Assembly: GCA_045605805.1 (NCBI GenBank)
Contig: JAZUQR010000010.1
Span: 64,001 to 128,000, forward strand
Source of the DNA: Alphaproteobacteria bacterium
GTDB taxonomy: Bacteria > Pseudomonadota > Alphaproteobacteria > CAAHEQ01 > UBA3637
DNA: 64,000 bases
Reading direction: 5' to 3'
Shown here piece by piece: positions 1 to 64,000 of this stretch. A program made the position numbers and the translations under genes. The notes under the pieces are model-generated. The model ran no database searches and was not told the DNA's origin. It saw only the letters and a program-made list of their open reading frames with translations. The stretch's first letter is position 1, and each line of letters opens with the position of its first letter.

Positions 1-154
1 AAGTCATGTTTTTTTGCCTTTCATCTTTTTCATTAAACTGTGATTGAGTATAGCCGCTTATAACAAAAAAGTCAAGGGAAAAGATAAAAAACTCGTGACA
101 TCTTTTGTTTTATATGTTATGTTTTGTTTGTTCATTCTGAAAAGGAGGAGAAAT

Positions 155-691
155 ATGAAAAAACTGTTATTATTGGCTGTACTGTGTTCGGCTTTTTGTG
201 TTTCGGCACAGGCGGATTTTTATGTGGGAGCCGGCTATGGTTTGGCTATCAACAAAGGATCGGTGATTGAAAATGCCCATCGGTCCACCTATAAAGATTC
301 TTCTGTTTATTCTTTAAGTGGTGGCGTGACTTTGCCCCTGCCTTTATTTGATTTAAGAGGTGAAGTGGAATATTTTCGCACACGGCCGGAAACAAAATCT
401 TTGGGGACGAAACAATTGGATGCTTTGATGCTTAACGCAACAGGCGTGATTCCGCTTATTCCGTTTATTGACCCCTATGTTGGATTTGGCGTGGGTTATG
501 GCCGTTATGACCACAACAATACCTCTGCTTGGCAGGCTTTGATGGGCGTGGAATATGCTTTTGAAACCAATCCGTTTGTGGTGGGGGCTGAATATCGCTA
601 TTTAGAATTGACCGAAACAAATGGCAAGCGAGACAATTCATCCAAATATCGCACGCATGGGTTGATGCTGAAAGTTAAATATACTTTTTAG
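155..691 (+). CDS. Outer-membrane beta-barrel protein (OmpW/opacity-like)
   Basis: RBS AGGAGG before ATG 155; signal peptide MKKLLLL..AQA; alternating beta-strand pattern, PYVGFGVGY motif, C-terminal YTF. Confidence 0.8.
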   Translation: MKKLLLLAVLCSAFCVSAQADFYVGAGYGLAINKGSVIENAHRSTYKDSSVYSLSGGVTLPLPLFDLRGEVEYFRTRPETKSLGTKQLDALMLNATGVIPLIPFIDPYVGFGVGYGRYDHNNTSAWQALMGVEYAFETNPFVVGAEYRYLELTETNGKRDNSSKYRTHGLMLKVKYTF

Positions 692-1053
692 CTTTTTAAG
701 TTTTTTTCAATCGTTGTGAAGAAAGTGGCAATGGAAATTGGTTTGGACAGATAGTCATCACACCCAGCTTCTATTGCCTTTTCTGCATCTTGTTTTAAGG
801 CAAATGCAGATACCGCAATAATTTTGGGCTGTTTGATATTGCTCATTTGGCGCACCTGTTTTGTAATTTCCAATCCGGAAATGTTGGGCAATTGTATGTC
901 CATCAAAACTAAATCCGGCTGTTTTTCTTGCATTATTTTTAAGGCCTGTGTACCATCCGTTGCCTGAAAAATATCAAACCCTCGTGTGGCCAATAAATCA
1001 CAAAACAACCTGCGATTTAACTCGTTATCCTCTACAATTAAAACTGAACTCAT
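688..1053 (-). CDS. divK: Single-domain response regulator, DivK-like
   Basis: VLIVEDNELN, PDLVLMDIQLPNISGLEIT, IIAVSAFA, GCDDYLSKPIS closely follow DivK; start taken at ATG 1053. Confidence 0.75.
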   Translation of the reverse strand: MSSVLIVEDNELNRRLFCDLLATRGFDIFQATDGTQALKIMQEKQPDLVLMDIQLPNISGLEITKQVRQMSNIKQPKIIAVSAFALKQDAEKAIEAGCDDYLSKPISIATFFTTIEKNLKS

Positions 1054-1299
1054 TTTTTCTCTCCGTCTTTTCGTCTTTTTTTTTAAGCCTATGCTTTTTT
1101 TATTTATATTGCAATTCTTTTTCTTCAAAAAAACACCTTGCTATTTATTTTTTTTATTTCTATACTGTTTTTGTCTTTGACAAAAGACGCTGGCTGGGTT
1201 TTGCGTTAAAAGTTTGCTTTTATCTTTTGCCTTCAAGCGGTACTGTCGAATTTTTTTGAGCCGATGATAAGGCATATTTAACAAAGGGAGATTGACATT

Positions 1300-1503
1300 A
1301 TGTTGTCAGGAAAAATTAAATGGTTTAATTACAAAAAAGGTTATGGTTTTATTGTGCCGGATGAAGGCGAAAAGGATGTGTTTATGCATATCACTGCTTT
1401 GCACGAAGCCGGTTTGCGTCGCATTGACGAAGGCCAAGAAGTCACCTTTGAATTAAAAGAAGAAAACGGCAAGACCTGTGCCACGAACATTGCTTTGAAA
1501 TAA
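1300..1503 (+). CDS. cspA: Cold-shock protein (CspA family)
   Basis: KWFN..KGYGFI (RNP1), DVFMHI (RNP2), 67 aa. Confidence 0.93.
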   Translation: MLSGKIKWFNYKKGYGFIVPDEGEKDVFMHITALHEAGLRRIDEGQEVTFELKEENGKTCATNIALK

Positions 1504-1521
1504 ATGTTCTTTTTCTTTTTT

Positions 1522-1549
1522 ATCCCACCTTTTCGGGTGGGATTTTTTT
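1522..1549 (+). terminator. Intrinsic terminator after cspA
   Basis: ATCCCACC-TTTTC-GGGTGGGAT hairpin followed by T-run. Confidence 0.85.
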
Positions 1550-1561
1550 ATTGACTCTTTT

Positions 1562-1870
1562 GGGTTTATTTGCCTTGACAGGTGCTGTCCTTATGGCACA
1601 ACATTCGGACAAAATAATACCTGTTGTTTAGACGGTGTCTGCGCCAAAAGTGACACATTTTTTTGTGCATCAACAGATGAAACCGGTCCATGTCAGATGT
1701 GGCAAATCTGTGCCTTTTCTCATTCCGGTTCTTCCATTATTGGGGCAATCAATGCAACAGGCGTTTGCAATCCAAAAACAGAAGCTGTCTGTACAGAATT
1801 AGGCTTTGTTTGGTGTGCTGGGGCTTGTTATGAAGAAAGTACTGTGTGCTCTGAGTCATTTTATCCAATG
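1562..1870 (+). pseudogene. Start-less fragment of a Cys-rich repeat protein
   Basis: Open frame reads GFICLDRCCPYGTTFGQNNTCCLDGVCAKSDTFFCASTDETGPCQMWQICA...CTELGFVWCAGACYEESTVCS; no start or RBS upstream; begins just after the cspA terminator. Confidence 0.55.
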
Positions 1871-1902
1871 AAAATCCCCGACAAAGCATCGGGGATTTTT
1901 TT
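1871..1902. terminator. Bidirectional intrinsic terminator
   Basis: AAAATCCCCGA-CAAAGCA-TCGGGGATTTT. Confidence 0.8.
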
Positions 1903-1910
1903 ACTTTTCT

Positions 1911-1997
1911 TTATTTTTTTTCTTTTTTTTCGCCTTTGGATTTACCACCTTTTTGCGTGCCGCATCCACAGCCACATCCGTCTAATTTTTCTGTCAT
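1911..1997 (-). CDS. Small 28-aa peptide MTEKLDGCGCGCGTQKGGKSKGEKKEKK (not in ORF track)
   Basis: GAAAGGAG RBS 5 nt upstream of ATG 1997; TAA at 1911-1913; terminator immediately downstream. Confidence 0.7.
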   Translation of the reverse strand: MTEKLDGCGCGCGTQKGGKSKGEKKEKK

Positions 1998-2092
1998 TTT
2001 GTCTCCTTTCAGACACTGATTTTGTGTCTGTTATCATATAAAATCGTTTTTTTTACTTGTCAACACAGACTTTTTTTGCTATCTTTAAGGAT

Positions 2093-2476
2093 ATGAAATA
2101 TATTTTACTTGGGCTTGCTTGTTGTCTTTTTTTCGGATGTGCTTATCACAATCCGTTAGACAAGGCTGATTTTCGTTTTCAAACATTGAATGCGCCCCCT
2201 TATATTCTTTCCGGTTGGTATCGGGTGAATCAAGCGGGTCAGCCTTTAACTGTTTATGTGGAAAAAGAACAGATGGATTTGGAACGCAGAAAACAAGCCG
2301 TTGCAGATAAATCGGCCAATGTGGCCTATCTTGGTCGGCCCTGTCAATACTTTCAAACACCTATTTGTCACGAGGCGTTAGAGGCACAATCTGTTGAAAA
2401 CGCCCTTCAAAAGGGTATTTTACAACTTCAAAAAAAGGCTGCCACTGAAACGGTTGTGGTGAAAGGATTAGAATGA
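2093..2476 (+). CDS. Lipoprotein resembling the N-terminal half of an alpha/beta-hydrolase family
   Basis: Lipobox LFFG-C; NVAYLGRPCQY motif; ends before any GxSxG. Confidence 0.55.
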   Translation: MKYILLGLACCLFFGCAYHNPLDKADFRFQTLNAPPYILSGWYRVNQAGQPLTVYVEKEQMDLERRKQAVADKSANVAYLGRPCQYFQTPICHEALEAQSVENALQKGILQLQKKAATETVVVKGLE

Positions 2477-3423
2477 AAAAAGTATGGGTTTTGGCTGATG
2501 ATCGGGCGGGCAATGTGAATCAATTGTTGGGCATTGCCGAGGCGTTGGGGTGGCCCTATGAGCGCAAAGAAATCCGCTATAATAAATGGGTGCGGTTGCC
2601 AAATTGGCTTAGAGGGCACACCTTTATTGGCCTTGATAAAGCCTATCAATTAGCTCTTATGCAAGATTTTCCGGATGTGCTTTTAAGTGCGGGGCGCAGA
2701 AGCTATCCTATTGCTCGGGCCATTAAGCACCTTTCAAAAGGAAAGTGTAAGATTATTCAGCTGATGAATCCTTTGAACAATTTAGGGGATGCCGATTTAA
2801 TTGTTTTACCGTTTCATGACAATTGGCGGGGCAAAGCCGAAAATGTGGTTCAAATGCTTGGTACACCTCATCGGGTCACTGCCCAAAAACTGAGCTTGGA
2901 AAGACAGCACTGGCAACAGGTGATGAAGCAATATCCCCCAAAACGGTTAAGTTTATTTGTAGGCGGGGCAACCAAAAACAAGCCGTTTTCCATTGAAATG
3001 GCTGATGATTTGATTCGGGCGGTGAAAGAGTTGAAACCAGCTTCTGTATTGGTAACAACTTCCAGACGCACACCCTTGGATATTGTTCATCATCTTAAAA
3101 CGCATTTACCCAAACCTTATTTTTTCTATCAATTTGGGGATGAAGGTGAAAATCCTTATTTTGGATTACTCAGCTGGGCGGATATGATTCTTGTGACGGG
3201 CGATTCTATGTCTATGTGCACCGAATGTTGTGCCAGCGGTGTGCCCGTTTTTATTTTTGCGCCCGATGGGATGGTCAGCGCAAAACATAAACGCTTTCAT
3301 GATACCCTGTTTCAACATGGTTTTGCGGCTCCTGTGGGGGGGGAAGCTGTGTTGGCTCATCCGCCCCTGAATCCTGCCACTGAGATTGCAGAACGCATTC
3401 AAGCGTTGTTTGAAAAGAAATAA
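2473..3423 (+). CDS. ELM1/GtrOC1-family protein (mitochondrial fission ELM1-like)
   Basis: DDRAGNVNQLLGIAEAL, VTTSRRTP, ENPYFGLL, VTGDSMSMCTE..G.PV. Confidence 0.85.
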   Translation: MKKVWVLADDRAGNVNQLLGIAEALGWPYERKEIRYNKWVRLPNWLRGHTFIGLDKAYQLALMQDFPDVLLSAGRRSYPIARAIKHLSKGKCKIIQLMNPLNNLGDADLIVLPFHDNWRGKAENVVQMLGTPHRVTAQKLSLERQHWQQVMKQYPPKRLSLFVGGATKNKPFSIEMADDLIRAVKELKPASVLVTTSRRTPLDIVHHLKTHLPKPYFFYQFGDEGENPYFGLLSWADMILVTGDSMSMCTECCASGVPVFIFAPDGMVSAKHKRFHDTLFQHGFAAPVGGEAVLAHPPLNPATEIAERIQALFEKK

Positions 3424-3427
3424 TTAC

Positions 3428-3456
3428 TTGCTTTTTTATGCTTTTTTGGATATAAT
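3428..3456 (+). promoter_or_regulatory. Sigma70 promoter of tRNA-Arg
   Basis: TTGCTT-17 nt-TATAAT. Confidence 0.65.
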
Positions 3457-3467
3457 GATTTTTATCA

Positions 3468-3544
3468 GCGCCTGTAGCTCAGCTGGATAGAGTGTTGCCC
3501 TCCGAAGGCAAAGGTCGTGAGTTCGAATCTCGCCAGGCGCGCCA
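3468..3544 (+). tRNA. tRNA-Arg(CCG)
   Basis: Cloverleaf: GCGCCTG/CAGGCGC acceptor stem, TAGCTCAG, anticodon loop CTCCGAA, GTTCGAATC, CCA end. Confidence 0.97.
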
Positions 3545-3561
3545 AATAAAAAAAATAATGC

Positions 3562-3590
3562 TTGCATTTTACAATAAAGTTGTGTATAAT
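3562..3590 (+). promoter_or_regulatory. Sigma70 promoter of tRNA-Gln
   Basis: TTGCAT-17 nt-TATAAT. Confidence 0.65.
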
Positions 3591-3610
3591 GTGTGCTATC
3601 CAAGTTATCT

Positions 3611-3685
3611 TGGGGTGTCGCCAAGTGGTAAGGCAACGGTTTTTGATACCGTCATTCGTTGGTTCGAATCCAGCCACCCCAACCA
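3611..3685 (+). tRNA. tRNA-Gln(TTG)
   Basis: TGGGGTG/CACCCCA acceptor stem, CCAAGTGGTAAGG D-arm, anticodon loop TTTTGAT, GGTTCGAATCC, ACCA end. Confidence 0.97.
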
Positions 3686-3845
3686 AACCGCACATAACGC
3701 CAATTATTGGTGTTTTTTCCTTTATTTTACAAGCACTTTTATCAGCTCGGAATAACCTTTTTGAAAAATAGCTAAAAAATATCAATTCCGAACCGGCACA
3801 TAAAATTTTCCTTTAAAATCAATAGTGAGTCGTTGGGAAAATTTA
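3681..3845 (+). repeat. Arm repeat unit 0 (GCTCGGAA subtype)
   Basis: ACCA-AACCG..hairpin AACGCCAA/TTGGTGTT, TTTTACAAGCACTT, GCTCGGAA..TTTTTGAAAAA..TTCCGAAC. Confidence 0.6.
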
Positions 3846-3915
3846 CCAAGCCAAAAGTGGCTAAAATTTGAGGTTATCAGATTTTTAGCCTAGTACAAAC
3901 ATATCGAACCTGAAA

Positions 3916-4467
3916 TTAATGACACAATGCATCGTGACCAGGGTAATAAGTAAAATCCTCTTTGACTTGACCAACTATATTAATTCCATATGCTGTTTTT
4001 TCATCTTTTTTGTCTCGAGTCCAGGGACCAACACTGCCAATACTCGTTGGATTCAATTTTTCATTTATTTGCATTATCAAACTTTGTTCAGAACACCTTC
4101 CACTGGTGGGACATCCAAGTTCCTTTAAACTAAGTAATTTTTTTCCATATAAAGAACAAACATTTTCGGCTGATTTTAAATCAAATGCATCCCTAATAAC
4201 AATATATTCGTCTTTGCCACTTTTTATAACTGTACCTTCACTATCCATTTTAGAACAAGTTCCTTGAGGTTTAACTTGATAAACTTTTGTGTTTCTATAA
4301 CGACAATAACATTGCCCTTTAGAGCAAGTTTCGCCATTTTGATTTCTTTTTGAAATACAATCTGAATTCTCTGTGCAACTATCTCCTAAACGGGACGTAG
4401 CTGCCTCAGAGACGCTAATACAGAGTAGAGAAACACAGAAACAAGTTGAAATTATAATTTTTTTCAT
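3916..4467 (-). CDS. Secreted Cys-rich protein with probable C-type-lectin-like (DUF1566/intimin-like) C-terminus
   Basis: RBS AGGAG; signal peptide; SAENVC..YGKKLLSLKEL..PWT..AYGIN..ALC pattern. Confidence 0.55.
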   Translation of the reverse strand: MKKIIISTCFCVSLLCISVSEAATSRLGDSCTENSDCISKRNQNGETCSKGQCYCRYRNTKVYQVKPQGTCSKMDSEGTVIKSGKDEYIVIRDAFDLKSAENVCSLYGKKLLSLKELGCPTSGRCSEQSLIMQINEKLNPTSIGSVGPWTRDKKDEKTAYGINIVGQVKEDFTYYPGHDALCH

Positions 4468-4550
4468 TGGTTAGTCTCCTTTTTCTTTTCATTATACTTT
4501 ATAAAGAAATATATTTCAACTCTAAATTTCAGCTCGGAAATTGCACAACG

Positions 4551-4670
4551 AGTCCAGCCAAAACAGACAAGTCGCTATTTTTAGCGACTTTTTTATGATT
4601 TTACAATCACTTACACCGGTCCGTGTACAGCGTTTTTCAAAAAGCTCTTTTTTCAGCCCTACACTGACTT
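4551..4670 (+). repeat. Arm repeat unit 1 (TCCGTGTA subtype, truncated)
   Basis: CCAGCCA, AGTCGCTA/TAGCGACT hairpin, TTTTACAATCACTT, TCCGTGTA..TTTTTCAAAAA..TACACTGA. Confidence 0.85.
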
Positions 4671-4741
4671 TTATAAGAAGCATTTAGTAGTTTGACATTT
4701 CAAATGAATTATGTTAGTCTATAAAAATAAAAGGAGAAGGA

Positions 4742-5521
4742 ATGATTAGGTACTACTGTAGTGGATTTGATGTACATAATGCCTTTGGACATGGTTTGGG
4801 TGAGATGTTCAAATCAGAATTAAAAGATACTAGGAGTATTGTCTATATTCCTGGCGGTTCGGACAAAATTGAAAAAGTACAAACGAAATATGTTCCCACT
4901 TTTACCAATTATTTCGGTAATGTGGGAATTAAATTTGATCAAGTAAATATTTTTACTCCCAATATACAACCAGAACAAGCAGCTAAAATGTGTGAAAATG
5001 CCAGCTTTATTGTTTTGATGGGCGGTTGTCCCTTTAAACAAAAACAGCTGTGTGAAAATTTGGGAATTATGCAACAACTGAAAGATTATAAGGGGATTAT
5101 GGTGGGTATGAGTGCGGGGGCTATGTTGATGTCAAAAAATATTATAATTACCCCATGTAGTGCGGAATATCCAGATTTTCACATAGAAGATGGTTTAAAT
5201 CTAGATGGGATTTCAATCTATCCACATAATAATACTTCAAATGTGAACTATCCAGATGAGTTAGTCGTAGGAGATGAAACGTATAAAAAATCGGATTTGA
5301 TTGAGGCTGCTCGCCAATGTGGTCCATTTTATTTGTTGCAAGATAACCCCAGAGAAAATGGAAAAACAGATGTCAGCATTATTAAGTCCACCAATGGAAA
5401 AATTGACTTTTACATTGAAAATGATGGAAAAATCTGGATGGTTGATAAAGATATAAAACCTATTACAGATTTTAAGAAGACACTTTATCAACGTAAAATT
5501 AGTCCGTGTATTGCAAGATGA
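4742..5521 (+). CDS. Peptidase S51 / class I glutamine-amidotransferase-like (PepE-type)
   Basis: IVLMGG, GMSAGAM nucleophile elbow, IYPH; own promoter TTGACA-17-TAGTCT at 4692-4720. Confidence 0.8.
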   Translation: MIRYYCSGFDVHNAFGHGLGEMFKSELKDTRSIVYIPGGSDKIEKVQTKYVPTFTNYFGNVGIKFDQVNIFTPNIQPEQAAKMCENASFIVLMGGCPFKQKQLCENLGIMQQLKDYKGIMVGMSAGAMLMSKNIIITPCSAEYPDFHIEDGLNLDGISIYPHNNTSNVNYPDELVVGDETYKKSDLIEAARQCGPFYLLQDNPRENGKTDVSIIKSTNGKIDFYIENDGKIWMVDKDIKPITDFKKTLYQRKISPCIAR

Positions 5522-5832
5522 CCCTAGCCAAACCGTGCAAGTCGTCAGAAATGGCGACCAATTCCAACATCAATTCATTCTGCGTTGCCACTTGAATTCA
5601 TTGTGTTTCATTGCTTTACGCATAAAAACTTGCCACTGGCAACTTTTTATTTGCGCAGTCTTTATTTTACAATCACTTATACTGGTCCGTGTACAGTGTT
5701 TTTCAAAAAGCTCTTTTTTCAGCCCTACACGGACTCAAAATCCCAAAAAGCCTTATTTTACAATGCTTCTGTCTTGGGATGTCAATTTTTCATCCCAGAG
5801 AGAGGAAGATGTATTCAGACTCAAATTTGATG
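5522..5832 (+). repeat. Arm repeat unit 2 (with ~100 bp insert)
   Basis: CCCTAGCCA, GTCGTCA/TGGCGAC hairpin, then TTTTACAATCACTT..TCCGTGTA..TACACGGA..TTGGGATGTCAATTTTTCAT..TGTATTCAGACT. Confidence 0.85.
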
Positions 5833-5965
5833 TAAAAATGGGAAATTTTTTATGCCCCATAACCTAAATTTTTTGTAAAATCAAGGTTGACTATAAAAAA
5901 CAAGAATAAAAAGCCCCATTTCAAGAGAAACAGGGCATTATTTTTTTGTAAAGAAAATTTGTTAA

Positions 5966-6568
5966 CTATTCTCGACCACCATTAGCTAACATTTTCTGCA
6001 TAGCTACAATTTTTTTTACCCCTTCATCTTTTGTTTGAACCGCAATCTTATAAAGTTCTGGATTGACATCTTTCAAAGAATCAACCAAGATCATGCGTGT
6101 TTGGAAATATTCTTGATGCCAAGACAATGGTTTCTTTGGATTAGGCTTATCTCTGGAGGTTTGAAAATTCATAATTTTTTCAGCTAACAAAATTTCTTGT
6201 GCCTGAGGAGACAGTGTTTTTGCCCATTCAGCTTTTTCTTCCCATTGCTCTTTCTTTGTTTTATTTTCGTCTTCTGGCTCTGTCATCAACTCTTGAATAA
6301 CAGACAAAACTTTTGGACCTGCGATTTGCTTAATTTGTTCCGGCGTTAAAGGAGATACACCTTCAGCAATTCGTTTTGTCTCAAAACATTTATGTAAAAG
6401 AGAAGCGCATACAGCAACTTCTTTGTCTTCGTTATCTAATGTAGAATGTTTTTGTACTAATTCTGTCGTTCCTTTAACTTGGTCCAACATAACCATACCA
6501 CCGCCATAGGTAACACCTTCGTGTAAACGCGTGGCATGATACAAACACTTGTTTTCTAATTCTGCCAT
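5966..6568 (-). CDS. Degenerate HD-domain protein, small alarmone hydrolase/Mesh1-like
   Basis: HATRLH, ASLLHKCFE (canonical AALLHDTVED), V.ELMTE, LAEKIMN; promoter TTGACA-17-TACAAT at 6606-6634. Confidence 0.6.
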   Translation of the reverse strand: MAELENKCLYHATRLHEGVTYGGGMVMLDQVKGTTELVQKHSTLDNEDKEVAVCASLLHKCFETKRIAEGVSPLTPEQIKQIAGPKVLSVIQELMTEPEDENKTKKEQWEEKAEWAKTLSPQAQEILLAEKIMNFQTSRDKPNPKKPLSWHQEYFQTRMILVDSLKDVNPELYKIAVQTKDEGVKKIVAMQKMLANGGRE

Positions 6569-6685
6569 TTTATATTCTCCTTTAATTTTAATATACTATA
6601 AAGAAATTGTATAATAAATGGAAAGATTTGTCAACATTTTTTACTGAGAATACCTCTAAATCAGTCCGCGTATTACCAGACTTCT

Positions 6686-6898
6686 CCCGCCAAAACAGAT
6701 AAGTCGCTAGAAATAGTGACTTTTTATTATTTTACAATCACTTATACAGGTCCGTGTACAGTGTTTTTCAAAAAGCCTGTTTTTCAGCTCTACACGGACT
6801 CACATTTCAAAAAAGCCTTTGTTTTCAATGCTTCTGCCTTGGGATGTCAATTTTTCATTCCAGAGATTGTTGAATGTATTCAGACTGAGCTTAGATGA
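6686..6898 (+). repeat. Arm repeat unit 3
   Basis: CCCGCCA, AGTCGCTA/TAGTGACT hairpin, then about 170 bp closely matching unit 2. Confidence 0.85.
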
Positions 6899-7033
6899 GA
6901 AAAAAGTGTTTCTATAACACGCTTATTTCTATTACCAGTTCTGGTGGCCTATTTCTTTATTTTTTTCTTGCTAAAAAAGCACACACATGCTACCCTATCC
7001 GTATATCAATAATAATTATTTACGGATAGAAAA

Positions 7034-8341
7034 ATGACAAAATATCGTATCATTGGCAATATGACCGGAAATTCTATGGATGCAATAGATTTAGTTTTAA
7101 CAGAATTTGACGGTGATATAATGCGAGACATTTGTACATACACAAAACCTTATTCTAAAGATATGCAGAATAAAGTTGAAAGTTTGCGTGCAAAGGTCTT
7201 TAATAAAACATCCACAGAGATAGAAACCCTTCCAGAATTTACTTCTGTCCATGATGAATATATTCGCCAAATTGCAGAATGTATTAATGAAATGTGTGAA
7301 AAATACGACATTGACAAAAACAATATTGATGCAATAGGATTTCATGGCAAAACACTAGACCATAATCCGCCATCAAAAGCTTGTTTAGACGGAAGTCAAC
7401 CTTATACTTTGCAAATCGGTTCAGGACAAATGTTGGCCGATTTAACAGATATAGCGGTTGTTTATGATTTTCGTTCAGATCCATTGATGGCCGGCTTTGA
7501 TGGCGCACCACTGGTTCCACCCCATAATGCTCATATTTCGGCAACAGAGGGAGATGGTTGTTATTATAATGGAGGTAACACATCAAACTTTGCTTTGGTA
7601 GTTGATGGCTCTGCACTAATAGGCGCAGATGCCGGACCTTTTAATGAATATACTGATAATTATATTCGCAACCATACCGATGAATCTTTTGATAGAGATG
7701 GAACGTTCGGCAAAAAAGGAATATTAAATAAAGCTTTACTGCAAGAACTATTTAATTTTGGTCGCAAATATTATGAAGCCCCTTTACCAAAATCTGGTGA
7801 TCCCGCTTATTATTACAAGGGACAAATTTTTCAATATATCAATCAGAAAAAATTTAAGTTTGAAGATGTTGTTCATACGTTTGAATATTTTGCAGCTTAT
7901 ATCGCTGTACAAGCTTTGAGTTTAATACCTAATGATATAAAAATACCAAATAAAATGATTTTGTTTGGTGGAGGCTGGAAAAACCCCATAGTTAAAGAAA
8001 CTTTTGAAAAATTACTAAAAGGTCAGAGATATGTTTTGCCGGAACATCAAGAACAGTTTACTAAATTGTTAAATCGCTTTTCTAGTTGTCCAGAAGTTCG
8101 CAACTCAACTTTTGGTGATTATATGGAAGCCAGATTGTTTGCTGATTTAGCTCGTTACAAATTAGATAATAAAGCGTGGGAAATTCCTGAGATAGTTAAA
8201 TCAAAAAAATCGGTAATATGCGGACGGGTTGCAAAACCAAATAAAGATCGTAAAGAATATAACGATAGAGTTAATCGTGCAGCTAAAGGTTGGCAAAATT
8301 CTAATAATGTTAAAAATAAAATAGTAACAATAGAATATTAA
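7034..8341 (+). CDS. anmK: Anhydro-N-acetylmuramic acid kinase
   Basis: IGNMTGNSMDAID, AIGFHGKT, TLQIG, DFRS..MAG.DGAPLVP, NGGNTSN, DAGPFN, FGGGWKN, MEA..FA. Confidence 0.85.
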   Translation: MTKYRIIGNMTGNSMDAIDLVLTEFDGDIMRDICTYTKPYSKDMQNKVESLRAKVFNKTSTEIETLPEFTSVHDEYIRQIAECINEMCEKYDIDKNNIDAIGFHGKTLDHNPPSKACLDGSQPYTLQIGSGQMLADLTDIAVVYDFRSDPLMAGFDGAPLVPPHNAHISATEGDGCYYNGGNTSNFALVVDGSALIGADAGPFNEYTDNYIRNHTDESFDRDGTFGKKGILNKALLQELFNFGRKYYEAPLPKSGDPAYYYKGQIFQYINQKKFKFEDVVHTFEYFAAYIAVQALSLIPNDIKIPNKMILFGGGWKNPIVKETFEKLLKGQRYVLPEHQEQFTKLLNRFSSCPEVRNSTFGDYMEARLFADLARYKLDNKAWEIPEIVKSKKSVICGRVAKPNKDRKEYNDRVNRAAKGWQNSNNVKNKIVTIEY

Positions 8342-8468
8342 TTATAATTCGTTTTTTACATCCAATATTTAGTAATTTTCTTGTAAAAATATAAAGGATT
8401 AGAAAGGTAGAACATAAAAAACAATGTGTTACAACCAATCATAATTTAGCTCGTGAATTGTGCACTGT

Positions 8469-8630
8469 CCCCAGCCAAAGGAAAGGCCTCCTTTATGGGT
8501 GTTTTTTTGTTGGGTTGAGGGGGTGAGAGCCAACGAATGGTTGGTTCGGTCACGAAGCGAAAGCGCAGTAGACACCGAAGGTGGTCCCGAAGGGATAAAT
8601 CGGCAAGCTGATTTACAATCCAGCCACCCC
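8469..8630 (+). ncRNA. RtT-like tRNA-derived structured repeat
   Basis: tRNA-Gln T-arm TTGGTTCG|AATCCAGCCACCCC split by 68 nt of short hairpins, mostly GNRA-capped (GCGAAAGC, CACCGAAGGTG, TCCCGAAGGGA, TAAATCGGCAAGCTGATTTA); same layout as the E. coli tyrT rtT repeats as I recall them. Confidence 0.65.
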
Positions 8631-8725
8631 CCCAGCCAAGTTGTGAGAGTCGTCAAATATGGCGACTTTTTCTTTTGCTTCTAAGTGCTTATTGTGGCTC
8701 GGAAGAAGATTTTGGAAAAGACCTA
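8631..8725 (+). repeat. Arm repeat unit 4 (GCTCGGAA subtype, degenerate)
   Basis: CCCAGCCA, AGTCGTCA/TGGCGACT hairpin, GCTCGGAA..TTTTGGAAAA. Confidence 0.65.
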
Positions 8726-8813
8726 GAAACAAACTGTCTCAAACTAAAAACAATTTGCTTTCAATATGTTGTATTTTGTGCCATTCTCTAATCCAAAAAT
8801 AGCAAAAATTCAA

Positions 8814-9371
8814 TTATCTCTTTTTTAAATCAGAAAATCTTCTATAAACAAGCATCTCTAAATTAGGATGATTTCTGCTTATACCCATTTCTTGACCGTC
8901 CCAAATATGACCTTGAGCCTCAGCAGCTTTTCTAGAACGTGTATTTTCTTTTTGAATTTTTAAGATAACAGAATCTATTCCATTTTCAAACAACACTTTT
9001 TCAAAAGCTGTTGTTGCTTCGGGGCCATAATGTTGCCCCGCAAATTGTTCAAAAAGCATAACACCGAGCTCAATACTTTTGGGATTGTTTGGATTATCAG
9101 GATTAAATGCTCCGATTGTTCCCATCAATTCATTTGTTTCTTTATTCCAGATGCCGTAATTTATTTCTTTTTCTTCTGATAACACCATTTTAATAAAAGT
9201 TTCTTCTTTTTCAAATGTCATCGGTTCTTCAAAATGAGGTAAAAATCGTCCTAGCCATTCTCTTGACTTGTTAATAGAATCCACTAATAACTGTATATAT
9301 TCTTTATCCAGTGTATGTTTTTTCAGGACAATGCGTTCAGCTTCTATTTGTTGTGGTAAAACTAATTTCAT
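8814..9371 (-). CDS. GNAT N-acetyltransferase, RimJ/RimL family
   Basis: LPQQIEAERIVLK, LMGTIG, IELG..L...FAGQHYG.EA, EN.RSRKAAE..G. Confidence 0.8.
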   Translation of the reverse strand: MKLVLPQQIEAERIVLKKHTLDKEYIQLLVDSINKSREWLGRFLPHFEEPMTFEKEETFIKMVLSEEKEINYGIWNKETNELMGTIGAFNPDNPNNPKSIELGVMLFEQFAGQHYGPEATTAFEKVLFENGIDSVILKIQKENTRSRKAAEAQGHIWDGQEMGISRNHPNLEMLVYRRFSDLKKR

Positions 9372-9443
9372 TTTTACAGCCTTTCAGAGATTTTCTATAA
9401 TTTAACATAGTTTTTCAGTTGATCAAGTTTCTTTTAGGACTTT

Positions 9444-9671
9444 TCAACAATCTATGCCATTTTCGGTGATTTGGCATTGTTCCACGACAGCCCCAACCGC
9501 TTGCTTAAAGTCATAGTTAAAAGAAGATATTTTATCCGAAATGATGTTTTCAATTGTCCAACGCAAATCAAAATCATCAAACGCCCAAGCCACTTTTACC
9601 ATACCGGACATCAGGCTGACAGTGGTATATACCACACAAAATCCCAAGAAAATAGCTTTTATTTTTTTCAT
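9444..9671 (-). CDS. Small secreted hypothetical protein
   Basis: RBS AAGGA; hydrophobic N-terminus ending AWA; two C-terminal Cys. Confidence 0.55.
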   Translation of the reverse strand: MKKIKAIFLGFCVVYTTVSLMSGMVKVAWAFDDFDLRWTIENIISDKISSFNYDFKQAVGAVVEQCQITENGIDC

Positions 9672-9684
9672 TTTTTCTTTCCTT

Positions 9685-10224
9685 TTATCTTTGAGTTTTA
9701 TACACTTTTTTCCCATTTGTGACATAGTCTTTTAACACTTGTTCCCCCGCCTCTGTTTCAAGGTTGCCATAGACAGTTATCCCTCGGTTCTTAAACTCGG
9801 TCAACCACCGTGGCTTAAAGCCTTCATCAAAGCCGGTTATTTCCTCTACACGCTTTGAAGGGACACCGTAATAGACCTCTTTGATACCAGACCACAAAAT
9901 CCTACCCAAACACATCATACACGGTTCGGCTGGCACATAAAGGGACAAATTATAAGGCGATAAATCATAAGTTTTCAAAACTTCTTGCGCTTTTTTAATG
10001 GTATTCATTTCGGCATGATGATGGCTGCATTGTGTTTGAACAACGGTATTCGCCTCTTTGGCAATCAAGTGTCCGTTTTCATCATACACTGCGGCCAAAA
10101 ACGGCCCATAGCCTTGTGTCATCATTTCTTTTAATTCTTGTTGAAGGGAGGCAATGATTTGGCAAGCCTGATTGACTTTTTGTGGATTTATTTTTTCATT
10201 CGCAATTATTTTTTGTGTGGACAT
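9685..10224 (-). CDS. Nucleoside deaminase (guanine deaminase/TadA-like, zinc-dependent)
   Basis: GPFLAAV, HAE, EPCMMC, GFDE. Confidence 0.85.
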   Translation of the reverse strand: MSTQKIIANEKINPQKVNQACQIIASLQQELKEMMTQGYGPFLAAVYDENGHLIAKEANTVVQTQCSHHHAEMNTIKKAQEVLKTYDLSPYNLSLYVPAEPCMMCLGRILWSGIKEVYYGVPSKRVEEITGFDEGFKPRWLTEFKNRGITVYGNLETEAGEQVLKDYVTNGKKVYKTQR

Positions 10225-10415
10225 TTTTATCTCCTTTTTTCATCATAAGAAAAAAGCGATTATTTGTAAAGTCTTATTTGAAGCAAAAGCCTTTGTGCAT
10301 TTTTTTCTTGATTTTTCTTTTGCTTTTTGTTATACTGTTTTTGTTTTGAAAAGGTTTAACATTCAATTCCCTTTATGGAATGCCTTTTTATAATTTACAT
10401 TTTTTTTGAGGCTTT

Positions 10416-10868
10416 ATGAAACAGAACAATCACAATCGTCAAAACAGACGCTTTAATAACAGAAATAATCGTCCCACACAAACCATTTATCGCAACACCT
10501 GTTTGGATTCTTCCGGACCTGCTGGTAAGTTGCGTGGAACGCCCTTACAACTCAACGAAAAATATGTGGCTTTAGCCAAAGATGCCGCCACTCAAAATGA
10601 TATGATTTTGGCTGAACAGTTTCGTCAATATGCCGATCATTATATGCGTTTACAAAACATTGCCATTGAAAATGAAAATGCTTTGAAGGCTTCAAAATCT
10701 GCCCAACAACAGGCGGGACAAGACTTGCCAAAAGACGAGGATTTGAATGCCAACGCTTCTGTGGAACAGGAAACACAACCGGCAATTCAAGAAGACTTAT
10801 CCGTTCCTGTGCAACAGATGAATGAAATGGCTGAGGTGGCAGCAGATTCTAATCCCGTGTCAGAATAA
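10416..10868 (+). CDS. DUF4167 domain protein
   Basis: DSSGP.GKLRGT..Q..EKY..LA.DA....D..AE...QYADHY.R. Confidence 0.85.
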   Translation: MKQNNHNRQNRRFNNRNNRPTQTIYRNTCLDSSGPAGKLRGTPLQLNEKYVALAKDAATQNDMILAEQFRQYADHYMRLQNIAIENENALKASKSAQQQAGQDLPKDEDLNANASVEQETQPAIQEDLSVPVQQMNEMAEVAADSNPVSE

Positions 10869-11238
10869 CAACCGCACCGGCAATTTTGTCATCTGCCAAT
10901 GACACAGAGGCTTGGACATTATCCCCAAACTTATATTTTAAGCGAGACATCATTTTTTTACTGAGTTTCAACTTTGGGGCACCATTGGTATCATGGCTTA
11001 GAGCCACATCTTTCAATCCGACAAATGATCCAAATCCCGTACCACACGCTTTGGCAAAAGCTTCTTTCACTGCATAATGTTTTGCCCCGTAATTGATTTG
11101 GCCTGTGGTTGATAATTCCTTGACTTCCTTAAACTCGCTTGGGGTGAGCATTTTTTTATAAAACGCAACGCCCCCTTTGTTTATAATGCGCTTAAAATGG
11201 GCAATTTCAACAAGGTCAAGACCCACTCCGACAATCAT
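10849..11238 (-). CDS. acpS: Holo-ACP synthase
   Basis: IVGVGLDLVEI, AVKEAFAKA.GTG, GAP; follows spoT. Confidence 0.88.
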   Translation of the reverse strand: MIVGVGLDLVEIAHFKRIINKGGVAFYKKMLTPSEFKEVKELSTTGQINYGAKHYAVKEAFAKACGTGFGSFVGLKDVALSHDTNGAPKLKLSKKMMSRLKYKFGDNVQASVSLADDKIAGAVVILTRD

Positions 11239-13157
11239 TTTTTCTCCTTCGTTTCATAAACCCGTTGAACACCTTTACAACTTCGTATTGCATCTAACAC
11301 ATCCAACAGATGATCTTTGCCTTTCACTTTTATCATCGCTTGGGCTTTTGTTTGGCTGTGTTCTTGGGATATAATTGTCATAGATTGAATATCTACTTTC
11401 ATTTTAGACAATTGATTGACAATTTGCCCCATACTTTCGGGATTTGTTTTCCACATAATACTTAATGCAACTACCTGTTTATTGTTGGTTTTATGTGTTG
11501 TGTTCCATTCTACACTCATCCATTTTTCCGTTTGTGTAAAGTACCTTTTCAAAATTGGGCAGTTTCTTTTGTGAATCACCACTTTATCGTTTTCTTTAAT
11601 GGCAATTATTGCATCTTTTTCTTTTGGATGGCACACTGTATCCAATTCATAAGGAATTCCCTCCGGCAAGCCCAAAATCTCGGGGTTCACTTTCTTTTTA
11701 GACCATATTTTTTCGAAAAATGATTCTTTTTTGGGGGCTTTTTCTTCACTGAAAAAGTTTTCCAACAACAATTTGGCATAGGCCGTTGTCACATCTTTCA
11801 ACCAACTTTTTTGAGCCACAATTTTGCTTGTCACTTTGAAGCTCACTTTATCACCATCATTCAGTTTTTGGTTTAATGGCGCTTTTTCGTTGTTGATTTC
11901 CACACCCGTGCATTTTAAGGCCACTTTTGACCCAAGATAACAAGCAAAGTCTAACGCTGTGGCGCCCTGAGGTAAAGAATAGACAATCCCTTTGTGATCA
12001 AAACAAAAGATTTTATTGCGTTCCATATGCAATTTCGCTCGTCTTAAAAATTCGGCCGGACTTTCGGTGTTTGAAATAAGGGTTAAAAACTCTTTCATCC
12101 AAGGCAGATTTTTACCATCATATTTTTCGCCTTGTTTATATGACCAATGGGCGGCCATTCCAAACATTGCTGCTTCTTCCATTTTTTCCGTTCTGATTTG
12201 GATTTCAAGGGGGATTCCTTTTGACGACATTACCGTTGTTTGAAGTGATTGATAGCCGCTGTCTTTTGGAGTGGATATATAATCCTTAAAACGCCCCATA
12301 ACGGCACGATATCGTTGATGGACAAGCCCCAAAGTTTTATAACAATCTGGGATATTCTTTGTAATGATTCTGATTCCCAAAACATCAAAAATGGACGACA
12401 TTTGATTTTGATGCGTTTGCAATTTGTGCCATAATGAATAAGGCATTTTTACACGCCCAATCACACGAGCTTTGATTTTTGCCACACTCAATATCGTTTC
12501 AATTTCCTGAATCAGATTTTGGATGCTTATGTTTTGTTTCTTTTGCAACCCATTTATTTTTTGTGTTAAATTGTTATAGGCTTGCGGATTCAGCACACGA
12601 AACGACAAATCTTCCAATTCTGTTTTGATTTTATGCAACCCTAATCGTTCTGCCAATGGGACATAAATATCCATTGTTTCTTGAGCTTTGCGTCGTTTCT
12701 TTTCTGCGGAACAAATATCCAATGTACGCATATTGTGAAGTCTATCCGCCAATTTGACAAACAAAACACGAATATCTTTACTGGATGCCAAAATCAACTT
12801 TTGAAAGTTTTCGGCTTGACCACTTGCCGAAGATTGCAACTGATAACTTTCCAATTTGGTCAACCCTTGCACCAAATCGGCCACACGTTTGCCAAACAAC
12901 GCTTTGACCGAATCGTATGAAGCCGGTGTATCTTCCACCGTATCATGCAGTAAGGCGGCCATAATTGTTTCGGCATCCATTTTATAGGCTAACAAGATTT
13001 CGGCAACGGCCAACGGATGAATCAGGTATTTTTCCCCTGTTTCTCGTTGTTGATCATAATGCATTTTTTCCGCAAAGATACAGGCTCTGCGTAAGCCTTC
13101 AATATCTGCCTTTTTATCGTATTTCTTAACCGATTCTATCAGCTCATCCGACCGCAT
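11235..13157 (-). CDS. spoT: Bifunctional (p)ppGpp synthetase/hydrolase
   Basis: HPLAVA, AALLHDTVEDT, KLADRLHNMRT, GRFKDYISTPK, EIQIRT, TGS and ACT domains. Confidence 0.93.
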   Translation of the reverse strand: MRSDELIESVKKYDKKADIEGLRRACIFAEKMHYDQQRETGEKYLIHPLAVAEILLAYKMDAETIMAALLHDTVEDTPASYDSVKALFGKRVADLVQGLTKLESYQLQSSASGQAENFQKLILASSKDIRVLFVKLADRLHNMRTLDICSAEKKRRKAQETMDIYVPLAERLGLHKIKTELEDLSFRVLNPQAYNNLTQKINGLQKKQNISIQNLIQEIETILSVAKIKARVIGRVKMPYSLWHKLQTHQNQMSSIFDVLGIRIITKNIPDCYKTLGLVHQRYRAVMGRFKDYISTPKDSGYQSLQTTVMSSKGIPLEIQIRTEKMEEAAMFGMAAHWSYKQGEKYDGKNLPWMKEFLTLISNTESPAEFLRRAKLHMERNKIFCFDHKGIVYSLPQGATALDFACYLGSKVALKCTGVEINNEKAPLNQKLNDGDKVSFKVTSKIVAQKSWLKDVTTAYAKLLLENFFSEEKAPKKESFFEKIWSKKKVNPEILGLPEGIPYELDTVCHPKEKDAIIAIKENDKVVIHKRNCPILKRYFTQTEKWMSVEWNTTHKTNNKQVVALSIMWKTNPESMGQIVNQLSKMKVDIQSMTIISQEHSQTKAQAMIKVKGKDHLLDVLDAIRSCKGVQRVYETKEKK

Positions 13158-13186
13158 TTTTCCTCCCCATGATTCAGCGGTTTGTT

Positions 13187-13558
13187 TTAAGCGTCTGTTC
13201 CCTCAATGACTTGAAAAGATTCCGATTCCACAAATTCATTATCAGCATACAGGGCATCTTCTTGTAAAGCCCCTGCTAATTCAGATTCCACTTCTTTTAA
13301 TTCTTCGGCATCATTATCGGCCTCGGTTGGCGCGGCATAGCGTTGCATACTTGCCACAACACCTTCGTGCAACAATTTCAAATCAACGGCGTCTTGGCCA
13401 ATTTCACGCAAGGCCACAACCGGATTTTTATCCCCTTCTCTGTCCACAACGGGATCTGCCCCAGCATCCAGAGATTTTGCCCGACCTGAGGCCAATAATA
13501 CCAATTCAAAATGATTTGGAACTCGTTGAATACAATCTTCCACTGTTCTGCGTGCCAT
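13187..13558 (-). CDS. rpoZ: RNA polymerase omega subunit
   Basis: MARRTVEDC..NHFELVLLA, DKNPVVALREI. Confidence 0.95.
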   Translation of the reverse strand: MARRTVEDCIQRVPNHFELVLLASGRAKSLDAGADPVVDREGDKNPVVALREIGQDAVDLKLLHEGVVASMQRYAAPTEADNDAEELKEVESELAGALQEDALYADNEFVESESFQVIEGTDA

Positions 13559-13587
13559 ATGATTATCCTTTCTGATAAAATTTAACT

Positions 13588-13624
13588 TGTGGATAAGTAT
13601 ATCTTATTTTTTATCCAAAATCAA
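13588..13624 (-). promoter_or_regulatory. rpoZ promoter abutting a DnaA box
   Basis: Minus strand TTGATT-17-TATACT running directly into TTATCCACA (13588-13596); 1-mismatch box TTATCCAAA at 13611-13619. Confidence 0.5.
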
Positions 13625-13705
13625 GTTTTTAATGAAAAAACATTCTTGCACTTTCGTTTTGTTTCATATATAATGTGTAAAAAAGTTTTTTTAGAAGGAT
13701 TAAAA

Positions 13706-15403
13706 ATGACAAAAAAGAAATACTTGATTACCTCTGCTTTAACCTATATCAACGGCTTGCCCCATATCGGCCATTTGGCCGGGGCCATGCTCAATGCCGA
13801 TATTTATGCCAGATATTTGCGTGCCAAAGGGGAGGATGTTTTGTTTGTGGGCGGTACGGATGTGCATGGCACGAAAATTGAAGTAGAAGCCAAAAAAGAG
13901 GGCTTATCCTTAGAGGCTTTCATCAACAAATATCATTTGGAACACAAAAAAGTTTATGAAGGTTTTAATTTGTCTTTTGATGCGTTTGGTAATACTGATT
14001 CCAAACAAAACGAAGAAATGACCTATCGTATTTTTGAAGGGTTAGACAAAAACGGTTATATCTCAGAAAAAATTACACAGAGGGCTTATTGTGCTGATGA
14101 TGAACAATTTTTGGCAGACAGCCAAGTGGGGGGTACTTGTCCTTATTGTGGTTATGAAAAAGCAAAGGGCGATCAGTGTGAAAACTGCACAAAGCTGTTG
14201 GAACCGGAAGAATTAAAAAATCCTTACAGCACCATTTCGGGCAGCAAAAATATCGTTTTCAAAGAAACCAAAAATCTTTTTATTGATGTGGATAAAATGC
14301 AAGACAATTTGAATCGCTGGGTGGAAACAAAAAAAGGTATTTGGTCTGACATTGCTTATACAACCGCAAAAAAATGGCTGAATGAAGGCTTACAGGCTCG
14401 GGGCATTACTCGTGATTTGAAAAACGGCTTTACCGTTCCCCGTGAAGGATATGAAAACAAAGTGTTTTATGTATGGTTTGATGCCCCGATTGGATATATC
14501 GGCATTACAAAAGAATGGGTAGATAAAGACCCTTCTAACCGTTCATTGGAAGATTGGTGGTTAAACCCAGATGAAGTTATTCATACCGAGTTTATGGGTA
14601 AAGACAATATTCCATTTCATTCCATCTTTTTCCCAGCTATGTTATTTGGATCGGGCGAAAAATGGACACAAGTTCATTTCTTAAAAGCAACAAGTTGGTT
14701 GAACTTCCCCGGTGGCAAGATTTCAAAATCCGAACATCGTGGTGTGTTTTTGGATGAGGCTTTGGAAGAGTTTCCGGCTGATTATTGGCGTTATTGGATT
14801 TGTGCCAACTGTCCAGAATCAGACGATTCGTTGTTCTCGTTTGATTCCTTCCAAGCCACCATCAACAAGGATTTGAATGATGTGCTGGGCAATTTTATCA
14901 ACCGTGTTTTGAAGATGACTCATAACAACTTTGGGGATGTTGTGCCACCTTTAGGGGCTTTCACCGAAAAGGAAACCACTTTGTTTGCCACATTGGATGA
15001 CTTGATTCAAAAATACACCAAACAGATGGACGCCATTGAGTTTAGAAAATCGTTGGCGCTTTTGCGTGAGATTTGGACCGTGGGCAACAACTATATTGCC
15101 CAGACAGAACCTTGGAAAGTTGTCAAAGAAGATAAAGAATATGCAGGCACTATTTTGAACATTGCTTTGAATTTGATTTGGCTGTTTGCTCAGCTGAGTG
15201 CGCCTGTGATGCCACAAACTGCCACAAAAATGTTGGCTCTGTTTAACAAAGAGCCTTCCTTTACATGGCCTTGTGGCGAGGCAAAAGAATTATTATCCAC
15301 ACTGAAATCCGGTGACGCCTTTACACCAAGCGAACCACTTTTCAGAAAAATTACGGATGAAGAAAAAGAACTTTTGAAACAAAAACATCATGAAGGGGTA
15401 TAA
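13706..15403 (+). CDS. metG: Methionine--tRNA ligase
   Basis: HIGH, GTDVHG, zinc knuckle CPYC..CENC, YVWFDAPIGY, GKDN, KISKS. Confidence 0.95.
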   Translation: MTKKKYLITSALTYINGLPHIGHLAGAMLNADIYARYLRAKGEDVLFVGGTDVHGTKIEVEAKKEGLSLEAFINKYHLEHKKVYEGFNLSFDAFGNTDSKQNEEMTYRIFEGLDKNGYISEKITQRAYCADDEQFLADSQVGGTCPYCGYEKAKGDQCENCTKLLEPEELKNPYSTISGSKNIVFKETKNLFIDVDKMQDNLNRWVETKKGIWSDIAYTTAKKWLNEGLQARGITRDLKNGFTVPREGYENKVFYVWFDAPIGYIGITKEWVDKDPSNRSLEDWWLNPDEVIHTEFMGKDNIPFHSIFFPAMLFGSGEKWTQVHFLKATSWLNFPGGKISKSEHRGVFLDEALEEFPADYWRYWICANCPESDDSLFSFDSFQATINKDLNDVLGNFINRVLKMTHNNFGDVVPPLGAFTEKETTLFATLDDLIQKYTKQMDAIEFRKSLALLREIWTVGNNYIAQTEPWKVVKEDKEYAGTILNIALNLIWLFAQLSAPVMPQTATKMLALFNKEPSFTWPCGEAKELLSTLKSGDAFTPSEPLFRKITDEEKELLKQKHHEGV

Positions 15404-15405
15404 TT

Positions 15406-16614
15406 ATGGAAAAATCACGCAATACCGGTAATTTTTTGTTTATTATTTTTTGGTGGCTTGTGCAACATTTGAACATTCGTTGGGCTCATAAACTTTTATA
15501 TTGGGGATTAAGAGATGGTTCTTTCCCTTCGGGGCATATGTCCGATCCGATTTTAGGGATTGATTTATTTGGTCGCCATTTATCCACGCCTCTTGGTATT
15601 TCAGACGGTGTGGATAAACGGGGAAACATTTTAGACACCTTGATGCAGATGGGATATAGTTTTGGTACTTTTGGACCCTATACTTTGGAAAAAGAGATGC
15701 CCCCCAATGAAAAGTTTTTTTTCAAAAAAGATAAGGCTATTATTACTCAATGTACAGGATATCGCAACCCTGGTATCTTAAAAATGATGCCATGGTTTGT
15801 GAAGCGTCGTTATTTACCTCATTTTGTTGGGATTGACATTGCCATTCCTGCGGAAAATGAAGAAAGCAACATCAAACAGGGGCGACATTTTGCTTATGTG
15901 GATGAATTTGTTTTAATGTCACAACGCATTGCACCTTATTGTGATTTTATCACTTTGGATTTTTCGCACACCAACTCGGAACTGTGTGTTTTAATGGTGG
16001 ATGCTTCAACGATTTTGCCCATTATTCGGGCTGTTAAAGAAACCGTGAAACAGGCCGCCCCTATTCGCCCACCAAAGGTTTTTGTTAAAATCCCGTTGGA
16101 TTTGAATATGATGGAGATTCCGCTTGTTGCTCAAACTCTTTTAGGCGGTGAAGTGGATGGTGTTGTTGTGGCGGGCCCTATGTCTTTGGCCAAAAATACA
16201 CGCATTCGCATTCAAGGCGCAAAAGAACATCAAATGTCGGGCATGGTTATTGGTCAACCCACACATGAATATACCACCGAACTTATTCGGCGTTTATATA
16301 CCCATTTGAAAGGCCGGATTCCCATTATTGCTTGTGGCGGTGTGTTTGACGGTAAAAGTGCTTTTGAACATATTGCGGCCGGTGCTTCTTTGGTTTCCGT
16401 GGATGAGGCCAGCTTGATTTTTGAAGGCCCTGGCATTATTCACAAGATTCATAAAGAATTGATTGAAATTTTACACAACAAAAAATTTCATTCTTTTGCC
16501 GAAGCCATTGGTTGCGACACCCAAGAGGTTATTGCTGAGACAGCTGTACCTATGACTGCACCGCAACCGCAATCAACGCCTATGGAAAATTCTGTACCAC
16601 CGCATCAAGGTTAA
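15406..16614 (+). CDS. Divergent class 2 dihydroorotate dehydrogenase-like protein
   Basis: P.G...G.DK, VFVKIPLDL, IPIIACGGVF, AGASLV retained; substrate-binding motifs altered. Confidence 0.7.
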   Translation: MEKSRNTGNFLFIIFWWLVQHLNIRWAHKLLYWGLRDGSFPSGHMSDPILGIDLFGRHLSTPLGISDGVDKRGNILDTLMQMGYSFGTFGPYTLEKEMPPNEKFFFKKDKAIITQCTGYRNPGILKMMPWFVKRRYLPHFVGIDIAIPAENEESNIKQGRHFAYVDEFVLMSQRIAPYCDFITLDFSHTNSELCVLMVDASTILPIIRAVKETVKQAAPIRPPKVFVKIPLDLNMMEIPLVAQTLLGGEVDGVVVAGPMSLAKNTRIRIQGAKEHQMSGMVIGQPTHEYTTELIRRLYTHLKGRIPIIACGGVFDGKSAFEHIAAGASLVSVDEASLIFEGPGIIHKIHKELIEILHNKKFHSFAEAIGCDTQEVIAETAVPMTAPQPQSTPMENSVPPHQG

Positions 16615-16639
16615 GTCATTTCAAAAAAAAGGGGGGGAT

Positions 16640-18208
16640 ATGACTTCACAAGACCTTGTGACAAAACTTTGGGATGAAGCACGTCCTGTGATTCAAGAAG
16701 GGTTGGCCGTTTTGAATAAAACCCTTATTTTGGGTTTGCCGGCTTCTTCCATGCCGCCTGTTTCCAAAGAACAAGACACAGGCATTGGCTCTCCCTATGG
16801 CGAAGGGGCGGCTCGGGTATGGCGCTTTTGGCACAGTATTATTCACAAAATAATGATTGGACCGATTGGGAAGACCAGTGCGGTCACTTGGCATTCGCCC
16901 TATCTATCTTCATGGGATTACAATCCGTTTTTAATTGATTTGGAAAAATTGGTTCAACGCAAATGGCTTAGCAAAAAAACTTTGAATAAAATCTGGTACA
17001 CGCCAAAAAAAGATGGCTATATTGATTTTCATCAGGTTGAGTCCGACTATCTTATGGCGTTATCCGAAGCCCATCAAAAATCAAAATCTTTGCTTTCTTT
17101 TGACAGCTTTTGTAATCAGCTTTTGCGTGAACAAATGCAACGCACTTCTTTTTTATATGTGGGGGATATTCCCATCAACATTCCCACCAGAGTCAGCACA
17201 CGCCATCCTGATTGGTTTTTGAAAGATTGGAGTTTGGGGGCCCCTCCTGATCAATATTCGGATAAACCCCAAAAATGGGGATTTCCTGTCTTAAATCCAA
17301 ATAAACTTTTTTCATCCGATAAAACGCAGCCGTTGGGGCCGGCCGGCAGAATGTTCAAAAAATTGATGCGTTTTTATCTTGCCGGCAACAGGGGCGGCAT
17401 TCGTATTGACCATTTTATCGGGTGGGTTGATCCTTATTGTTTTTATACAGGCAAAAAAAATTATTCCAACGGCAGGCTTTATTCTTCCCCAAAACATCCC
17501 TTATTAAAGGCTTTTTATTTGAAAGATAAAAGACTATTCCAACGGATGACTCAATCTTTTTTAATGCCGTTTATTGATATTTTTCACCTTTCACCTATGG
17601 ATATTTTTCCGGAAGATTTGGGTATTCGGCCTCCCCAAATGGATAAGGTTTTGAAAACCTTTCGCTTGGGCCGAATGTTGCCTGTCCAATTTAACGAACC
17701 ACAAGACGGTACACATCTTTATCATTTAACTCAGGCACAAAAAGAAGACATTGCGGTGTTGGACACCCATGACAATCCACCTTTGTTGGCTTTTTTTGAA
17801 CAATTACCTTTTGAAAAAAGACGGGCTTTTGCCCAACAACTGGCCACAGATTTACGCTTTCATTATACAGATGATTTATGCCAACCGGTTTGGCTTTATC
17901 GGATGCAATGGGGGGCCGCTTTGGCCTCGCCTGCCAAGCGGGTGATGGTTTTCTTTCCCACTTTGATGGGACAGGAGGGACGATATAATATCCCCGGTAC
18001 TTTGGATTCGTGGCATCTAAGATGTATAGCCGATTTTGAACGACATTATTTCAATGCCTTAAAACAGGGAAAGGCTTTTAATCCGTTTGAGGCGATTTGT
18101 TTGGCTATTTATGCCAAAGGGGATGCTTTTTATCACCAGCACGAACCATTGGTTCATAAACTGAGAACTTTGGAAGCCGATTTTTTTAATGCGCTTCAAG
18201 CCTCATGA
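16640..18208 (+). CDS. malQ: 4-alpha-glucanotransferase (GH77)
   Basis: SPY, GAPPDQYS..Q.WGFP, RIDHFIG, EDLG, THDN, NIPGT. Confidence 0.85.
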   Translation: MTSQDLVTKLWDEARPVIQEGLAVLNKTLILGLPASSMPPVSKEQDTGIGSPYGEGAARVWRFWHSIIHKIMIGPIGKTSAVTWHSPYLSSWDYNPFLIDLEKLVQRKWLSKKTLNKIWYTPKKDGYIDFHQVESDYLMALSEAHQKSKSLLSFDSFCNQLLREQMQRTSFLYVGDIPINIPTRVSTRHPDWFLKDWSLGAPPDQYSDKPQKWGFPVLNPNKLFSSDKTQPLGPAGRMFKKLMRFYLAGNRGGIRIDHFIGWVDPYCFYTGKKNYSNGRLYSSPKHPLLKAFYLKDKRLFQRMTQSFLMPFIDIFHLSPMDIFPEDLGIRPPQMDKVLKTFRLGRMLPVQFNEPQDGTHLYHLTQAQKEDIAVLDTHDNPPLLAFFEQLPFEKRRAFAQQLATDLRFHYTDDLCQPVWLYRMQWGAALASPAKRVMVFFPTLMGQEGRYNIPGTLDSWHLRCIADFERHYFNALKQGKAFNPFEAICLAIYAKGDAFYHQHEPLVHKLRTLEADFFNALQAS

Positions 18209-18270
18209 TTTTACTTGACAAAAGCCTGTAAAAGATTATGCTAGACTATATATTATAAAAAGGAGATTTT

Positions 18271-19044
18271 ATGTCAAAAGTTGCTGTGATTATCCCTACT
18301 CGTTTAGGTTCTACTCGTTTGCCCAATAAGCCCTTGGCCATTGTGAACGGCAAAACCGTGATTCAACATGTTTATGAGCATGCTATTCAGGTTCACCCAA
18401 AAGAAGATGTGTACATTGCGGCCGGTGATGAAGCTATTGTGGAAGAAGCCAAAAAGTTTAATGCTCAATGTGTTTTAACGCCTGCCAGCTTACCTTCTGG
18501 AACAGACCGTATTGTTTGTGCGTTGAAAACCATTGACCCTGACGGCACAAAATATGACACCGTTGTCAATTTTCAAGGAGATGGTATCAATGTGGATCCA
18601 AAATTAAATATGCGTTTGGTGGAATTGTTGGAAAAAACTGGGGCTGATTGGGTGACTGTCGGTAAAAAAATTACCTGCCCAGACGAAATTCAAAATCCAA
18701 ACTATGTGAAGATTGCAATGGGCTTGAAAGACGGTGAAGATTATGGTCGGGCGCTTTATTTTTCCAGAAGTGCTGTGCCCTTTAATCGGGATAAAGATCC
18801 CCAAAAAGATTTTGCTTATTGGCATATTGGGATTTATGTGTATCGCACCGAGGCCTTAAAACGCTTTGTTGAATGCCCTGTGGGCATTTTGGAAGCCACC
18901 GAAAAATTGGAACAGCTGCGGGCATTGGAAAACGGCATGCAGATTTATGCGCTGATTGTACCAACCATTAAACTGATTGAAGATGCGCCCACCGATATCA
19001 ATACACCCGAGGAATTAGCCGAGGCACAAAAGTTTAATTTTTAA
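18271..19044 (+). CDS. kdsB: CMP-KDO synthetase
   Basis: IPTRLGSTRLPNKPL, SGTDR, NFQGD, ALYFSRS, HIGIY, EKLEQLRALE. Confidence 0.93.
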   Translation: MSKVAVIIPTRLGSTRLPNKPLAIVNGKTVIQHVYEHAIQVHPKEDVYIAAGDEAIVEEAKKFNAQCVLTPASLPSGTDRIVCALKTIDPDGTKYDTVVNFQGDGINVDPKLNMRLVELLEKTGADWVTVGKKITCPDEIQNPNYVKIAMGLKDGEDYGRALYFSRSAVPFNRDKDPQKDFAYWHIGIYVYRTEALKRFVECPVGILEATEKLEQLRALENGMQIYALIVPTIKLIEDAPTDINTPEELAEAQKFNF

Positions 19045-19053
19045 GGACATTTT

Positions 19054-21030
19054 ATGTTTTATTTAACCGGATTTCATTTAACCAAAGATCATGTTCAACG
19101 GCTTGTCAAGCTGACAAAAAGTGCCCCTTGGCCTAACAAAACCGTCCCTTTAATGGATGACCAAATGGGACAAAAATTGCCCGATCATACTGCTGTTTTG
19201 GTAAAAAATCCATCCGAACAAGAGTTGGTTCAATTGACCCGTCTTGCTCCCACAGCCATTGTAGATGCCAATGCATTAGATGCTTCGGTTCAATTTTTCT
19301 TAAAACGCATGGATGCCTTGAAAAGCAAAAACAAGATGGGTTTTTTATTGACTTGTCCTGTGATTTATGCGTGCAACATTGCCCAAAACATTGTATCGGC
19401 TTTGCAAGAGTTTATTCTTTTATCGGCCGATCAACAAGAAAGTATTCACTTTGCCCTTCACGAATCCATTGTGAATGGTTTGGTTCATGGTAATTTACAG
19501 ATCAACAGTTCTATGCGCCAATCGGCCCGAGATTTTATTGAATATGCCCGTTTATTGCATGACCGGTTAAATGATCCTAGCTATGCCCAAAAATCCATCA
19601 GTATCATTACCAGCTGGAACACCAAAAAATTGGAAATTAAAATTCGTGATGAAGGGGCGGGCTATGGTTCTACCACTTCTTCGGTGCGACAATCTTGTGC
19701 CATGCAGCACAAAACAGGCCGAGGCATTCGGATTATTGCAGGGGCGGCCGATTCTTGTACGATTGAAGATTTTGGACGAGAAATTACTTTATCCTTTTTA
19801 TTAAAAGAATCCAGCAATCCCCAGTGGACAAGTGGTTATTCAGAAGAAACTTCTTCCCAAAATGCATTGAACTTTTCCAAAGATTTATCTTCATCCAAGG
19901 TGTTGGTAATTGAAGACAATCCAAGCACACAAACTGTGTTAGGGCGACTTTTGAATTTAATCAGCATTGATGATGTCTCTTTTGCCTGTGATGGCGTTGA
20001 AGGCCTTAAATTAGCACATGACATCAAACCCGATTTAATTATTTTAGATATTACCATGCCTCGTATGGATGGTTATGAAGTGATTCAACACTTAAAAAAT
20101 GATGCCTCAACTGCCACCATTCCTGTTTTAATTCAAACGGCTTCGGATAATCGGGAAACCAGAGAAAAAACTTTCAGGGCTGGCGCAACCGACTTTATTA
20201 CTAAACCCATCAATCCCTTAGAGTTCTTTTCTCGGGTGCGTGTTCATTTGGAAAACCGGTTATTGGTGCGTCATTTATCCACTCAATTAGAACAGATTGA
20301 ATCCGAACTTCATTCTGCCAGACGCATGCAAATTGATATGCTTCCGAAAGACGATGTCTTAAAGACCTTGCAACAAGATTATCGTTTAACGATTGCACAT
20401 CATTTTGCCCCTTCCTCATTGCTGGGAGGAGACTTTTGGCAAATTATTCCCATATCGGCCAACAAAGTCGGCTTTTATATTTGTGACTTTTCCGGACATG
20501 GTGTGGCCAGTGCCTTGAATACTTTCCGTTTACATGCTTTGGTCAGCCAAAACAACCGCCGTATTCATTCTCCGGCTGATTTTTTGAAAAAACTCAACAA
20601 GCAAATGCACACTCTTTTGCCCCGGGGCCAGTTTGCCACTTTGTTTTTGGGGATTTATGACAAACGCAAAAAAACTTTGCTTTTTTCGGGGGCGGGTGCG
20701 CCAAATCCGATTTGGATTCATCAAAACAAACAACTTTCTTTGAACGCAGAGGGGATGCCTTTGGGGATTGTGACCAATCCCACTTATCAAGATACAATCA
20801 TTCGTTTGACAAAAGGGGATTCTTTACTGCTGTACAGTGATGCGCTGACAGAATCTTTAACCACAAAGGGGTTGCGTTTGGGCGATACCGCCTTTAAGCG
20901 GATGGTTAAAAAACATATTGTTGGGACAGATCCCAATGCGGGTTTGGATGAATTGATGCAACATTTTTTCAAATTAGCCCCTCCGCCCCCCTCGGACGAT
21001 GTGACAGCCGTGTTATTGAAGTGGGAGTAA
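19054..21030 (+). CDS. Fused RsbW-like HATPase + REC + SpoIIE/PP2C phosphatase
   Basis: ALHESIVNGLVHGN, IRDEGAG, GRG; VIEDN, PDLIILDITMP, FITKP; GGDF, DFSGHG, YSDAL, DDVT. Confidence 0.85.
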   Translation: MFYLTGFHLTKDHVQRLVKLTKSAPWPNKTVPLMDDQMGQKLPDHTAVLVKNPSEQELVQLTRLAPTAIVDANALDASVQFFLKRMDALKSKNKMGFLLTCPVIYACNIAQNIVSALQEFILLSADQQESIHFALHESIVNGLVHGNLQINSSMRQSARDFIEYARLLHDRLNDPSYAQKSISIITSWNTKKLEIKIRDEGAGYGSTTSSVRQSCAMQHKTGRGIRIIAGAADSCTIEDFGREITLSFLLKESSNPQWTSGYSEETSSQNALNFSKDLSSSKVLVIEDNPSTQTVLGRLLNLISIDDVSFACDGVEGLKLAHDIKPDLIILDITMPRMDGYEVIQHLKNDASTATIPVLIQTASDNRETREKTFRAGATDFITKPINPLEFFSRVRVHLENRLLVRHLSTQLEQIESELHSARRMQIDMLPKDDVLKTLQQDYRLTIAHHFAPSSLLGGDFWQIIPISANKVGFYICDFSGHGVASALNTFRLHALVSQNNRRIHSPADFLKKLNKQMHTLLPRGQFATLFLGIYDKRKKTLLFSGAGAPNPIWIHQNKQLSLNAEGMPLGIVTNPTYQDTIIRLTKGDSLLLYSDALTESLTTKGLRLGDTAFKRMVKKHIVGTDPNAGLDELMQHFFKLAPPPPSDDVTAVLLKWE

Positions 21031-21032
21031 AA

Positions 21033-21749
21033 ATGATTCGCTTATATGTTTCGGAGCCCTTATTAAAAGATATTGTGATTGCTTTGGATGACAAGGCTCA
21101 ACACTATCTTTTGCATGTTATGCGCCAACATGACGGTGATGTTTTATTATGTTTTAACGGCACAGATGGGGAATGGAAATGCCGCTTGACGATGACTGGA
21201 AAAAAGAAGGCTGTTTTGCAGGTTTTGGAACAAACTCGCCCGCAAACTCAACCCGAATTTTGTGCCATTTGTCCGGCTTTGATTAAAAAAGACAATATGG
21301 ATATTATTCTTCAAAAGGCCACAGAGTTGGGGGTGACAGATATTTATCCCATTTTAAGCGAACACACCTCACACCCACACTTTAATATGCCTCATGCTTT
21401 GGCTGTGGTGAAAGAGGCGGCCGAACAATGCGAACGCTTGACTCTGCCTGTGATTCATTCTCCTATGCCGTTAGTGGATTTAAGTAAAAACTTGCCCTCA
21501 GATTGTGCTTGTTATTATTTGGCGGAACGACAGGCGGCGTCCTCTTTATTGCCTGAGCGTGGGCCGGTTGCTTTTGTGGTTGGGCCAGAGGGCGGATGGA
21601 GTGAAAAAGAAAATCTGTTTTTCCAAAAGTCCGATTTTATCCCTTTGCACTTTGATGTGGGTATTTTAAGGGCAGAAACGGCCTGTATTGCGATTTTGTC
21701 TTGTTGGCAGATTGGACGCCATTTACAAAAAAATAACTTGCATTTTTGA
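21033..21749 (+). CDS. rsmE: 16S rRNA m3U1498 methyltransferase
   Basis: HYLLHVMR, QKATELGV, EAAEQCER, VGPEGGW, ILRAETA. Confidence 0.93.
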   Translation: MIRLYVSEPLLKDIVIALDDKAQHYLLHVMRQHDGDVLLCFNGTDGEWKCRLTMTGKKKAVLQVLEQTRPQTQPEFCAICPALIKKDNMDIILQKATELGVTDIYPILSEHTSHPHFNMPHALAVVKEAAEQCERLTLPVIHSPMPLVDLSKNLPSDCACYYLAERQAASSLLPERGPVAFVVGPEGGWSEKENLFFQKSDFIPLHFDVGILRAETACIAILSCWQIGRHLQKNNLHF

Positions 21750-21785
21750 TAAAGGGTTGCTAGTATCAAAAGAAAGGGAGTTATT

Positions 21786-22667
21786 ATGAGAAAGAAAAAA
21801 TCTTTTTTTGCTTTGATGGTATTGTGTGTCGGTTTGTTTTCCGCCCACGCCCAAGCCTCGCTTGTTGTTTGTCAAGATGGATCTTGTCAAAAAGTTTTAG
21901 ATCAAGCCGATTTTCTGCCTTGGTTAAAAAAACTGCATGCTTATTTCAAAACCCCCAATGCTCGGATTGATTTTTGTGAAGCAGAGGCGCAAAAGCGTTC
22001 CTGTTTGGCTGAGGGGTTGAATTGGACGGCCCAATCTGCTTTGGCGCCTGTCTCTTTTTCAACAAAGGTTGCCCGTACGGCCCCCTTTAAGAACACGCTT
22101 TTATTGGATTATTTAATTACAGCCAATTCTTCTTGGCCCGATTGTTCATACGCTTTAACTACATTTGACAAATCATCGGATAATTCCATCCGTATGGTAT
22201 CGCATGCATTTGAATGTCAATTGGCAGATTTTAGCAAAACACACCTTCAAAACTCGTTTTTCATTGATTACATCAACTTTGATGATGGTAAAATCGGGGC
22301 AAAATATGTGATTCAAATCAATGGGGCGGTGAATGGACAAGCCGCCGGATATGCCGTTATGACTTTCAGAGACGGCAACACTTTGCGTCCATTGATTCAC
22401 CAAACAAATGTTGCGGATATGCCAGCACCACCTTCTTTGGCAGAGGCCAAACAAATTATACATCAACATCAATTGAATAACCCCAATCAACAGAAATCTA
22501 AATGGGAGATTTTCTCAGATGGTGTGAAGAATTGGTGGGGACAATTGAAAGATTCGTTTAACTTGGATATTGAAGAAGAACCCATTGAAGCCAAGGAGAA
22601 TCCTTCTTGGTGGGATAAGTTCACCGATAAGTTTATGAAAATTCTTTATTTAGAACCTCTGGATTAA
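21786..22667 (+). CDS. Secreted hypothetical protein
   Basis: RBS, signal peptide AQA, six Cys in mature part; no family recognised. Confidence 0.65.
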   Translation: MRKKKSFFALMVLCVGLFSAHAQASLVVCQDGSCQKVLDQADFLPWLKKLHAYFKTPNARIDFCEAEAQKRSCLAEGLNWTAQSALAPVSFSTKVARTAPFKNTLLLDYLITANSSWPDCSYALTTFDKSSDNSIRMVSHAFECQLADFSKTHLQNSFFIDYINFDDGKIGAKYVIQINGAVNGQAAGYAVMTFRDGNTLRPLIHQTNVADMPAPPSLAEAKQIIHQHQLNNPNQQKSKWEIFSDGVKNWWGQLKDSFNLDIEEEPIEAKENPSWWDKFTDKFMKILYLEPLD

Positions 22668-22678
22668 AAGGATAGTAT

Positions 22679-23944
22679 ATGGCAAAAACAATTGAAATTT
22701 CCCGTTTATCAAACGGCATTCAAGTTATCACAGACACACAACCTTCGTTAGATTCCGTCACATTGGGGGCATGGGTTGGTGTTGGGTCACGCTTTGAAAA
22801 AAAAGAAGAAAGCGGTATTTCCCATTTTTTGGAGCATATGGCTTTTAAGGGAACAACCAACCGTTCCACTTTGCAAATTGCCAAAGAGATTGAACAAGTT
22901 GGCGGTTTTATCAATGCCTATACTGGCCAAGATGTGACAGCCTATCATGCTCGGATGCTAAAAAAAGACATGGATATTGGGTTGGATATTATTGCCGATA
23001 TTACCCAACACGCCACGATGAACGAAAAGGAATTAAACACAGAAAAAGGTGTGATTATTCAAGAAATCAATATGTATAAAGATCAACCGCATGCTGTGGC
23101 AGAAGAAAACTTTGATGCAGTGGCTTATCCGAATCAACCATTGGGGCGTTCTGTGGCCGGCAATGCCAAAGTGATTTTGGCTATGACACCCGAAAAAATG
23201 TTGACTTATATGAAAACGCATTACACGCCCAACCGGATTGTGGTCAGTGCTGTGGGGGCCATCAAGCATGATGCGTTTGTGAAAAAGTGCGAAAAATTGT
23301 TTTGTGATTTTGAACAAAAACCGGCCGTAGTGGCCGAACCTGCCCATTACAAAGGCGGTTTCAAATATGTGAAAAAAGCCAACGAGCAAGTGAACCTTAT
23401 TTTGGGCTTTGAAGGAGAATCGTATTTTTCAGAAGATATTTGGAAATCAAAATTGTTGTCCATGATTTTGGGGGGCGGTATGACAAGTCGCTTGTTCCAA
23501 GAAATTCGTGAAAAGCGTGGGTTGGTCTACACCGTTCATGCTTATTCTTCGGCCGAAACGGACACCGGTATTTTTGGCATTTATGCCGGCACAGGCAAAA
23601 AAGAATTGGGTGTTTTGATGCCTGTGTTGTTGAATGAGCTTAAAAAAGTTTCGTGCAAGGTGACGGATGAAGAAGTGGCACAAGCCCAAACTCGTTTGGA
23701 AGCGGCTTTGTTGATGCGCAATGAAGAATTGTCTGACCATGCTGATTTGCATGCCATTGAGCTGTTGCGTTATGGCAAGGTGCGTTCCAAAGCCTCGCTT
23801 GTGAAAGCCATTCGTTCTGTGACAGCCAAAGACATACAAACCTATGCGGCCAAGATTTTTGCCACAACGCCCACTGTTTCATGTTTGGGGCCGGTTCAAA
23901 ATATGATGTCGTATGACGATATTGTGAAAACTTTGAAAGCGTGA
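22679..23944 (+). CDS. M16 zinc peptidase (MPP-like)
   Basis: GISHFLEHMAFKGT (HxxEH), NAYT, SRLFQEIREKRGLVY. Confidence 0.92.
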   Translation: MAKTIEISRLSNGIQVITDTQPSLDSVTLGAWVGVGSRFEKKEESGISHFLEHMAFKGTTNRSTLQIAKEIEQVGGFINAYTGQDVTAYHARMLKKDMDIGLDIIADITQHATMNEKELNTEKGVIIQEINMYKDQPHAVAEENFDAVAYPNQPLGRSVAGNAKVILAMTPEKMLTYMKTHYTPNRIVVSAVGAIKHDAFVKKCEKLFCDFEQKPAVVAEPAHYKGGFKYVKKANEQVNLILGFEGESYFSEDIWKSKLLSMILGGGMTSRLFQEIREKRGLVYTVHAYSSAETDTGIFGIYAGTGKKELGVLMPVLLNELKKVSCKVTDEEVAQAQTRLEAALLMRNEELSDHADLHAIELLRYGKVRSKASLVKAIRSVTAKDIQTYAAKIFATTPTVSCLGPVQNMMSYDDIVKTLKA

Positions 23945-23945
23945 T

Positions 23946-24566
23946 ATGCCCGATTTTTCCTTTGAACAGCAATATGCCGCGGGCGGATTTGTGTTTGGTT
24001 TTGATGAAGCGGGGCGTGGCCCTTGGTGTGGCCCAGTGGTGGCCGCCTGCGTCTGTTGGCCTCAGTTGAAGATAGATGCCAAATTGGCAAGGCAAATCAA
24101 TGATTCCAAAAAGTTGACTGCCAAAAAGCGAGAGGTTTTGTTTGATTTGATTATGGCTTCGCCTGCCCTTGTGGGGGTTGGACAAGCCAGCGCCCAAGAA
24201 ATTGACCGTTTGAACATTTTACAGGCCACTTTTTTAGCCATGCAACGAGCGTTGGAGCAAGTGCAACAGCAAGGTCACAAGGTGGATTTTGTGTTGATTG
24301 ACGGCAACCGTTTGCCCAAATGGGATATGCCTTGCAAGGCTTTGATTAAAGGGGATTCGTTAAGCCTTTCCATTGCTTCGGCCAGCATTATTGCCAAAGT
24401 GACCCGAGACAGATTGATGTGTGCTTTGGCCAAAGAATGGCCCGCCTATGGGTGGGATAAAAATGCCGGCTATGGCACAAAGGAACATCTTTTGGCTCTT
24501 GAACAATATGGCGTCACCCCTCATCACAGAAAATCCTATCGCCCTGTTCAAAAGTTATTGGGTTGA
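23946..24566 (+). CDS. rnhB: Ribonuclease HII
   Basis: DEAGRGP, DSKKL, IDGN, KGD, IASASIIAKV, GYGT. Confidence 0.95.
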   Translation: MPDFSFEQQYAAGGFVFGFDEAGRGPWCGPVVAACVCWPQLKIDAKLARQINDSKKLTAKKREVLFDLIMASPALVGVGQASAQEIDRLNILQATFLAMQRALEQVQQQGHKVDFVLIDGNRLPKWDMPCKALIKGDSLSLSIASASIIAKVTRDRLMCALAKEWPAYGWDKNAGYGTKEHLLALEQYGVTPHHRKSYRPVQKLLG

Positions 24567-27500
24567 TTAAGGGTCTCTGTTTTCACCGGAGTAGTCACCT
24601 GTTTTAACTGTGTTATTTGCGTCACAGTTTGTTGTGTGCTCTAGACTGTTACTGTTTCCACACAGCTTTCCAGGAGTTGTACAACCGTATTCTCTCCATT
24701 TTCTGTCGTGACTTTTCGGCGGGCATATGCTGGTTGGAGCAACCTCCCCCTTCTCAATACATGTTCCATCACCTTGTGCCATATCTGTGCACCCACACTG
24801 CGTTCTTACAGCACAATTCGCACAGCTTCCATTGTGGCAGTGTTTACCAGGGCCACAATGGTCATGCAAGGTGCATTGCACACATTGTTGCTTGTTGGTG
24901 TCCCACTTTGACGTGTTCGTTGGACAGGCTATACACTCACCATTCTTCCATATTGGCGTGTTCGTTGGGCAGGGCTCACATGTTTTGTTTGTGGCGTTCC
25001 AAACTGGGTTTGTTGGATCTGCTGCGGCACAGGTCGCGCAGGCAGAACCATCCCAAGCTGGTTTGTTTTGATATACTGAAACACAAGGCACGCATGTTTT
25101 ACTTGTGGCGTTCCAAACTGGTCTTGTTGAATCTGCTACGGCACATGACACACATTCTTTCTTTGTGTCGTTCCAAACTGGTGTGTTCTCATTTGCTGCG
25201 GCACAGGTCACGCATGTTTTTCTTGTGGCGTCCCAAACTGGTGTGTCTGAATTGTTATCGGCACAGGTCACACAGGCGTTTCCGTCCCAAAACGGTTCCT
25301 CTGATGGGCATTCTGAACAAGAGTTGTTTTCACATTTTGGTGCGGCGCCAGGGCAATGGCTGTGTTCTGTACATTGTACACATGTGTTATTATTTGTGTT
25401 GTCAGCGTCCACTTTACAAACTCTTTTGTCAATGACCTCCCCACTTGACCTTTTGTTTTGCCGTGGGTTATAGCTTGAATGATCTACGGTGCTACCACAC
25501 CCCAAATCTGTCCAATTGGAGGAAATGGAATCATAACATTTCACACATTTTTCATTATATAGATCCCAAACTGGGGTCTCCGCTGGGCAGGCCTCACATG
25601 TAGTTCCGTTCCAAACAGGCGTTTTTTCGTTATATCTGAAACACGAAACACAACGATTGCGCCACGCATCCCAGACGGGCGTTTTGCTATCCTTTGATGG
25701 ATCTTCGGGATCCTTTGTTTTATCACATTGACAGGTTTTGTCGCCTTCATTTGGTACCATTGTGGTGTTGCACCCAGCCACACACAAACCATTTTCCAAA
25801 TCACACCATTCGCCCGGGCAATCTCCTCCTTTTGTACACGCCACACATTTATTCCCCGCACATAATCCTTTTTTACAATCCTCATTTTCCAAACATTCCA
25901 CACAGGCGGTTCCGTTCCAAAATGGTGTGGCTGAATTGTTGGCGGCACAGGTCACGCACTCAAAACCATTCCAAGCTGGGGTGTTCTCTGGGCAGGCCTC
26001 ACAGGTAGTTCCATTCCAGTGTTCGCCCTCTGGGCAGGCCTCACAGGTAGTTCCATTCCAAACTGGTGTGTCTGAATTGTTGACGGCACAGGTCACGCAC
26101 TCAGAACCATTCCACTTTGGCGTGGCCTCTGGGCAGACCTCACAGGTAGTTCCATTCCAAACTGGTGTGACCTCATCTACGTCGGCACAGGTCACGCAGG
26201 AAAAACTATTCCATATTGGCCTGTTCGTTGGGCAGGCCTCACATTCTTCTGATGTGGTTGCGCCGGTGCCAGCGGTGGTTTGATTATCACCACAGAATAT
26301 ACAACCTTCATTACCTGCCGAGATTTTATATGTACCCTTGTCACATGGGGTGCAAGTGCCGTCGTCTTTTAATGTATAGCCGGCCTTACACTGGCATTGA
26401 TCGCCGCTCCATTCACTATTTGTTGGGCAGGCCTCACATGCTTCACTTGTGCTATTCCACTTTGGCGTGTCCTCTGGGCAGGCCTCACATTCTGTGCCAC
26501 TCCAAACTGGTTTTTTTTGATCTGCTACGGCACAGGTCACGCATTGTCCCTTTTCTTCTATGACCTTCCAAACTGGTGTGTTCTCATTTGCTGCGGCGCA
26601 GGTCACGCATGTGTGATAAACTTTATCGCATACTGGTGTATCCTCAGAGCAAGACCATTCGCTTTCGGCACCAAAATCTCCATAACATTCCTGACAGGCC
26701 GTTCCATGTTTATTTTCATCTTCGCAGCCGCAGGTGTAGTCGGTCTTACAGATTTGATTGCCTTCGCAATTATCCTTTTCTGTACATTGCACGCAGGCCT
26801 CTCCGTTCCAATATGGCGTGGCCTCATCTACGTCGGCACAGGTCACGCAGTCGTTTCCGTCCCAAAACGTATCAGCTTGGCAGGCCTCACATTCTGTGTC
26901 ATTCCACTTTGGCTTGTCCTCTGGGCAGGCCTCACAGGTAGTTCCATTCCAGTGTTCGCCCTCTGGGCAGACGCAGGTGTTGCTTTCACATACTTTCCCC
27001 CCTGAACAATCAGCAGTTTGCACACACTCCTCACATTGATTTGTTGTATCATTCCAGTGTTCGTTCTCTGGGCAGGTACAGCTACATACATTGTCATTCC
27101 ATGACCGTCCTCCCTCCCCACATGACGCTTGTTTTTGATAACATGTGCCGTCATACCAGCAACCGTTTTGGGTGGTACAAGCCGTTTTCTCTGTACAGGG
27201 AGATGTTGTGCTTCCCGGTACACAGGGGCAGGTGTCCTTTGGCATACACACACCAGCCTCACACCACTCCATCCCCTGTGTCTTTGTACATTTGTCTGCA
27301 TCGCAGTGTAGCTTTCTTAGGTCTGTATCAGCTATTGCACAACCACACAGAGTGTAGTTTTGGGTACTAGTCTCCATTGCCGTTAAAACTTTACCCTCGT
27401 CATCACAACAGACATTCTCATATCCTTTTGAACCATCTGGGCAACCACAGGCATCTGAATCATCACATATTTCAATTCCGCCTAACACTGTATAACAGTT

Positions 27501-27923
27501 CTGTCCATTTTTACAACAAAGATTTTCTTTTGACACGTTGTCCCATGGTAATCTATATCCCTCTGGGCAACCACAGGTTGGCATAAAATAAGAACTATAA
27601 TCCTTTCCGTCATATATTTTCTTATCCTTACAGCAGACATACTGATTACCATGTGGCGTTAGGGTTCCGCCGTCCGGACAGGTGCATTCTGCTTCCTGAA
27701 CTGTACCATCCGCATTAACTGTACATTGATTCTCTTCGGCTGTGGTCAAGCCGCCTTGTTGGACAAAGACTTCGTCTATGGTGGGGGTGGAAACAGAACT
27801 TGTGGCCAAATCAACCACCTGCATGTTTTCATTCAATCGGATTTGGATTGAACCAACATCTGCCCATATTTTATGGGAACACAAAAACGAAAGACAAAAA
27901 AGCAACAAATATTTCTTTTTCAT
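24567..27923 (-). CDS. Large secreted Cys-rich repeat protein (furin-like / GCC2-GCC3-like modules)
   Basis: Signal peptide ..IWA; many CVTC..TPVW and CEACP..TP.W units; one CDKGTYK..C..C..NQTT..GATT..EC module. Confidence 0.8.
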   Translation of the reverse strand: MKKKYLLLFCLSFLCSHKIWADVGSIQIRLNENMQVVDLATSSVSTPTIDEVFVQQGGLTTAEENQCTVNADGTVQEAECTCPDGGTLTPHGNQYVCCKDKKIYDGKDYSSYFMPTCGCPEGYRLPWDNVSKENLCCKNGQNCYTVLGGIEICDDSDACGCPDGSKGYENVCCDDEGKVLTAMETSTQNYTLCGCAIADTDLRKLHCDADKCTKTQGMEWCEAGVCMPKDTCPCVPGSTTSPCTEKTACTTQNGCWYDGTCYQKQASCGEGGRSWNDNVCSCTCPENEHWNDTTNQCEECVQTADCSGGKVCESNTCVCPEGEHWNGTTCEACPEDKPKWNDTECEACQADTFWDGNDCVTCADVDEATPYWNGEACVQCTEKDNCEGNQICKTDYTCGCEDENKHGTACQECYGDFGAESEWSCSEDTPVCDKVYHTCVTCAAANENTPVWKVIEEKGQCVTCAVADQKKPVWSGTECEACPEDTPKWNSTSEACEACPTNSEWSGDQCQCKAGYTLKDDGTCTPCDKGTYKISAGNEGCIFCGDNQTTAGTGATTSEECEACPTNRPIWNSFSCVTCADVDEVTPVWNGTTCEVCPEATPKWNGSECVTCAVNNSDTPVWNGTTCEACPEGEHWNGTTCEACPENTPAWNGFECVTCAANNSATPFWNGTACVECLENEDCKKGLCAGNKCVACTKGGDCPGEWCDLENGLCVAGCNTTMVPNEGDKTCQCDKTKDPEDPSKDSKTPVWDAWRNRCVSCFRYNEKTPVWNGTTCEACPAETPVWDLYNEKCVKCYDSISSNWTDLGCGSTVDHSSYNPRQNKRSSGEVIDKRVCKVDADNTNNNTCVQCTEHSHCPGAAPKCENNSCSECPSEEPFWDGNACVTCADNNSDTPVWDATRKTCVTCAAANENTPVWNDTKKECVSCAVADSTRPVWNATSKTCVPCVSVYQNKPAWDGSACATCAAADPTNPVWNATNKTCEPCPTNTPIWKNGECIACPTNTSKWDTNKQQCVQCTLHDHCGPGKHCHNGSCANCAVRTQCGCTDMAQGDGTCIEKGEVAPTSICPPKSHDRKWREYGCTTPGKLCGNSNSLEHTTNCDANNTVKTGDYSGENRDP

Positions 27924-27981
27924 TTCCAAATCCTTTGAATCTATTTTACCGCACTTCTTTGATAAAAATCAACAAAAAAGT

Positions 27982-29109
27982 TTATCCCCCACACAAAGCC
28001 AACAAAATGCCGGCTGCTATGGCAGAACCGATGCTGCCCGCCACATTTGCCCCCATGGCGTGCATCAGCAGGTGATTATTCGGGTTGGATTCTTGCCCCA
28101 ACTTTTCGCTGACTCGGGCAGCCATTGGGATAGCACTGACACCTGCCGATCCGATCAACGGGTTGATTTTATTCTTGGAAAACAGATTCAAAAATCTGGC
28201 CATTAAAACACCACTTGCCGAACCAAGGCTGAATGCCACAACACCCAAGCCCAACACCACCAATGTTTCTTTTTTCAAAAACAGGTCGGCCGACAGTTTT
28301 GACCCAACGGAAATCCCAAGCAAAATTGTGACGATATTCATCATTTCGTTGCTTGCCCCTTTGGCCAATCTGTCTGCCACGCCCGATTCTTTTAGCAAGT
28401 TCCCAAACATCAACATTCCAATCAACGGAATGGCCATTGGGATAAACAAGGCTGTTAGGACAATCACCATAATCGGAAAAATGATTTTTTCCTTTTGGCT
28501 GACTTCTCGCATTTGTTGCATCACGATTGTGCGTTGATTTTTGGGTGTGCACAAACGCATAATCGGTGGTTGAATCACAGGTACAAGTGCCATATATGAA
28601 TAGGCCGCCACAGCGATTGCTCCCAACATTTCGGGGGCCAATTTACCCGCCAAAAAGATTGAGGTTGGGCCGTCTGCCCCACCGATGATGGCAATGCTGG
28701 CCGCCTGTTTCAAGGTTAAAGCAATTTCGGGAAACAGAGAACTTAAACTCAATGCCCCCAAAAATGTGCCAAAAATAGCAAACTGCGCTGCGCCCCCTAA
28801 CAAAGCTGTTTTCGGGTTTGCCAGCATGGGGCCAAAGTCTATCATTGCGCCAACGCCCATAAATATCAACAGCGGGAAAATGCCTGTTTCTATGCCGGCA
28901 TGATACATATAATACAACAAACCACCTTCTTCGGTCATCCCTGCCCCTGGGCAATTGGACAACAATCCCCCAACAGCAATTGGTATCAACAAAAGCGGTT
29001 CAAATTGTTTTTTTATCCCCAGATACAACAGCACAAAGCATATCAACATCATAATGCCTTGCCCCAGTGTCATGTGCACCAAACCCAAACTGTTTATGAT
29101 TGCTTCCAT
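27982..29109 (-). CDS. oadB: Na+-transporting decarboxylase beta subunit
   Basis: [40 protein letters not shown]. Confidence 0.93.
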
Positions 29110-29110
29110 C

Positions 29111-30892
29111 TTACACCTCCACGACTTTATCGCCCGTTTTGATGTTATCGCCTTTTTTAACAAACAGGTGTTTTACTGTACCATCTGTGGCGGCTTTGAT
29201 AGGCGTTTCCATTTTCATCACTTCCACAACCACCAAAGTATCACCCGCTTTTACCGCTTGACCTTCGCTTACCAACACTTGCGTCACCATCCCAGGCATG
29301 GGGGCCGTTATGATGCCACCCACCCCTGATGCTTGGGCGGGTTGTTCGGCCGTTGGTGTGGCAACTTTTTCTTCACCAATGGTATATTCTTTACCATTCA
29401 CAATGGCCTTATTCCCATCCAATTTCACTTCAAACTTTTCACCATTGATGATGATGTTGTCCGTATTTGTTTTTGGGGTTTGCTTTTCTTCGTTCAAGCG
29501 CACAGATACTTTGCCTTTGCCCAACAGGAAATCAATTCCCTTTTGCCCGCAGGCGGCCGCAATAAAGATATTTTCATCCGTTGTCGGCAAGTTCGCTTCT
29601 TTTAACTCTGCCACATAATGTGCTTTGGCCTTTTGTGGGTTTTTATCGTTTAAGGCCAACACTGTTTGTGTTGTGGGTTTTAATCCCAATTGTTCCGAAG
29701 CCAGCTTCACAATGCGTGCATCCGGTGAAACAGGCGTTTTTCCAAAATAACCCAGTACCATTTTGCCATAGCCTTCTGCCATTTTTTTCCATTTGCCATA
29801 CAGCACATTATTAAATGCCTGTTGGAAATAGAATTGGCTGACCGGCGTCACAGAAGTGCCAAAGCCCCCCTTTTGGACAACCTCCTCCATCGCATTGATG
29901 ATATCGTTATATTTATCCATAATCCCATTATCACGCAACATTTGTGTGTTGGCTGTTAAAGCCCCACCCGGCATGGGTGAAAAGGGAATGCGTGGATCGG
30001 CATGTAAGGCTTCCGGCGGCAGATAGTATTTACTTAAAGCCTCTTTCAAATGTTCTTCCACCTGCATCACTTTATCTATATCACAATTCAGTTCGTACGG
30101 TTTGCCACGCAAGGCGTGCCACATGGTGGCGACATCCGGTTGGCACGTGCCACCCGATACAGGTGCCAATGATAAGTCAACTGTATCAGCCCCTGCTTCA
30201 ATGGCAGCCAGATAACAGGCCAAACCTGTGCCAGCTGTTTCGTGTGAGTGATATGTGATTGGGCATTTTGGCCCCAAAATCTTGCGAGCTGCTTTGATTG
30301 TTTCATAAACAGTTTGCGGTGTGCCTGTACCACTTGCATCCTTAAACGCCACCGAATCAAACGGTATTTTTGCTTTGATAAAGGCTTTCAGGCGATTGGC
30401 ATAAAATTCGGCCGTATGCGCCCCAGATAACGCCGGTGGCAGACTCATCATTGCAACAGCCAGTTGATGTTTTAAGCCAGCTTTTTTAATACATTCGGCA
30501 CTGTATTTCAAATTATTTGGATCATTTAATGCATCAAAATTACGAATTGTTGTCATCCCATGTTTTTTGAACAGTTCGGCATGCATTTTAATCAGTTCGG
30601 AACTCATAGAATCCAACGCCACCACATTGACACCCCGTGCCAATGTTTGAAGGTTGGCTTTTGGGCCGGCCGCTTTTCTGAAATTATCCATGATATCAAA
30701 AGCATTTTCGTTCAAATAGAAAAAAGCCGATTGAAAGGCTGCCCCACCCCCTGCTTCCAAATAAGTCAAACCGGCCTTAGCGGCTTCCGATACCACAGGC
30801 AGATAGTCTTTACTTTGCACACGCATCCCAAACACAGATTGAAAACCGTCCCGAAAAGCCGTACACATAACATTTATTTTTTTTGGTTTCAT
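29111..30892 (-). CDS. oadA: Oxaloacetate decarboxylase alpha-type carboxyltransferase with biotin carrier
   Basis: [40 protein letters not shown]. Confidence 0.88.
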
Positions 30893-31050
30893 TTTCCTCT
30901 CCTTGCCAAAGAAATTGCCAATGCGATTTTATTCAAATCTTCTTTTTCTTGTACACAACAGGTTAACACTTTCATTGCCCCAATCAACAGCAATAAAAAC
31001 GCAAAAACACCGCCCATGCCGGTCACCGTAATAAACAAAACTTGTGTCAT
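30889..31050 (-). CDS. oadG: Decarboxylase gamma subunit (53 aa, not in ORF track)
   Basis: MTQVLFITVTGMGGVFAFLLLLIGAMK..IALAIS; GGAGG RBS; ATGA overlap with oadA. Confidence 0.8.
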   Translation of the reverse strand: MTQVLFITVTGMGGVFAFLLLLIGAMKVLTCCVQEKEDLNKIALAISLARRGK

Positions 31051-31179
31051 AAAATCCTCCCTTTTATGCGTTTATTTTAAGACATCCTTTTCCAAAAGTC
31101 AACGCCAAATAGAGACTGATTTGACAATTTTTAAGTTTTATGGTATAATTTTATTGTTCCCATTTCACAGGAGGTTTTT

Positions 31180-32700
31180 ATGAACAAAAAAGAAACTGTT
31201 TTTCACATCGAAACAAAAAACGCAATCAATACTTTACAACCACATCCTAAAACCGCATATCTAACAGAGCTGGCTGAGGAGAAAAAACGTTCCTTCCAAC
31301 GCAAAGGTTTGTTGGCTATTGCCACTTCTGCTGTTTTAGGTTTGACGGCTTTCTTTTCTTTTGGTAAAAAAGGAAATGATACGACCCGACCTGATACACC
31401 TGCTTCTTCAAAAATACAAAAAACAGAAAAAGCCAAACGACCAGCAACACCATTGTATGAAACATTGGCTGCTACACAAACAAATGTGTTGGACAATGCT
31501 GCGACCGTGTTGCCCCCTGATCCTTTTAACTATTATACAAATCAATTTTCCAAAGTTTTGTCAAAGGATGTTTCTCTTGATACGATTCAAACATATGCTT
31601 CGGCTATGACAAATTTGCCCCCTAATCCTTTTAACTATTATACAAATCAATTTTCCAAAGTTTTGTCAAAGGATGTTTCTCTTGATACGATTCAAGCATA
31701 TGCTTCGGCTATGACAAATTTGACAACCAACCCTAAAACACAACGGGTTGCGCTGGTTTCTTCCGAAACATTATTGAAAAAAATGGTTGCCTTGTTTGAG
31801 ACTATGCCCACACATCAATTGACAGATTTGGCTGAGGGTAAATTAGACACCGGATATTTTTCTTATGACAGAATCACACAAGCTGTGGTTAAGAATCCAG
31901 AAAATACACGGGATATCATCCAACGCACTGTTGAAGTGACACAGGCTTATGCTTTACATCGCCAATGCCAATCCCACATTGAAGCAAACGAAGGAAACTG
32001 TTTATATCTTTATTGGGACAATGCCACAAAGGATGAAAAACCCAATCCTCAACCCACAGTGGGCATTGGGCTTAACATCAATGCCAACCCTTCTTTAAGA
32101 AATCTTCGTTATAAAAACAGCCCAAAAGTTCAACAGATTTTAGGCACAAATGCTCAAGATGAATATATTACTTTATCCTCCGCTCAGATGCGCCGGTTAA
32201 CGCAATATGTTAAAAATAATCTCTTTGACAAAGATGCTTCCATCTATCAGAAAGAATTAGGTTTGAATATTCATCCTGAGGATGTGGCAAAGCTGGATGC
32301 CTTATTCAAGCAAAAACTTGCCCAGTCTATTCAAAATGCCGAAACTTTTTTACAGACAAAAAAACCAAGTGCTTCCTCTGTTATGTTTGGGACTTATCAC
32401 ACCCCTGTGCCATTAGAGTTTGCCAGTGTTGCTGTTGATTTGGATTTTAATTTAGGAACAACAAAGTTCCAAGAATATAACAACTTTGCAACTGCCTATG
32501 CCAACAGACAGTGGACTGTAGCCAAACAAGAATGTTCCACAAAACAAGAACGCAAGCAACGCGCATTACATCAGTCTGATGCCTCAAAAAGCGATTCTAA
32601 ACGTCTTATGTGGAAGGAAGCGACTTTTGATAAAGGCATACAGGCAGTAACCAAGCAAAATGCTGAAAGAGTTTATTCAGATAAGAACGCTGTTCGCTGA
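31180..32700 (+). CDS. Membrane-anchored protein with C-terminal T4-lysozyme (GH24)-like domain
   Basis: One TM helix near N-terminus; IEANEG..LYLYWD...PTVGIG; VDLDFNLG..F..Y.NF..A...QW..A..E. Confidence 0.65.
   Translation: MNKKETVFHIETKNAINTLQPHPKTAYLTELAEEKKRSFQRKGLLAIATSAVLGLTAFFSFGKKGNDTTRPDTPASSKIQKTEKAKRPATPLYETLAATQTNVLDNAATVLPPDPFNYYTNQFSKVLSKDVSLDTIQTYASAMTNLPPNPFNYYTNQFSKVLSKDVSLDTIQAYASAMTNLTTNPKTQRVALVSSETLLKKMVALFETMPTHQLTDLAEGKLDTGYFSYDRITQAVVKNPENTRDIIQRTVEVTQAYALHRQCQSHIEANEGNCLYLYWDNATKDEKPNPQPTVGIGLNINANPSLRNLRYKNSPKVQQILGTNAQDEYITLSSAQMRRLTQYVKNNLFDKDASIYQKELGLNIHPEDVAKLDALFKQKLAQSIQNAETFLQTKKPSASSVMFGTYHTPVPLEFASVAVDLDFNLGTTKFQEYNNFATAYANRQWTVAKQECSTKQERKQRALHQSDASKSDSKRLMWKEATFDKGIQAVTKQNAERVYSDKNAVR
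31510..31722 (+). repeat. In-frame 105-bp tandem duplication
   Basis: Copies start at 31510 and 31615 and differ at about 2 positions (LPPD/NPFNYY...AMTNL). Confidence 0.95.
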
Positions 32701-32716
32701 TTCTTTTTGGCTTTTG

Positions 32717-32746
32717 AAAATCCCTCTTTTTTAAGGGGGATTTTTT
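32717..32746 (+). terminator. Intrinsic terminator
   Basis: AAAATCCCTC..GGGGGATTTT plus T-run. Confidence 0.7.
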
Positions 32747-32824
32747 CTTTTTTTTATGCTTGCTTTTTCTTTTTTTTTATTTTATATTTTTTGTATCATT
32801 TATCTTAAAGAAGGGGGAAATCTT

Positions 32825-34633
32825 ATGGCAACAAAATTACCAACAAAAAATAAAAAAGTATTGGACTGGGTGAAAGAAATGGCCACACTGTGTCAACCGG
32901 ATAAGGTTTATTGGTGTGACGGTTCCGAAAAAGAAAATACTTTACTGTGTGACGAATTGGTAGACAAAGGAACTTTCATTCGTCTGAATCCCAAAAAGCG
33001 GCCTCATTCTTTTTTGGCTCGTTCCAATCCCAAAGATGTCGCTCGGGTGGAAGGACGCACTTTTATTTGTTGCAAAAATGAAATTGATGCCGGACCAACC
33101 AACAACTGGGCTGACCCAAAAAAGATGAAATCCACTTTGAAAAAGTTGATGAAAGGCTGTATGAAAGGCCGCACGATGTATGTGATTCCTTTTTCCATGG
33201 GGCCTTTGGGCAGTGAGATTGCCAAAATCGGCGTGGAAATTACAGACAGCCCTTATGTTGTTGTCAATATGCGTATTATGACACGCATGGGTGAAAAAGT
33301 TTGGTCTGTATTGGGTAAGGATGACTTTGTTAAATGTTTCCATTCGGTTTGCTCTCCTCTTAAAAAGGGCGAACAAGATGTGGCTTGGCCTTGCAATCCA
33401 GACAACACTTATGTGACTCATTTCCCTGAAACACGAGAAATTATCTCTATCGGTTCGGGCTATGGTGGCAACGCTTTATTAGGTAAAAAATGTTTGGCTT
33501 TACGCATTGCCAGCACGATGGCCAAAGAAGAAGGTTGGTTTGCCGAACATATGCTGATTGCCGGCTTTGAAAACAAAAAGGAAAAGATGAAAACCTATGT
33601 AGCGGCCGCTTTCCCTTCTGCCTGTGGCAAAACAAATATGGCTATGTTGATTCCACCAAAGGCTATGGCTGATTGGAAGGTGACAACGGTGGGTGATGAT
33701 ATCGCTTGGATTAAACCAGATAAAAACGGTGTGTTGCGAGCCATCAATCCCGAGGCTGGTTTCTTTGGGGTGGCTCCGGGCACAAATCCCGAAACAAATG
33801 AAAATGCCATTTTATCTTGCCGAGCAAACACCATTTTTACAAATGTGGCTTTAACAGATGATGGAGATGTTTGGTGGGAAGGACTTACGAAAACCGCCCC
33901 AAAACATTTGATTGACTGGCAAGGGAACGATTGGACACCCAACTCCAAAACACCTGCGGCGCATCCAAACTCTCGTTTTACCGCTCCGGCAAAACAATGT
34001 CCTTGTATTGACAAGGATTGGGAAAATCCAGCCGGTGTGCCGATTGGGGCCTTTGTATTTGGTGGCCGAATGTCCACAAATACCCCTCTTGTTTATCAGG
34101 CCTTTAACTGGCAACACGGGGTTTATTTAGCCAGCACAATGGGCTCAGAAAAAACCGCTGCGGCCGAAGGCACTATGGGCGAAATCAGACGTGATCCTTT
34201 TGCAATGTTGCCTTTCTGTGGCTATAATATGGGTGATTATTGGAAACATTGGTTTGATATGTTTGGCAAAATTAAACAACATCCGTTGATTTTCCGTGTG
34301 AACTGGTTCCGCAAAGACAAAAAAGGCAACTTTATGTGGCCAGGGTTTGGGGACAATATGCGTGTGATTGAATGGATTGTACGCAGAACTTACCAAAAAG
34401 CAGGGGCCACAGAAAGTGTGTTAGGTTGGATGCCCACTTATAAAGACTTGTCATGGCGTGGCTTAAAAATGAGTGAAAAACAATTTAACGACTTGATGTG
34501 TGTGGATGCCAATTTGGCCGAACAGGATGTCAATTCTCAAGGGATTTATTTTGAACAATTCCTGAATGGCAATCGCTTGCCTTCGGATATTGATGCTGAA
34601 TTGGTTTTACTGTCCAATCGGTTAAACAGATAA
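32825..34633 (+). CDS. pckG: Phosphoenolpyruvate carboxykinase (GTP)
   Basis: [51 protein letters not shown]. Confidence 0.95.
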
Positions 34634-34647
34634 AATCCTTTTCACCA

Positions 34648-34682
34648 AAAAAATCTCCCGCTTTTCAACGGGAGTTTTTTTT
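34648..34682. terminator. Bidirectional terminator
   Basis: A-run, CTCCCG..CGGGAG hairpin, T-run, between convergent genes. Confidence 0.75.
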
Positions 34683-36213
34683 AGTCACGATCGTTTCCCT
34701 TCATTTTTGATTTTTGACGCAGACGAAGTGTTGCACTGCGTTCTTGTTTTGTTGGTTTTCTTATATAGACAAAATCTTTTTCTTCATCCAACAAGTCGGC
34801 CGCCTCGTATTTCAACAAACCTGCTTTTTTCTTAAATAATTTATGCTCTGTTTGTTTTGATTTGTTGTGTCTTCTTTTATTCTCGCTTTCCTTTGGAATT
34901 GGACCAACCGCCTCTTCGCACAATTTTTTATCATCAATCGCAAATGAATAGACTCCGGTGACATTTTCAAACAATTGTTTTGGGACACGTGTATTACTGA
35001 TATCCAATAATTCCACACACACACCGGCATTTTTCATCTGTTCTACGCCCTGCATAAAATCTGTATCCCGTGACAACAAGTGAACGGTATCTATACTTGA
35101 ATCAAAACGGGCCAATGCCATGTCATAGGCAATTCTGTCATCCACATCATACTGTTGAATATTCGCATCAAAGTCAGTTGCTTGGCGTTCTGAGTGTGGC
35201 ACTTTCCATTTTCTTTCTTTCAAAATTGTATAATAAGGTTCTTTTTGTTGGATTGTTCCTTGACTGATTATAGATTTTTTTGGCATCTCATGCGGCACTT
35301 CGGACAATAAGAACACCCGACTTTGTCTTTTCGGATTCTTGACTTTGCTGTGCATTTTTGAAGAAGTATAGCAAATGATTTCCAAATCTTGTGTGTTTAT
35401 TTTTTCCAAAACTTTTCCCAACAACAAACTTAGATTTTTTTCTGTCAACTTTATTTTTTTTGAATGTAAATAAGCACTCATCAAGCCCATATCTATCATC
35501 AAGATATTTCTTTTTATGGGATTGTTTTGTCGCATTTGACTTAATACCTCAGGCAACTGTTCTGGTTGAATTGAGCTGATTTTGTCTTGTATTTTTTTCA
35601 ACTCTTCAATGGAAGACAATTTTGGCTCTTGTGCTTCAAATGATGCTTCTATCTTTGGTCTGTTGCCATTAAACTCTATCCAATCAACATCCACACCTAA
35701 TGCTGTTGTGACTTTTGCAGCATACGCTAAATCTTTTGAGTCACCCAACACAAATATCTTTTTCACCTGACCTTTAACAGCGGTTTCTGCCATGTGGTCC
35801 ACCAATTTTGTTGTGACCCCTTTTTTTTGAACCTGTAATTCAAAATCATTATCCCTTAGGTCTTTTGGTTTTTTTTCAAAACTTTCTGGTTTCATAATCC
35901 ATTTGCCATAATCCATCTTTTGGCTGCGTCCCCAGTCTGTTTCAAAACTTTTTGCATTTGAAACGCCTTTTTTGTATAGCTCGCTTTTCATATCCTTTTC
36001 AAGATATGCTTTTTTACTGATTGGCCATTGCGCATCATAGATAGGGCGGGAACCATAATAGTGTATGGACACATCCGCACGAGGATGATTTTGTTTTATT
36101 TCCGATACCGCATTATACAAAAACTTGATAATTGATTGCGCACCATAAGGTTGACCAGCCTCTATGATGTGTTTTTTAAGTGTTTCCCCATCTACAAATA
36201 AAATTGTATCCAT
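34681..36213 (-). CDS. Protein with two tandem NYN/LabA-DUF88-like PIN domains
   Basis: Domain 1: ILFVDG, QKKGVT..L..M, VLGDSKDL; domain 2: ILMIDMG, QQYDVD..IAYDM, LLSRDTDF...E..K..G..V. Confidence 0.6.
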   Translation of the reverse strand: MDTILFVDGETLKKHIIEAGQPYGAQSIIKFLYNAVSEIKQNHPRADVSIHYYGSRPIYDAQWPISKKAYLEKDMKSELYKKGVSNAKSFETDWGRSQKMDYGKWIMKPESFEKKPKDLRDNDFELQVQKKGVTTKLVDHMAETAVKGQVKKIFVLGDSKDLAYAAKVTTALGVDVDWIEFNGNRPKIEASFEAQEPKLSSIEELKKIQDKISSIQPEQLPEVLSQMRQNNPIKRNILMIDMGLMSAYLHSKKIKLTEKNLSLLLGKVLEKINTQDLEIICYTSSKMHSKVKNPKRQSRVFLLSEVPHEMPKKSIISQGTIQQKEPYYTILKERKWKVPHSERQATDFDANIQQYDVDDRIAYDMALARFDSSIDTVHLLSRDTDFMQGVEQMKNAGVCVELLDISNTRVPKQLFENVTGVYSFAIDDKKLCEEAVGPIPKESENKRRHNKSKQTEHKLFKKKAGLLKYEAADLLDEEKDFVYIRKPTKQERSATLRLRQKSKMKGNDRD

Positions 36214-36222
36214 TTTGGCTCC

Positions 36223-37488
36223 TTATTGGTTCATTTTATCAAAAAAATCATCGTTGTTTTTGGTGGCTTTTAATTTTTCAATTAAGAACTCCATGGCATC
36301 CGTCACACCCATGGGCATCAAAACTCTGCGCAACATCCACATTTTCGGCAAGCGTTCTTTGCCCACCAACAATTCTTCTTTTCGTGTACCAGATTTGGTG
36401 ATATCAATGGCTGGGAAAATGCGTTTATCAGACACCTTTCTGTCCAAGATAATTTCGCTGTTGCCGGTGCCTTTGAACTCTTCAAAAATCACTTCATCCA
36501 TGCGTGAGCCTGTATCAATTAAAGCTGTACCAAAAATGGTTAAACTGCCCCCTTCTTCAATGTTGCGGGCAGCCCCAAAAAAGCGTTTTGGCTTTTGCAA
36601 CGCATTGGCATCCACACCACCGGTTAAAACCTTACCGCTGGATGGAATCACTGTATTATAGGCACGAGCCAATCGGGTGATGGAATCCAACAAAATAATC
36701 ACATCTTTTTTATGTTCCACCAAGCGTTTGGCTTTTTCTATTACCATTTCGGCCACTTGCACATGGCGGGCTGCCGGTTCATCAAAGGTGGAAGAAATCA
36801 CTTCGCCTTTGACAGAACGAATCATATCCGTCACTTCTTCGGGCCGTTCATCAATCAACAACATAATCAGATGAGCCTTTGGATAATTGGCGGTGATGGC
36901 ATGGGCGATATTTTTTAACATCACTGTTTTACCGGTTCTTGGCGGGGCCACAATCAAACTTCTTTGGCCCATTCCTTGGGGACAAATCAAGTCAATAATT
37001 CTGGCGGTTAAATCTTTATCATCTTCTTTACCGGTTAAATCATGTTCCATTTTAATTGAGTTTTCGGGATACAGCGGTGTTAAATCATCAAAGTTCACAC
37101 GATATTTTAACTTTTCAGGTTCCACAAAATTGACTGTATTTATTTTTTCCAAAGCAAAATAGCGTTCATTTTCTTTTGGGGCAGTTATTTCCCCAGAGAT
37201 AGTATCGCCGGTGCGCAATCCCCAGCGTTTGATATGATATGGTGCCACATAAATATCATCCGGCCCTGCCAAATAGTTCGCTTCCGGAGAACGCAAAAAT
37301 CCAAAACCATCTTGCATCACTTCCAAAACGCCTTCTCCATATAAAGTGTTTTCTGATTCAGACAGTTTTCTTAAAATCGCATACATCAAATCCTGTGTAC
37401 GCAAACTTGTGGCATTTTCAACATTTAATTCTTCGGCATAGCGCAACAAATCGGCCGGCGATTTCTTTTTCAAATCCTGTAATTGCAT
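36223..37488 (-). CDS. rho: Transcription termination factor Rho
   Basis: [36 protein letters not shown]. Confidence 0.97.
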
Positions 37489-37652
37489 CTTTATCCTTTG
37501 GAAAGTTTTTTTATAGAACATAGTCAGAACGACTATGGGTTTTATTATAACATATTTTGTCCAATTGTCAAGCATTCTTTATGAAGGCATCTTAGCTCTT
37601 GACTTTTTTGTTGCTTTGGGATACATTTTATTTGTTATATGGAGGTTTTTTT

Positions 37653-38471
37653 ATGTATTCAGGCATCCCTTTTCCAGACATCAATCCTGTGGTTTTTCAA
37701 TGGGGTTGGTTTGCTGTCAGATGGTATTCTTTAGCCTATATTTTCGGTATTTTGGGTGCTTGGTGGATGGCCAGAAAGATGTCAGAAAAATCACACAGTA
37801 CTTTCACTGTTTTGAAGATAGACGACTTTTTAATTTGGGCCACTGTCGGCATCATTTTGGGCGGACGATTGGGGTATTGTCTGTTTTATAATTTACATTA
37901 TTATTTAGAGTTTCCTTGGCAAATCCTTCAAGTGTGGCAAGGCGGTATGTCTTTTCATGGAGGGTTATTGGGTGTGATTGTGGCAACACTTTTGTTTGCC
38001 AAAAAGAAACAGATTTCTTTGTTGAGTATGGGCGATATTGTGACCTGCGTGGCCCCTATTGGTTTATTTTTGGGACGATTAGCCAACTTTGCCAATGGCG
38101 AACTTTACGGTCGGGTGACCCACTCTGTGCCATGGGCTATGATTTTCCCAAATGCCGGCTCAGAACCTCGGCATCCCAGTCAATTATATGAAGCTGGGGT
38201 TGAAGGGCTGTTTTTGTTCCTTATTTTGAATCTTTTATGGTGGTTTGCGCCACCCATTCGCAACCGCAGGGGATTGATTACCGGTTTGTTTTTTATTCTG
38301 TATGGCGTTGGGCGTTTCTTTTTAGAATATACTCGTGAACCGGATGCTCATTTAGGATTGGTATGGCATAATTTTTCTATGGGACAAGTGTTATGTTTGC
38401 CGATGATTTTGTTGGGGATATTTTTTATTTTGTGTTCCAAAAAAAATACTGTTTATCATCAGGAGGTATAG
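37653..38471 (+). CDS. lgt: Prolipoprotein diacylglyceryl transferase
   Basis: VRWYSLAY, GGRLGY, GGMSFHGG, GRLANF.NGEL.GR, RHPSQLYE. Confidence 0.95.
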   Translation: MYSGIPFPDINPVVFQWGWFAVRWYSLAYIFGILGAWWMARKMSEKSHSTFTVLKIDDFLIWATVGIILGGRLGYCLFYNLHYYLEFPWQILQVWQGGMSFHGGLLGVIVATLLFAKKKQISLLSMGDIVTCVAPIGLFLGRLANFANGELYGRVTHSVPWAMIFPNAGSEPRHPSQLYEAGVEGLFLFLILNLLWWFAPPIRNRRGLITGLFFILYGVGRFFLEYTREPDAHLGLVWHNFSMGQVLCLPMILLGIFFILCSKKNTVYHQEV

Positions 38472-39059
38472 ATGGCCAAGCGACATTCGTGGTGTGAAAA
38501 TATACGGCGTTTATTCAGAAAACAACTTATTGTCCCAATTATTCGTTCACCTCATCCTCCGGAACATACCGCCAGAGGGGTTGCCATTGGAACGATGTGG
38601 GCTATGACGCCGTTGGTTGGCATTCAGATGTGGCTTGTCACCATGACATGGTTGGGCTTTAAGAAGTTTTCTTCAAAGACTTTTTCTTTGCCATTGGGGT
38701 TGGCTTTTACATGGTTGACCAATGTGTTTACACTTGTCCCTGTCTATTATGCCTTTTATGTGACCGGCCAAATTATGATGGGGCATTGGGAATCTATCAG
38801 CGGTTATGACCATCTTCAAGAAATTATTCGTCAAACCTTTATGGCCAATCTTTCTTTTGTTCAAGAATGGGCTTTGTTTTTTAAGTTGCTGTTAAAAGAT
38901 TGGGGCATTGCCATGGTTGTGGGGTGTTTGCCTTGGGCTGTTGTGGGATATTGGCTTGGTTTTCGTTTAACTTTACAGTTTTTGAAAGACTATCATCTTT
39001 TACGAGAGAAAAGAAGATTAGCCAAACTTCAACGCAGATTAGAGGCAAAACACAAATGA
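38472..39059 (+). CDS. DUF2062 membrane protein
   Basis: P...ARGVAIG...AMTP..G.Q, TW.TN..T..P.Y. Confidence 0.75.
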   Translation: MAKRHSWCENIRRLFRKQLIVPIIRSPHPPEHTARGVAIGTMWAMTPLVGIQMWLVTMTWLGFKKFSSKTFSLPLGLAFTWLTNVFTLVPVYYAFYVTGQIMMGHWESISGYDHLQEIIRQTFMANLSFVQEWALFFKLLLKDWGIAMVVGCLPWAVVGYWLGFRLTLQFLKDYHLLREKRRLAKLQRRLEAKHK

Positions 39060-39700
39060 TTTGTCCATTTTCTTTTCAAAATCTTTCGTTTATTCGGGCC
39101 GGCTTTTTGGATAAAGAGGAAAGTTTAACTTTTTCCCAGCCCATTTTGATGACTCAGGTGCACAGTGCGGATGTCATTGTTTTGAAAGAGCCACCCTCAG
39201 GGGATTTGGTTTGTGATGCATTGGTGACCGATTACCCTGATTTGAAATTGACTGTTAAAACGGCCGATTGTGCGCCAGTGCTGTTTGTGGATGAAGAAAA
39301 GCACATTATCGGGGCAGCCCATGCCGGTTGGAAAGGTGCTTTTCAAGGGGTGATGGAAAATACTGTTTTGAAAATGATTTCTTTGGGGGCTTCTGTGGAT
39401 AAAATTAAAGTGGCGATTGGCCCTCACTTGACCCAAAAAAGTTTTCAGGTTTCTGAGTCTATGCGGGCGCTTTTTCCCAAAACGGAACACCTGTTTTTTC
39501 AAGAATCTGACAAAGGGATTTATTTTGATTTTACGGCTTATTTGAAAAATCGTCTTAACAAAATGGGCATCCAAAATCCAGAAGTGTTTTCTCTTGATAC
39601 TTTTTCAAAAAAGGCTTATAATAGTTATCGCAGAGAGCCAGACAATCCGGCTCGGCAATTCAGTTTTATTCAACTTATTAAAGGAGAGTCACATGTATGA
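39056..39700 (+). CDS. pgeF: YfiH/PgeF family (laccase-like purine nucleoside phosphorylase)
   Basis: QVHS, DALVT, TADCAPV, AHAGWKG, IGP, SYRR. Confidence 0.88.
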   Translation: MICPFSFQNLSFIRAGFLDKEESLTFSQPILMTQVHSADVIVLKEPPSGDLVCDALVTDYPDLKLTVKTADCAPVLFVDEEKHIIGAAHAGWKGAFQGVMENTVLKMISLGASVDKIKVAIGPHLTQKSFQVSESMRALFPKTEHLFFQESDKGIYFDFTAYLKNRLNKMGIQNPEVFSLDTFSKKAYNSYRREPDNPARQFSFIQLIKGESHV

Positions 39701-40592
39701 AAATATAGAGTTTGTTATTTGTGCGGCCGGTGAATGCACTCGCAATTTTCCCCATTCCAAGGCTATTGCACACAAATCTTTGTTGCCGATGGGGGACAAA
39801 CGCATCATTGATTATACTTTGAAAGACATTGTTCAAATGGGGGGGCGGCATGTGACTTTTGTTTGTTCTAATCAACAGGTGGTGGATTCGTTCAAAAAAG
39901 CCTTATCCAATACACCACAAGTGGCCGAAAAATTGCGTTCAAAAGGCAAAAATGATATTGCCGAGATTTTGGAAGATACTTTTTTGCCCGCAGATATGGA
40001 CTTAAAGTTTGCTATTCAAGACGAGCCTTTGGGAACAGCCCATGTTTTGTATGTTGCCAAAGAGGCCATTCAAGACCGACATGTTGTTTTGATTTTCCCA
40101 GATGATATTATCCTTTCACACGATGTTCACAATTCCCATTTCAAACGCCTTGTGGATGCTTTTTTATCCAATCCGAAACAGGTTTTATTGACTGGTTTAT
40201 GGCGGGAAGATGTCAGCAATAATGCTATTATTGAAAACAATCGCATTGTGGAAAAACCCAAAAATCCAACCTCGCACATTGCCGGTATGTCCCCCAATGT
40301 GTTGCCTAATGAAATTGTGAAGTTTTTATGGCAACAAGCCCCTCAACGCTTGCAAGAGGTGAAACAAAATCACAAAGAATGGCTTTACATGGATGCTGTC
40401 AATGACTTTTTGGATCAAGGCGGTGAACAAAATGGCTTTTCTGTGGCGATGTTCTTGAAAGACGATGCCGATGAAATGTTGGATACCGGCAATTTATTCT
40501 TTTATGAACAATGCTGTTTGCAAACACTGCTTAAATGTTCACGCTATAAAGAACAACACACAGAACTTGTGAAAAAACTTTTGACTCTTTAA
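39693..40592 (+). CDS. Sugar-phosphate nucleotidyltransferase, GalU-like
   Basis: AAG..TR..P..K, QDEPLGTAH, FPDD, VEKP, DTG. Confidence 0.75.
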   Translation: MYENIEFVICAAGECTRNFPHSKAIAHKSLLPMGDKRIIDYTLKDIVQMGGRHVTFVCSNQQVVDSFKKALSNTPQVAEKLRSKGKNDIAEILEDTFLPADMDLKFAIQDEPLGTAHVLYVAKEAIQDRHVVLIFPDDIILSHDVHNSHFKRLVDAFLSNPKQVLLTGLWREDVSNNAIIENNRIVEKPKNPTSHIAGMSPNVLPNEIVKFLWQQAPQRLQEVKQNHKEWLYMDAVNDFLDQGGEQNGFSVAMFLKDDADEMLDTGNLFFYEQCCLQTLLKCSRYKEQHTELVKKLLTL

Positions 40593-41053
40593 CGAGAGGT
40601 TAAAACCAGTGTGTATCCATCCGCTGCTGAACTACACTCACCTGCCGTCATATTGGCATAGCTCATTGTTCTTAGGCGGCCACAGGCCAATTCGGTGAGG
40701 CCAGTGACGGTGATTTGATATCCGGCTCCCTCATTGGGGTTATCGTATCGGCTTATGTCTATACCACCATATTCATCCAAAATGACATTGCCGGTGCTAC
40801 ATTCCGTGACGGCATTTTCACAAACAGCCGTGATCATTGCGCTTCTCTCTGGATACTTTCTTGACCATGAATATAAATCTGTCAAACCTTGCGAGATTTC
40901 TTCCAATTGATTGAAGGTGGCGTTGATTTTATACATACTGACACCAAAACCAATGCCCGAGATAGCCCCGTACATGATGATGCCCATAACGGCCAAAACG
41001 CCCAACATTTCCAGCATGGTGCGACCAGATTCATTTTGTTTTATGTTATTCAT
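40589..41053 (-). CDS. Type IV pilin/pseudopilin-like protein
   Basis: NESG|RTMLEMLGVLAVMGII: class III signal with E+5 and hydrophobic helix; four Cys. Confidence 0.7.
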   Translation of the reverse strand: MNNIKQNESGRTMLEMLGVLAVMGIIMYGAISGIGFGVSMYKINATFNQLEEISQGLTDLYSWSRKYPERSAMITAVCENAVTECSTGNVILDEYGGIDISRYDNPNEGAGYQITVTGLTELACGRLRTMSYANMTAGECSSAADGYTLVLTSR

Positions 41054-41068
41054 TTGAAACTCCTTTTT

Positions 41069-41845
41069 TTAACTTTTATACCCCGAAAAGCCAAAACTTT
41101 CAAGTTTTTTTTCTAATTGTTTTTCTTGGAAGATTTTGCGTTGTTTTTTTGAAAACGCAACATTCAATAAATCGGGCGTTAAAACATTTAACTTTTTCAT
41201 CACTTTCAAGATGTGTGTCGCACAGGGGCCTGTGATAATCTTAAACAATTCATCTCTGCGTCTGTCAACCGACAGGTGGCCCAGATGTGGCACAATTTGT
41301 GGCAAAACTTTTACCACCTCTTCCGACACTTTTTTTTGCCCCATTTTGCCCATAAAGCGAAAATATCTGAGGGCTCTTAAATAATCCTCTTGCATCCGTT
41401 TTTTAGGCGAGCCGATAAAGCGAACCGTTTTTATTTTCAAATCATCCAACCCGCCTGTATAATCATAGATTTTACCGTGAATATCGGCATACAGAGCATT
41501 GATGGTAAAATCTCGGCGCTTGGCATCCGTTGCCCACGATTTTGTAAAACCAACCACTGCATGGCGGCCATCGGTTTGAATATCTTTCCTTAATGTGGTT
41601 ATTTCAAACGGTGTACCATTGACTTTGGCCACAATTGTCCCGAAGGCTTTACCAATTGCCAAATACGGCATGTGATTTTTGATTAAAATATCTTCCACTT
41701 CCTGTGGCGTTAAAGGGGTGGCCATATCCCGATCGTTTATTTTTTTGTGCAACAGCCAATCCCGCACACACCCCCCCACCAAACGCACTTGGCCGTTCAG
41801 TATTTTGTGTAAATAGCGTGCTTTTTCATCCCACAGTTGTTGCAT
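41069..41845 (-). CDS. cca: CCA tRNA nucleotidyltransferase (short form)
   Basis: VGGCVRD, DRD.AT, EITTLR, RRDFTINA, EDYLR.LR.FRF. Confidence 0.85.
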   Translation of the reverse strand: MQQLWDEKARYLHKILNGQVRLVGGCVRDWLLHKKINDRDMATPLTPQEVEDILIKNHMPYLAIGKAFGTIVAKVNGTPFEITTLRKDIQTDGRHAVVGFTKSWATDAKRRDFTINALYADIHGKIYDYTGGLDDLKIKTVRFIGSPKKRMQEDYLRALRYFRFMGKMGQKKVSEEVVKVLPQIVPHLGHLSVDRRRDELFKIITGPCATHILKVMKKLNVLTPDLLNVAFSKKQRKIFQEKQLEKKLESFGFSGYKS

Positions 41846-41904
41846 ATTTTTATCATAATCAAAGATTGCTTGCAAATCAAGTGAAAAAAGGATATACTCA
41901 CTTT

Positions 41905-43044
41905 ATGATGATTACAACGACAAAGCAATTACAAGAACTGTGCCATCGCTTTGAAAAGCATCCTTTTATGACGGTGGACACCGAGTTTATTCGTGAGAAA
42001 ACTTATTATCCTCAGGTGTGCCTGATTCAACTTGCCTCACCGGAAGAGGCCGTTTGTGTGGACCCTTTGGTAGAAGGGCTGGATTTATCGCCTTTATTTG
42101 AATTATTCCAAAATACAAATGTGATTAAAGTTTTTCATGCCTGCCGGCAGGATATTGAGATTTTTTATCACCTTTCGCATCAGATTCCCGTGCCGGTGTT
42201 TGACACTCAGGTGGGGGCTATGGTTTGCGGATATGGGGATAATGTCAGCTATCAACAACTTGTCAATGACTTTGTGGGTGTTTCTCTTGACAAAACGATG
42301 CGTGTGACAGATTGGTCTAAACGCCCGCTATCCGATGCACAAGTTCAATATGCCTTGCATGATGTGGTTGAATTGCGCACTGTTTATGAAAAAATGATGA
42401 CCCGTATTTGTGAACAAAACCGATTGGATTGGTTGGCCGAAGAAATGGCGGATCTTGTCAATCCCAAAACTTACGAGCCAGATGTTTATTCGCTTTGGAA
42501 AAAGGTGCGTGTCCCTTTCAAAAAGCCTTTATTGATTCATGTGTTTGCCAGATTATATGCGTGGCGGGAACTGATGGCTCAACAAAAAAACAGACCCAAA
42601 AAGTTTTTTATGAAAGACGAGGCTTTGATTGAATTGGCCGTTCAAATGCCCCAAACTGTGGAACAAATTGATGGGTTGCGTTCTTTTCCAAATAATTTCA
42701 GCAAATCAGACCTTGCCAAAGAGATTATTGCTGTGATTCAACAAGCTAAATCAGACAATCCACAAACCTTTGAACAACCTTGTGAGCTAAGGCCTTTAAC
42801 GCCTAAACAACGCAATTTAGCCGATGTTTTACAACTTGTTTTGAACATTGTTGCCGAAAAGTTTGGTGTGGCCCCAAAGTTGGTTGCCACCAATGCGGAT
42901 ATTCAACAATTTATTCAAACCGGTGATGCGCCGTTCTTAAAGGGATGGCGGCAGAAGGTTTTTGGGGAGGCTGCCCTTGCTATGCAGGCCGGCACCTTAT
43001 CCATTTCATTTGATACCTCTTCGGGCAATATCGTTTTACGATAA
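41905..43044 (+). CDS. rnd: Ribonuclease D
   Basis: DTEFIREKTYYP, KVFHA.RQD, FDTQ, DWSKRPL, YA..DV, HRDC region. Confidence 0.93.
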   Translation: MMITTTKQLQELCHRFEKHPFMTVDTEFIREKTYYPQVCLIQLASPEEAVCVDPLVEGLDLSPLFELFQNTNVIKVFHACRQDIEIFYHLSHQIPVPVFDTQVGAMVCGYGDNVSYQQLVNDFVGVSLDKTMRVTDWSKRPLSDAQVQYALHDVVELRTVYEKMMTRICEQNRLDWLAEEMADLVNPKTYEPDVYSLWKKVRVPFKKPLLIHVFARLYAWRELMAQQKNRPKKFFMKDEALIELAVQMPQTVEQIDGLRSFPNNFSKSDLAKEIIAVIQQAKSDNPQTFEQPCELRPLTPKQRNLADVLQLVLNIVAEKFGVAPKLVATNADIQQFIQTGDAPFLKGWRQKVFGEAALAMQAGTLSISFDTSSGNIVLR

Positions 43045-43055
43045 ATGCCAAAAAA

Positions 43056-43850
43056 TTATTTTCCCTTATTGCTTTTGATGTTTTGCCCCATGTAGACACG
43101 CAAAGTATCTGTGTTTTGAATCTCTTGAATGGCCTTGTCATAACTTTGGCGCATTTGGTCACACATCATATTGTAAAAAACATGTGGCGTGCGTGTTTCA
43201 TAATAATTTTCCATCCCGGAGATATAATCTTCCCGATCATAGATGGACAACGGAATGTAGCCATTTTTATCCAATATCCACGCAGACACCAAACGCCCTG
43301 TTCGCTTATTCCCATCGTTAAAGGGGTGAATTGCCACCGTATTGTAGTTGGCCTCAATCGCTTGCATCACCGGATTATGTGACAGCTTTTGAAACTCTTT
43401 ATTTGGGGCTTCTTCCCAATAAAATGCCGGAATATGATTTTGGTTGATACCATCCACCAAATTTTCCATATGTACGGGGATTTTAATGCTGTTTGACAAG
43501 ATAATGGTGGAATTACGCCAACGGGCGGGCATTGTTCTGAAAACACCACCGATTCTGGGATTTTCCGAAGCAATCAATGCCCCATGTATATCTTTAATAA
43601 ACGGCACTTCTAACACAGTTTTTGGGGCCATCCGAACCATATTATAGGCATTGGTCAAGGCTTGTCTATTTTCTTGTTGTAATTGAAAGGTCACTTTATC
43701 CGGCACAATATCAAAACGGCTTGCCAATTCGGCTGCGCTTTCCCACAATGCCTGTCTTAATTCTTGTTGATATTTACTTTTATTCAACAAAATCTTATAG
43801 GTTTTCTTTTGTTTTTCAATTGCTGCCAATTCTTTTGATAAGTGAGTCAT
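43056..43850 (-). CDS. Fic-domain protein
   Basis: HPFNDGNKRTGR; GGAGG RBS; promoter TTGACA-17-TACAAT at 43877-43905. Confidence 0.88.
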   Translation of the reverse strand: MTHLSKELAAIEKQKKTYKILLNKSKYQQELRQALWESAAELASRFDIVPDKVTFQLQQENRQALTNAYNMVRMAPKTVLEVPFIKDIHGALIASENPRIGGVFRTMPARWRNSTIILSNSIKIPVHMENLVDGINQNHIPAFYWEEAPNKEFQKLSHNPVMQAIEANYNTVAIHPFNDGNKRTGRLVSAWILDKNGYIPLSIYDREDYISGMENYYETRTPHVFYNMMCDQMRQSYDKAIQEIQNTDTLRVYMGQNIKSNKGK

Positions 43851-43908
43851 CACAGCCTCCATATTATATGGCGGTTATTGTACATTCTTTTTGTGTTTTT
43901 GTCAAGTT

Positions 43909-45018
43909 TTATCCAAAAATCTTACCCAACAGGTTCTTAAAATCATCACACAGGCTGGAATCCGATTTATTCAGATTCGCAAACTGTTGCAACAGTTCTT
44001 TTTGTTCGGTCGTTAAATTGGTGGGTGTTTCCACTTGGAAAGTGACATACAAATCGCCAAACCTGTCTGATTTCAAAATCGGCATACCTTTTTTCGCTAT
44101 TTTCACCTGTGTACCCGATTGAAGTCCGGCTTTGATTGTATAGTTTTCGCCTTTGCCGTCCAAAGTGGGGATAAACACCTCTCCACCCAACGCAGCCGTC
44201 ACCATTGGCACCGGCACTTTGATAAACAAATCATTACCTTGGCGTTCAAACAATTTATGCGGTTTGACATTCAAAAAGACATATAAATCGCCTGTTGTAC
44301 CGCCATTTGGCCCCACATCCCCTTCTTCCGAAAGGCGCATTCTGACCCCTGTTTCCACACCGGCAGGAATGGCTATTTCCAATTCTCGTTTTTTACGCAC
44401 ACGCCCTGTGCCAGCACAATCTTCACACGGATGTTTGATTGTTTGGCCTGTTCCATGACAGATTGGACAGGTTGTTTCCATCATAAAAACGCCCTGTCTT
44501 TGACGCACAACGCCCATCCCATTACATGTGGAACAAGTTTGTAAATCTTCACCGCCTGCGCCTTTACAGGCGTCACAGGCCACAAATGTGTTGACATTGA
44601 TTTTTTTCTTTATCCCGTGAAAGGCTTCTTCCAAAGTGATATCCAAATCATATCGCACATCGGCACCATGGGCTTTTTCAGAACGAGGCCGCCCCCGTGC
44701 CATCCCAAACATTTCGGCAAACAAATCTTCAAAGCCAAAGCCGGAAAAATCAAAACCGCCAAAGCCTCCTTGAAAGCCGCCAGCACCCCCCATTCCTGAC
44801 TTAAAGGCTTCGTGTCCCACTCGGTCATAGGTGGCCCGCTTATCGTTATCTTTTAACACCTCATACGCTTCGGCCAATTCTTTGAACTTTTTTTCGGCTT
44901 CGAGATCACCTGCATGATGATCAGGGTGACAACTCATTGCTTTGACACGAAAAGCCCGCTTGATTTCATCAAACGAGGCTGTGCGTTCTACACCCAATGT
45001 TTCATAATAGTCTGCCAT
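43909..45018 (-). CDS. dnaJ: Chaperone DnaJ
   Basis: J-domain HPD, G/F-rich region, four CxxCxGxG. Confidence 0.96.
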
Positions 45019-45048
45019 TTACATAACCCTTTATGTGTTGATATGTGT

Positions 45049-45080
45049 AAAAAAGGGGTGGCTTTTTTCCACCCCCTTTT
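45049..45080 (-). terminator. Hairpin/terminator between dnaK and dnaJ
   Basis: AAAAGGGGTGG..CCACCCCCTTTT. Confidence 0.7.
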
Positions 45081-45092
45081 CGTTGTTTTTAT

Positions 45093-47003
45093 TTATTTTT
45101 TCACTTCTTCGTAGTCAGCATCTACCACTTCTTCTTGTGGCTTTTCGCCTTCGGAAGCATTGGCTGTGCTGTCACCAGCAGAAGCAGATTGTGCTTCTTG
45201 GGCCGCTTTATACATGGCTTCGCCCATTTTAATGCTGGCGTTTTGAAGAGCTTCTGTTTTTTCTTTGATACGGGCTGTATCATTGGATTCAGAGGCTTCT
45301 TTTAATTCTTTGACGCAGGCTTCAATGGCTTCTTTATCAGCCGGTTGCATTTTATCACCATTTTCTTTTAACATTTTTTCTGTGCTTGCAATCATCGCAT
45401 CCGCATGGTTTTTCGCATCAGCTGCTTCTTTGAATTTCTTATCTTCTTCAGCGTGCGCTTCGGCATCTTTCACCATTTTTTCAATGTCTGCATCAGACAA
45501 ACCGCCAGACGATTGAATGCGAATACTTTGTTCTTTGCCAGTTGCTTTATCTTTTGCTGACACATTCACAATGCCGTTGGCATCAATATCAAAGCTGACT
45601 TCAATTTGCGGCATACCCCGTGGTGCAGGTGGAATCCCCACCAAGTCAAATTGTCCCAACAATTTATTGTCACGAGCAATTTCACGTTCCCCTTGGAACA
45701 CACGAATTGTGACGGCTGTTTGTCCATCTTCTGCGGTTGAGAAGACTTGGGATTTCTTTGTTGGAATGGTTGTGTTGCGTTCAATTAAACGAGTGAACAC
45801 ACCGCCCAATGTTTCAATACCCAATGACAACGGGGTCACATCCAACAACAGAACATCTTTCACATCCCCTTTTAACACACCGCCTTGAATGGCTGCGCCC
45901 ATAGACACAACTTCATCCGGATTCACACCCTTATGGGCTTCTTTACCAAAGAAGTCTTGTACCAATTTTTGAACAGCCGGCATACGGGTCATCCCACCCA
46001 CCAAGATGACTTCGTCAATTTGGTTTTTGGACAGACCAGCATCTTTTAAGGCTTTTTCCATTGGACCTTTGGTGCGTTCCAACAAATCTTCCACCAACGA
46101 TTCCAATTTGGCCCGTGTCATTGAGATATTCAAGTGCTTTGGACCTGTGGCATCGGCTGTAATAAATGGCAAATTGATGTCTGTTTGGTTGGCACTGGAC
46201 AATTCAATTTTTGCTTTTTCGGCTGCTTCTTTCAAGCGTTGCAAGGCCATACGGTCTTGGCGCAAATCAATGCCGTTTTCTTTTTTGAATTCATCGGCCA
46301 AATAATCCATAATGCGAGCATCAAAGTCTTCACCACCCAAGAATGTATCTCCGTTGGTAGATTTCACTTCAAACACACCATCACCAATTTCCAAAATGGA
46401 TACATCAAATGTGCCGCCACCCAAGTCATACACAGCGATTGTGCCAGATTTCTTTTGGTCCATTCCATAGGCCAAAGCGGCTGCGGTTGGTTCGTTGATA
46501 ATGCGCAACACTTCCAAACCGGCAATTTTACCAGCATCTTTTGTGGCTTGACGTTGTGAGTCATCAAAATAAGCCGGCACTGTAATAATTGCCTGTGTGA
46601 TTTTTTCACCCAGATAGGCTTCGGCATCTTCTTTTAATTTTTGCAAAACGAACGCAGACACTTGACTTGGGGCATATTTTTTACCGTCCACTTCCACCCA
46701 AGCATCTCCATTATCGCCAGAGATAATGTGATATGGCACCATATTTTTATCTTTTTCCACCATTTTATCGTCAAACCGACGGCCGATTAAACGCTTGATG
46801 GAATACAGCGTGCCTTGTGGGTTTGTCACTGCTTGACGCTTTGCCGGTTGTCCAACCAAGCGTTCCCCTTTGCTTGTGAAAGCCACGATTGAAGGCGTCG
46901 TTCTTGCCCCTTCTCGGTTTTCCAATACTTTGGCACTTTTGCCATCCATAATAGACATACAAGAGTTTGTTGTCCCTAAGTCAATACCTAATATTTTACT
47001 CAT
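45093..47003 (-). CDS. dnaK: Chaperone DnaK
   Basis: [29 protein letters not shown]. Confidence 0.97.
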
Positions 47004-47035
47004 TTTTGCTCCTTTGTTAAATAACTTGTGAACAG

Positions 47036-47065
47036 TATATGGGTCATACCATCGTATTTTGCAAC
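47036..47065 (-). promoter_or_regulatory. Putative RpoH (sigma32) promoter of dnaK
   Basis: Minus strand GTTGCAA..CCCATATA resembles the heat-shock consensus. Confidence 0.5.
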
Positions 47066-47133
47066 AGGCAAATGCATTTTTTTCTTTAATTTTTTTATTT
47101 TTTTGATTAAACTGATTCAAAAAAGGATGACAT

Positions 47134-48708
47134 ATGAAACAGATTTTAGATATTTTTTCAACACATTTTGCACAATATGGTGTGTTTTTTCTTGGGGCTT
47201 TATTGGCCGCTATTTCTTTTGGTATATTTTATGGGAAAAATACACAACACATTCGGTTTTATCTTATCAGTCGTGGCTTTTTTGTTTTGGCCTTTGCCGC
47301 ATTTGGTCCTTTGATTGCTCCGTTTTTTCCACTTTTGAATCCGGCTTTTGAGGTCTCTTCGGTTTTACAAAGTGCTTTCGCTTTTTCTTTTTCTTGTGTT
47401 GCTGGTGCTTTTTTTATTGCAAGTCTTTTTGTCAAAGCACCCCGCTCTACCTTATTATTGTTGGTTGTTCCTTTTTTTACCATTGTTTTATTTGCTTTGG
47501 CCTATGGCATTTTCTTTGTCAATATCACCCAAGACACCCATTTTGATATTTCTTTTCTTTTAACCGGTCTTTCTTTGGCTGTGGCTGCCTTTGGATTTTA
47601 CAGCATTTCTGCCTTATCCCAGAAGGCCATCTTTTTTGCGCCACGCATTGCCTTGTGGTTTTTATCCATTTATTATTTATGTCGTGCCACCCATTTAATA
47701 TCCGATGCACAATGGGTTCCTTTGATTTTATATGCCGTTGCGTCTATTGTTGTTTTGATTGCCCAAATCAGCTTCACCGAAGCTATGGCTATCTCGTATC
47801 ATCAGGCCTTGTTAAAAGAACAGAAAAAGAAAACCTTGTTTTGGGATATGGCTCCTTCTCCGATTTTGCTGACCAAACTTTTGGATGATTCGGTGGTGTA
47901 TATGAACACTGCTTGCCAAAAAGTTTTAGGCTTGCGCCAAACTCAGGTTTCAAATATTACTTTTTCAAATTATTTTGTCAATGCCACAAAACGAGATGAA
48001 CTGATTCATCTGACCCGACAAAACGGTATTGTAGATAACTTTGAAGTGGAACTCAATATTCAAAATACTCAAAATAAAACCGTTTGGATTACTCTCTCTT
48101 CTCGTGTGTTTGAAATGGATGGGGATATTTTGCTGTATATCAACTTTACAAACATTACAAACCAAAAAGAGGTGGAAGAAAAACTTTTTATTCAAGCCTC
48201 TACCGATACATTGACCGGCCTTTACAATCGTCGTCAATTTATGGCCCTTTCGCAACAGGTTTTTTTCCTTGCACAACGAGAAGGAACGCCTTATACCGTG
48301 TTGATGGCCGATATTGACCATTTCAAATCTATCAATGACACTTATGGCCATGATGTGGGCGATGTGGTTTTGAAAGGCTTGGCTTCGTTGATGAAACAGA
48401 CTTTACGCAAATCAGATATTATTGCCCGTTGGGGGGGAGAGGAGTTTATTATTTTGCTTCAAAATACACCCCCTGAAAAAGGCCTGTTGGCGGCAGACAA
48501 GTTGCGTTTGGCTGTTCAAGATTTTGCTGTGCCGGTTCAAAATGAAATGTTAAAGTTCACCATCAGCATGGGGGCTTCTGTAAGTCAAATACCTGATGTA
48601 GAAAAACTTCAAAAAGAAGCCGATTTAGCGTTGTATTATTCCAAAGAAAACGGCCGAAATCAAGTGACGCTTTTCAATTCCTCCTTTGGACAGAAAAAAC
48701 CAGAATAG
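47134..48708 (+). CDS. Membrane PAS-GGDEF diguanylate cyclase
   Basis: About 7 TM helices, PAS-like region, [35 protein letters not shown]. Confidence 0.9.
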
Positions 48709-48721
48709 GAGTTTTGTTATT

Positions 48722-49003
48722 ATGCGTATCAGATTGTTTCCTTTTTTATGCGTTTTGGTGATTGCTTATTTTTCGTATCACACGGTATGGGGAAATCGGG
48801 GCTTTTTTCGCTTATTAGAAATTAAAGACCAGATTCAACAGGCTTCGGCTTTGGCCCAAAAAGTGGCCGAAGAAAAAAAACATCTTCAATATAAAACAAA
48901 CGCCCTTAAAAATCCAAAAGCTATTGATTTAGATATTTTGGAAGAAGAAGCTCTTCGGGTTTTGGGCCAAACACATCGTGATAATCTTATTTTGTTTGAT
49001 TAG
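48722..49003 (+). CDS. ftsB: Septum formation initiator FtsB/DivIC
   Basis: YF.YH...G.RG, coiled coil, D.D.LEE.A...LG. Confidence 0.8.
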   Translation: MRIRLFPFLCVLVIAYFSYHTVWGNRGFFRLLEIKDQIQQASALAQKVAEEKKHLQYKTNALKNPKAIDLDILEEEALRVLGQTHRDNLILFD

Positions 49004-50232
49004 TCTTTTAAGCCGATTTTGTTTTTATGTATCATATACAATGCCGGCAGCATTATGACCCCTGTGAAGGCAAAAAACACTGTCCATCCCATTTGTTCGG
49101 CCAACCATCCGCTGGTGCCGGCAATGAAGGATAACGGTATCATATTCAAGGCACTTAAAAACGCATATTGTGTGCCGGAAAAACGACGGTTGCAAAAAGA
49201 AGATAAGTACACAACCCACACTGCACCCCCCATACCTGCCAAGATATTATCAAACAAAATCACCATGAAAAAAGCCGCCACATTTGGCCCTAATTCGGCC
49301 AATAAGGCAAAGGCAAAGGAAGTTAAAATCTCTAATCCTCCTAACCAGAATAACAACGGTTTGAACTTAAACTTCAACATCAACAGGCCACCAACAAATA
49401 CACCGGCCATTGTGATAAACACACCAAATGTGCCGGAAACCAGCGATATTTCTTTGGCGGTGAAACCGATTTGATTATAAAACGGATAGGCCATTGGCCC
49501 CAACATACAATTGCACAACCGATACAAGATGATGAACAGGCATAGTGTGCCAAAATGAGATCGTTTTATGATATCTTTTAACGGTTCTATAATGGCTTTT
49601 TGAAAAGATATGCCTTGTGGTATCAATGCTTTTTCCTTAATGCACAACATTGAGATAAAGCCCACCACAATCAAGGCGATAGACACTTTATAGGCTGTTT
49701 CCCATGCCACATAATCCGACAGACAAATCATGCCTGCCACGGCTGCCAGCTGCCCCAAACGAGCCCCCACTTGATAAAGAGCTGTCCCTTCTTTTAACTC
49801 GTCTCCCGACAGTGTATCTATACGCAAGGCATCAATGGCAATATCTTGGGTAGCCGAAGCAAAAGCGATGCCTATACACAGTGCAAAAATCCATGTTATT
49901 TGGGTGGCTGGATTCGCCTCGGACAAGAACAACAAAAACAAAATGACAAACAGTTGGGCAAGTAATCCCCATGTTTTTTTTCGCCCTATTTTATCCGCCA
50001 AGGGCAAGTTGGTTTGGTCAACGAATGGGGCCCACAAAAACTTTAAGCTGTATGGAATCAACACCAAGCTGAATATGCCAATTTGGCTTAAATCAACCCC
50101 TTGTGTGGAAAACCAATACTTTAATGTTCCTCCAACTAAATTGACAGGCGCTTGCGAGGCAAGACCTAATCCCAAAAACGGCCATACATGCGCATTGGCC
50201 AACACTTTTATCAACTTATTTATAAAACGCAT
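49000..50232 (-). CDS. ampG: Muropeptide MFS permease
   Basis: PYSLKFLWAPFVD, GR...W, SATQDIAIDA.RI, TQYA.LSAL. Confidence 0.87.
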   Translation of the reverse strand: MRFINKLIKVLANAHVWPFLGLGLASQAPVNLVGGTLKYWFSTQGVDLSQIGIFSLVLIPYSLKFLWAPFVDQTNLPLADKIGRKKTWGLLAQLFVILFLLFLSEANPATQITWIFALCIGIAFASATQDIAIDALRIDTLSGDELKEGTALYQVGARLGQLAAVAGMICLSDYVAWETAYKVSIALIVVGFISMLCIKEKALIPQGISFQKAIIEPLKDIIKRSHFGTLCLFIILYRLCNCMLGPMAYPFYNQIGFTAKEISLVSGTFGVFITMAGVFVGGLLMLKFKFKPLLFWLGGLEILTSFAFALLAELGPNVAAFFMVILFDNILAGMGGAVWVVYLSSFCNRRFSGTQYAFLSALNMIPLSFIAGTSGWLAEQMGWTVFFAFTGVIMLPALYMIHKNKIGLKD

Positions 50233-50298
50233 TTTTACTCCATTTGAAAATAAATATGTCTTTTACTTTATATCCTATTTTGAAATGGATGTCTATTA

Positions 50299-52074
50299 TT
50301 ATTCCTCAAATAATGCCTTATATTTTTTAAGGCGTTTATAAGTTTTGGAGTTTTCGTTGGCCATCAACTTTTTCGGACTTCCATCTTCCACAATCTGCCC
50401 ATTCTCTAACAAAAGGATACGGTTAGCACTGGCAATTTCCGCCGGCACATTGCTGGCAAAGATAACGGTCGGTTTATGCCCTTTCACTTTGGACAGGTTT
50501 TTAATCCCCTCCAACACTTTTGTTTGGGCGTGTGTATCCAAGTTGGCAGTTGGTTCATCCATAATGATAAGCGGTGTATGGCGCAAAAGCGCTCTTGCCA
50601 AAGAGAGCCGTTGTTTTTGTCCGGCAGACAAAGAAGTGACTTTGCTGTCAATTTTCTTTTCTTTTTTCATAATTTCATCCAACAGATTGGCCAATTGCAA
50701 CACTTGATAGAGTTCTGCCTCCGTTGCCTTCGGATTAAACATCAGCAAGTTTTCTTTGATGGTCTTTTGACTCCAAAAGGTGGGGTGTTGGTCAATGTAG
50801 GTCAGATTATCTCGCAAAGATTCCCTTGAAATCGACTGCACATTTTTACCATTATACAGCACTTTTCCTGATTGGATTTCATAGGCGTGTTGCATCACAT
50901 TGATCAGCGTGGATTTGCCCATCCCTGAGTTCCCGATAATGGCCACCCGTGAACCTGCTTTGATTTTCAAGGAAAGATTATTCAAAACAGGCTCTTTTTC
51001 CTCAGGATAAGTAAAACACACCTTTTCCAAAGCAATCTCTTTAATTGTGGACAGTTTCCCCTTTCCTGATTTAGGCATTAAGGAGGTATCGTAATTCGTT
51101 TGTTTGTCTAGATTGAGATAATCCATGCAGTAAAAATGAAGCCATTTTAAGACTGAAGCAACTTTTGTAATATAATGTAATGTATCAAACCCAAGTCCTG
51201 TCAACAGGACATAAGTGCCAATGTTTTTTTGTTGAAGTGCCAAGTGGATGCCTATAAAAACGATTATTAAATAACCAATGATATTGACAAAAGCTGGAAC
51301 AAGTGACAGCAAAACCTCTTTTGTCCTGTACTTTTGATTTAGATCATGGAAAATATTATATTTTTTTTGTAGCTCATCTAGAACTTTAAATTCTATTCCA
51401 AGCGCACGAACATTTCCTGCATTTTCCAGCGTATCCTCACGAATGGCAGCAATCTCTGTTTCCATCCTTGAAATGTTTTCAATATTTCTGGTTTGTTTTT
51501 TATTAATCCAAATGTTTAAAAAGCAATAACATAATGATAATGCTAGGATTGAGAAAGACCACAAGTGAATAAAGCCAATTAAAAAAATGATTGAAGCAAT
51601 TAAACGGAATAACGGATAGAAAAGTCGTGTAATATTATAGACCATATTTTCTCCATAACTGCCAATACGTGGAATCAGACTCACAGCCTTTTGTCGAAAA
51701 TCAGATAAAAATAGTAAAGGAGGAAGCTTCAAAAAGGATTTTGTTTTTTCTTGGCAGAAGAGAGTATTATACCTTCGAAAAACGATTTCCTGAAATGCAG
51801 TTGCAATATCATCAAACCAGCGTGAAAATTGCTTGATAAAAATATAAAAAAAGGTCCATGCAACCAAGATACCTGTGATCACATTTGAAGAAAGAGAATC
51901 TTGCAAGGTGTTCAATACTTGTGCAGACAAAACAGGTGCAAGAGCTCCAAGTGTAGCAGCAATTCCAAAAAAGACAACAACACCTAAAAGAGCTCTTTTA
52001 TCCTTTTTCGGGGCGGATAAACAAATCCCCAACACTTCCTTGATAAATTGAAAATTAGATGTTTTTTCTTGCAT
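50299..52074 (-). CDS. ABC exporter, fused permease/ATPase
   Basis: TM domain; GNSGMGKST, LSAGQKQR, IIMDEPTANLD. Confidence 0.88.
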   Translation of the reverse strand: MQEKTSNFQFIKEVLGICLSAPKKDKRALLGVVVFFGIAATLGALAPVLSAQVLNTLQDSLSSNVITGILVAWTFFYIFIKQFSRWFDDIATAFQEIVFRRYNTLFCQEKTKSFLKLPPLLFLSDFRQKAVSLIPRIGSYGENMVYNITRLFYPLFRLIASIIFLIGFIHLWSFSILALSLCYCFLNIWINKKQTRNIENISRMETEIAAIREDTLENAGNVRALGIEFKVLDELQKKYNIFHDLNQKYRTKEVLLSLVPAFVNIIGYLIIVFIGIHLALQQKNIGTYVLLTGLGFDTLHYITKVASVLKWLHFYCMDYLNLDKQTNYDTSLMPKSGKGKLSTIKEIALEKVCFTYPEEKEPVLNNLSLKIKAGSRVAIIGNSGMGKSTLINVMQHAYEIQSGKVLYNGKNVQSISRESLRDNLTYIDQHPTFWSQKTIKENLLMFNPKATEAELYQVLQLANLLDEIMKKEKKIDSKVTSLSAGQKQRLSLARALLRHTPLIIMDEPTANLDTHAQTKVLEGIKNLSKVKGHKPTVIFASNVPAEIASANRILLLENGQIVEDGSPKKLMANENSKTYKRLKKYKALFEE

Positions 52075-52086
52075 ATTTACTCCATT

Positions 52087-52290
52087 TTATTTTTTGGATT
52101 TTTTTGTGCCTGTTTCTGTGACATGTGAAATGCCTGTGCCTGGGATGGACACCGTTTTGCGAGTTCGGCCATTCGCCATTTTTGTGACCCGATAGCCGGG
52201 GATGCCAAAGCTGAACCCTATGCCTGACTTGCTGAAATTGATTCTGAACAATCCCAAAATGTCTATTGACTTACGAAAGCGAAAACCCAT
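52087..52290 (-). CDS. DUF4236 domain small protein
   Basis: MGFRFRKSI....RINFSKSG...S.G, IPGTGIS. Confidence 0.8.
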   Translation of the reverse strand: MGFRFRKSIDILGLFRINFSKSGIGFSFGIPGYRVTKMANGRTRKTVSIPGTGISHVTETGTKKSKK

Positions 52291-52312
52291 TTTTCCCCCT
52301 TTTTTGTTTTGA

Positions 52313-54130
52313 TTACAACCTTCCCCGTTCAAACTTACGGCGATCGTTTAAGTCCAGATATTTTTTACGCAAGCGAATGTGTTTTGGGGTGACTTCCACC
52401 AATTCATCGTCCGCAATATAGGCTAATGCTGCCTCTAACGACAGGCGGGTGGGTGACACCAATGCCACAGCTTCGTCTTTACCGGCCGCACGCATATTTG
52501 TAAGCTTTTTGCCTTTAATCGGATTCACATCAATATCACCCGATTTGGCATTCGCCCCGATAATCATCCCTTCATATACATCCACACCGGCATCAATGAA
52601 CAACGGCCCTCGTTCTTGAATGTACCACAAGGCATAGGCAACAGATTTCCCTGCTTCTGTGGACACTAAAACGCCATTTCTGCGGGCTTGGATTTCGCCT
52701 TTATAGGGTTGATAGCTGTCAAACAAGCGATTCATCACACCTGTGCCACAGGTATCGGTTAAAAACTCGCTGTGATAGCCGATCAGCCCACGAGATGGTG
52801 CCAAAAATACCATCCGAACTTTCCCACCGCCTGAGGGTGACATACTTGTCATTTCGGCCTTACGCTGGCTCATTTTTTCAACCACTACGCCCGAATAATT
52901 TTCGTCCACATCCACCACAACTTCTTCAACCGGTTCCAATTTTTGTCCGTCTTTTTCTTGGAATACCACACGAGGACGGGACACAGAAAGTTCATACCCT
53001 TCCCGCCGCATTGTTTCAATTAAAATGCCTAATTGTAATTCGCCACGACCAGCCACTTCAAACGCATCCGTTGTGTCGGTTCTGGATATTTTTAAGGCCA
53101 CATTTCCTTCGGCTTCTTTTTCCAATCTGTCCCAAATCATCCGAGAGGTCACTTTATCACCATCTTTGCCTGCCAATGGACTTGTGTTGATGGAAAATGT
53201 CATCGCCAAGGTGGGCGGGTCAATGGGTTGCGCTTGAATTGCTTCGGTCACTTCGCTGGCACACAAGGTATCGGCCACAGTGGCTTTTTGAAAACCGGCA
53301 ATGCTTACAATATCCCCAGCAACGCCTTCTTCAATGGCTTGATGCTTCAAACCACGAAAGGCCAAAATCTTACTGACACGAGCCGTTTCAACTGTTTGTC
53401 CATCACGAGATAGGGCTTTAATCATTTCATTTGTTTTAATTTTGCCGGATGTGATGCGTCCTGTTAAAACACGCCCCACAAACGGATCCATATGCAAGGT
53501 TGTCACCAACATTTTGAACGGGCCATCAGCTTCGCTTGTTGGGGCCGGCACATGTTCAATGATTTTTTTGAACAGGGGTTCAATGTCTATATGTTCATCA
53601 TTTAAGTTTTCAACTGCCCAACCATCACGCCCTGAGGCAAACAGCACAGGATAATCCAACTGTTCATCTGTTGCGCCCAGATTTGCGAACAGGTCAAACA
53701 CCTCGTTATTCACTTCCACAGGGCGGGCATCGGCACGGTCCACTTTATTGATAACAACAATTGGGCGCAGGCCTAACTTTAACGCTTTGCCCACCACAAA
53801 CTTGGTTTGAGGCAGTGGGCCTTCGGCCGAGTCAACCAGCACAATGACGCCATCCACCATAGACAAGATGCGTTCCACTTCGCCCCCAAAGTCTGCGTGC
53901 CCTGGGGTATCAACGATATTGATGCGATAGCCATGCCATTCCACAGAGGTGCATTTGGCCAAAATAGTGATGCCCCGTTCCCGTTCTAACTCACCCGAAT
54001 CCATCGCACAGGTGGCGACTTGTTGATTTTCACGAAAAGCACCGGATTGACGCAAAAAAGCGTCCACAAAAGTTGTTTTGCCATGGTCCACATGGGCAAT
54101 AATGGCAATGTTGCGCATATTATGACTCAT
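52313..54130 (-). CDS. typA: Translational GTPase TypA/BipA
   Basis: [38 protein letters not shown]. Confidence 0.96.
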
Positions 54131-54235
54131 CTTTAATTATTTCCCTTCCAAAAATATGCGCCTATTATAGCATAAAATCGCATAAATGTAAAGGCAGAAA
54201 AAAATCCCCAAAGATTGCTTTCTAAGGATTGTTTC

Positions 54236-54628
54236 TTATTTTTTATTTTTCGCAGATCGGTCGTTCAAGATGATGATCAATAAGCCTGCTATATATATGA
54301 ATTCATATACCAAACCCAACGGCACAAATATCAACAGCAGATGTAGGAATGAGGTTATTGGCCACATGATATAAATTGCCGTGCACAGGCTGAGCCACCA
54401 AGCAATTTGTTTTAGCTTTTTTGTGTTTTTCACAACAGACTCTGTATCACTTTTGCCCAATTTACCAATCCAACAAGGCAGTGTTCCCACAGCGAACAAT
54501 AATGAAAAGCAACCAAGAAAAATAAGCACAGAACAGCCCGTTCTAGACCCAATCGCAGCCATAAATGTTGCAATCAATCCTGACACACATCCCACAAAGA
54601 TTGTCCACAGCAGTTTTATGATTTTCAT
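54236..54628 (-). CDS. Hypothetical 4-TM membrane protein
   Basis: Hydrophobic segments; starts directly after the gyrB stop codon. Confidence 0.6.
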   Translation of the reverse strand: MKIIKLLWTIFVGCVSGLIATFMAAIGSRTGCSVLIFLGCFSLLFAVGTLPCWIGKLGKSDTESVVKNTKKLKQIAWWLSLCTAIYIMWPITSFLHLLLIFVPLGLVYEFIYIAGLLIIILNDRSAKNKK

Positions 54629-58193
<3,565 letters not shown>

Positions 58194-58194
58194 T

Positions 58195-59307
58195 TTACAC
58201 CCGCATTGGCATCAAAACAAATAAAGAAGATGTATCGGCCGCATCTTGCAAAATCACCGGTGACACACCGTCTTGAAGTGTGATTTTTACATTTTGTCCT
58301 TTGATTTGCGCCAAAATATCCAACAGATAACGATAATTGAAACCAATATCCAATTCTTCGTTCATATAGGTGGCATCCAATTCATCTTCCGCAGAACCTT
58401 CATCCACCGCTGTGGCAGACACTTGAAGCAGGTTTTCACGCAAAGATAATTTGATACCTTTGGATTTTTCGCACACAACGGACACCCGTTCAATAACATC
58501 GGCCAACACTTTGGCATCGGCTTCTAATGTTTTATCATTTCCGGTTGGAATTACTTTTTGATAATCCGGATATGTGCCATCCACCAAACGGGAAGACAAT
58601 TCAATTTCGTTCATTTTGAAACGGATTTGATTGGCCGACAAAGCAATGTGCAGATTTTCCACATTATCCCCTGCCAATTTTGCCACTTCGCCAATTGTTT
58701 TTCTGGGTACAATCACACCAGGGATATCTTTTGCCCCTTCCGGCAGTGTTGTTTTAGAACAGGCCAAACGATGACCGTCTGTGGCCACAGCAACCAACAT
58801 GCCTTCTTTTTCATGCAAATAAATACCGTTCAAATTGTAGCGTGTTTCTTCCAAAGAAACGGCAAAACTTGTTTGGTTGATAAGAGTCAAAAGCTGTTCG
58901 GCCGGCAAATCAAACACAAATGGTGTTTCTTCCTTGGCCATGGAGGGGAATCCTTCCGGCGGAATGCTTGCCAACGCAAACTTAGAACGCCCAGAGGTGA
59001 GATTTACTTGATTTGTTTCTTCCGAAAAAGCCAAACAGACTTGCGCCCCAGACGGCAAGCGACGGACAATATCATACAACTTATGTGCCGGCACCGTGAT
59101 TGCCCCTTCTTCTTCCACTTGGGCCGAGATTTTTTCCGAAATCTCCAATTCATTATCGGTGGCTTTTAACAAAACGCCTTCTGCGGTTGTTTCAATCAAC
59201 ACATTGGCCAAAATGGGAATTGTTTGACGGCGTTCCACAATGCTTTGTGCGTGTGCTAATGCTTTCAATAAAGCGTCTTGTTCCACTGTAATTTTCATCA
59301 TTTTCAT
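58195..59307 (-). CDS. dnaN: DNA polymerase III beta clamp
   Basis: VERRQTIPILAN, ETRY.LNG, ATDGHRL, G.YPDY, VLMPMRV. Confidence 0.96.
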   Translation of the reverse strand: MKMMKITVEQDALLKALAHAQSIVERRQTIPILANVLIETTAEGVLLKATDNELEISEKISAQVEEEGAITVPAHKLYDIVRRLPSGAQVCLAFSEETNQVNLTSGRSKFALASIPPEGFPSMAKEETPFVFDLPAEQLLTLINQTSFAVSLEETRYNLNGIYLHEKEGMLVAVATDGHRLACSKTTLPEGAKDIPGVIVPRKTIGEVAKLAGDNVENLHIALSANQIRFKMNEIELSSRLVDGTYPDYQKVIPTGNDKTLEADAKVLADVIERVSVVCEKSKGIKLSLRENLLQVSATAVDEGSAEDELDATYMNEELDIGFNYRYLLDILAQIKGQNVKITLQDGVSPVILQDAADTSSLFVLMPMRV

Positions 59308-59447
59308 TATCCTTTCTTTTAACTTTGTTTTTCTGAGATTATTGTACCTTATTTTTTTGAAAAAAACCACCGAAAAAACACTTTTTATATATTTTTCTTT
59401 TTTTATTTTGAAAAATCTGTATAATAGAAAAAAACAAGGGGGATTTT

Positions 59448-61766
59448 ATGACCATTCAAACGCTTAAAGATGATGATTTATATCGGTTCAGTGCGCTGAC
59501 GGCTGCCGATATAAAGAAAATTAAACCAAAGGCCACTATCTTGGGCCAAAATCGGGCTGTATCTGCCCTTAATTTTGGCATCAATATGCCAGCTAATGGT
59601 TATCATGTTTTTTCTGTGGGACCAAAGGGTGTGGGCAGAACTTCTTTAAGTTTGAACATTGTAAAACAGAATGCCTTAAAGTTTGATGCCCCTAATGATT
59701 GGTGCTATGTCACAAACTTTGATGATTATAACCGCCCTCAGCCCCTTTCTTTTCCTGCGGGACAAGGCAAACTTTTTGCCCAAGATATGAACAAAGCGGC
59801 CTTGGAAATTAAACAAAAACTGGCTGTCACTTTTAATGATGAGGCTTATAAAATTGAGTTGGCTCACATTGAACAAGAGTTTGCCGCAGAAAAAGAATCT
59901 TATTTTCAAAAGCTGCACAAAGTTGTGGCCACAGATTATGTCACTTTATCCCGCCTTCCTTCTGGTTTAGTGGTGGCGCCTGTTGTTAAAGGACAAACTT
60001 TGAATCCAGACCAATTTAATGCCTTGCCCTTAAAAACACGCAAGATGATTTTGAATCAAATGAAGGCTGCACAAGAACGATTGGAACAGGCCTTAAAAAA
60101 TACGCCCGAATGGCAATTGTTGCAAGCCCAAAAAGTGATGGCGCTTAAACAGCATCTGATTGCACAGATTTTGAACACTCATTTGAAAAAAATTATTAAA
60201 ACTTATGCGTCTTGCCCTTGTGTATCGGCTTATTTAACGGCTGTTCAAAATTATTTATTGGATAACATTGCTTTTGTTGTGCCGGATAAAACTGTTCCTG
60301 CCGATCAAATACGCCTTTTTTGGTCCAGATTGGCTGTGAATCCTTTTGTTTTGAATGACCCCAAAAAAGGGGCCCCAGTGGTTCATTTAAGTCGGCCTAC
60401 CATTCCTCATTTACTGGGGCGCATTGAACGAGTGCCTGTGGGTGGTTCATTGATGACTGATCATTCCATGATTCATGCGGGAGCTTTACATCAAGCCAAT
60501 GGCGGTATTTTAGTGATAGAGGCACAAGAGTTTTTAGATTCCCCCCAATTATGGCCTTTATTAAAGCGGGCCTTATTTTCGGCTCAGATTAAAATGGATG
60601 CCGGTGATGAAACCAGCATTTTTACCAATATGACATTGGATCCCTTGCCCATTCCATTGTCTATTAAAGTTGTGTTGGTGGGAGATTCTCATTTGTATAC
60701 CGCACTCAGCAGTAAAGACAGTGAGTTTTCTCAATTATTTAAGTTAGAAGCTCAATTTACCGAAAAAACAACACGGACAACCGATTTAGAAAAAGTATAT
60801 ATTGCCTCGTTGATGGATTTTCGTGTGCAACACAAGTTATTGCCTTTTGCACCAACTACATTGAAAATCTTGGTTGAAATGGCAGCCAGAAAGGCTCAGG
60901 ATAAAAACAGTTTAACCATGCATGTTGTCTATATTCACGATTTAATGCGAGAGGCCGATTTTGAAGCCAGAACTTTGGGTGCTAAAACCGTCACGCCTGC
61001 CCATTTGGAACATGCTTTGGTTCAACGCTATTATCGCTTGGGCGCGCCGCAAGAAGAAATGATGAAGGCCATTAAAAGCGGCACGCTTCAAATTCAAACA
61101 GACGGCTTAAAGGTTGGACAATTGAATTCGTTGGTGATTCATCAATATGGTTCGTTTTCGTTTGGACGGCCGTCCCGAGTGACCTGTCAAATTCGCTTGG
61201 GCAGCGGAAAAGTGACCGATATTGAACGAGAAGTTTCTTTGGGCGGTGCTTTACATACCAAAGGCGTTTTGATTTTGGCGGCTTATTTGGCCGGCACCTA
61301 TGGTCGGGATATGCCTTTGCCTGTGGATGCCAGCTTGGTGATGGAACAATCCTATAACGAAATTGATGGGGATTCAGCCAGTGCAGCGGAACTTTATACT
61401 TTATTATCTGCTATTTCTGATGTGCCTTTGAACCAATCTATTGCTGTGACGGGAGCCATCAACCAATTAGGCGAAGTGTTGGCTGTGGGGGCTGTGAATG
61501 AAAAAATTGAAGGCTATTTTGATGTGTGTGTTCAAAAAGGCTTGACAGGACATCAAGGGGTGATTATTCCCAAAGCGGTTGTGCAATCGTTGATGTTGGA
61601 TGAACGGGTCAGAAATGCGGTTGATAACAAACAATTCCATTTGTGGGCGGTGGATACCGTTGATGAAGGGATGCAGATTTTAACCGGATTGACTCCGGCA
61701 CAATTCAAAAAACGTCTTACCAAACGCTTGGCCGAGTTCACCGCAAAAGCCAAAAAAGCAAAATAA
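59448..61766 (+). CDS. Lon-like protease (LonB/LonC-type AAA + S16 domain)
   Basis: GQ.RA, DWCYV.NF, GALHQANGG, EQSY..IDGDSAS, NEKIEG (Ser-Lys dyad). Confidence 0.88.
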   Translation: MTIQTLKDDDLYRFSALTAADIKKIKPKATILGQNRAVSALNFGINMPANGYHVFSVGPKGVGRTSLSLNIVKQNALKFDAPNDWCYVTNFDDYNRPQPLSFPAGQGKLFAQDMNKAALEIKQKLAVTFNDEAYKIELAHIEQEFAAEKESYFQKLHKVVATDYVTLSRLPSGLVVAPVVKGQTLNPDQFNALPLKTRKMILNQMKAAQERLEQALKNTPEWQLLQAQKVMALKQHLIAQILNTHLKKIIKTYASCPCVSAYLTAVQNYLLDNIAFVVPDKTVPADQIRLFWSRLAVNPFVLNDPKKGAPVVHLSRPTIPHLLGRIERVPVGGSLMTDHSMIHAGALHQANGGILVIEAQEFLDSPQLWPLLKRALFSAQIKMDAGDETSIFTNMTLDPLPIPLSIKVVLVGDSHLYTALSSKDSEFSQLFKLEAQFTEKTTRTTDLEKVYIASLMDFRVQHKLLPFAPTTLKILVEMAARKAQDKNSLTMHVVYIHDLMREADFEARTLGAKTVTPAHLEHALVQRYYRLGAPQEEMMKAIKSGTLQIQTDGLKVGQLNSLVIHQYGSFSFGRPSRVTCQIRLGSGKVTDIEREVSLGGALHTKGVLILAAYLAGTYGRDMPLPVDASLVMEQSYNEIDGDSASAAELYTLLSAISDVPLNQSIAVTGAINQLGEVLAVGAVNEKIEGYFDVCVQKGLTGHQGVIIPKAVVQSLMLDERVRNAVDNKQFHLWAVDTVDEGMQILTGLTPAQFKKRLTKRLAEFTAKAKKAK

Positions 61767-61782
61767 GTTTTCATCTTACAAA

Positions 61783-61828
61783 AAAACACCCTGTGCGATG
61801 ACAGGGTGTCTTTGTTTTGTTTTGCTTA
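61783..61828. repeat. Terminator hairpin, copy 1 of a direct repeat
   Basis: AAAACACCCTGTGCGATGACAGGGTGT (61783-61809) identical to 62484-62510. Confidence 0.92.
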
Positions 61829-62230
61829 TTTTTCTGAGGTTTTATCCAGATTCATCATAATATCATTCTCTTTGAATGTCCACATTGCCCCAGTTGCAGG
61901 GTCAACAATTAACGCTCCAATTAATCCACCAAAAATTATATTTCCCCAATACCATCCGTTCATTCGTGTTTCTAAAACTTTTTCTGTTGGTGTATAACCT
62001 TTCTTTTCGGCTTTAATTGTATATGTTTCCCCTGAAAAAAAACCACGTTTTTTATCCAATGACAAAGAAATCGGGGCCTGTCCTGAATAAACAGTTTTGT
62101 TTTTACTATCTGTGATTTTTAATGAGGTTTTAGGCGCATTACTGTTAAAAGATACTGTTTCATATTGAGAATCAACGATTGAACAGCATCCCGACAACAA
62201 TAATAAGCTGAGAATTAAAGATGTTTTCAT
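61826..62230 (-). CDS. Small lipoprotein (PEGA-like)
   Basis: Lipobox LLSG-C; G..P, EKKGY, GNIIFGGLIG.LIVDPATGAMW. Confidence 0.7.
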   Translation of the reverse strand: MKTSLILSLLLLSGCCSIVDSQYETVSFNSNAPKTSLKITDSKNKTVYSGQAPISLSLDKKRGFFSGETYTIKAEKKGYTPTEKVLETRMNGWYWGNIIFGGLIGALIVDPATGAMWTFKENDIMMNLDKTSEK

Positions 62231-62273
62231 TTTCTTCTTCCTTTCTTATAAAAAAAACGCCTTGATGAGAGGC

Positions 62274-62348
62274 GGTTGGAAGTTAGAAAACTATCAACAG
62301 AATAGCGTCACATATTCGGATTAAACCTTATTTTGCAACCTTCCAACC
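62274..62348 (-). ncRNA. c4-antisense-like RNA
   Basis: Minus strand: GGTTGGAAG/CTTCCAACC closing stem, GTTGCA..TGTGAC arm, CTAT-TCTGTTG-ATAG hairpin, unpaired TTTTCTAA. Confidence 0.6.
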
Positions 62349-62381
62349 CTTTAAGGTTGGAGTTTTACATCCTTTCAGATG

Positions 62382-62461
62382 CTGTTGAGAGGTTTTCTAA
62401 GCCTCGGAACAGGAATCGCCTGTTCCAAAATAAGTTTACTCGTTTTCTTCTTAATTGTCAA
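62382..62461 (-). promoter_or_regulatory. Sigma70 promoter plus a1b1-like target of the c4-like RNA
   Basis: TTGACA-17-TAAACT (62461-62433); GAGG-CTTAGAAAA-CCTC-TCAACAG (62405-62382) complementary to the unpaired segments of the RNA. Confidence 0.6.
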
Positions 62462-62483
62462 GATGCCCTTTATTCTATATAAC

Positions 62484-62529
62484 AAAACACCCTGTGCGAT
62501 GACAGGGTGTTTTTGTTTTTTTGCTTTTA
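62484..62529. terminator. rpoC terminator, copy 2 of the direct repeat
   Basis: Same hairpin directly after the rpoC stop codon. Confidence 0.9.
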
Positions 62530-64000
62530 TGCTTCGGCAGGGTTTGCCGTTTCTTTGTTGCGAGCATCCAAAACCTCTTGGTCTTTGATGGCTGCTTCGG
62601 CACGCAAACGCTTGATTTGTGCGCCTGTTCCGGCAGGAATCAAACGACCCACAATCACATTTTCTTTCAATCCTTTTAATGGATCTCTGCGTCCGGCTGT
62701 TGCCGCTTCCGTCAACACACGAGTTGTTTCTTGGAAGGATGCGCCTGCGATAAAGGATGGTGTTTGCAAGCTGGACTTTGTAATACCAGACAGCACTGGG
62801 GTCACTTTGGCAGGCTTACCGCCAGCGGCCAACGCTTTTTGGTTTTCGTTCAACAATGCGTCTTTATCTACTTGTTCACCCAACAACAATGTTGTATCTC
62901 CGGCATCGGTGACTTCCAATTTACGCATCATTTGGCGGATAATCACTTCAATGTGCTTATCATTGATTTTCACACCCTGCAAGCGATAGACTGATTGAAT
63001 TTCTTTAATCAGGTATTTTGCCAAGGCTTCCACGCCCAATACACGCAAGATATCGGCAGGCACCAAGTCGCCTTCAACAATTTCATCACCCTTATGGATT
63101 GTATCCCCATCATAAACTGTGGGTGTTTTTCCTTTTGGAATGATATAGCTGTGTTTCTTGCCTTCTTCATCAATGATGGACATAATGCGTTTTGTTTGGA
63201 ACTCTTCGCCCAATTCAACTTGTCCGTCTTGTTCGGCAATGATGGCGGCATCTTTTGGACGACGGGCTTCAAACAATTCACTCACCCGTGGCAAACCACC
63301 GGTAATATCTTTTGTTTTTGAATCACGAGGAATCAACGCCAACACATCCCCTTCATGTAATTCTTGCCCATCATTCACTGTGATGATAGCCCCTTTTGGT
63401 AAGTACACCCGCACATCGGCATTTTTGGCATTTTTCACCACTTCACCTTTTTCATTCAATAAGGTAATATGCGGACGCAAGGCACGAGCAGAAGCAGATT
63501 TTTCGGATTCCATAATCACTTTTTCCGTTAAACCTGTTCCCATATCTGTTCTTTCATCCAATGTTTTACCAACAATCATATCTTGGTATTTCACACGACC
63601 GGAAGCATCGGCAATAATCGGGCTTGAATATGGATCCCATTCCACCAAGCGAGTGCCTTTTTTCACTTCTTGTCCGTCTGTCACCATGATTTTGGACCCA
63701 TAGATGAGTTTATGACGCGCTTTTTCACGGCCGTTTTTATCCACCAACACCATTTCGCAGTTTCTGGACAACACAACGGTATCTCCGTTAGAGTTTGTCA
63801 CATTGTTGGCGTTTTCCAAATGAACTGTGGCTTCAAATGCAGCATCAATGGCTGATTCTGCCCCACGCTGTGCTGTACCACCAACGTGGAAGGTACGCAT
63901 GGTCAACTGAGTACCCGGTTCACCAATGGATTGTCCGGCAATTGTCCCAACAGCTTCGCCCAAGCTGACCAATGTGCCACGAGCCAAATCACGCCCATAA
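62527..64000 (-). CDS. rpoC: RNA polymerase beta' subunit, 3' part (runs off window)
   Basis: QSIGEPGTQLTMRTFH, DITGGLPRV.ELFEAR, KHIEVI, ASFQET, GLKENVI.GRLIPAGTG. Confidence 0.98.
   Translation of the reverse strand, partial: YGRDLARGTLVSLGEAVGTIAGQSIGEPGTQLTMRTFHVGGTAQRGAESAIDAAFEATVHLENANNVTNSNGDTVVLSRNCEMVLVDKNGREKARHKLIYGSKIMVTDGQEVKKGTRLVEWDPYSSPIIADASGRVKYQDMIVGKTLDERTDMGTGLTEKVIMESEKSASARALRPHITLLNEKGEVVKNAKNADVRVYLPKGAIITVNDGQELHEGDVLALIPRDSKTKDITGGLPRVSELFEARRPKDAAIIAEQDGQVELGEEFQTKRIMSIIDEEGKKHSYIIPKGKTPTVYDGDTIHKGDEIVEGDLVPADILRVLGVEALAKYLIKEIQSVYRLQGVKINDKHIEVIIRQMMRKLEVTDAGDTTLLLGEQVDKDALLNENQKALAAGGKPAKVTPVLSGITKSSLQTPSFIAGASFQETTRVLTEAATAGRRDPLKGLKENVIVGRLIPAGTGAQIKRLRAEAAIKDQEVLDARNKETANPAEA

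What the first reader, a model, noticed from the sequence alone, without database searches (positions are those of the whole stretch)
3668..9400. Integrase-free, tRNA-Gln-anchored array of single-gene cassettes joined by a conserved arm repeat
Seen: five units start at about 3681, 4554, 5522, 6686 and 8631. Each has a short match to the tRNA 3' end (CCCCAACCA, CCAGCCA, CCCTAGCCA, CCCGCCA, CCCAGCCA), about 9 nt, a hairpin with T-run (T-run displaced by the insert in unit 2), TTTTACAA(T/G)CACTT, and an inverted repeat around TTTTT(C/G)AAAAA; unit 4 is degenerate. Each unit is followed by one unrelated AT-rich gene: lectin-like secreted protein, PepE-like peptidase, HD protein, AnmK, GNAT. Orientations are mixed and at least three genes have their own sigma70-like promoters. 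The PepE-like stop codon abuts the next core directly. No integrase or transposase is present in the window. Established: tyrosine integrases target tRNA 3' ends and can build tandem islands. Inference: these are miniature non-autonomous elements, each an att arm plus one captured gene ending at a pseudo-att core, accreted by a recombinase acting in trans. That would be an integron-like gene-capture array built on a tRNA, which I do not recognise as a described system.
Basis: partly seen in the sequence, partly recalled or inferred. Interest (0 to 1): 0.85.

Follow-up and report, generated by a model that had tools for sequence, protein, structure and literature searches.

The report
Recombinase-free gene cassettes stacked behind tRNA-Gln
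Five one-gene DNA cassettes with no recombinase of their own sit head to tail behind a tRNA-Gln gene, each joined by the tRNA's last bases plus a conserved recombination-site module, and the same cassette system sits behind many tRNAs in a whole order of gut and rumen Alphaproteobacteria, so it behaves like an integron built on tRNA genes.

Summary
Behind tRNA-Gln(TTG) (3611-3685) lie five cassettes. Each joint has a ~25-nt left arm, a 6-9-nt core equal to the tRNA's 3' end, and a ~180-230-nt right arm: a terminator-like hairpin, two boxes and two further inverted repeats. The hairpin motif occurs at 4 sites in the 64-kb window, all inside the array (0.49 expected). An arm profile finds 18 copies in the genome, 14 within 5 kb downstream of a same-strand tRNA. 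Two sister species have the site empty. The motif occurs in 62 of 80 genomes of the order and in 0 of 149 genomes from other families of the class. Arrays of up to five cassettes follow at least ten tRNA species. Cargo is diverse, and no recombinase was seen among the families listed. Metagenome contigs cover both flanks but carry different cassette sets, with breakpoints at the cores. Best reading: non-autonomous integrative cassettes stacked by site-specific recombination at the tRNA end, with the recombinase supplied in trans. Its identity is open. Two tRNA-linked families, a ~570-aa serine and a ~590-aa DUF6538 tyrosine recombinase, are candidates, but neither tracks the arrays. Seven literature searches found no description.

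The parts
3611..3685 (+). tRNA-Gln(TTG), the anchor of the array; its last 7-9 bases are the first core
   Evidence: ARAGORN; Rfam tRNA 63.3 bits
3686..3880 (+). Right arm (P') of cassette 1: terminator-like hairpin 3696-3714, box 1, second inverted repeat, box 2
   Evidence: Terminator scan; arm profile hit 3714-3851, E 5.5e-13
3916..4467 (-). Cargo 1: 183-aa protein, no family match
   Evidence: ORF; no Pfam or NCBIfam hit; promoter-like site 4519-4491, 11 of 12
4528..4560 (+). Joint 2: left arm (P, ~25 nt) plus core CCAGCCA
   Evidence: Repeat families D4 and D3
4561..4700 (+). Right arm of cassette 2 (hairpin 4570-4589, box 1, second inverted repeat; distal part missing)
   Evidence: arm profile hit 4563-4677, E 9.2e-13
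4742..5521 (+). Cargo 2: Peptidase_S51-like protein, 259 aa
   Evidence: Pfam PF03575, 3.9e-11
5498..5530 (+). Joint 3: left arm, overlapping the end of the S51 gene, plus core CCCTAGCCA
   Evidence: Repeat families D4 and D3; sequence
5531..5800 (+). Right arm of cassette 3, interrupted at 5559-5661 by a ~100-nt mini-insertion
   Evidence: Families D1 and D2; arm profile hit 5637-5799, E 2.1e-20; other copies of the insert in the genome
5966..6568 (-). Cargo 3: HD-domain protein, 200 aa
   Evidence: Pfam HD_4, 4.7e-5, below the curated cut-off; promoter-like site 6634-6606, 11 of 12, and terminator 5936-5913
6662..6692 (+). Joint 4: left arm plus core CCCGCCA
   Evidence: D3
6693..6864 (+). 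Right arm of cassette 4, the most complete copy (hairpin 6702-6721, box 1, inverted repeat 2, box 2, inverted repeat 3)
   Evidence: Arm profile hit 6695-6864, E 1e-29; alignment A2
7034..8341 (+). Cargo 4: AnmK-like kinase, 435 aa
   Evidence: Pfam PF03702, 4e-51; 64% identical homologue beside cassette arms in G001
8445..8477 (+). Joint 5: left arm plus core CCAGCCA, followed not by a standard right arm but by a terminator like the one after tRNA-Gln(CTG) on contig C25
   Evidence: D4; 90% match over 226 nt to C25
8478..8630 (+). ORF-less segment: terminator hairpin, inverted copy of the tRNA's 3' half (8505-8539), T-stem-like stretch split by a 66-nt structured insert, then a partial tRNA 3' end
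   Evidence: I1; same layout on C25; fold z-score -2.57
8631..8798 (+). Joint 6: core CCCAGCCA (8631-8638) plus right arm of cassette 5 (hairpin 8648-8667)
   Evidence: arm profile hit 8642-8798, E 7e-23
8814..9371 (-). Cargo 5: GNAT acetyltransferase, 185 aa
   Evidence: Pfam PF13302, 1.6e-15
9372..9416 (.). Distal end of the array; the flank shared by all four metagenome runs starts at 9417
   Evidence: Joint 8533->9417 in runs X1 (side 64) and X8 (side 31); contigs cover 9417-11600

Best explanation
The stretch 3686-9416 is a tandem array of five small, non-autonomous integrative cassettes at the 3' end of tRNA-Gln(TTG). Each cassette carries 0.5-1.3 kb of cargo, in either orientation and apparently with its own promoter. 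Each also carries one recombination module of about 300 bp. The module has a ~25-nt left arm, a 6-9-nt core identical to the tRNA's 3' terminus, and a ~180-230-nt right arm whose first hairpin doubles as a terminator. A recombinase encoded elsewhere recombines the module of a circular cassette with the core at the tRNA end or at a resident joint. Cassettes therefore stack head to tail, every internal joint is attP-like (left arm, core, right arm), the tRNA stays intact, and its native terminator is pushed to the far end. Shown here: the anatomy, the tRNA linkage, the empty site, the order-wide spread, the cargo diversity, and cassette-level differences with breakpoints at cores. Inferred: that the joints arose by site-specific recombination, that cassettes still move, and who moves them. 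My ranking for the recombinase is the ~570-aa large serine recombinase family first, because its elements have equally short cores and abut cassette arms at three loci. The ~590-aa DUF6538 tyrosine integrases come second. An unseen enzyme or plain homologous recombination between arms comes after that.
For: (1) Joint anatomy. 73 distinct joints were collected: 25 next to a tRNA and 48 internal. They share left arm, core, a 9-nt spacer (36 of 41 internal joints with a recognisable CCA) and the hairpin. 24 modules from six tRNA species and seven genomes align over ~180 columns. The second inverted repeat keeps pairing through a double change (one pair UA in 14 rows, CG in 10).
(2) The core follows the tRNA. 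It reads CCAGCCA behind Gln, TCCGACCA behind Pro, CTCCACCA behind Tyr, CAACCA behind Met and CCGCCA behind Ser.
(3) At tRNA-Ser(GCT) of this genome the array ends with left arm, core, then a different terminator, as an attR would.
(4) tRNA linkage. 14 of 18 arm-profile hits lie within 5 kb downstream of a same-strand tRNA, and two more sit beside partial tRNA ends. In 10 of 14 arrays fetched from relatives the hairpin starts 9-10 nt after a tRNA.
(5) Empty site. In G020 and G009 tRNA-Gln is followed within 45 nt by the gene that here starts at 10416.
(6) Spread. The hairpin motif is in 20 of 21 genus genomes and 62 of 80 order genomes, with 0 hits for the reversed control, and in 0 of 149 genomes of other families of the class.
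(7) Cargo. 61 ORFs match 54 Pfam families. The 25 commonest, the only ones shown, include no recombinase. Most cargo proteins are unrelated to each other, whereas the arms are alike.
(8) Population data. Contigs of four runs from four studies cover both flanks. They join 6693 to the distal terminator (X8, side 27), 8533 to 9417 (X1 side 64, X8 side 31) and 8630 back to 6689 (X1, X5, X19, sides 20-32).
(9) Composition. The array is 31-37% G+C against 43-47% upstream.
(10) Both candidate recombinase families sit beside tRNAs. 26 of 30 DUF6538-integrase loci hold a tRNA. Large serine recombinases lie 0.9-3.6 kb from tRNA-Lys, -Met and -Ala. Both occur in tandem with cassettes.
Against: No recombinase was seen acting, and none is encoded in the window. 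The two Xer-like tyrosine recombinases are in all 21 genomes of the genus, but no dif-like site lies in the array. No other recombinase family tracks the arrays. The DUF6538 integrase and the large serine recombinase are each in 34 of 80 order genomes. By my hand tally, 19 of the 62 motif-positive genomes show neither, and 9 of the 18 motif-negative genomes show at least one. The 19 include G061, which is 100% complete and has a three-cassette tRNA-Gln(TTG) array. Neither candidate's own arms match the cassette arms: the integrase islands carry three direct arm repeats that cassettes lack, and the serine-recombinase elements have other left arms. There is no strong dyad symmetry round the core. 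No tyrosine recombinase locus examined (17 stretches) has cassette arms beside it. The metagenome joints come from contigs laid at 90% likeness, several with sides under 30 nt, and arms recur elsewhere, so some joints may come from other arrays or relatives. Cargo homologues in different arrays are only 25-64% identical, so no recent transfer was caught.
Confidence: 0.68

Rival explanations
1. The joints were made once by site-specific recombination, but cassettes are now shuffled, lost and gained only by homologous recombination. The ~200-300-nt arms serve as portable homology, through loop-out between direct repeats and Campbell-type re-entry after DNA uptake, with no dedicated recombinase.
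For: Arms are long and 85-90% alike within the array. 19 of 62 motif-positive genomes show neither candidate recombinase family. Arms look mosaic: cassette 4 has a GTCCG-type right arm but ends in a GCTCG-type left arm. Several metagenome joints fall inside arms rather than at cores, for example 4576->5548 and 5659->6817.
Against: Homology alone would not preserve three inverted repeats, fixed spacing and a compensatory double change across genera. It would not keep a core matched to each tRNA either. The best-supported population breakpoints lie at cores (6693, 8471-8479, 8630).
Confidence: 0.17
2. Each unit is the decayed remnant of a once complete, larger integrative element (a CIME in the strict sense) that lost its recombinase and most genes by deletion. 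The array is a graveyard, not a cassette system.
For: Complete recombinase-bearing elements use the same tRNA ends in this genome: a 25.7-kb island at tRNA-Thr and a serine-recombinase element at tRNA-Pro(GGG). Decay followed by accretion is the published route to CIMEs (PMC5704250, passages read).
Against: The cassette arms differ from the arms of both complete element types. Cassettes are uniform: 1-2 genes each, spaced about 0.6-2.7 kb apart, in the 14 arrays listed. No recombinase pseudogene or fragment was noticed in the arrays read, and none is among the 25 commonest families of 61 cargo ORFs. Independent decay would not leave scores of elements with the same complete ~300-bp module.
Confidence: 0.1
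3. The repeat is an ordinary dispersed intergenic element (REP- or MITE-like, or a regulatory terminator module) that happens to lie between genes here; or the array is an assembly chimera caused by the repeats.
For: The first hairpin scores as an intrinsic terminator. Two small insertion elements do live in the arms. The genome is a 31-contig draft.
Against: 14 of 18 copies are tRNA-linked and co-oriented with the tRNA. Each joint carries the tRNA's own end. The site is empty in two sister species. Like arrays occur in the 14 stretches fetched from 8 other genomes of the genus. Independent contigs span cargo-to-joint boundaries, for example X8 records 30 and 31.
Confidence: 0.03

Closest known systems
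Integrons (IntI, attI, attC gene cassettes)
   Same: Arrays of mostly one-gene cassettes with very diverse accessory cargo. Each cassette carries one structured recombination site. Cassettes lack their own recombinase. Content varies between close relatives.
   Different: No integrase or attI next to the array; the anchor is a tRNA gene. The core is the tRNA's own 3' end and changes with the tRNA. Cargo lies in both orientations with promoter-like sites of its own. Many arrays occur per genome, one behind each of several tRNAs.
CIMEs and tandem accretion at ICE/IME attachment sites (review PMC5704250; passages read)
   Same: Elements bounded by att sites, without integration or transfer genes, standing in tandem at the 3' end of a target gene and dependent on a recombinase from another element.
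   Different: CIMEs are described as decayed ICEs or IMEs, few per site and heterogeneous. Here scores of uniform one-gene units share one conserved module across an order, and no parent element with the same arms was found.
Tycheposons of Prochlorococcus (preprint 10.1101/2020.12.28.424599; passages read; supplements not seen)
   Same: Cargo-carrying elements that integrate at several tRNA genes, stack in tandem and build variable islands in small genomes. Their recombinases are tyrosine or large serine enzymes.
   Different: Tycheposons are defined by their own integrase, usually with replication genes. They have ~40-nt partial-tRNA att repeats and several kb of cargo. The units here have neither hallmark gene, only 6-9 nt of tRNA identity, and a long non-tRNA arm.
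SCC / pseudo-SCC composite islands of staphylococci (recalled; named as closest known in earlier scan note e1-873831)
   Same: As I recall, recombinase-less cassettes bounded by short direct repeats stack at the 3' end of a conserved gene and are moved by large serine recombinases carried by other cassettes.
   Different: Different target (a protein gene), different recombinase family, much larger cassettes, and no long conserved arm. The comparison was not tested here.
Additive flexible genomic islands at tRNA genes (Alteromonas; PMC4119200, passages read)
   Same: A conserved tRNA serves as the insertion target for gene cassettes whose number varies between strains.
   Different: Those cassettes are multi-gene blocks of up to tens of kb linked to ordinary mobile elements. 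No shared cassette-borne module is described in the passages read.

Membership tests
Integron | An intI tyrosine recombinase gene with attI and promoter Pc at the head of the array | tested here: not met
   None of the six Phage_integrase matches of the genome lies on the window's contig. The head of the array is a tRNA gene.
Integron | Cassettes co-oriented and mostly promoterless, read from Pc | tested here: not met
   Cargo strands are -,+,-,+,-. Promoter-like sites scoring 11 of 12 lie upstream of two minus-strand genes.
Integron | attC sites: short imperfect inverted repeats with conserved outer core sites (recalled definition) | tested here: inconclusive
   Joints do hold conserved inverted repeats with one compensatory pair. 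But the core is the tRNA's end, and the module is far longer than an attC as recalled. The attC consensus itself was not searched.
CIME / tandem accretion | Bounded by att sites, with no recombination or transfer genes | tested here: met
   A core plus arms lies at both ends of each unit. There is no recombinase domain in the five cargo proteins.
CIME / tandem accretion | Derived by decay from an ICE or IME with the same att sites | tested here: inconclusive
   No element with cassette-type arms and a recombinase was found in 14 arrays, 30 integrase loci, 17 other tyrosine-recombinase stretches or 18 serine-recombinase stretches. Sampling is limited.
Tycheposon | Own integrase (tyrosine or large serine), usually with a replication module | tested here: not met
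Tycheposon | Flanked by partial tRNA repeats of about 40 nt | tested here: not met
   Only 6-9 nt match the tRNA at internal joints. The integrase island at tRNA-Thr has 17 nt.
Xer-dependent elements (IMEX, dif modules) | A dif-like 28-bp XerC/XerD site at each joint | tested here: not met
The test rests on a recalled motif.
Dispersed intergenic repeats (REP, MITE) | Copies scattered between unrelated genes with no fixed anchor | tested here: not met
   14 of 18 arm copies lie within 5 kb downstream of a same-strand tRNA.
IS200/IS605-type single-strand elements and their hairpin-ended derivatives | A Y1 (HUH) transposase in the genome | tested here: not met
   No Y1_Tnp match in a genome that is 98.85% complete.

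The most novel reading that the evidence does not exclude
An order of gut and rumen Alphaproteobacteria runs a dedicated gene-capture platform that parallels integrons but is built differently. Any of at least ten tRNA genes serves as the docking site. Single genes travel as cassettes with a ~300-bp structured module that provides the recombination site, a replacement terminator for the tRNA and insulation between cassettes. A recombinase carried by unrelated larger elements, probably the ~570-aa serine recombinase, moves them in trans. Two tiny site-specific insertions that live only in the arms would be parasites or regulators of this platform.
Probability: 0.4. Interest if true: 0.85.

Novelty: new variant of a known kind. 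Interest (0 to 1): 0.76.

Why it matters
Integrons are the textbook case of single-gene capture. How cassettes arise, and whether other platforms do the same job, are open questions. Here a second, independently built cassette system is visible in sequence alone. It has hundreds of natural cassettes across 62 genomes, empty and filled sites, and a clear ~300-bp module that can be tested on plasmids. It would explain how small genomes (0.7-2.0 Mb) of uncultured gut and rumen Alphaproteobacteria keep a flexible gene pool of binding proteins, acetyltransferases, peptidases and cell-wall recycling enzymes. Earlier notes of this scan report look-alike arrays in Patescibacteria and archaea, so tRNA-anchored cassette arrays may be a general, overlooked mode of gene exchange. 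If the recombinase is identified, a programmable tRNA-end docking system with short cores could also be a useful tool.

Tried and rejected
- Rfam. At gathering scores the window holds only the two tRNAs. An E-value search of two loci with the structured insert gave only tRNAs and chance-level hits.
- Viral contigs. An arm pattern (hairpin end plus box 1) gave 0 matches, so no phage vehicle was seen.
- Recombinase next to arrays. No strict hairpin lies within ~1.5 kb of any of 30 DUF6538-integrase loci. No cassette arms lie beside the recombinase in 17 further tyrosine-recombinase stretches; hairpins turned up only at tRNA-Gln(CTG), ~3.7 kb from a Xer-like gene, which looks like synteny.
- Small serine recombinases (~200 aa) are frequent, with hits in 18 of 21 genus genomes. 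They lie inside or after a cassette array in G061 and G013, but most sit inside integrase islands. I could not make a case for them, and the crossover point at the core does not fit a resolvase site in the hairpin.
- Xer. No dif-like site in the array (recalled motifs).
- Dyad symmetry round the core, as a large serine recombinase site might show, was weak: mean 0.30 complementary positions against about 0.25 elsewhere.
There the elements only share what follows the core.
- Circular forms. The 'goes back' joint 8630->6689 could be a circle junction, or another cassette order at tRNA-Gln(CTG) in other strains. Contigs cannot tell, and the tool's single call was used.
- Parts of the array without cover in the four runs (for example 3935-4241), and the 0.2-0.45 word shares, are not used as evidence of absence.
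- Complex prediction, structure prediction and the large protein searches were not used: no binding or fold claim is made.
- Paper supplements are closed. Those of the tycheposon preprint may list cargo-only remnants that bear on how close that system is.

Full report
**What is there.** The window is G000:C10:64001-128000 of a 1.21-Mb, 31-contig draft genome, 98.85% complete. tRNA-Arg(CCG) lies at 3468-3544 and tRNA-Gln(TTG) at 3611-3685. Five genes follow, on alternating strands:
- 3916-4467(-): no family match.
- 4742-5521(+): Peptidase_S51.
- 5966-6568(-): HD_4, a weak match.
- 7034-8341(+): AnmK.
- 8814-9371(-): GNAT.

Between them the repeat finder reports a five-copy family at 3678, 4553, 5523, 6685 and 8631. 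It also reports a three-copy 80-nt family (88-89% identity), a 177-nt pair (85%) and a three-copy family just left of the cores. The hairpin motif has 4 sites in the 64-kb window, all inside the array; 0.49 matches are expected and 0 of 100 shuffles reach the observed 8 strand-matches. The array is 31-37% G+C; the stretch upstream is 43-47%.

**Anatomy of a joint.** I read the joints here and in relatives and aligned 24 modules. Every internal joint has this order:
- a left arm of about 25 nt that starts with AGTYCG and holds a 6-bp palindrome;
- a core of 6-9 nt identical to the 3' end of the anchoring tRNA;
- a 9-nt spacer (36 of 41 internal joints with a recognisable CCA);
- a hairpin with a T-run that scores as an intrinsic terminator;
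- a conserved box;
- a second inverted repeat whose arms repeat the left-arm motif;
- a second box;
- a third inverted repeat.

The tRNA-proximal joint has the tRNA in place of the left arm. RNAalifold finds the first two inverted repeats, and one pair of the second is kept through a double change (UA in 14 rows, CG in 10). The core changes with the tRNA: Gln, Pro, Tyr, Met, Ser and Lys each have their own. At tRNA-Ser(GCT) of this genome two cassettes are followed by left arm, core and then a different terminator, which is the layout of an attR. This is the pattern expected when circles carrying left arm, core and right arm integrate one after another at a tRNA end.

**The odd sixth joint.** At 8445-8477 a left arm and core are followed not by a standard right arm but by a 150-nt ORF-less segment. 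It holds a terminator, an inverted copy of the tRNA's 3' half (I1), a T-stem-like stretch split by a 66-nt structured insert, a partial tRNA end, and then the core and right arm of the GNAT cassette. The same segment follows tRNA-Gln(CTG) on contig C25 (90% identity over 226 nt). The two tRNA-Gln genes end in nearly the same core, so material has probably moved between the two loci.

**Not a dispersed repeat.** A profile of the right arm finds 18 copies in the genome. All five window units are among them. 14 lie within 5 kb downstream of a same-strand tRNA: Pro-CGG, Ser-TGA, Thr-CGT, Gln-TTG x5, Lys-TTT, Leu-CAA, Gln-CTG, Met and Ser-GCT x2. Two more sit beside partial tRNA ends. tRNA-downstream space of that size is about a tenth of the two strands, so roughly two hits would be expected by chance. 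That estimate is my own arithmetic.

**Relatives.**
- *This site.* In four congeners the upstream gene and both tRNAs are syntenic. In G020 and G009 tRNA-Gln is followed within 45 nt by the DUF4167 gene that here starts at 10416. G008 has one unrelated gene between them. G005 has that gene plus one GNAT cassette with the hairpin.
- *Spread of the motif.* The hairpin motif occurs in 20 of 21 genomes of the genus and 62 of 80 of the order (13 of 16 genera), with 0 hits for the reversed control. It occurs in 0 of 149 genomes drawn from other families of the class; the one same-family genome in that sample also has none.
- *Arrays.* I fetched 14 arrays. In 10 of them the hairpin starts 9-10 nt after a tRNA (Pro-GGG, Met, Tyr, Gln-CTG, Ser-GCT, Ser-GGA). 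Arrays reach five cassettes, with hairpins about 0.6-2.7 kb apart. A variant first hairpin behind tRNA-Glu(CTC) shows that the strict motif undercounts.
- *Cargo.* 61 cargo ORFs hit 54 Pfam families. The 25 commonest, the only ones shown, are binding proteins, acetyltransferases, peptidases, hydrolases, transferases, kinases and transporters, with no recombinase.
- *Cargo relatedness.* Cargo proteins are mostly unrelated to each other. Homologues in different arrays are 25-64% identical. For example, an AnmK homologue sits beside arms of another type in G001, and an acyltransferase pair lies behind tRNA-Thr here and behind tRNA-Ser(GCT) in G011.
- *Names.* Related public records are titled as Alphaproteobacteria MAGs, several from rumen.

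**Population data.** 20 runs from 9 studies hold 19-45% of the stretch's sampled words. I laid contigs of four runs from four studies at 90% likeness. Both flanks (2400-3680 and 9417-11600) are covered in all four, while the cassettes are patchy. Several contigs join across cassettes:
- In X8, a 1,024-nt contig runs through the HD cassette to 6693, then into a terminator like the distal one (side 27). That skips the AnmK cassette.
- In X1 (side 64) and X8 (side 31), 8533 joins 9417, which skips the GNAT unit.
- In X1, X5 and X19, 8630 is followed by 6689 (sides 20-32). This is either a circle junction or another cassette order.
- Other joints fall inside arms or have sides near 20 nt, and may come from other arrays.

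I take this as fair, not conclusive, evidence that whole cassettes come and go within the species.

**Who does it.**
- *What the genome holds.* The window has no recombinase. The genome has six tyrosine recombinase matches and eight serine recombinase matches, but no Y1 or IS110 transposase.
- *DUF6538 tyrosine integrases.* Two ~590-aa integrases with an N-terminal DUF6538 domain lie beside tRNA-Thr and tRNA-Glu. The family is in 17 of 21 genus genomes. 26 of 30 loci hold a tRNA, and at least 18 tRNA species are used. All keep the same layout of tRNA, hairpin and three direct arm repeats, which cassettes lack. The tRNA-Thr island is 25.7 kb, ends in a 17-nt tRNA repeat, and is followed by an ORF-less unit and cassettes.
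- *Large serine recombinases.* A ~570-aa family, always preceded by a 130-160-aa ORF, lies 0.9-3.6 kb from tRNA-Lys, -Met and -Ala(GGC); the Ala-linked form has the same gene order in eight stretches, six of which show the tRNA. At three loci (own C8, G003:C39, G059:C33) such an element abuts cassette arms. Its core is as short as the cassettes' (6-8 nt), but its left arm differs.
- *Co-occurrence.* Each family is in 34 of 80 order genomes. By my tally, 43 of 62 motif-positive and 9 of 18 motif-negative genomes have at least one. G061 (100% complete, three cassettes at tRNA-Gln(TTG)) has neither. G024 and G014 have only two Xer-like enzymes and one large serine recombinase.
- *Other tests.* No dif-like site lies in the array (recalled motif). 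Dyad symmetry round the core is weak.
- *Conclusion.* The enzyme is not identified. I rank the serine recombinase first because of the short cores, the tandem position, the precedent of recombinase-less cassettes moved by such enzymes (recalled), and an earlier scan note on what seems the same system (e1-1181050).

**Comparison with what is known.** The array works like an integron in outcome but fails the integron's defining features: there is no intI or attI, orientations are mixed, and genes have promoter-like sites of their own. It fits the broad definition of cis-mobilizable, att-flanked, recombinase-less elements in tandem (PMC5704250, passages). It differs in being a uniform, order-wide family of one-gene units with one conserved ~300-bp module. 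Tycheposons (preprint, passages) and additive islands at tRNAs (PMC4119200, passages) share the tRNA target and the stacking, but they are defined by their own integrase or by large gene blocks. Seven full-text searches found no description of such cassettes. Earlier notes of this scan report analogous arrays in other phyla; these are AI notes and I did not check them.

**Verdict.** The thing is a new variant of a known kind: site-specific tandem accretion of non-autonomous elements, in a form close to an integron analogue. The recombinase and present-day mobility remain to be shown.

Noticed in passing
window 5559-5661; also own genome C27:72029-72121, C27:73707-73761, C21:104484-104584; L086 about 3960-4055: A ~100-nt mini-insertion sits right after the first hairpin of a cassette arm, here and at the same position in an arm of G001. 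Other copies lie near tRNA-Met and inside the tRNA-Thr array. It looks like a small site-specific insertion element that lives in cassette arms.
   Followed up: partly
window 8549-8614; L001 about 3490-3560; L004 1600-1690 and 4655-4750; L073 120-215; L086 about 3815-3905; own genome C8 about 15250-15320: A 66-95-nt insert rich in GNRA-like loops is always placed directly after GTTCG or AGTCCG, either in a T-loop-like stretch or in the second inverted repeat of an arm. It ends in ATTTACA. Three of four copies fold better than shuffles on the + strand (z -2.6 to -3.2). No Rfam family matched in the two loci searched by E-value.
   Followed up: partly
window 3677-3685 against 4554-4560, 5524-5530, 6686-6692, 8471-8477, 8632-8638: The intact tRNA-Gln(TTG) has A at the discriminator position (…CCAACCA). 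All later cores, and the tRNA in four sister species, have G (…CCAGCCA). The tRNA's present 3' end may therefore have come in with the most recently added cassette.
   Followed up: no
L095-L124 (30 loci in 17 genomes): One family of ~590-aa DUF6538 tyrosine integrases has spread to at least 18 different tRNA genes while keeping the same three direct arm repeats and the same tRNA-hairpin-arm layout. Core specificity seems to change easily while arm specificity stays.
   Followed up: partly
L153-L157, L159, L160 (tRNA-Ala(GGC) loci): The same element has the same gene order in eight stretches from seven genomes of three genera, six of them showing the tRNA: tRNA-Ala(GGC), three genes, a ~143-aa ORF, then a 568-aa serine recombinase. 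That looks more like a fixed or domesticated element than a recent arrival.
   Followed up: no
window 9417-10400: A 93-aa ORF and a cytidine/adenosine-deaminase-like gene (9685-10224, -) lie between the array and the DUF4167 gene. They are covered in all four metagenome runs but are absent from this site in G020 and G009. No joint was recognised, so this may be an older insertion with decayed ends.
   Followed up: no
own genome C8:14353-18186 and C8:65255-65331: tRNA-Pro(GGG) is separated by about 50 kb from a 20-nt partial copy of its 3' end. A large serine recombinase gene lies about 1 kb before that copy, and a cassette follows it. This is probably a large integrated element with cassettes pushed outward.
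   Followed up: partly
Its conservation was not checked.
   Followed up: no
L161 12751-13359 (G061) and L164 6096-6716 (G013): A ~200-aa resolvase-type serine recombinase gene lies inside or just after a cassette array, at tRNA-Gln(TTG) in G061 and tRNA-Pro(TGG) in G013. Such small recombinases are unusually common in the genus, with hits in 18 of 21 genomes.
   Followed up: partly
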